This document shows, piece after piece, positions 1 to 16,861 of a DNA stretch of 16,861 bases (positions are counted from its first letter, which is position 1; each line of letters begins with the position of its first letter). The stretch covers positions 1-16,861 of the forward strand of contig WJMJ01000030.1 in assembly GCA_014728035.1 (NCBI GenBank), read 5' to 3'. A program made the position numbers and the translations under genes. This stretch comes from Promethearchaeota archaeon. Its GTDB lineage: Archaea > Asgardarchaeota > Thorarchaeia > Thorarchaeales > Thorarchaeaceae. The notes beneath the pieces were generated by a model. The model did not search any database and was not told the origin of the DNA. It was given only the letters and a program-made list of their open reading frames with translations.

Positions 1-129
1 AGAAACGGTACTGGAACTGGCTCGGTCCTGGTCAGGGATCCTGTGTCTTTAGACCAAATCTCTATTCCAGATCACTCCATATAAACTCCTATCAGATCTT
101 GTCCAACAATGTCCAAGTTTTCAGTAGCT
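1..129. repeat. 129-bp direct repeat, left copy
   Basis: Matches 16733..16861 at 128/129 nt (T49 vs G16781). Confidence 0.97.
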
Positions 130-200
130 GATTGCTACCCTCTTCCAATGCATTAATCATTACTTTTGTTAGAACATTGATTTATGCAAGGTGTAGAGTT

Positions 201-1553
201 GTGATAATTAATTCTGACTTGTGTGATCCTAGAAAATGTGATAAAGAATGTGTAAGCGCCTGTCAAAAAATCCATGGCGAACAAGCACCTTTGAGTTTTC
301 AAGAAGGAGATACAAAACTAACATATCATTCCAGATTTTGCACGGAATGTCTTAGTTGCATGCGTGCTTGTAAAAATGAGGCTATTTCTAATAGTGTAAT
401 CCCGAAAAAAACGAAAACATCTTCCACTCCTGCTTACCATATGGATTCGTCATCTCGTTTTTATGAAGTTTCGTCTGATTATACTCAATTTTCAGAGTCC
501 GAGATGATTTTTGCTAGAGTTTACAATGACTCTTCTTTTGACAATTATGGTAATTCCGTCTATTCTGGTGCTGAAGATATGATTCGAAGAGGTATACCAG
601 GATACACACAATGGGAGCATGAGATAACACAAGCAAACTGGACATTATACGACTCTCGCAACTTAGTTCATGTTGCTGATGTTGAGAGGTTTGGAAACCA
701 GCGTGAAGTTACAACAGATGACCCAAAGAAATTGTCAGAATTGGTCAAGCGAGCTGGAAAGTTATTTGGTGGGTCTCTAATTGGCATAGCTCCTCTCGAT
801 CAGCGTTGGGTATATTCTGTTAACCGTGAGAACAAACCATATGATATCCCCCAGTCGCTAAATAGAGCAATTGTGATAGCAATTGAGATGGATTATGATG
901 GTATCGCTACATCTCCTACTTTTGCAGCACAAGCAGCTTCATCAATTGGCTATTCTAAAATGGCTTTTGTTGAGATTCAATTATCCTCTCTAATACGTCG
1001 TATGGGATACACTGCAATAGCTTGTGGAAATGATGTAGCTCTTAGTGTCCCCCTTGCAATCGATGCGGGCCTTGGACAATACGGTCGTCATGGTTTGTTG
1101 ATTACTAAAGAATTTGGGCCAAGAGTTCGGCTTGCTAAGATTTTAACAGACATGCCACTTATTCCTGATTCTCCAGATAGAGGTTTTTGTGAAGCTGTTA
1201 TTCGTTTTTGTGAAACCTGTAAGAAATGTGCAAAGGAGTGTCCGTCCCAGTCAATATCATATGATAAAGAGCGAAAATGGCATGGTAAAACGAAATCAAA
1301 TAATCCTGGGGTAAAGAAATGGTATGTAAATGCAGAAACTTGTTATAATTTCTGGATTCAAAATGGCGGAGAATGCTCGAATTGCATCCGAAGTTGTCCC
1401 TATAATAAACCTAACAACATTCTTCATAGAATGGTTTTATGGATGGTGCGTCACATACCATGGATGAATCGATTGATCATATTGATGGATGACATTGTTG
1501 GTTATGGGCAGCAAATAGATTCGGCCAAGTTCTGGAAGAAACTCAAAGGATAG
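201..1553 (+). CDS. rdhA: Reductive dehalogenase (RdhA family, cobalamin/2x[4Fe-4S]) with extra N-terminal ABCE1/RLI-type Fe-S domain; no TAT signal
   Basis: Motifs AIDAGLGQYGRHGLLITKEFGPRVRLAKILTDMPL, CETCKKCAKECP, NNPGVKKWYV, CxxFW-x6-CSNCIRSCPYNKP. N-terminal Cx4Cx3Cx3Cx25Cx2Cx2Cx3C. Start moved from TTG132 to GTG201 (AGGTGT SD-like at 189-194). Confidence 0.82.
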   Translation: MIINSDLCDPRKCDKECVSACQKIHGEQAPLSFQEGDTKLTYHSRFCTECLSCMRACKNEAISNSVIPKKTKTSSTPAYHMDSSSRFYEVSSDYTQFSESEMIFARVYNDSSFDNYGNSVYSGAEDMIRRGIPGYTQWEHEITQANWTLYDSRNLVHVADVERFGNQREVTTDDPKKLSELVKRAGKLFGGSLIGIAPLDQRWVYSVNRENKPYDIPQSLNRAIVIAIEMDYDGIATSPTFAAQAASSIGYSKMAFVEIQLSSLIRRMGYTAIACGNDVALSVPLAIDAGLGQYGRHGLLITKEFGPRVRLAKILTDMPLIPDSPDRGFCEAVIRFCETCKKCAKECPSQSISYDKERKWHGKTKSNNPGVKKWYVNAETCYNFWIQNGGECSNCIRSCPYNKPNNILHRMVLWMVRHIPWMNRLIILMDDIVGYGQQIDSAKFWKKLKG

Positions 1554-1666
1554 TCTTGCCTTATCATAACTCGGTACTAAAGAGAATGAAATAATAGGAG
1601 TCACAAATCCATAGAGTTAATTGACCAGCAAAAAACAATAGGATGTGCATTTGGAGTATCAGCAAA

Positions 1667-3433
1667 ATGCCCGAAGAATCCAATACAAGTGGTATTTTTA
1701 CATTTGACAGTATACTTCAATTAGATGATATTCCAGCTGCTATTGTAATTATTGATGAAGAATTATCTGTCATCAACATGAATCGATACGCTAGAGATAT
1801 CTTTCAGTTTTCTACAAGTGAGAATCTCCCATCTCTGACTCTTCTTGATTTGATAGAAGCCCAGTATCACTCATCTATACGTGAGATGTTGAAGGATCTT
1901 AAAACAATAGACTCTGTTTTAGAATCACACCTCGTTCTAAATAATTCTGATAATACTTCTGCTAATATAAGAATCAGAAAACAAACTGAGAATAATGATA
2001 ATATTATCTATCATGCTGTGATTGAAATCCAACAAGCCCCATCAATTGAATCTTTAGGAGAGATTTTAGGTGCGATAATTGATTACTCGCACAATGGGAC
2101 TATAGTTCTCGATTCATATGGCAAGATTGAATACATTAACAAGAGGGCAGTAGAGGTCTTTGACCGCCCAGCAAACAAGACAATAGGTCATATGTTTTCG
2201 GAATTCGTTCCTAAAGACCAAACTGCTTTCTTAGAACAATTGCTAGGGACGACCCCTAATCAAGATGATATCTCCTCATCCCATCATCTTCAAATTTTCA
2301 CACCCACTGGTGATTTGAAGACAATTCATCTTAATCTCGAAATAGTACGAATTAGTGATGGCTCTCAAAAGACCGTAGTACATTTTCTAGATGTGACCAA
2401 TCAAGAAAGAGAGCTTGAAGCTTTGGGTGAAACAGAATCTCGCTATCGGATGCTTGTAGAAACTATGAACGATGGATTGGTTATTGACAATACTGATGGC
2501 GTTCTGGTATATACCAACAAGGCATTCTGCGAAATGATTGGATATGAACAGGATGAGATTGTAGGAAAACGTTGGACTCACTTCACACTTGATATGAGTG
2601 ATGAGGAAGCAGAGAAAAAACATCAAGATCGCGTTCAAGGAATTTCAGAACATTATGAACTTCAATGGACCGGGAAGAATGGTGAAGTAGTTCATTCTGT
2701 AGTATCAGCTATGCCAATTTTCGACTTGCACAATGAATTCCAAGGTACATTTGCTGTAGTAACAGATATCACAAAACAGAAAAATGCCGAAGAAACAATA
2801 CAATTCTATCTCGATTTACTATCTCATGATATCACAAATCAGCTACAAATTATAATTACTTCAGCTGGATTGTTAGACTCTGAACTTCCAGCATCATACA
2901 TTGATGATGCACGGAATGATATTCTTGATGCATCTCAGAGATGTAATCGATTAATTACTAAAGTTAAACGTGCAAGCCAAATATCATCACTTCCAAATAC
3001 CCCGATTGATCTAGTTGAAGTAATTGAAGAGAAGATTGCTGTTCTAAAACGCGTGTATAATGCCACTGTGCATTTTGAATCTCCTACTGATTCCATTATT
3101 ATAGAGGCAGACAATCTTGTGGGTGAACTGATTTGGAATCTTTTTGAAAATGCAGCACGACACAATCCAAAGGAAAAGAAGCAAATTTGGGTTTATTGTG
3201 AAATTGAAGATGATATTGTGAATCTAGTGATTGCTGATGATGGTCCGGGAATCAGTGATGCAAGAAAGAAGACTGTCTTTGATAAAACTCGGCGTTATGG
3301 TGGGGTTGGGTTAACTCTTGTAGATTCGATGGTTAGGAAGTATGGAGGTAGTATATCTGTATATGATAGAATCCCTGATAACCCCAGTCAAGGAGCAAAA
3401 TTTGTTGTGACTCTCAATCTTATCAAGAACTGA
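1667..3433 (+). CDS. Soluble multi-PAS sensor histidine kinase
   Basis: About three PAS-like segments; H-box LLSHDITNQL, N-box NLFENAARHN, G1 IADDGPGI, G2 GGVGLTLV; no TM helix. Start ATG1667 or ATG1643. Confidence 0.9.
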   Translation: MPEESNTSGIFTFDSILQLDDIPAAIVIIDEELSVINMNRYARDIFQFSTSENLPSLTLLDLIEAQYHSSIREMLKDLKTIDSVLESHLVLNNSDNTSANIRIRKQTENNDNIIYHAVIEIQQAPSIESLGEILGAIIDYSHNGTIVLDSYGKIEYINKRAVEVFDRPANKTIGHMFSEFVPKDQTAFLEQLLGTTPNQDDISSSHHLQIFTPTGDLKTIHLNLEIVRISDGSQKTVVHFLDVTNQERELEALGETESRYRMLVETMNDGLVIDNTDGVLVYTNKAFCEMIGYEQDEIVGKRWTHFTLDMSDEEAEKKHQDRVQGISEHYELQWTGKNGEVVHSVVSAMPIFDLHNEFQGTFAVVTDITKQKNAEETIQFYLDLLSHDITNQLQIIITSAGLLDSELPASYIDDARNDILDASQRCNRLITKVKRASQISSLPNTPIDLVEVIEEKIAVLKRVYNATVHFESPTDSIIIEADNLVGELIWNLFENAARHNPKEKKQIWVYCEIEDDIVNLVIADDGPGISDARKKTVFDKTRRYGGVGLTLVDSMVRKYGGSISVYDRIPDNPSQGAKFVVTLNLIKN

Positions 3434-3467
3434 GGGGGAAGATTGGTCCCACAATCTCACCCACTCA
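3431..3467. terminator. Imperfect hairpin between convergent genes
   Basis: TGAG-GGG..AGATTG-(GTCCCA)-CAATCT..CCC-A-CTCA beginning at the kinase stop codon. Confidence 0.4.
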
Positions 3468-3487
3468 TCTCGAAATTGGTTGAAAAA

Positions 3488-3790
3488 TTAGCTAGCTCTT
3501 TCCTGTATTCTAGAATAAAGGCTCTCATAGAAATCTTTCTTCTTGATTTTATCCTTATTAATCGTGAAGAAATTCGTATCTATTCGATAGAGTTTTCTTT
3601 TCATTTTTGCGTATTCGGAGATTCCCTTTTCAACCAATGACTCATGTAACACTTCGGTTACAGCTTCAGGAAAATTATCGATGTATTGACATCTCTTAAC
3701 CTGAATGTGGAAAAGTGTGCTTTTAAGAATCTCATCACGTGATATTTTCAACGACTCCATAATGGTCCCCACTCCATGAATACGTACCAT
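3488..3790 (-). CDS. Hypothetical basic protein (100 aa)
   Basis: ATG-started ORF filling the gap between two + strand genes; no recognisable motif. Confidence 0.6.
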   Translation of the reverse strand: MVRIHGVGTIMESLKISRDEILKSTLFHIQVKRCQYIDNFPEAVTEVLHESLVEKGISEYAKMKRKLYRIDTNFFTINKDKIKKKDFYESLYSRIQERAS

Positions 3791-3890
3791 TATAATTAAA
3801 GGTTCTAGAAAACCTCTTCGATTATTTCACAATAGACTCTTTAGGAGGAATTCGTACTGATTTTTCAATTGTTGATAAAGGAGAAGCATC

Positions 3891-4466
3891 ATGGAATCAG
3901 AAATTACTGATGATATGCTTAAACTATTGTATATCATACACGAGTACACCAAGCAAAAAAATGAAAAAACGGATCCAATATGGATTAAGGAATTGCCTCT
4001 TGCCACCCTTATTTACAAAGGAACTGTTTCCGGTCTATTTGAAACATATGACTACGCTCCTTGGAGTGTGCAAATGCTTGATGGAACTCGTCAGTGGCTG
4101 AACATAAGTCGTGAAGCAAAAGACGACTTGCAAGATCTTCTGAGACTTGGACTACTTTTCATTCTTCGTCTTAGTACTGGTAGTTACGGGTATATTACAG
4201 CATATCGCGTAACTTCAGCTGGGAATAACAGACTGTCCTACATGATGCCTGAAATGAAAGAATCTGTTCGTAAGCTACTTTATTGTGACTCAAAACATCT
4301 GAAGCTTGTGGAGATTAAGAATCGCCAGTTCTATCTATTCTGTCCTGAATGTGATTGGCGAGAAAAAGTAGCTATTGATGAATTAGAGGATATCCCATAC
4401 AAGTCTAAAGCATATCTTCCAAGATACCTTGGAGTTGGTGATTTTTCAGGAGGCGCTTCAAAATGA
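3891..4466 (+). CDS. Winged-helix-like protein with C-terminal Zn ribbon
   Basis: DLQDLLRLGLL...YRVTSAG is a typical wHTH recognition helix/wing ending; CDSKH...CPEC putative Zn ligands; AAGGAG SD upstream; ATGA overlap with next gene. Confidence 0.7.
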   Translation: MESEITDDMLKLLYIIHEYTKQKNEKTDPIWIKELPLATLIYKGTVSGLFETYDYAPWSVQMLDGTRQWLNISREAKDDLQDLLRLGLLFILRLSTGSYGYITAYRVTSAGNNRLSYMMPEMKESVRKLLYCDSKHLKLVEIKNRQFYLFCPECDWREKVAIDELEDIPYKSKAYLPRYLGVGDFSGGASK

Positions 4467-6196
4467 GCCAAGGGAATATTCGTGATGATTTGACAGAATC
4501 AATGATTTTGAAAGACATCCGTATACTACTTAGTGAGTATATTCCTTGTGATCGGAATATCTTGGAAGACATTGGCAATAAACTGATGTCTACTCGTCAC
4601 GAACATGGGGAATTTGTGACAATGCTTGTTGATAAATTTCCAGAGAGTACGACCTTCACTAGTGAATCCGAGATTAATTTCGTTCGTGTTATTGATGCTT
4701 GTAGTTCTGAATATATTGCGAGTGAGATTAAGATACAAGATCCAGAGGATGACGTTTCTATTGAACAGGAAGAAACAGTTGGGATGTATATCAGTCATGA
4801 TGGGCATGTGGTCTATGGAGCAGAATTATTCGAATCATGCGGTAACTCTACTAATCACGATGGAATATCAATAGATAAGATGTGTCGTGTTGTAACTGAC
4901 CTGATTTATGACAGCTCTCTGATGATGGACACATTGTTAACCCACCACCAGAGAAGACTTATGGATTGTATATACAAAGGTGAATCTAGAAGTAGGTACA
5001 AATTTGTTGGGATTCTGGCCGATTCGATTACTCCTGAATTTAGTGATATGGATGAGTATATGGATGGTGAGGAGTTTCAAAATGAGCTGGAACAATTATT
5101 AGATAACCTAGTTGCGTCACACCGTTTAGAAGATGGAACCATCCTATTCTTGGGAGATGCTGGGTTGATTGTAGTTTCAAAGAACTGGAGTCAATACGAG
5201 TCCTTGGTATCTTTTTATGCACTTGTAAGAAGTGCTGAGATTTTCGTAGACGGTCTCTATCATAGAATGTCTCTTCTTTGGGATGAATTATCACATGTTC
5301 GAAAACTAATTGAACAGACTGCTAGTGGTGACCATTCTGTCATAACACGTGCACAGAACATACTAACTGATGCTTCTGCTAACTTCACAATTATCCAATC
5401 GATTGGCGCTTACCTAAAAAGAGGGTTTGCTTTACTGAAGGAAAAATGGCTAAGAGAAGGTGAAAAAATTGATTCTGAAGCCAAATCTATCCTACATTTT
5501 GAAGAAACTTTCAATCGTTTATTGAATCGAATTAAAGATACAGATATTGATTTGCATAGTCTGTCAAGCGAAGTTGAGGGTTTGCAGACATTGTTATCCA
5601 CACAGATTGAACAACAGATGAGAAGAGTATATAGTGCTTTGAGGGATAACACTCAGAGTACCAGTGAGGTAATCCGAGCCAGCGAAAGAACAGGGAATGT
5701 GTTGAATGTTATCGAGCTGATTCTATCTGGAACAATTGCTTTTGATATTGTATTAGCAATTACTGGCGAATATTCTACAGAATTCCACTTATTCCCGGAA
5801 AGCAACCCATTGGTCTTTTTCGCTCTTGCTATCAGCCTTTGGACTGGTATCGTCATAGTTTTGAAGAAAGGAATGGATTGGCTTGAATCCAAGGTTGAGA
5901 AGAGTCATTTAGTAAGAGTCACATTGAATCAGAAATGTGAAGTTACTGCACTTGAGCAATACCTGTCAAGTAAGGAAATCATATCTATAGATGAGGAGTA
6001 TCAAGATGACTCTGAAGATGTACGAGTTCACTATATAATGCCCTCTACTTCTGATGAAGAGATTAAAGTGACTCTATACTACGACCGAAGAAACGGTATC
6101 ATTCATGATTTGACTATAGAGGCATCGTCAGCCAATATTGCTGATGCAAAGAAAAACATTCTCGAGGAAATCGAGTCTTGCTTTATGAGCACATAG
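4463..6196 (+). CDS. Membrane protein with large soluble N-domain, long helical stalk, 2 TM helices (CorA/Mrs2-like topology, no GMN) and C-terminal soluble domain
   Basis: Hydrophobic segments VLNVIELILSGTIAFDIVLAIT and LVFFALAISLWTGIVIVL separated by a loop containing FPES and followed by KKGMDWL; AGGAGG SD at 4448-4453. Confidence 0.65.
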   Translation: MSQGNIRDDLTESMILKDIRILLSEYIPCDRNILEDIGNKLMSTRHEHGEFVTMLVDKFPESTTFTSESEINFVRVIDACSSEYIASEIKIQDPEDDVSIEQEETVGMYISHDGHVVYGAELFESCGNSTNHDGISIDKMCRVVTDLIYDSSLMMDTLLTHHQRRLMDCIYKGESRSRYKFVGILADSITPEFSDMDEYMDGEEFQNELEQLLDNLVASHRLEDGTILFLGDAGLIVVSKNWSQYESLVSFYALVRSAEIFVDGLYHRMSLLWDELSHVRKLIEQTASGDHSVITRAQNILTDASANFTIIQSIGAYLKRGFALLKEKWLREGEKIDSEAKSILHFEETFNRLLNRIKDTDIDLHSLSSEVEGLQTLLSTQIEQQMRRVYSALRDNTQSTSEVIRASERTGNVLNVIELILSGTIAFDIVLAITGEYSTEFHLFPESNPLVFFALAISLWTGIVIVLKKGMDWLESKVEKSHLVRVTLNQKCEVTALEQYLSSKEIISIDEEYQDDSEDVRVHYIMPSTSDEEIKVTLYYDRRNGIIHDLTIEASSANIADAKKNILEEIESCFMST

Positions 6197-6205
6197 TGAT
6201 AAAGC

Positions 6206-6241
6206 AACCGTACCGTTGGGGCTATATCTGACGGTATGGTT
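6206..6241 (+). promoter_or_regulatory. 15-bp intergenic RNA hairpin
   Basis: 6206-6220 pairs with 6227-6241 (11 WC + 4 G-U on + strand), loop GCTATA. Confidence 0.55.
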
Positions 6242-6265
6242 CTATCTACATGAGGTGTTGGTCTG

Positions 6266-6961
6266 ATGAGGATTGGTTCTATTATCGACATTAGCTTGGT
6301 TGATGTACCTGGTATTCCTGTTTCAGTTATCTTCACAGGCGGATGTAATTTTAATTGTCCTTACTGTCAAAATGCTGATTTGATTTCACTTGATTCTGGC
6401 ACTGAAGTCAGTATTTCTGAGATCATTGAACGTGTTAGTGGGCATTTTGTGGATGGTTATTGTATAACTGGAGGTGAACCCACACTCCAAAAGGAATTAC
6501 CCGAATTACTGAAAGACTTGAGAAATTCTTCTGATGGACATATTAATCTAAACACACAAGGATCCGTTCCTGATGTTCTTAGGCAATGTGTTCCTTATCT
6601 TGATTCGGTTTGGTTCGACATCAAAACATCACCTTCGAAATATCTCACTATATCAAGAACAAAGGACAATCCTTGGAAACGAGTTGAAAATAGCATCAAG
6701 TATCTCCTGAAATCATCGGTTTCCTTTTGGCCGAGAACAACTTATGTTGGGAAACTTATGACTCCAAACGATATCCTATCTATTGCAGATAAACTAGCAT
6801 CCCTTGGATATTCTGGCAAGTATACGGTTCAAAATTATATTGCATCTTCAGGAGTGCGGGAAAATGAGAAGGAGTTTTTATCTTCACCTGATCGTTCCGA
6901 AATAGATGAAATTGCGGATTTGATTCCTCCTCAACTATCTCTCAATCTTGAATGGCGATAA
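6266..6961 (+). CDS. Radical SAM glycyl-radical activating enzyme (anaerobic ribonucleotide reductase activase, NrdG-like)
   Basis: SLVDVPG..VIFTGGCNFNCPYCQN (CxxxCxxC), ITGGEPTLQ, LNTQGS, FDIKT, RTT. Confidence 0.85.
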   Translation: MRIGSIIDISLVDVPGIPVSVIFTGGCNFNCPYCQNADLISLDSGTEVSISEIIERVSGHFVDGYCITGGEPTLQKELPELLKDLRNSSDGHINLNTQGSVPDVLRQCVPYLDSVWFDIKTSPSKYLTISRTKDNPWKRVENSIKYLLKSSVSFWPRTTYVGKLMTPNDILSIADKLASLGYSGKYTVQNYIASSGVRENEKEFLSSPDRSEIDEIADLIPPQLSLNLEWR

Positions 6962-7066
6962 TTCCTTTTCTTATAACAAACACACAGACAACCTTAAAAA
7001 TGCCGCATCCATTTTGATTTCTGATTGACTCTTAAGAAAGTCAACCAAATGGAGTGTCTACAAAGC

Positions 7067-7801
7067 ATGTTTTCTTCACAGAGTACAGGATATGACAAGT
7101 ACAGCTCGATGTTCTCCCCGGAAGGACGCCTCTATCAGGTCGAATACGCTATGGAAGCTGTTCGCTATGGTCCTCTTGCTGTTGGAGTAGTAGCAGTTGA
7201 TGGTGTTGTTCTAGCTGGTGAGAAACGTTCTCAGAATACACTCGTTGATTTGGACACTCTCAAGAAGGTTCTACTAGTAGACGATCACATCGGTACTGCA
7301 ATTGCTGGTCTACATGCTGATGCTCGGACACTTATCAAACTAGCTCGACAAAGATCACAGATATTTCGCTTAAATTATGACGAAGAAGCTCCAGTAAGAA
7401 GTATCGTTGTTGATATCTGTGATAGAAAGCATTTCCATACAGTTCATCCTAGTCTTCGTCCATTTGGTGTATCTCTTTTAATTGGTGGTTTTGATTCAGA
7501 GGGTCCTCAGCTTTACTCAACCGATCCTTCTGGTTCATATTGGGGTTGGAAAGCTACTGCAATTGGAAAAGATGCAGATATAGTTCGTGATTTCTTTAAG
7601 GATAATTATGACTCTACTATCGATGTAGATGGAGCCATTAAACTTGCAATTCAAGGTCTGGAAAAAGTAACCTCTGATGATGAGTCTACAGATTTAGCTG
7701 TGAAAGCAAAACTCATGGAAATTGGAAAAATCAATGAAGCAGATCGAAAATTCAAGATTCTTGAAGACTCTGAGGTTGAAGGAATTTTAGAAACCCTATA
7801 A
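7067..7801 (+). CDS. psmA: Proteasome alpha subunit (divergent)
   Basis: GYDKYSSMFSPEGRLYQVEYAMEAV, DGVVLAGEKR, AGLHADAR, RPFGVSLLIGG, LYSTDPSGSYWGWKATAIG. Start likely ATG7067. Confidence 0.95.
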   Translation: MFSSQSTGYDKYSSMFSPEGRLYQVEYAMEAVRYGPLAVGVVAVDGVVLAGEKRSQNTLVDLDTLKKVLLVDDHIGTAIAGLHADARTLIKLARQRSQIFRLNYDEEAPVRSIVVDICDRKHFHTVHPSLRPFGVSLLIGGFDSEGPQLYSTDPSGSYWGWKATAIGKDADIVRDFFKDNYDSTIDVDGAIKLAIQGLEKVTSDDESTDLAVKAKLMEIGKINEADRKFKILEDSEVEGILETL

Positions 7802-7825
7802 TCTTCGTCTATAATTAAGTGACCA

Positions 7826-8119
7826 CTACACTTCGAGGAAACAATCTTTGTGAAGATACCTGTTCAGTGCAGTACTTAGTGAATCCATATCCGGAATTCC
7901 AGTTAGAATTGTGTCACAGATACTTATTGTTGGTATAGCTAGATTTCCGTTCTGAATTGCATACTCTGAAGTTTTATCAATGTCTAACTCCATGTAGGTT
8001 ATTCCAGTGAAACCAGTATTTTCAATTGCATGGATTAAGAGTTCTCTAGCTACGTCACAGAAATAGCACTCCTCAGTTCGATATAGACATATGCAGGCCT
8101 TTTTCCCACAAGCAGTCAT
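7826..8119 (-). CDS. Small thioredoxin/glutaredoxin-fold protein
   Basis: CYFC active-site motif, ELDID, AIPTI cis-Pro motif, LTGIP. Start ATG8119 (or TTG8146). Confidence 0.75.
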   Translation of the reverse strand: MTACGKKACICLYRTEECYFCDVARELLIHAIENTGFTGITYMELDIDKTSEYAIQNGNLAIPTISICDTILTGIPDMDSLSTALNRYLHKDCFLEV

Positions 8120-8207
8120 AGTTCCTGTTTCCCTCGTAATTTCCAATAATGGGTTGATGTATGTCGCCGCATTTCATCTCTTAATAAGATGATAGATACA
8201 TGCATCA

Positions 8208-9092
8208 CTACTTTCGACATTTTTCAATGAAATGATCTATTATCATCGAGGCAACATCTAACTCGGTTACTCGAGATAGTGCACTCCACGAAGGGGATGC
8301 ATTTGCCTCAAGAACACAAGGTCCGTTTTTCGATTCAATGATATCAACTCCAGTATAATCAAGGTTCAATGCTTCAGCAGTTTTTATAGCACATTCTTCA
8401 TATTCCGGTTCCAATTTTGCTAGCTCAGCTTTTCCTCCACCATGTACATTTGTTCGCCATTCTTCTTTGTTCTCTTCTGGAAGATATCTGTACATAGCTC
8501 CAACAAGTTGTCCACCAATTACAAAAGCACGAATGTCACGATCTGGTTTCTCAATCATCTCTTGGACATATAATACCTGCCCGAGCTGATGGATGAATTT
8601 CATTGCACGATATGTTAACTCTGGCATTCCAGCTCGTATAGCTCCCAATCCGCGAGAACCAATAAGGGGTTTTATGACAACGTCACCTGTTTCTTCAACA
8701 AACTCCATCGCGGCTTCAAGATTCTCTCCCACATAGGTTTTTGGAACATATATTCCCGCTTTATGTAATGCAGTAAGGGTGGCATACTTATCCTTAGCAC
8801 GGCGGAAAGAATATGCTGGATTCATGACATAGACTCCAGCATCCTCGAACTGTTCAAGAACACTTATCCTGAAGGTGATTTGATCTCCTGTCCCAAAGCC
8901 AATCGTTCTTACAATAAGTCCTGCAATCTCCGAAATGTCTTCATCTAGGTGAATGAATTTGTGGGGGATTTCTGCACCAAGGTCTGCTAATCTTATTGGT
9001 CTGACATCATGACCTTTAGCTTGTATTGCCTCAATAAGACTCTTAGTTGCCCAATTGTTTACATTTTCGTGATAGGAGATTGAAAATAACAT
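8208..9092 (-). CDS. RimK/CofF/MptN-family ATP-grasp alpha-L-glutamate ligase
   Basis: VMNP..AKDKY, VPKT, VVIKPLIGSRGLG, YVQEMI, DIRAFVIG, WRTNVHGGG, TGVDII, LEANASPSW. Confidence 0.9.
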   Translation of the reverse strand: MLFSISYHENVNNWATKSLIEAIQAKGHDVRPIRLADLGAEIPHKFIHLDEDISEIAGLIVRTIGFGTGDQITFRISVLEQFEDAGVYVMNPAYSFRRAKDKYATLTALHKAGIYVPKTYVGENLEAAMEFVEETGDVVIKPLIGSRGLGAIRAGMPELTYRAMKFIHQLGQVLYVQEMIEKPDRDIRAFVIGGQLVGAMYRYLPEENKEEWRTNVHGGGKAELAKLEPEYEECAIKTAEALNLDYTGVDIIESKNGPCVLEANASPSWSALSRVTELDVASMIIDHFIEKCRK

Positions 9093-9242
9093 TCAGATAA
9101 CACCTTTGGAAACATGGATGAGACCACCTTTCTGCAGCTTCCTTTTCTAGTTTCCCTATGGAATGAATTTCATGCTTATACGGACCACGCATCTCCATAT
9201 TCAATATTACAGCTCTTAACATACAAAGTGATTCTCTTATTA

Positions 9243-9405
9243 CCATGTAACTTACATTTGGCAACTTACCAACAAATAATCATTATATGCTTACATGATA
9301 ATTCTACCATGGTTACATGGGACCACGAGAAATTTTACTTTGGACTTACATGGGACGATGAATGTGCAAAGTACTGGTTCTTTGTGTGACAAGATACATG
9401 GGGAC
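9243..9405. promoter_or_regulatory. Array of TTACATGG(GAC)-like motifs in divergent intergenic region
   Basis: Exact TTACATGGGAC at 9313 and 9346; variants at 9252, 9291, 9394; inverted CCATGTAA at 9243. Confidence 0.55.
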
Positions 9406-9410
9406 TAAAT

Positions 9411-10406
9411 ATGATAAACGAATTAGTAGAAATCTCGAAAGCAACCCGGGTTGAACGAAAAAACAATCCAATTTTACGAGAAAGGATGAATGTTGCAGCT
9501 AATGGACAACAACCACGCTTTCTTTTGATCTCTTCGATTAAACGAAGTGCACAAGATCTCCAGTTGTTGGATCTCAAGCAAGGTGACGCTTTTTCTGGAA
9601 CAAGGGTACCTGGCCGAACAATACCTCAGGCTGATAAGACTCCAATTTTTTTCAGTGGGCCAGCTGCGTACAATGAACACTTCCCTGAAAAGAATGCAGT
9701 TGTGATAACTTTTGAGCATGATGAGGATGATGCAGTCATTGAAGCTTCTCTCAAAAATGTGTCAGAAAACCCTGATACAAAAGGGATACCATTAGTAGCT
9801 CTGAAAGTGAATTATAACACTGGTGAAATTGAAGCTTATAGCCACTCTTACTTTAGAAATCAAGCTGTGGAAGATCATCTAATTACAAGAGCTAGAACAA
9901 TACCAACAGAAGTCAATGATGATGTAATTGTTCTTGTTTGTTCAGATTCACGAGTACATCCACCTCTAACTTATGCTGGACTACCTTATGCAATACAGAC
10001 TTTGGGCGGACATATTCCTGCCTATACTGGTCAGGATGATGAAACTGCACAATTCAATGCCTTTCTTGAAACTTGGCAAGCAACTGGGTCCGAAAAGAAA
10101 TATGTCGTCTTTGTTCCTCACGGAAAAACAGAGGAAGAGGGTCAGCATTGTGGAGCTGGAAAAGCTTCGTTGAATCCCTCTGATGTCCATGGCACCTATT
10201 TACGTCCAGTTATTGAAACTCTAAATCAAGAGGCATCTAGCTTTGAATCAGCACCTCCTGAATCCCCTGAGCGACGACTTGTTGCACTTGGTGAAGCAAT
10301 TAAGAAGAACTTGTCTACATATCCCGCCTACGACGAAACTAAAATTGAGGTACTCAGACTAGGTATGATTGATACTGTGACAGGTGAAATAAAAGATTTT
10401 GACTAG
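9411..10406 (+). CDS. Two-domain beta-class carbonic-anhydrase-like protein (N-domain degenerate)
   Basis: C-domain: CSDSRV, QTLGG, H-x9-CGA, GMIDTVTGEI. N-domain: NGQQPRFLLISSIKRS, RVPG, VNYNTGEI without metal ligands. Confidence 0.7.
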   Translation: MINELVEISKATRVERKNNPILRERMNVAANGQQPRFLLISSIKRSAQDLQLLDLKQGDAFSGTRVPGRTIPQADKTPIFFSGPAAYNEHFPEKNAVVITFEHDEDDAVIEASLKNVSENPDTKGIPLVALKVNYNTGEIEAYSHSYFRNQAVEDHLITRARTIPTEVNDDVIVLVCSDSRVHPPLTYAGLPYAIQTLGGHIPAYTGQDDETAQFNAFLETWQATGSEKKYVVFVPHGKTEEEGQHCGAGKASLNPSDVHGTYLRPVIETLNQEASSFESAPPESPERRLVALGEAIKKNLSTYPAYDETKIEVLRLGMIDTVTGEIKDFD

Positions 10407-10422
10407 TAAATTCTATGGGAGG

Positions 10423-11106
10423 TCAGTCCTCCCTTCTCTCTATTTTTTCGAAGATTCCATCGCACGGTTTCATCAAATCTTGGTATCTCTCAAACTCTAA
10501 TAGGAATGAATTCAATTTGAAAATCGGTACAATTGGAATTCCTTCATGAAGTAACACTTCTTCTACTAACCATGTCACCAACATTGGATATACTTTGTAC
10601 TCTTGACTTGCAAGTCTTGGCATTTTTCTGTAAAGGATTGACAAATTTCTGGACAGCTCATCTGCTCTCTTCATTTGCTTTTCAGCTGCGTTTTTCAAAG
10701 CTGTAGTTTTTCCTTTTCTAATTCCCCACATTTTTGCATCAATAGTTATGATGGTTGAGCTTCGGACTCCTACTACATCTATTTCCATTCCTTCAATTAG
10801 TGTATTCCCAACTCGTCGAAGACTTTCTACACACTTGAAAGAGTGTTCCTTCATTACCTCTGTAACGAATCCCTCAAAGTCTTTCCAAGTTAGTTGAGCA
10901 ATTACATTTTCAAAATCTAAACCCCGTGAAACTGCAAACATGGCTAATTTCATTCGTTCTTCTCTCGACAGAGTAAGACCCTTTTCATCAAATGTTCCTA
11001 TTCCTATTGTTTGAACGACCTCTATGGTTTTTTGTGTAGGGTTTGAAAACACATTGTTATCTTTTGAATGCTCTAAAATTTCCAAGAGCAGCCCGATATT
11101 TATCAT
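10423..11106 (-). CDS. PD-(D/E)xK nuclease-fold protein (Mrr-cat/NERD-like)
   Basis: LTWKDFEGFVTEVM, EIDVVG...IDAKMW, AAEKQ. Confidence 0.75.
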   Translation of the reverse strand: MINIGLLLEILEHSKDNNVFSNPTQKTIEVVQTIGIGTFDEKGLTLSREERMKLAMFAVSRGLDFENVIAQLTWKDFEGFVTEVMKEHSFKCVESLRRVGNTLIEGMEIDVVGVRSSTIITIDAKMWGIRKGKTTALKNAAEKQMKRADELSRNLSILYRKMPRLASQEYKVYPMLVTWLVEEVLLHEGIPIVPIFKLNSFLLEFERYQDLMKPCDGIFEKIERRED

Positions 11107-11175
11107 AGAATCTCACTCATTTTTGTTGGGGCTTTAGTTTATATTCTTGGATGTTGACAAAGAATTGGGATAGAT

Positions 11176-11670
11176 ATGGCTGAAACCGCAGAAGGATGGG
11201 CACGTGTTCTTACAGCTTTTGAAAACTGGATAGATTATGAAGCATCAGAGTTCGGTCCTTGGACTGGCTATTTCAATCTGGAGAACCTAAGGTCTCTGAC
11301 AAGCAAAGAGCGTCTTGGCTGGATGCATAAGATGCAAGAAGAGCTTATTCCTGGGCGAGTGGATGTGTGTCAATCTGCAGGAGTTGCGTTGGAAGATTTC
11401 CTCCCATATATGCCTGGTGAAGAAGCTCGGAATACCGTTAGATCAATGATAGACTTGACTCAAATTATTCAAGATAGTATGCTTGGAATGAGTGACCAAT
11501 TTGCTCGAATGATGGATGAATACAAGACTGAAGGTCTTGATGAAGCTATTCATTATCTACGAGGTATCATCGATAGTGAGGAAGAGATTCGTCATCAAAT
11601 GAGTTTGTACTCTCAAGGATTTGCCAAGTTAGCAGCTCTAGGTTTGGAGATTCCTGAAGAAATGCTTTAG
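11176..11670 (+). CDS. Hypothetical acidic alpha-helical protein
   Basis: Clean 164-aa ATG ORF with protein-like composition; no motif recognised. Confidence 0.75.
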   Translation: MAETAEGWARVLTAFENWIDYEASEFGPWTGYFNLENLRSLTSKERLGWMHKMQEELIPGRVDVCQSAGVALEDFLPYMPGEEARNTVRSMIDLTQIIQDSMLGMSDQFARMMDEYKTEGLDEAIHYLRGIIDSEEEIRHQMSLYSQGFAKLAALGLEIPEEML

Positions 11671-11752
11671 AATGGCATTGCTAAAAACACTTAAGTTGAC
11701 ATTTTTGTAATTAAAATTGACCCTAAAAAAATGAGGTGAAATAACAAAATGG

Positions 11753-12181
11753 GTGGCGAAACAAATTCAGAGGCCCATCGATATCGGGTCGCAGATACAT
11801 CAGGTGAGTGTGAAATCAACTTGCCAGGTGAGTGTGTTCTCCAGTAGCCGTAAGGTCTACTCAAATAATATTTCTTCTGAATCTCAGATTACTTTTCAAA
11901 GTCTGACTGAAACCTTTCTCCGTTTTGCGGAAGCAAAGATGTCTGATACACAGAAGACTGTTTTGAAAACAAGTGCAGAGATTCTTAGAACACGTGTACT
12001 AACAATCACTGCATTAGCTGATGAGATATCTTGTAGAACAGGTATACCTTATTCAACAGTGAAGTGGAACCTCCGAGCATTGATGGATTTCGGTTTGCTT
12101 ACAGGTGGACATGCAGATAACAAAGGACAGCCTTCCTGTTTGAAGCCAGCAGCTTTGCTTCTGGTCGAGTATCTAAAATAG
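11753..12181 (+). CDS. Winged helix-turn-helix DNA-binding protein
   Basis: TITALADEIS..GIPYSTVKWNLRALMDFGLL. Start uncertain (GTG11753, GTG11810 or GTG11834). Confidence 0.75.
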   Translation: MAKQIQRPIDIGSQIHQVSVKSTCQVSVFSSSRKVYSNNISSESQITFQSLTETFLRFAEAKMSDTQKTVLKTSAEILRTRVLTITALADEISCRTGIPYSTVKWNLRALMDFGLLTGGHADNKGQPSCLKPAALLLVEYLK

Positions 12182-12192
12182 TATCAATAGTT

Positions 12193-12228
12193 GAGGGGGC
12201 CAATCCCCCCTCTATCTTTATTTTTACT
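12193..12228 (+). terminator. GC hairpin plus T-rich tract
   Basis: GAGGGGG-(CCAATC)-CCCCCTC followed by TATCTTTATTTTT just after the HTH gene stop, between convergent genes. Confidence 0.6.
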
Positions 12229-12327
12229 TCAAGTCCTCTCTGATGTCCTTTCTATGATATCTATGTTGACAGATTTGATTATTCTTCAACTTGAAAGAGT
12301 CGGAAGAAGATATTGGGTGCATCCCTT

Positions 12328-12371
12328 TGCTACCCATGTATTGCTAAGCTTTACATACTTGGGTCATTGCA
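12328..12371 (-). promoter_or_regulatory. Candidate SECIS element (eukaryote-like, non-canonical AUGA/UA core)
   Basis: Minus-strand RNA UGC-AAUGA-CCCAAGUAUGU-AAA-GCUUAGC-AAUACAUGGG-UA-GCA; kink-turn-like core, AAA 11 nt after AUGA, apical mini-stem. Confidence 0.55.
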
Positions 12372-13164
12372 TCTTCTTTCCGAACATATCCTTGGCTCTT
12401 TGAAAAAGTGAATCCATCTCTTGAGGATTCTTTGAAGCGACAAGAACAAGATCTACAGATTTGGAATCAGTAGGATTAAGATTTCCCCAATTCCATTGCA
12501 AACCTGTTGCAATATCCTGTGGACCTAATTTTGTTCTTCCTTGTAGGTCGCGATTTGCTTCTAGTTTGAAACTCGTCGGTCTATCCAAGTCCCATTTTGA
12601 GGGAGTGGGGTTGCTCGTCATTGCTACGTATAATGAGCTTTGGTCGTAGACTTTGATTATTCCTGTATCTTTGTCATAAGAACCTAAGTCATCTTTGTAA
12701 CTGATTGGGCCACCGATATCAAAGTCCATGATATTGTATAACTTGAAATCCTTAATCTTCTCATCACTGATATTGCGGGTAGTGTGACGAATTAACATGA
12801 AGGGTTCATTATAGCTCCACACATCTATTTCAAATTGAAGAATTGGTGATTCCTTGAATAGAGGTGTATTTTGAAGAATAAACCTATGAATCTCTTCTTC
12901 ATACTCGTTACTTGTAATAGCTAATCGTTCGCTATCCGTTGATCCACAGACTTGAATTTCTCCATTCATAATGTATGTCACCCAGAAGCCACCTTTGTAA
13001 CTGGCAGGATTTCTGAGCAGCAGACAGTTTTCATTGGACTTGTCAATCAGACTGAGACGTTTGAAGTAGAAACCTATCCGACCTTTTCCTCATGAAACAC
13101 ATTCGACAGTGTATTCTGCATCGAGCCTGGGGTATTGGTTTCCTGTTTCTAAGAACTCAGACAT
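12364..13164 (-). CDS. Putative selenoprotein (266 aa, CxxU at residues 22-25), beta-rich uncharacterised domain
   Basis: ATG13164 with AGTGA SD-like 6 nt upstream gives MSEFLETGNQYPRLDAEYTVECVS-TGA-GKGRIGFYFKRLSLIDKSNENCLLLRNPASYKGGFW, in frame with the annotated 12364..12981 ORF; only one internal stop. Confidence 0.75.
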
Positions 13165-13302
13165 AATAATCACTATTTGCTTGCTGGGAGCATATCTTCT
13201 TTAATTGATATAAGATTAGGGATACTGACTGTTCATTTCTACATGCTTCGTAAAGTTGATAAAGTGCTTGAAGAATTTCCGAGTGATGGGTGTTCTATTC
13301 TT

Positions 13303-14553
13303 ATGACGCAACTTGATATTGATTCCTTAGATAAATGGTATAGAAAACAACTAAAGAAAAAATCAAAGGATTTTCGGAAAAATGCAGAAAAGACCTACAA
13401 ATCTGTTGGACGTACTCTAAAAGATGTTGAAGATTTGTCAAAAGATTTACTTAAAGATGCTACAGAGGACGAGAGTGAAGAAACAGCTACTCGTTTTGCC
13501 AGAAAGATTCGTGAATTAGTTGATGATTTCGATGTGAAGCAGGAAATAACATATGAAAGCACAGAAAATATGCAGTCTGAAATTCAGCAATTCATCAATG
13601 ATCTTTGGGGCGCTGGAGCAAGATGGATTAAGAGAATGGACAAGAAACACAAGAGCACCATCAAAGTTCTAGATAATCTTATGAAAGACCTTTCTCGTGA
13701 TATGAAGATTATCGGAAAACTACTCTATGAATATAGTTGGGTTAAGGATCTAGAAAGAATAGCATCAAGAATCGGCACTTTGCGTGATATGACCTATAGT
13801 CGAGAAATTTTCGAAGAACGAATCAGACAAGTTAGGTTAAAGATTGACCAGGCTAGAAAAGAGTATTTCGACACCAAGGCAAAATATACTGATTTTGTCG
13901 AGAAATCCAATGTCGGCGATTTGTTGAATTTAGATGATGAAGCGGACCGTATTGCAACTCTATTAAGAATGAAGCTTAACACCTTAAAAAAACCCGTTAA
14001 GAAATTTCTTCAGCATGATCATGGAGTTAGAATTAGTCCTGCTGGCTCTAAAGCGCTAATTGACTATTTTGAGGATCCATATGAGGCTATAGTTGAAGAA
14101 CCTGATGGGCAGCCAGGATTGATTGAAGGCCTAGAAGCCCTCAGAAAGGCTGTTGAAACTGATGCCTTTCCATTGAAGGATCGACTTGGTAGACGTGCTA
14201 TTGAAGAAGCTGAATCCATCAAGGACGGAGAGCTCTTCGAGCTTCAGGAACAGGCAAAAGAGATTGAAAGGAAAAGAACTGAATTTGCTGATTCTGACGT
14301 ATATGCAAAAGATGCCAAAATGAAAGCGGAGGTAGAAGAAGCAAGGAAAAATTTGGAATATCATCAAAATGACTTGTTACGGATAAAAGATGATATTGAA
14401 CGTGAACTGGAAAAGATGGAGGAATATAAATCGCGTATTGAAAAGGAGCTTCTAAAACTGTTCAGTGCAAAAGTCACTATTGAATATGGTGAAACTCTTG
14501 AACCTCTTTTAGAAGAATGTAGTGTCGAACCTGTATCAGGTGAGGCGGTTTGA
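13303..14553 (+). CDS. Long coiled-coil protein, unknown function
   Basis: K/E-rich heptad pattern throughout, no Walker motifs; probable start ATG13303 (MTQLDID); TTGA overlap with dtdA. Confidence 0.75.
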   Translation: MTQLDIDSLDKWYRKQLKKKSKDFRKNAEKTYKSVGRTLKDVEDLSKDLLKDATEDESEETATRFARKIRELVDDFDVKQEITYESTENMQSEIQQFINDLWGAGARWIKRMDKKHKSTIKVLDNLMKDLSRDMKIIGKLLYEYSWVKDLERIASRIGTLRDMTYSREIFEERIRQVRLKIDQARKEYFDTKAKYTDFVEKSNVGDLLNLDDEADRIATLLRMKLNTLKKPVKKFLQHDHGVRISPAGSKALIDYFEDPYEAIVEEPDGQPGLIEGLEALRKAVETDAFPLKDRLGRRAIEEAESIKDGELFELQEQAKEIERKRTEFADSDVYAKDAKMKAEVEEARKNLEYHQNDLLRIKDDIERELEKMEEYKSRIEKELLKLFSAKVTIEYGETLEPLLEECSVEPVSGEAV

Positions 14554-15383
14554 GAGTATTAGTCACCTCAGTAAAAGATTTGGCAAGTCAGAATATCAAA
14601 CGGATATTAATAGATGAGTATGGCTTTTCATCAGAGGGCAATACATTTGAAGGCCATGAAATATACACACATGATTCTGATTCCATTCTCATCACTAGTG
14701 AACGAGATTTGATACAGTGTGATCATTTAGAAGCACATTTTGATGCGGAAGTATTCATTTTTTGTTCTCGTCATCGATCAGAATCTGGAAAACCAGCTCT
14801 ACTTGTTCATAGCACTGGGAATTATCTTGCGGAAAATTCCTTCGGAGGGAATCCATTTGAACTCTCTATTTCTACTGCCTCATTGGTTTCAACTGCATTC
14901 AAAAGGTTATTCTCTGAGAGGACATATCGTAATCTAACAGAATTCGATGTTTCATTAGAAGTGAGTCATCATGGGCCAACAAGTATGAAAACACCTCTTC
15001 TCTTCATTGAATTAGGTAGCAATGAGGAATATTGGTCTCATATAGAAGGTGCAGAAGCGGTTGCAGCAGCGGTATTTGATTGCCTTACTGTTTCTATGAA
15101 ACAAAACGCTTCAATTACTTTCGGGGGAAATCATTATGCTTCAAAGTTTAATCGTTTGGTTCTTGAAGAAAATATCCACATCAGCCATATGGCACCGAAA
15201 TATGTTCTTGATGAAATATCCCCTGAAATGGTTGCTCAAATGATTTCTAAAACCTATGAGCCTGTAAAACAAGCTATAATCGACTGGAAAGGCACAACTT
15301 CTAGTCAACGTGAACGAATTCTCCCAATGATTGAAGATCTCGAAATCGATATTGTTCGAGCAAAAGAGCTAAAGATTGACTAA
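14550..15383 (+). CDS. dtdA: D-aminoacyl-tRNA deacylase (archaeal DTD2/GEK1 type)
   Basis: SRHRSESGKPALLVHSTGN, EVSHHGPT, FIELGS, FGGNHYA, SHMAPKY, IIDWKG. Confidence 0.93.
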   Translation: MRVLVTSVKDLASQNIKRILIDEYGFSSEGNTFEGHEIYTHDSDSILITSERDLIQCDHLEAHFDAEVFIFCSRHRSESGKPALLVHSTGNYLAENSFGGNPFELSISTASLVSTAFKRLFSERTYRNLTEFDVSLEVSHHGPTSMKTPLLFIELGSNEEYWSHIEGAEAVAAAVFDCLTVSMKQNASITFGGNHYASKFNRLVLEENIHISHMAPKYVLDEISPEMVAQMISKTYEPVKQAIIDWKGTTSSQRERILPMIEDLEIDIVRAKELKID

Positions 15384-15529
15384 TTATCAACTAAACTAGC
15401 TTAGTTTTGTAGCTTCACATTAACAAACCATTTAATACCGAATCAGATTCATTCGCGGATGATTTTTACCAAAAGCCTAAATATTCTCGTGGGACATGAA
15501 ATTCTCAGAATCTTGGGGATAGGGTCTCT

Positions 15530-16642
15530 ATGTCAGATGAATCATCAATTGGAACACTGGAAAAGAAAGTAGATAGGTTATCAGATGAATTAGCAGCTAT
15601 TAGAGAGGTTTTGAAAGCGGTAAGTATTATTCCAAGCTTGGCTAAAAAGGTTGAAGCTATAGACTCTGATTTAGATGATGTAAAGAAGGAAATACGCCCA
15701 ATAACCAAGATTGATGAATTACTAACATCTGTGAAGAATGTTGACACAAGCTTAAAGGAAGTACAAGAATCCAAAGACATTCAATCAATCGGACAGAAGA
15801 TGGAAGATATTGCCAACACTATCATGAGTATTGATAGCGGAATCAAGACCATCTCCGATTCTAGAGAGGGTGAGGTCATGATCAAAAAGATAGATGATGT
15901 TCTCCTTTCTATAAAGGATGTTGACGGAGTATTGCAAGAATCCATCTCCAATGATGCCAAACAAGAAATTGGGAAAAATGTCGAAGACATTTTGAGCATC
16001 ATAACAATATTAGAAAAAACTGTTCACGATTCCAAAGGCACCTCGGAAACACAGACTGAAATAATTACAAAAAAGGTTGATGAGATTCAATCTTATGTGG
16101 CAAGTCTATCCTCCCTTGAAGAAAGAATCGATGAACTCTCCGATAGTTTTGGTGAAACAAAAGAGATTGTTGGGATAATTGTTAGACAACTTGATGATAT
16201 TGAACGCAAATACAACAAGACACTGACAGAAGTGAACGAAGCATTGTCGGTTATTGGCAAATTTGTTGACACTGATTTTGTTGCTGGAACCAAAAGCAAA
16301 GAGAAAAAGAAGAAAGAGAAGACACAAGAAAAAGACTCAAAGAAAACGCAGTCTGAAACTGTAGATCCTGGCGATACCTTGGACGAGATTATGGGATCCC
16401 TCTTAAAATTAGTTAAGCCCCAAACAGAAGCAGTGAAAATGGCTGAAGCACTCGAAGTAGCTAGAGATAAACTTACTGAATTGATTAAAGTTCATTCTCC
16501 CGTACTCTTTCAGTTCGGGAAGGTCGCTCGAGATTTGAAATCCTATCCGTCAACTGCAACACTTAATGAAAATGATATTGCTCGTTTGAACAAAGAATTG
16601 AGGTCATGGATTCCAAAATTGAAAGAAGCATATAGTGGTTGA
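15530..16642 (+). CDS. Repetitive coiled-coil protein with Lys-rich linker and C-terminal helical domain
   Basis: Recurring I-x-K-K-[IV]-[DE]-[DE]-[IL]-like units; KSKEKKKKEKTQEKDSKK linker; ~85-aa C-terminal domain. Confidence 0.8.
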   Translation: MSDESSIGTLEKKVDRLSDELAAIREVLKAVSIIPSLAKKVEAIDSDLDDVKKEIRPITKIDELLTSVKNVDTSLKEVQESKDIQSIGQKMEDIANTIMSIDSGIKTISDSREGEVMIKKIDDVLLSIKDVDGVLQESISNDAKQEIGKNVEDILSIITILEKTVHDSKGTSETQTEIITKKVDEIQSYVASLSSLEERIDELSDSFGETKEIVGIIVRQLDDIERKYNKTLTEVNEALSVIGKFVDTDFVAGTKSKEKKKKEKTQEKDSKKTQSETVDPGDTLDEIMGSLLKLVKPQTEAVKMAEALEVARDKLTELIKVHSPVLFQFGKVARDLKSYPSTATLNENDIARLNKELRSWIPKLKEAYSG

Positions 16643-16732
16643 GGTGGATTTCTACAATACATACAGCTCGTAACCGCCCGTAACCGTTCATTTTTAGTTG
16701 GACAAACTTAGACACCCGATCTTTGTCCGTCC

Positions 16733-16861
16733 AGAAACGGTACTGGAACTGGCTCGGTCCTGGTCAGGGATCCTGTGTCTGTAGACCAAATCTCTATTCC
16801 AGATCACTCCATATAAACTCCTATCAGATCTTGTCCAACAATGTCCAAGTTTTCAGTAGCT
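16733..16861. repeat. 129-bp direct repeat, right copy
   Basis: Matches 1..129 except G16781/T49. Confidence 0.97.

Follow-up and report, generated by a model that had tools for sequence, protein, structure and literature searches.

Closest described systems and the present locus

The membrane proteins closest in build to the one described here are CorA, Mrs2, ZntB and CmaX, which, like gene 2 of our locus, have an alpha/beta cytoplasmic head, a long stalk, two C-terminal TM helices and a basic stretch after TM2. Its smaller partner, gene 1, shares an N-terminal winged-helix fold with regulators of the MarR/PadR type, and shows a weak likeness of overall shape, with no sequence match, to SocA/Panacea (PF13274) and to chain 7yk3_D of DarTG. 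At the family level, gene 1 (P0001) and 25 homologues bear the Pfam tag PF27231 (MJ1567), while gene 2 (P0002) and all 40 near-length homologues bear PF27230 (MJ1566_N); these memberships are precomputed tags of Pfam 38.1, and the two entries are named after the uncharacterised Methanocaldococcus jannaschii proteins MJ1567 and MJ1566. Our literature search found no paper mentioning PF27230, PF27231, MJ1566 or MJ1567, and searching for Asgard together with CorA-like and winged helix returned ESCRT papers only. At 50% identity the family amounts to 814 clusters. When both proteins were scanned against Pfam and NCBIfam, sub-threshold noise was all that emerged (MsyB, SMC, VapB15). Many members carry the JGI name "WD repeat-containing protein 35", which we dismissed as an annotation error, as no similarity to WD40 or IFT121 appeared in any scan.

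The locus departs from each of these systems. Unlike CorA, gene 2 carries T-G-E-Y/W and A-F-D/E in place of the GMN motif, lacks HMM or profile-profile similarity to that family, and ends in an extra C-terminal domain; a winged-helix protein is its obligate partner or is fused to its N terminus. Within the family itself, the Asgard, bacterial and eukaryotic forms possess some 100 residues after TM2 that are missing from the short MJ1566-like forms of about 490 aa. Gene 1, unlike MarR/PadR-type regulators, is acidic and adds a small beta domain and a docking tail, and, unlike SocA/Panacea and DarTG, the pair has neither a toxin-like partner nor a defence context. On balance we favour, with a probability of roughly 0.6, a reading in which the two genes would encode the halves of one conserved membrane machine, probably a CorA-like oligomeric gated cation channel or transporter, and represent an old prokaryotic module.

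Organization and conservation of the gene pair

The features of the pair, located in a Thorarchaeota window of 16,861 nucleotides (the whole stretch of DNA that was analysed), are listed in Table 1. The ATGA overlap and the strong AGGAGG Shine-Dalgarno sequence on which the original prediction had based translational coupling are both present, and every motif it quoted was found in the translations, namely LIYKG, YDYAP and WLNISREAKDD in gene 1 and LLSEYIP, DSS, ITP, DEYMD and EFQNELEQ in gene 2. The synteny check proposed at the outset covered 28 Asgard loci, which represent 10 or more family-level groups: in these, a gene 1 homologue lies directly upstream of gene 2 on the same strand, with -11 to +24 nt between the stop codon of the first gene and the start codon of the second. 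Given this adjacency and tight spacing, the coupling of the two genes is not a product of chance. GGAGG or GGTG sites likewise precede gene 2 in many Asgard loci.

Table 1. Features of the gene pair and of the encoded proteins (positions in the window; aa, residues of the respective protein).
Feature	Position	Strand	Description
GGAG ribosome-binding-like site	3880..3883	+	7 nt 5' of gene 1 start codon; from sequence
Gene 1	3891..4466	+	191 aa, PF27231 (MJ1567); ORF list and sequence
Gene 1 parts			acidic winged-helix domain, aa 1-130; small beta domain, aa 131-160, with partial Cys/His cluster; conserved C-terminal tail
Gene 1 conserved C-terminal tail, aa 165-183	4383..4439	+	E166, D167, Y170, Y175, P177 conserved
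AGGAGG Shine-Dalgarno-like site of gene 2	4448..4453	+	within gene 1 end; 9 nt 5' of ATG
ATGA start/stop overlap, gene 1/gene 2	4463..4466	+	gene 2 ATG 4463-4465, gene 1 TGA 4464-4466; from sequence
Gene 2	4463..6196	+	577 aa, PF27230 (MJ1566_N), CorA-shaped membrane protein
Gene 2 cytoplasmic alpha/beta head domain, aa 10-240	4490..5182	+	structure model
Gene 2 long stalk helices, aa 242-410	5186..5692	+	model; aligned to CorA/Mrs2/ZntB stalks
Gene 2 TM1, aa 411-436	5693..5770	+	conserved G423 and A-F-[D/E] (426-428); end motif T-G-E-Y at CorA GMN position
Gene 2 TM2, aa 449-470	5807..5872	+	followed by basic stretch LKKG; model and hydropathy
Gene 2 extra C-terminal alpha/beta domain, aa 482-575	5906..6187	+	in neither CorA nor short MJ1566-like forms
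Stable hairpin	6203..6243	+	just 3' of gene 2 stop; -25.7 kcal/mol, z -2.5

Conservation of gene order ends with the pair, since no further conserved neighbours were found in the Asgard loci compared. An ABC ATPase cluster present in six loci was judged coincidental, and adjacency to nrdG is confined to close Thorarchaeota relatives; the hairpin downstream of gene 2 is a possible transcript end or processing site that would set the pair apart from nrdG. A PAS histidine kinase gene lies upstream of the pair within the window and is not a conserved neighbour in other loci. Around the pair we found no mobile-element or defence-island context.

Structure of gene 2 and its relation to CorA

The model of gene 2 is of moderate confidence (pLDDT 75, falling below 50 in residues 393-414, just before TM1). 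Two hydropathy peaks near residues 412-435 and 448-470 agree with it in giving a protein with two TM helices, as had been predicted. Its CorA-like architecture was recovered by two routes: the top 50 Foldseek matches are all CorA or Mrs2 (best E 3.7e-5, with low TM scores of 0.16-0.31), and VIA comparison with CorA, ZntB, Mrs2 and CmaX gave Z 11-12, with no other match covering head, stalk and TM helices together (model residues 12..476). A wide fold search independent of Foldseek gave generic three-helix bundles Z 10-13.5, against 11-12 for CorA, and because such bundles score as high, the likeness to CorA is architectural and no proof of homology.

Sequence comparison gave no link to CorA. 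Pfam CorA (PF01544) did not match gene 2 at E values up to 1, and the same profile, scanned over the organism's own genome, matched two ordinary CorA genes and left gene 2 unmatched. Profile alignment with hhalign against 10 Asgard CorA proteins was not significant (probability 0.2%, E 0.35). Its sole local alignment pairs AEIFVDGLY with IDAIVDHYF where the first stalk helix begins, a suggestive observation that carries no statistical weight. At the outer end of TM1 there is no GMN or GxN motif; the window copy reads I-T-G-E-Y, and the bacterial and eukaryotic forms have T-G-E-W/Y.

Could gene 2, then, be a CorA-shaped protein that conducts nothing and instead recruits partners through its helical stalk and head, as a scaffold, tether or sensor might? 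The missing GMN motif and the lack of a sequence link to CorA would fit such a role, as would the stalk, for which helical bundles of spectrin, SPX and STAT reach scores as good as CorA does, and so would the extra C-terminal domain and the further domains (ANKRD40_UBL, SprT-like) added in eukaryotic and metagenomic forms. Conservation within the membrane, however, argues the other way: G423, D/E428 and G435 of TM1 are shared by Asgard, bacterial and eukaryotic members, and the retention of acidic and glycine residues inside a TM helix across domains of life is more often a mark of a pore or transport path than of a helix that serves as a passive anchor. We regard a non-conducting protein as quite unlikely.

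Most residues conserved across the Asgard, bacterial, Thermoplasmata and eukaryotic forms lie in the head of gene 2 (E25, N32, Q102, E104, D138, R142, D146, D150, Q163, R178, K180, E208 and Q211).

Gene 1 and its predicted complex with gene 2

Gene 1 had been described as a DNA-binding-like protein with a winged helix and a Zn ribbon, and the description proved correct for the winged helix and in part for the Zn ribbon. The winged-helix fold is well supported: the model has a pLDDT of 86.6, and its first 120-130 residues match MarR, PadR and ORC winged-helix domains at Z 7-8, with rmsd 2.1-2.7 over 72-86 residues, while the Pfam and NCBIfam scans gave no sequence match of gene 1 to any HTH family. 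DNA binding, in contrast, is poorly compatible with its charge. The family is acidic (median pI 4.66), and so is the helix at the recognition position (residues 74-85, REAKDDLQDLLR), which argues against such a function. The window copy possesses the four putative ligands C132, H136, C151 and C154, of which C151 alone is invariant across 20 Asgard homologues; the Lagenidium copy retains one Cys.

The check proposed for the pair, a multimer prediction, came out in favour of binding, with a score of 0.64 for gene 1 plus gene 2 against 0.00 for the best control. In a benchmark, 58 of 80 solved complexes attained this score mark, as did 2 of 110 mismatched pairs; these counts apply only roughly here because our own alignments were used. 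The prediction runs agree in at least 76% of contacts, with partner pLDDT of at least 77. Passing such a test is what one expects of the two parts of a split gene. In the predicted interface, residues 165-183 of gene 1 face residues 20-22, 77-89, 100-127, 139-147 and 243-250 of gene 2, taking in positions conserved across the Asgard, bacterial, Thermoplasmata and eukaryotic forms; in this prediction, the conserved tail of gene 1 sits on the head domain of its partner. In collinear alignment, this tail region corresponds to the linker region of the fused homologues.

These results bear on two further explanations. In the first, the pair would be a membrane-anchored signalling or transcription device, with gene 1 as a winged-helix regulator that binds DNA and is retained by, or set free from, the membrane protein in answer to a signal. 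The MarR/PadR/TubR-like fold matches at Z 7-8, the tight pairing with a membrane protein and the PAS histidine kinase upstream in the window are what one would expect of such a device; the acidity of the family and of its recognition-position helix is not, and neither is the failure of the kinase to persist as a neighbour. In addition, in eukaryotes and bacteria gene 1 and the membrane protein form a permanent fusion, an arrangement that does not fit a releasable DNA binder, and we consider this explanation very improbable.

In the second, gene 2 would be a membrane-permeabilising effector kept in check by gene 1 as a Panacea/SocA-like neutraliser, that is, a toxin-antitoxin or defence-like pair. 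Several comparisons point in this direction: SocA_Panacea clusters are among the neighbours of the gene 1 model in the Atlas fold search (TM 0.52-0.57), the first feature-search match is a cluster with Panacea in 16% of its members, and the best PDB match of gene 1 is 7yk3_D, a chain of a DarTG toxin-antitoxin complex (Z 9.4, rmsd 6.4). Overlapping genes with the small protein first, and a patchy distribution, are also in keeping with it. Against this stand the absence of a Pfam Panacea (PF13274) match at E values up to 1 and of any PADLOC match, the lack of mobile or defence-island surroundings, the stable single-chain fusions of eukaryotes and bacteria, and the predicted interface itself, where no pore is plugged and a conserved tail instead completes the head domain. 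We consider this explanation, too, very improbable.

Distribution, fusion and phylogeny of the family

The original prediction proposed a resemblance of the two proteins to consecutive parts of single long eukaryotic proteins, and this was borne out. In Lagenidium giganteum, one collinear protein aligns with gene 1 over residues 20-203 (32% identity, E 2e-22) and with gene 2 over residues 229-747 (24% identity, E 2e-37). The collinear fused proteins of oomycetes, diatoms, prasinodermophytes and ichthyosporeans measure 800-970 aa; besides Lagenidium, the genera with fused forms include Globisporangium, Coscinodiscus, Prasinoderma and Chromosphaera. PF27231 and PF27230 co-occur in fused proteins of both eukaryotes and bacteria, the latter including Wallbacteria, Myxococcota and other bacteria, and the linkers of these homologues measure about 20 residues. 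The correspondence extends to structure, as the N-terminal part of the eukaryotic fused clusters fits the gene 1 model with a TM score of 0.82 and rmsd 2.4-2.7 over 174-179 residues.

In Asgard archaea the pair is always split, with gene 1 directly upstream, and no fused form was present in the 51 carrying genomes. The distribution is patchy, with carriers making up 51 of 400 genomes and none of the 135 in one family; a pattern-based genome scan matched Thorarchaeota and Hermodarchaeota only, a restriction that reflects patterns biased toward Thorarchaeota. Outside Asgard, the split pair occurs in Thermoplasmata and in another archaeon, and the family names MJ1567 and MJ1566 imply that Methanocaldococcus has it as well. 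The idea of an Asgard-eukaryote module, split in the archaeon and fused in eukaryotes, therefore holds as regards the split Asgard genes, their synteny and the eukaryotic fusions, but fails as regards exclusivity: Thermoplasmata share the split pair, and since Wallbacteria, Myxococcota and other bacteria too carry the fused form, there is no clean Asgard-to-eukaryote signature.

The phylogeny, rooted on long-branch short forms, likewise did not place eukaryotes next to Asgard. A branch with support 100/97 parts all Asgard forms from a clan composed of sequence P0124, Thermoplasmata, bacteria and eukaryotes. Within this clan, a crown clade (98/97) unites all named eukaryotes and one Myxococcota protein, and the nearest neighbours of the eukaryotic clade are bacterial fused forms, not Asgard sequences, so that the bacterial fused forms lie between Asgard and eukaryotes and the crown is nested among them. 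An AU test of the alternative to this placement gave p 0.047, a borderline value from a test defined after the tree had been seen.

A true Asgard-derived eukaryotic signature would imply that the split pair was inherited vertically and fused in the eukaryotic stem, the bacterial copies having been acquired later, by transfer from (proto-)eukaryotes or from Asgard lineages that remain unsampled. Outgroup rooting does nest the non-Asgard clan inside an Asgard grade, and the eukaryotic members span stramenopiles, Archaeplastida and Holozoa, a spread that together with the many 50%-identity clusters suggests an old eukaryotic gene; the Myxococcota copy inside the eukaryotic crown is what a transfer from eukaryote to bacterium would give, and the AU test rejects a topology permitting direct Asgard-eukaryote adjacency only at the borderline. 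This history has to contend, however, with an archaeon that does not cluster with Asgard, with Thermoplasmata and with at least three bacterial lineages, all positioned between Asgard and the eukaryotic crown. Furthermore, the Heimdallarchaeaceae copies group with Thorarchaeota and not near eukaryotes, and both the lack of a fused form among Asgard carriers and the patchiness of the gene in Asgard weigh against it. We consider it unlikely; another history is better supported than direct vertical descent from Asgard to eukaryotes. A bolder combination, which we regard as decidedly unlikely, would take MJ1567/MJ1566 as an unrecognised ancient class of gated cation channels, distant kin of CorA with an acidic TM1 ring for GMN and a winged-helix regulatory subunit, whose eukaryotic fusion arose from an Asgard split pair in the stem and whose bacterial copies are secondary transfers. 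The history we favour is rather that of an old prokaryotic module with a patchy distribution, whose two genes are always separate in archaea, and the fusion appears to have occurred once, giving a form common to several bacterial lineages and many protists.

Proposed mechanism

The likeliest reading of the pair is a two-subunit oligomeric cation channel or transporter. Gene 2 would be an integral membrane protein of CorA/Mrs2-like build, with both ends in the cytoplasm and with the extra C-terminal domain, and the acidic winged-helix gene 1 would clamp its head through the conserved C-terminal tail, the same two parts forming one polypeptide in bacteria and eukaryotes. The complex may oligomerise in the manner of CorA to form a gated cation channel or transporter, in which conserved acidic TM1 residues (A-F-D/E, T-G-E-Y/W) would replace the GMN filter. 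Head and gene 1 together would then form a regulatory or sensor unit on the cytoplasmic side, with no role in DNA binding.

Biological significance

No member of this large family has been studied, and the usual model organisms lack it. It is conserved in archaea, some bacteria and many protists, including oomycetes, diatoms, green algae and ichthyosporeans. For the study of eukaryogenesis its value is mainly cautionary, as a gene that looks split in Asgard and fused in eukaryotes turns out to have bacterial fused intermediates. If the pair does form a channel, it would represent either a new offshoot of the CorA/Mrs2 design or a convergent likeness of it, in which the filter differs and a regulatory subunit is built in, and its occurrence in both split and fused form would offer a ready handle for dissecting that regulation.

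Gene pair, locus and family identity

The original prediction had described two genes coupled through an ATGA overlap and preceded by AGGAGG, and both the ORF list and the sequence bear this out for gene 1 (191 aa) and gene 2 (577 aa); each of the motifs it quoted is found in the translations of the two genes. The zinc ribbon proposed for gene 1 held only in part: C132, H136, C151 and C154 are all present in the copy of the window, but C151 alone is invariant in the family. The coordinates of the features are collected in the table.

Table. Features of the locus and of the gene 2 model.
Feature	Position	Strand	Source or remark
GGAG of gene 1	3880-3883	+	read from sequence
Gene 1	3891-4466	+	ORF list
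AGGAGG before gene 2	4448-4453	+	read from sequence
ATGA overlap (gene 2 ATG on gene 1 TGA)	4463-4466	+	read from sequence
Gene 2	4463-6196	+	ORF list
Gene 2 alpha/beta head	about aa 10-240		AlphaFold model
Gene 2 three very long helices	aa 242-400		AlphaFold model
Gene 2 two TM helices			AlphaFold model
Gene 2 C-terminal alpha/beta domain	aa 482-575		AlphaFold model
Proteasome alpha	7025-7801		recognisable housekeeping gene
RimK-like	8208-9092		recognisable housekeeping gene
Downstream ORF	9411-10406	+	no NCBIfam family
Downstream ORF	10423-11106	-	no NCBIfam family
Downstream ORF	11176-11670	+	no NCBIfam family
Downstream ORF	11753-12181	+	no NCBIfam family
Downstream ORF	12364-12981	-	no NCBIfam family
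Downstream ORF	13177-14553	+	no NCBIfam family
D-aminoacyl-tRNA deacylase	14550-15383		recognisable housekeeping gene

The source genome bin is Thorarchaeota-like (4.3 Mb, 97.9% complete, 8.5% contamination), and the window is one entire contig of it, 16,861 bp long. Gene 2 ends in a triple stop, directly followed, ahead of nrdG, by a stable hairpin at 6203-6243 with a 15-17 bp stem (-25.7 kcal/mol, z -2.5) and no T-run, a possible transcript end or processing site. The contig ends, 1-129 and 16733-16861, carry the same 129-nt sequence (99% identical), which may reflect overlap in the assembly of a circular or repeat-bounded piece; the annotated ORFs of the window showed no mobility gene. The six sizeable ORFs downstream lie between the housekeeping genes, and a Pfam scan of three of them returned no family.

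Scans of gene 1 and gene 2 against local copies of Pfam and NCBIfam likewise gave no family. Precomputed tags in a large protein collection assign them to PF27231 and PF27230, named MJ1567 and MJ1566_N in the ESM Atlas (Pfam 38.1); these families centre on a pair of uncharacterised Methanocaldococcus jannaschii proteins whose locus numbers follow one another. Both families are already in Pfam, without known function, and neither name nor accession is mentioned in the papers searched. An exhaustive profile search recovered 814 representatives at E < 1e-3. Many members bear the JGI/IMG name 'WD repeat-containing protein 35'; their sequences show no WD40 or IFT121 resemblance, and the label looks like a propagated annotation error.

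Conservation of the pair in Asgard archaea

Of 400 Asgard genomes scanned with a profile, 51 contain gene 2, representing 24 of 85 genera, with 9/85 positive genomes in the window's own family and 0/135 in one other. All matches are open frames of approximately 580-620 aa, and therefore every Asgard copy is split. The pair is syntenic: wherever an Asgard locus includes sufficient upstream sequence, gene 2 is immediately preceded, on the same strand, by a gene 1 homologue, and in 28 loci the distance from the stop of the first gene to the start of the second ranges from -11 to +24 nt. The same arrangement is seen for three divergent short forms of about 480-510 aa, which lack the C-terminal domain; one of these MJ1566-like genes is preceded by two gene 1 homologues in tandem (195-aa and 222-aa ORFs) instead of one. 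Apart from the pair itself, no neighbours are conserved across the Asgard loci, and the downstream NrdG2 activase is kept in close relatives only.

Fused forms and phylogeny

Searching longer proteins with the gene 1 profile identified 28 proteins of 691-1393 aa in which PF27231 is followed by PF27230, in agreement with the single long protist proteins that the original prediction had described as spanning both genes. Named sources include Lagenidium giganteum, Globisporangium ultimum, G. polare, Coscinodiscus wailesii, Prasinoderma coloniale and Chromosphaera perkinsii. Within the Lagenidium polypeptide, gene 1 aligns to residues 20-203 (32% identity, E 2e-22), and residues 5-517 of gene 2 align to residues 229-747 (24% identity, E 2e-37). 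Eukaryotic Atlas clusters can be superposed through their N-terminal part on the gene 1 model with a TM score of 0.82, and local re-scoring found both domains in the same order in 126 of the retrieved proteins. The 1393-aa protein, from a cluster with metagenome and sequencing-run assemblies only, has a SprT-like protease domain before its MJ1567 part, and ANKRD40_UBL occurs in 63% of a chlorophyte Atlas cluster of fused forms.

The module, proposed as one shared by Asgard archaea and eukaryotes, also occurs outside these two groups. Fused forms are present in Candidatus Wallbacteria, in a Myxococcota bin with a typical bacterial context including LysM-Peptidase_M74, and in two more bacterial contigs, while split forms occur in Thermoplasmata and in one archaeon (JGI 3300031772) beside a ribosomal protein-SecY cluster. 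In the latter, the inserted pair separates an adenylate/cytidylate kinase-EMC3/TMCO1 group from the SecY-L15-L30-S5-L18-L19e cluster.

Trees were built with FastTree (119 sequences) and with IQ-TREE (48 sequences, LG+C20+F+G4, rooted on the short Asgard forms), and the main split is the same in both. A 100/97 branch in the IQ-TREE analysis places all long Asgard forms on one side; on the other, the archaeon with the ribosomal context, Thermoplasmata, bacterial fused forms and two unlabelled fused proteins branch in that order before a 98/97 crown. Every named eukaryote falls in this crown, together with the Myxococcota protein and another protein whose contig is prokaryote-like. The Heimdallarchaeaceae copies group with Thorarchaeota, away from eukaryotes; the root is uncertain, given the long outgroup branches. 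A constraint uniting the eight non-Asgard prokaryotic rows in one clan cost 20.5 log-likelihood units (AU p 0.047), a borderline value for a group that was chosen once the tree was known. The simplest account is one fusion event, the product of which bacteria and eukaryotes came to share through horizontal transfer in one direction or the other; vertical descent from Asgard archaea to eukaryotes is a less likely alternative.

Predicted structure of gene 1 and predicted binding to gene 2

In the confident gene 1 model (pLDDT 86.6) a winged-helix domain is followed by a three-stranded beta unit and, at the C-terminus, by a conserved tail. Its winged-helix domain has MarR/PadR/TubR/ORC-type matches (Z 7-8), a likeness bearing on the rival explanation of a releasable transcription regulator; the family median pI is 4.66 and the helix in recognition position is acidic too, which, at the level of sequence, argues against DNA binding. 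A second rival holds that gene 2 is a toxin-antitoxin-like pore and gene 1 its neutraliser: the gene 1 model weakly resembles a DarTG chain and SocA/Panacea clusters in shape, with neither a sequence match in Pfam nor a PADLOC match.

Modelling of the pair, suggested by the original prediction, supports binding. The predicted complex scored 0.64 against 0.00 for the best control, a test in which two parts of one split gene should succeed; the score mark was reached by 58/80 solved complexes and 2/110 mismatched pairs (rough counts, with our own alignments). Contact agreement among runs was at least 76% and partner pLDDT at least 77. In the predicted interface, gene 1 tail residues 165-183, exactly the linker segment of the fused proteins, contact the gene 2 head at its beta strands and first stalk helix.

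CorA-like layout of gene 2 and a proposed mechanism

The gene 2 model (pLDDT 75) resembles CorA in its layout of head, stalk and two TM helices. Its top 50 Foldseek matches in the PDB are CorA or Mrs2 throughout (best E 3.7e-5, with low TM scores), and VIA-align against CorA, ZntB, Mrs2 and CmaX gave Z of 11-12 spanning all three parts. Nevertheless, gene 2, CorA-like in its modelled shape, cannot be filed as a CorA family member, because generic three-helix bundles reached equal Z in an independent wide search, a Pfam scan, a CorA scan of its own genome and profile comparison gave no sequence-level link, and T-G-E-Y stands in place of the GMN motif of CorA. The same genome encodes two ordinary CorA genes besides gene 2.

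The residues that Asgard, bacterial, Thermoplasmata and eukaryotic forms have in common cluster in the head (E25, N32, Q102, E104, D138, R142, D146, D150, Q163, R178, K180, E208 and Q211) and in TM1 (G423, D/E428 and G435). In the favoured reading, the complex would oligomerise to form a gated cation channel or transporter, with the conserved acidic TM1 residues serving as a filter and the gene 2 head together with the winged-helix subunit as a cytoplasmic sensor; the rival at this point is a non-conducting scaffold. A two-subunit membrane complex of CorA-like layout, whose subunits are fused elsewhere, is strongly supported.

Follow-up and report, generated by a model that had tools for sequence, protein, structure and literature searches.

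Background: SECIS elements of Asgard archaea

A close counterpart of the element analysed here is the lokiSECIS of Mariotti et al. (2016; PMC4989117), in which AUGA is followed by a 9-bp stem, then an A-rich loop and finally either GA or AA. In VhuU.1 of Lokiarchaeota the AUGA is also the stop codon, and terminal UGAs that escape recoding were explained in that work by a minimal-distance requirement; SBP2 was reported to be absent from Asgard archaea (PMC4989117). Huang, Xiao and Zhang (2024; PMC11227280) generalised the lokiSECIS to more than 400 Asgard genomes and listed seven Asgard selenoprotein families. Their eSECIS-like type I and II models require GA_[G/A]A, AA cores being accepted among Asgard elements (PMC4989117, PMC11227280). 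The limits for type II are an upper stem of 7–15 bp with at most two mismatches, a bulge of 4–12 nt, a mini-stem of 2–8 bp and a loop of 2–6 nt. A GUAAA start was reported for frhA, and a GUGA_GA core for selD, of Thorarchaeia (PMC11227280).

Two further bodies of work are relevant. For SECIS elements of eukaryotes, SECISearch3 uses the consensus UGAN/KGAW, in which GA-AG is obligatory and candidates without it are discarded (PMC3753652). Among k-turns, Kt-23, with U as its usual nucleotide at position 2n, folds in the normal way (Schroeder and Lilley 2009, PMC2790904; Huang and Lilley 2014, PMC3985660). With A.U at 2b.2n, Kt-7 loses its ion-induced folding, and the neighbouring 3b.3n pair, which is U.G in Kt-23, is critical (PMC2790904). 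As A.U blocks the folding of Kt-7, tolerance of UA in a SECIS core would depend on context or on a protein.

A Thorarchaeota gene with an in-frame UGA

The window, i.e. the whole stretch of 16,861 nt that was analysed, makes up contig C163 in a Thorarchaeota-like MAG of 4.3 Mb (G000). Positions 1–129 and 16733–16861 form a 129-nt direct repeat at the contig ends, with 99% identity, which suggests a circular or repeat-bounded assembly. A minus-strand reading frame runs from ATG at 13164 to TGA at 12366–12364, and is open only if the TGA at 13092–13090 is read through (Table 1). From this codon to the terminal UGA there are 726 nt.

Orthologs were sampled from one genome per GTDB species, which gave 46 Thorarchaeota loci, and a metagenome scan added 31 more. 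In most loci of both scans the tblastn matches begin at residue 1 of the read-through protein. It is apparent that the in-frame codon is a constant feature of the family: TGA stands at codon 25 in all of the approximately 70 full-length loci except one (L046, which has Cys), within the conserved context E-C-x-[ST]-U-G-x-G-R, whose motif is C-x-x-U. The database proteins of the family are 201–238 aa long and all start just past the TGA position, the usual mark of a gene caller that stops at a Sec codon. The element described below marks a selenoprotein family that is widespread in Thorarchaeota and truncated by gene callers. The family is not among the seven Asgard families listed in the main texts of PMC11227280, PMC13188914, PMC9723677 and PMC11291895, and the supplement text of PMC11227280 gave no match for the contig names tried.

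Comparison of the window gene with its sister ortholog (L018) gave a dN/dS of 0.11 overall and of 0.09 over the first 65 codons. Those codons would be untranslated if Sec insertion failed.

No Pfam family matched the product. In an AlphaFold2 model computed with 31 orthologs (pLDDT 90), a C-terminal helix accompanies an all-beta sandwich, and the CxxU motif falls within a hairpin loop of lower confidence. Foldseek matched that model best to beta-sandwich domains at the N-termini of GH94 phosphorylases, glucodextranase and aldose epimerase-like proteins; at TM scores of 0.5–0.63 and identities of 9–15%, these are a lead only for the function of the protein.

The gene ends with a terminal TGA in nearly all orthologs, and the preceding codon ends in A, or less often in G, so that AUGA or GUGA results. 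The codons for the C-terminal residues, K-K-[I/M]-[R/Q], also form the bulge, the C-stem and the lower-stem 5′ arm of the element described below, so that protein and RNA constrain each other. On the plus strand, a GC-rich hairpin with a trailing T-rich segment (12193–12212) lies directly after the convergent gene 11753–12181. It is likely to be the terminator of that gene, and lies approximately 90 nt from the 3′ edge of the element.

Table 1. Features of the minus-strand gene and of the candidate SECIS element at its end (positions are those of the window).
Feature	Position	Strand	Remarks
Selenoprotein CDS	12367..13164	-	266 codons; CxxU motif at residues 22–25
In-frame UGA, codon 25, read as Sec	13090..13092	-	Context V-E-C-V-S-U-G-K-G-R
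Whole SECIS element	12301..12382	-	Three-way junction of lower stem, k-turn arm and side hairpin
Lower stem, 5′ arm	12371..12382	-	Within the last codons (K-K-M); pairs with 12301–12311; A12379 bulged
K-turn, bulged strand	12364..12371	-	UGC 12371–12369, AAU 12368–12366, G12365 (1b), A12364 (2b); stop codon UGA (12366–12364) inside the AUGA core
Upper (NC) stem and apical part	12333..12363	-	Stem of 9 bp, CCCAAGUAU (12363–12355) with AUACAUGGG (12341–12333), one A.A mismatch; apical part 12354–12342 (GUAAA, GC-UUA-GC mini-stem, A); AAA at 12352–12350, exactly 11 nt past AUGA; mini-stem G12349 C12348 / G12344 C12343, loop UUA
K-turn, non-bulged strand	12328..12332	-	U12332 (2n), A12331 (1n, invariant), G12330 C12329 A12328 (C-stem, pairing with U12371 G12370 C12369); core pairs G12365.A12331, then A12364-U12332
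Side hairpin GGG-AUGCA-CCC	12315..12325	-	Loop consensus nAGCA; both sides changed in 3/5 pairs
Lower stem, 3′ arm	12301..12311	-	Pairs with 12371–12382; both sides changed in 6/7 pairs across orthologs

Structure and conservation of the element

From its letters, the initial annotation had read the end of this gene as a SECIS-like k-turn whose core holds the stop codon, approximately 725 nt after the Sec codon, enclosed by a further stem with one bulge and flanked by a side hairpin. Each of the features that it listed (stem, bulge, core, upper stem, AAA, mini-stem and hairpin) lies where it was placed, the enclosing stem with its one bulged A included, and the distance agrees with that measured. 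The RNAfold prediction that it proposed gave the three-way fold as the MFE structure, with a z-score of −3.7 (−2.9 in another run), and none of 200 shuffled sequences folded as well.

It had further proposed a covariance model of orthologs, and noted that a lack of the structure in TGA-containing orthologs would speak against a SECIS. The element is, on the contrary, present in approximately 70 orthologs. The model of the full element (R2), built from 35 orthologs with the window left out, scores the window element at 74 bits (E value 5e–21 in the window and 3.7e–19 in the whole 4.3-Mb genome); the second-best match in the whole genome reaches 16.8 bits.

Thirty-six orthologous 3′ ends were aligned over the full structure (lower stem, 3-bp C-stem, 9-bp upper stem, mini-stem and side hairpin). 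The T, G and A of the core are invariant in all 36. Paired cells amount to 85%, vs 40–54% when the partners are slid, and both sides have changed in 20 of the 26 pairs. The observed covariation was reached by none of 500 shuffles, whether the C-stem was included or left out, and all helices covary. In the C-stem, no ortholog departs from C-G at the pair adjoining the bulge, and the middle pair (13–55) is CG in 7, GC in 7, UA in 5 and AU in 2 sequences. As expected beside a k-turn core, a non-standard pair is found at 3b.3n in 29 of the 36 orthologs. RNAalifold independently predicts the upper stem, with eight covarying pairs; it favours extension of that stem by an invariant G-C and U.G over the GC/GC mini-stem, which is likewise invariant, the mini-stem fitting type II and the extension type I. 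GUAAA was found in 55 of 69 distinct SECIS sequences. These alignments show the predicted k-turn layout (3-bp C-stem, 3-nt bulge and G.A) and the three-way junction to be conserved, with compensatory changes, in approximately 70 orthologs, and both readings of the initial annotation are thus supported by covariation.

The loose motif is of little use in itself. A home-made genome scan for AUGA, a stem, AAA and NA was rejected as a SECIS finder: it gave 170 matches, GA tails were without excess among them, and the best-looking matches sat within ordinary coding regions. With 170 matches per genome, support for the element comes from its conservation and not from the motif alone. The SECIS families of Rfam, SECIS_1 among them, gave no match at E values up to 10, whether the whole window or a 131-nt stretch alone was searched, and the weak snoRNA-like and NsiR4 matches from Rfam were set aside as chance. 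The canonical euryarchaeal SECIS, with a GAA_A asymmetric bulge between GC-rich stems, was not found in 12296–12386.

Several orthologs depart from the common layout. The single Cys ortholog (L046:2283-2360; n=1) scores 37.9 bits with R2; it retains the AUGA ... GA core, the upper stem and the side hairpin, and has lost the lower stem and the GUAAAGC...GCA form of the apical loop. It looks like a recent switch from Sec to Cys. In L057:2289-2366 (= G005, L117) the core UGA is out of frame and the CDS is four codons longer; it stops at a UAA within the GUAAAG apical motif, so that translation ends inside the upper arm of the SECIS. Two metagenome orthologs have changes in the core, L093 having CUGA in place of A/GUGA, and L094 having AA in place of GA.

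Selenocysteine machinery and other SECIS elements of the same genome

The genome of the window encodes a tRNA-Sec (C151:74129), above the Rfam threshold, with SepSecS adjoining. Its SelD has Sec at the canonical position (U15). It also encodes a VhuU-like selenopeptide of 50 aa with the sequence Y-D-C-U-L-S-C (C46:35308-35530; L065/L122), found with a split hydrogenase large subunit. The FlpD/VhuD and AhpC-type genes of this genome have no in-frame TGA.

The SECIS elements of selD and of the vhuU-like gene were located by eye at the gene ends. In a search of the genome with R1 (core only) and R2 (full element), only the window element was found; the other two, whose sequences are too different to be matched by models of this family, were not recovered. 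At the end of the vhuU-like gene the sequence is G-G-A-UGA; a 9-bp stem comes next, then a loop that begins with GAAA, then N-GA. The stop UGA of this gene belongs to the AUGA of the SECIS. The selD gene (L012:2505-2585, contig C44) ends C-C-G-UGA, giving a GUGA ... GA core. The MFE structure of the latter element is again a three-way junction, in which the lower stem lies in the end of the CDS and the side hairpin is CCGA-AGCAA-UCGG; this hairpin resembles that of the window element with its nAGCA loop. A U-run follows the element. Each of the three selenoprotein genes identified in this genome thus has its own stop codon inside the SECIS core. The elements of SelD and VhuU share with the window element a G/AUGA core containing the stop UGA, and differ from it in having GA cores in place of UA.

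The initial annotation had regarded a lack of resemblance to the bona fide SECIS elements of this genome as a reason for doubt. The layout and the stop-in-core arrangement are instead common to all three, and together with the conserved TGA at codon 25 and the Sec machinery they support its reading of a SECIS variant. The arrangement is less novel than that annotation implied, since both the layout and an answer to the question of how the terminal UGA escapes recoding are already present in Mariotti et al. 2016 (PMC4989117). By descent and architecture, as judged from these comparisons, the element is a SECIS of the published Asgard class that departs from the formal core rule at one base.

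A second locus matching the family SECIS models, with scores of 45–60 bits, was observed in three other genomes (L121:1236-1567, L120 and L119, in G002, G017 and G007). A small conserved ORF of approximately 75–85 aa ends approximately 20–30 nt upstream of the match, and has an N-terminal hydrophobic helix and the conserved sequence D-N-R-T-U-E-x-Y-E-Y-I-D with an in-frame TGA. It may represent a further small, membrane-anchored selenoprotein family. Neither R1 nor R2 found a locus of this type in the genome of the window.

The UA core

When 69 distinct SECIS sequences were aligned to the model, 65 had GA as their 3′ dinucleotide, one (L094) had AA and three had UA, namely the window element, L049 and L050; the A is invariant. 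The U in place of G at 2n, to which the initial annotation had drawn attention, is thus real and an exception in the family, and its comparison with Kt-23 is apt (PMC2790904, PMC3985660). UA is rare, with 3 of 69 in this family and none of 30 among vhuU elements, and this counts against its being functional; of the vhuU SECIS elements from 30 related genomes, 29 have a 3′ core of GA and one (L144) has AA.

In the protein tree, the window sequence is sister to L018 (support 100/100), which has GA, and L049 groups elsewhere. The change from G to U therefore has at least two origins. The genomes that carry L049 and L050 (G002 and G017) belong to two species of one genus, other than that of the window. 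Their coding sequences differ at 9% of bases, with a dS of 0.35 and a dN/dS of 0.10 (0.09 over the first 65 codons). In the 87-nt stretch around the SECIS there are two differences, and only one of them, in the apical loop, touches the structured element; immediately downstream, ungapped identity falls to 27%. This is the appearance expected of a functional SECIS with a UA core, and UA, kept here under purifying selection across two species, is probably functional. Both genomes, like that of the window, also carry GA-type SECIS elements.

Since L018 and the window sequence diverged, compensating changes have replaced the upper stem of the window element completely. A G is present at 3n in all three UA elements and also in 15 of the 65 GA elements; as there are two independent UA events only, the association of UA with G at 3n is suggestive and not significant. 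UA is very probably tolerated in the other lineage and probably in the window; rather than a defect, the change from GA is most likely natural variation that the element tolerates. The broader reading, that AUGA ... UA is a functional natural SECIS core with the consequences set out below, stands at about even odds.

Alternative explanations

A competing explanation is that the element belongs to the family and that U12332 is either an error of sequencing or assembly or a mutation by which it was recently inactivated, Sec insertion having been lost and the gene now dying. The prevalence of GA among the relatives and its presence in the sister genome are consistent with this, as is the occurrence of the window contig in one assembly only (a cluster of one member and one contig). 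A change of 2n to U stops the folding of Kt-7 (PMC2790904), and GA-AG is treated as obligatory by SECIS tools (PMC3753652). Against it, the ORF is intact with all family-invariant residues present, the rest of the SECIS is intact with its upper stem fully re-paired, and the same change from G to U has been stably kept in another genus. This explanation is considered unlikely, and it is the alternative that retains some weight.

Much less probable is that the fold has a role at the end of the transcript that is unrelated to Sec, as a terminator, as a hairpin for stability or as an L7Ae k-turn site. L7Ae does bind k-turns in many archaeal RNAs, and the element is located at the end of the transcript. 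There is, however, no T-run or terminator-like site on the minus strand here, and the element co-occurs with TGA-containing genes, matches published Asgard SECIS elements in its AUGA / AAA / GA signature and in its spacing, and has the same layout as those at SelD and VhuU of the same genome. That the conservation is due instead to the antisense ORF 12191–12403 (plus strand, 70 aa) that appears in the ORF list is scarcely credible, as the variation is compensatory between paired columns and not codon-periodic, and the position of the element relative to the minus-strand stop codon is constant in all orthologs.

Taken together, the comparisons make it likely that the element is the SECIS of the gene that it terminates, of the eukaryote-like Asgard type and the Thorarchaeota kind, with UA tolerated in its core.

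A possible mechanism

In the proposed mechanism, the folded element would act on the UGA that lies 726 nt upstream, recruiting Sec-tRNA-Sec with the archaeal SelB to it through a putative factor that binds k-turns. A ribosome whose A site has reached the terminal UGA would already have unwound both the lower stem and the C-stem, as these occupy the last four codons, and the terminal UGA itself would supply the bulge nucleotide L3 together with 1b and 2b. Because the terminal UGA is part of the core and the stems are unwound, there would be no SECIS at that moment, and the terminal UGA would not be recoded. This step corresponds to the minimal-distance argument of Mariotti et al. 2016 (PMC4989117).

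If AUGA ... UA is functional, the Asgard SECIS-binding factor would appear to read the shape of the k-turn, with a tolerance at 2n like that of the L7Ae family for Kt-23, and this would point to an L7Ae-type protein as an archaeal forerunner of SBP2. It would follow as well that some selenoprotein genes escape the SECIS finders that demand GA or AA; SECISearch3 needs GA-AG and the Asgard model needs [G/A]A, so both would miss the window element. The retention of UA across two species and its independent recurrence would widen the accepted sequence space of the SECIS k-turn. GA vs UA in one scaffold offers a simple test for identifying the archaeal SECIS-binding factor.

Comparison with known systems

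In its lengths the window element falls within the type II description: the stem is 9 bp with one A.A mismatch, the bulge (GUAAA and A) is 6 nt, the mini-stem is 2 bp and the loop is UUA. The gene context also corresponds, with the element at the 3′ end, an in-frame UGA aligned to Cys (L046) and Sec machinery in the genome. The core is where the two part, the window element having GA ... UA where the type II rule has GA ... [G/A]A, to which 65 of the 69 relatives conform.

As a k-turn, the element has the Watson–Crick C-stem, the 3-nt bulge and the G.A at 1b.1n of the simple class. At 2b.2n it has A.U, as do L049 and L050, in place of A.G, which places these elements with the non-standard class exemplified by Kt-23. 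The latter shares with the window element the order G.A at 1b.1n, then A.U at 2b.2n. The U.G found at 3b.3n in Kt-23 of T. thermophilus is the same in L049 and L050, whereas the window element has a potential Watson–Crick C-G there, with G at 3n. Kt-23 is an rRNA element unrelated to Sec.

Eukaryotic SECIS elements of form 2 share with the window element the k-turn quartet region, an AAR 11 nt past AUGA and an apical mini-stem. The window element differs in its shorter helix, in its overlap with the CDS and in having no 3′ GA, its core being without the second G of GA-AG.

The lokiSECIS, especially that of VhuU.1, is likewise a close relative in form. The 3′ dinucleotide stated for lokiSECIS is a purine followed by A (GA or AA), vs UA in the window, and the window element has a possible apical mini-stem, a conserved three-way junction and a different gene family. 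The two share the AUGA, the 9-bp stem, the A-rich start of the apical part, the A that ends the core and a position at the extreme end of the gene.

Follow-up and report, generated by a model that had tools for sequence, protein, structure and literature searches.

Through analysis of a 16,861-nucleotide stretch of archaeal DNA, which as a whole is referred to here as the window, a gene interrupted by a single in-frame TGA has been identified on the minus strand. The full coding sequence (12367-13164) comprises 266 codons. It begins with an ATG at 13164-13162 and its frame stays open down to a TGA stop at 12366-12364, except for the TGA at 13092-13090, which is codon 25 and lies in the context E-C-V-S-U-G-K-G. 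From the comparisons given below, this TGA is very probably a real selenocysteine (Sec) codon of a 266-residue all-beta protein. The Cys of the resulting CxxU motif is Cys22, encoded at 13099-13101. In the mechanically produced list of open reading frames the gene starts at GTG 12981, which is codon 62 of the longer frame. The initial annotation had proposed 61 further codons upstream of this GTG, reaching ATG 13164 with one TGA that reads C-V-S-U-G, and both the coordinates and the motif are reproduced by translation of the frame. The Shine-Dalgarno-like sequence which it had noted before the ATG is also present, as AGTGAT at 13169-13174 (minus strand), presumably complementary to the 3' end of 16S rRNA; relatives keep GTGATCGGTC immediately 5' of the ATG, GTGATC being retained there. 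Further upstream, about 45 nt 5' of the ATG, TTATATCA (13206-13213, minus strand) represents a putative promoter TATA box, and TATATCA or TTTTAAC is found at an equal distance in the relatives.

A six-frame search of 400 Asgard genomes detected the protein in 212 of them and, for the window's own family, in 68 of 85 genomes. Nearly all full-length matches of this family contain exactly one TGA, which lies in the same column in about 60 genomes and is invariant in 34 of 34 non-redundant loci. In these 34 loci the diversity at the three codon positions amounts to 0.27/0.14/0.59 in the part preceding the TGA and to 0.25/0.15/0.50 in the part following it, while the 60 nt of non-coding DNA upstream of the ATG show a nucleotide diversity of 0.59. 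As the codon-position diversity of the two sides matches, unlike that of the upstream DNA, the stretches before and after the TGA have evolved together as a single coding frame; together with the invariance of the codon, this indicates that the in-frame TGA is not a product of chance. The window belongs to a draft assembly (173 contigs, 8.5% estimated contamination), in which a sequencing error or the mark of a pseudogene could be suspected. Such an origin of the TGA is effectively refuted, since the same TGA stands at the same column in about 60 genomes that were assembled independently of one another, and the sequence on either side of it is under purifying selection.

The database homologs are unnamed or "hypothetical" proteins of Thorarchaeota/Promethearchaeota with 201-238 amino acids, and the starts assigned to them correspond to residues 30, 34 or 66 of the read-through product, that is, just past the TGA. 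In the DNA of three of them (72, 45 and 44% identity), the missing part was found upstream in frame as M-S-E-x-L-E-T-G-N-x-x-P-R-L-D-x-x-Y-x-V-E-C-x-x-[TGA]-G. The position of the called starts, at Met or Leu in columns 30 or 34, and the protein of one Loki-type genus, which appears to begin about there, would agree with two separate products: a conserved 24-codon upstream reading frame that is closed by the TGA, and a main protein whose translation begins at a non-canonical start such as the ATA at codon 30. This arrangement is very unlikely. Both parts always share one frame, they are fused through Cys in one locus of the same family (L041) and in the distant family f21, and residues 11-20, ahead of the TGA, are modelled as a confident strand (mean pLDDT 88). 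Moreover, a covarying SECIS is located at the 3' end of the gene, and neither the window nor its nearest relative has a canonical start before codon 62; in the window, no ATG, GTG or TTG occurs from the TGA to codon 62, though residues 30-61 are among the best conserved. 

Homologs with a TGA or a Cys at position 25, conserved on both sides, had been anticipated in the initial annotation, and both kinds are seen. In L041 the Sec column is occupied by Cys (I-E-C-S-S-C-G), and a SECIS-like element is still recognisable at the 3' end of this gene, which suggests that the Cys form is a recent conversion. The site is also kept in distant homologs from four other Asgard families, at 20-26% identity to the window product in alignment A4. 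It reads C-I-T-U, C-(T/S)-(V/I)-U or C-S-K-U, each with an in-frame TGA, or, in family f21, C-I-(E/N)-C, a CxxC. The residues C22, U25, G31, G59, N131, D147, D149, G152, L207 and P215 are invariant in alignment A4, which leaves out the Arg forms and the variants lacking Cys at -3. Eight sampled loci from eight further Loki-type genera have kept Sec with Ile, Leu or Phe at -3, and one Thor-type relative (L048) has Ile there. The CxxU motif highlighted in the initial annotation thus stands for the window, with Cys22 and Sec25, but it is not invariant, the Cys at -3 being absent from L048 and from most sampled Loki-type relatives; by these alignments, the conserved feature is Sec and not CxxU. 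The lone-Sec Loki-type homologs (L064-L071, genera g62-g72) have in common a Cys located 2-4 residues from the C-terminus; the resolving role may fall to this Cys instead.

A further Loki-type genus, g70, has Arg at the Sec column in three sampled loci (L062, L063 and L072); there the frame closes a few codons upstream, the proteins appear to start just at this column and the N-terminal extension is missing, so the Sec loop has been lost in this lineage. Sec is therefore dispensable in some lineages, although one genome with the Arg form (G188) still has a tRNA-Sec. No clean correlation was found between Cys or Arg forms and the absence of tRNA-Sec in genomes G143, G188, G344 and G308. The tRNA is present in G143, which has the CxxC form, and in G188, and has no match above the cut-off in G344 (Cys form, genome 89% complete) and G308 (Sec form), where an unusual tRNA-Sec gene may have escaped the Rfam model.

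The Sec machinery, whose presence in the genome had been named in the initial annotation as a point to be checked, was found in full. The genes of EFSec, SepSecS, tRNA-Sec and PSTK (L056, L057, L059, L001) form one tight cluster at 70659-74949 of contig C151 of the same genome (G000), and a Sec-containing SelD is encoded as well, its gene having one in-frame TGA in H-G-U-S-C-K. The tRNA-Sec scores 55.9 bits and is assigned by ARAGORN to SeC with the anticodon TCA; PSTK, at 129.5 bits, stays under the curated cut-off of 290.5 but adjoins the tRNA-Sec. Across the genome TGA ends 272 of 1025 long frames (27%), and in the window 6 of 15 open reading frames, including the gene described here. With TGA being a common stop, the genetic code has not been reassigned. 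Although the inserted residue cannot be revealed by sequence alone, reading of the TGA without selenium, through near-cognate suppression or a reassigned code, is extremely improbable in view of this stop usage, the full Sec machinery and the SECIS carried by the gene.

The SECIS (12304-12378, minus strand), delineated from alignment A2, covariation and the MFE fold, lies about 720 nt downstream of the Sec codon and consists of a lower stem, a k-turn-like core, an upper helix, an apical loop and a side hairpin. Its components in the window are as follows: (i) a lower stem (helix 1, with 64.5% of cells paired, also present in the MFE fold), in which the last sense codons (12371-12378) pair with the 3' arm AUCUUCUU at 12304-12311; (ii) the 5' core AUGA at 12364-12367, whose UGA (12364-12366) is the stop codon of the gene; (iii) an upper helix formed by 12355-12363 with 12333-12341, closed by the 13-nt apical loop GUAAAGCUUAGCA, the whole spanning 12333-12363; (iv) the 3' core UAG at 12330-12332; and (v) a side hairpin GGG-AUGCA-CCC at 12315-12325, between the 3' core and the lower stem. 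The same order is common to the 3' ends of 36 aligned relatives: the lower stem of the last sense codons, (A/G)UGA with the stop, a 9-bp upper helix, a 13-nt loop GUAAAGC...GCA, GAG, the side hairpin, and the return strand of the lower stem. Two deviations occur, namely that helix 1 is absent in one subclade and that in L048 the C-terminal frame differs, its stop lying outside the (A/G)UGA, which holds the stop in all the other relatives. The subclade, of Thor type (L019, L021, L024, L025, L027, L028 and L030), lacks the lower stem (AAGAAGAU/AUCUUCUU) and has a longer side hairpin instead, with the upper helix and core kept. In L042 and L043 (G308 and G309, of a distant family), the frame runs through the 5' arm of the SECIS and is stopped by a UAA in the apical loop (UUAAAG) instead of the UGA of the AUGA.

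Covariation in the 36 relatives is most complete in the upper helix, where compensatory double changes affect 9 of 9 pairs and 87.6% of cells are paired; in the side hairpin (helix 4) 3 of 5 pairs have changed on both sides. The whole structure has a covariation score of 0.395 against 0.196 for shuffles, none of 500 reaching 0.395, and slid-partner controls stay at or below 0.156. RNAalifold independently recovers 8 of the 9 upper-helix pairs. In alignment A2 the AAA of the apical loop and the UGA of the 5' core are invariant, as are A58 and G59 of the 3' core. Position G57 is nearly invariant, the window being the sole exception: GAG is found in 35 of the 36 relatives, and the change in the window is G to U at 12332.

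In the Asgard eSECIS-like model of Huang 2024 (PMC11227280) the core is AUGA_GA, the 3' core is [G/A]A, and the upper stem has 7-15 bp with at most two mismatches; for Thorarchaeia the loops are given as G[U/G]AAA (same source). The element of the window has the 5' core (A/G)UGA of this model, as AUGA, and agrees with it in the stem, 9 bp with one A.A mismatch, and in the A-rich loop start, GUAAAG. At the 3' core it departs from the model, having UA (12331-12332), whereas the elements of the relatives have [G/A]A. In a passage of PMC11227280 citing PMC4989117, the stop codons of Lokiarchaeia selenoproteins are said often to overlap AUGA. The published genes with Asgard eSECIS-like elements (SelD, VhuU/FrhA, VhuD/FrhD, HdrA and Prx-like; Mariotti 2016, PMC4989117; Huang 2024, PMC11227280) share with this gene the in-frame UGA, the Sec/Cys pairs and a 3' AUGA...GA SECIS, and their elements likewise have a 9-bp upper stem, a GUAAA loop start and a stop within AUGA, with the same Sec machinery. 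The differences relate to the 3' core UA in place of [G/A]A, and to the protein, which is unrelated to the listed families, has no Pfam match and adopts another fold. The element also has an additional covarying side hairpin, and its MFE fold is accordingly a three-way junction, unlike the published Asgard eSECIS-like elements.

A covariance model built from 33 SECIS cores of the family (R1) matched its own genome at 12328-12370 with 45.1 bits and nowhere else; having missed the selD SECIS, it is no general detector of Thor-type elements. At the 3' end of selD (L052, G000:C44, about 2518-2590), a GUGA holding the stop, an 8-bp helix, an AAA loop, GAG, a side hairpin with an AGCA-type loop and a lower stem can be recognised by eye, and the layout appears to be the same as that of the gene described here. 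The selD element, whose loop and one bulge differ, was not scored by R1, and its MFE fold differs; since R1 matched no second element in the genome, the likeness is one of inspection only. Rfam, which includes no Asgard-type model, gave only chance-level matches between 11900 and 13400, and none to a SECIS family. A scan of the genome with a naive SECIS pattern was dropped: it overlooked selD, and its 66 matches compared with 28 in the reversed or complemented controls.

The U at 12332 raises the question whether the copy in the window, within a genuine family, is impaired or decaying, the substitution weakening the sheared A.G pair so that UGA-25 would mostly terminate, or whether the base is an assembly error. 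Only the window has U at this nearly invariant position among the 36 aligned relatives, the published Asgard model permits only G or A, and a genome of the same genus (L012) has G at the matching position; the rest of the gene and of the SECIS is nevertheless intact, the open reading frame being 75% identical to that of the nearest relative and having no other lesion, and the MFE fold of the element showing the shared layout with -26 kcal/mol and a z-score of -4.17. In some natural k-turns, Kt-23 among them, the equivalent 2n position is occupied by U. Impairment or error is on balance regarded as unlikely. The conserved TGA, the Sec/Cys pairs, the covarying SECIS and the machinery speak for the 266-residue selenoprotein of the initial annotation, and with high confidence this appears to be a genuine selenoprotein gene family, a smaller reservation applying to the variant SECIS of this copy. 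Selenium is accordingly predicted, rather than observed, at residue 25, and the variant SECIS of the window is presumed to be active.

The structure of the read-through product was modelled with AlphaFold2 from a 32-row alignment (pLDDT 89.3, pTM 0.89) as a single domain with 17 strands and one C-terminal helix. The Sec motif lies in a loop (residues 22-29, pLDDT about 63) flanked by the strands 13-21 and 30-40. The best VIA-align match, with Z 22.9 and an rmsd of 2.5 A over 225 of 266 residues, is the N-domain of GH15 glucodextranase/glucoamylase. Values of Z 20-23 over 225-245 residues were obtained for 1ulv, 1lf6, 9ju0, 8rf9 and 6ggy, Z 19-22 for the supersandwich domains of GH94, GH116 and cyclic glucan synthase, and Z 14-16 for aldose-1-epimerase-like proteins. 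Foldseek gives a probability of 1.00 to supersandwich domains, and the structural neighbours in the ESM Atlas, queried with the post-TGA translation, agree with this fold. The model can thus be assigned with confidence to a stand-alone galactose-mutarotase-like beta-supersandwich. The fold, which takes in the whole chain, is the one found in the N-domains of GH15 glucoamylase/glucodextranase (1ulv, 1lf6) and of GH94/GH65 phosphorylases, and in galactose mutarotase-like proteins. In contrast to GH15 (Glucodextran_N, PF09137) and GH94 (GH94_b-supersand, PF06165), there is no Pfam match and no (alpha/alpha)6 catalytic domain. To our knowledge, no supersandwich domain of these families carries Sec.

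At the sequence level the protein stands apart. No Pfam family was found for the read-through product at E<=1, and a sequence-profile search of the PDB gave nothing below E 0.06. A profile search of 1.84 billion representatives returned 187 proteins, the strong ones being truncated calls of this family. The weak matches cover only the C-terminal half and correspond to Pfam-unannotated regions near the N-terminus of large multidomain proteins, of which P0075, P0080, P0087 and P0097 also have transglutaminase or CarboxypepD_reg domains. Leaving aside the more distant profile matches, which are of unknown origin, relatives were found only in Asgard archaea. On inspection the N-terminus is hydrophilic, which suggests a cytoplasmic protein.

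The initial annotation had expected a beta-sandwich and no thioredoxin, hydrogenase, Hdr, Fdh or SelD domain, and the all-beta supersandwich of the model bears this out. The Cys three residues before Sec is shared with the CxxU redox selenoproteins of thioredoxin fold (SelW/Rdx-like and Prx/Trx/Grx-like; table in PMC13188914), and suggests a selenenylsulfide redox couple. The present protein differs from them in being all-beta, in having the motif in a loop between strands and not at the N-terminus of a helix, and in that most sampled Loki-type relatives have no Cys at -3 but a C-terminal Cys instead. The 17-strand model, with its motif in loop 22-29, is not that of a CxxU oxidoreductase of thioredoxin fold.

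In the mechanism proposed here, the decoding of UGA-25 would be directed from the 3' end of the mRNA by the eukaryote-like Asgard SECIS, read by the tRNA-Sec, PSTK, SepSecS, SelD and EFSec encoded elsewhere in the genome. The terminal UGA would presumably escape recoding because the ribosome must unwind the SECIS to reach it. With low confidence, Sec25 may be seen as a reactive centre on a mobile, glycine-rich loop, which might form a selenenylsulfide with Cys22 in the Thor-type proteins and possibly with the C-terminal Cys in the Loki-type ones. A conserved acidic patch, D-F-D-x-G-G...S-Y-K-D-D (D147, D149, S155, Y156, D158 and D159), could hold the ligand on which Sec25 acts or to which it relays sulfur, selenium or metal; judging from the modelled fold, a carbohydrate-type ligand is plausible there. 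A redox or relay role of the protein is accordingly offered with low confidence, as is the alternative that Sec serves as a carrier of selenium, sulfur or metal. The Gly-rich Sec/Cys loop of SelD, which is thought to carry selenium, has the same flexible placement at the N-terminus next to a Cys. The analogy is speculative, however, the present protein having no AIR-synthase-like fold, ATP-binding motifs or sequence similarity to SelD. It can be suggested, quite tentatively, that the family represents a selenoenzyme confined to Asgard archaea and new in its type of catalysis, in which a lone Sec sits on the N-terminal loop of a carbohydrate-binding-type supersandwich, its resolving Cys lying either three residues from it or in the C-terminal tail. 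Such an enzyme would carry out a redox reaction, or a transfer of selenium, sulfur or metal, so far undescribed for any selenoprotein, and the family would be ancestral to several Asgard classes.

Sec decoding systems of this kind are known; what is new among selenoproteins is the protein family together with its fold. We are aware of no report of the supersandwich fold for any selenoprotein. Five Loki selenoprotein families were described by Mariotti 2016 (PMC4989117), three selenoproteins (HdrA, Prx and MvhD) were reported from Sifarchaeia and Jordarchaeia by Sun 2021, and seven families resulted from the survey of more than 400 Asgard genomes by Huang 2024 (PMC11227280), which covered homologs of known families only. 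In a review of May 2026 (PMC13188914) the archaeal selenoprotein families number 11, and nearly all of them belong to hydrogenotrophic energy metabolism or Sec synthesis. The family is absent from these three surveys and from the prokaryotic family table of the review, so its initial description as unusual or undescribed has held against the Asgard selenoproteome lists compared. Nor was homology found to the published archaeal families (SelD, FrhA/VhuU, FrhD/VhuD, HdrA, FdhA, HesB-like, Prx-like, AhpF-N, DsbA-like and others), with no Pfam family at E<=0.01 and all homologs either nameless or "hypothetical protein". A full-text literature search combining selenoprotein, archaea and galactose mutarotase gave nothing relevant.

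The gene would add an archaeal selenoprotein family found in roughly half of the 400 sampled Asgard genomes, one truncated by every annotation pipeline seen among the homologs; surveys by homology to known families would then undercount Asgard selenoproteomes. The large covarying set of Asgard SECIS elements, with its natural core variants, bears on the archaea-to-eukaryote SECIS question, and the family offers a defined target for biochemistry in the form of a recombinant U25C protein.

Synteny around the gene is kept only within the Thor-type family, and no neighbour recurs beside the distant homologs; conserved to this extent only, the neighbours give no clue to function. A divergently oriented gene of 458 amino acids (13177-14553, plus strand), with a sub-threshold match to a BAR domain (E 4.9e-4, 20.3 bits against a cut-off of 28.5), is the neighbour of the selenoprotein gene in every Thor-type locus inspected, at 55-88% identity. 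The two ends of the contig (1-129 and 16733-16861) share 129 bases identical but for one mismatch; this terminal repeat could be explained by circularity, by repeats bounding the piece or by an overlap left from assembly. As large chromosomal contigs of the relatives are syntenic with it, a chromosomal origin of the contig is favoured.
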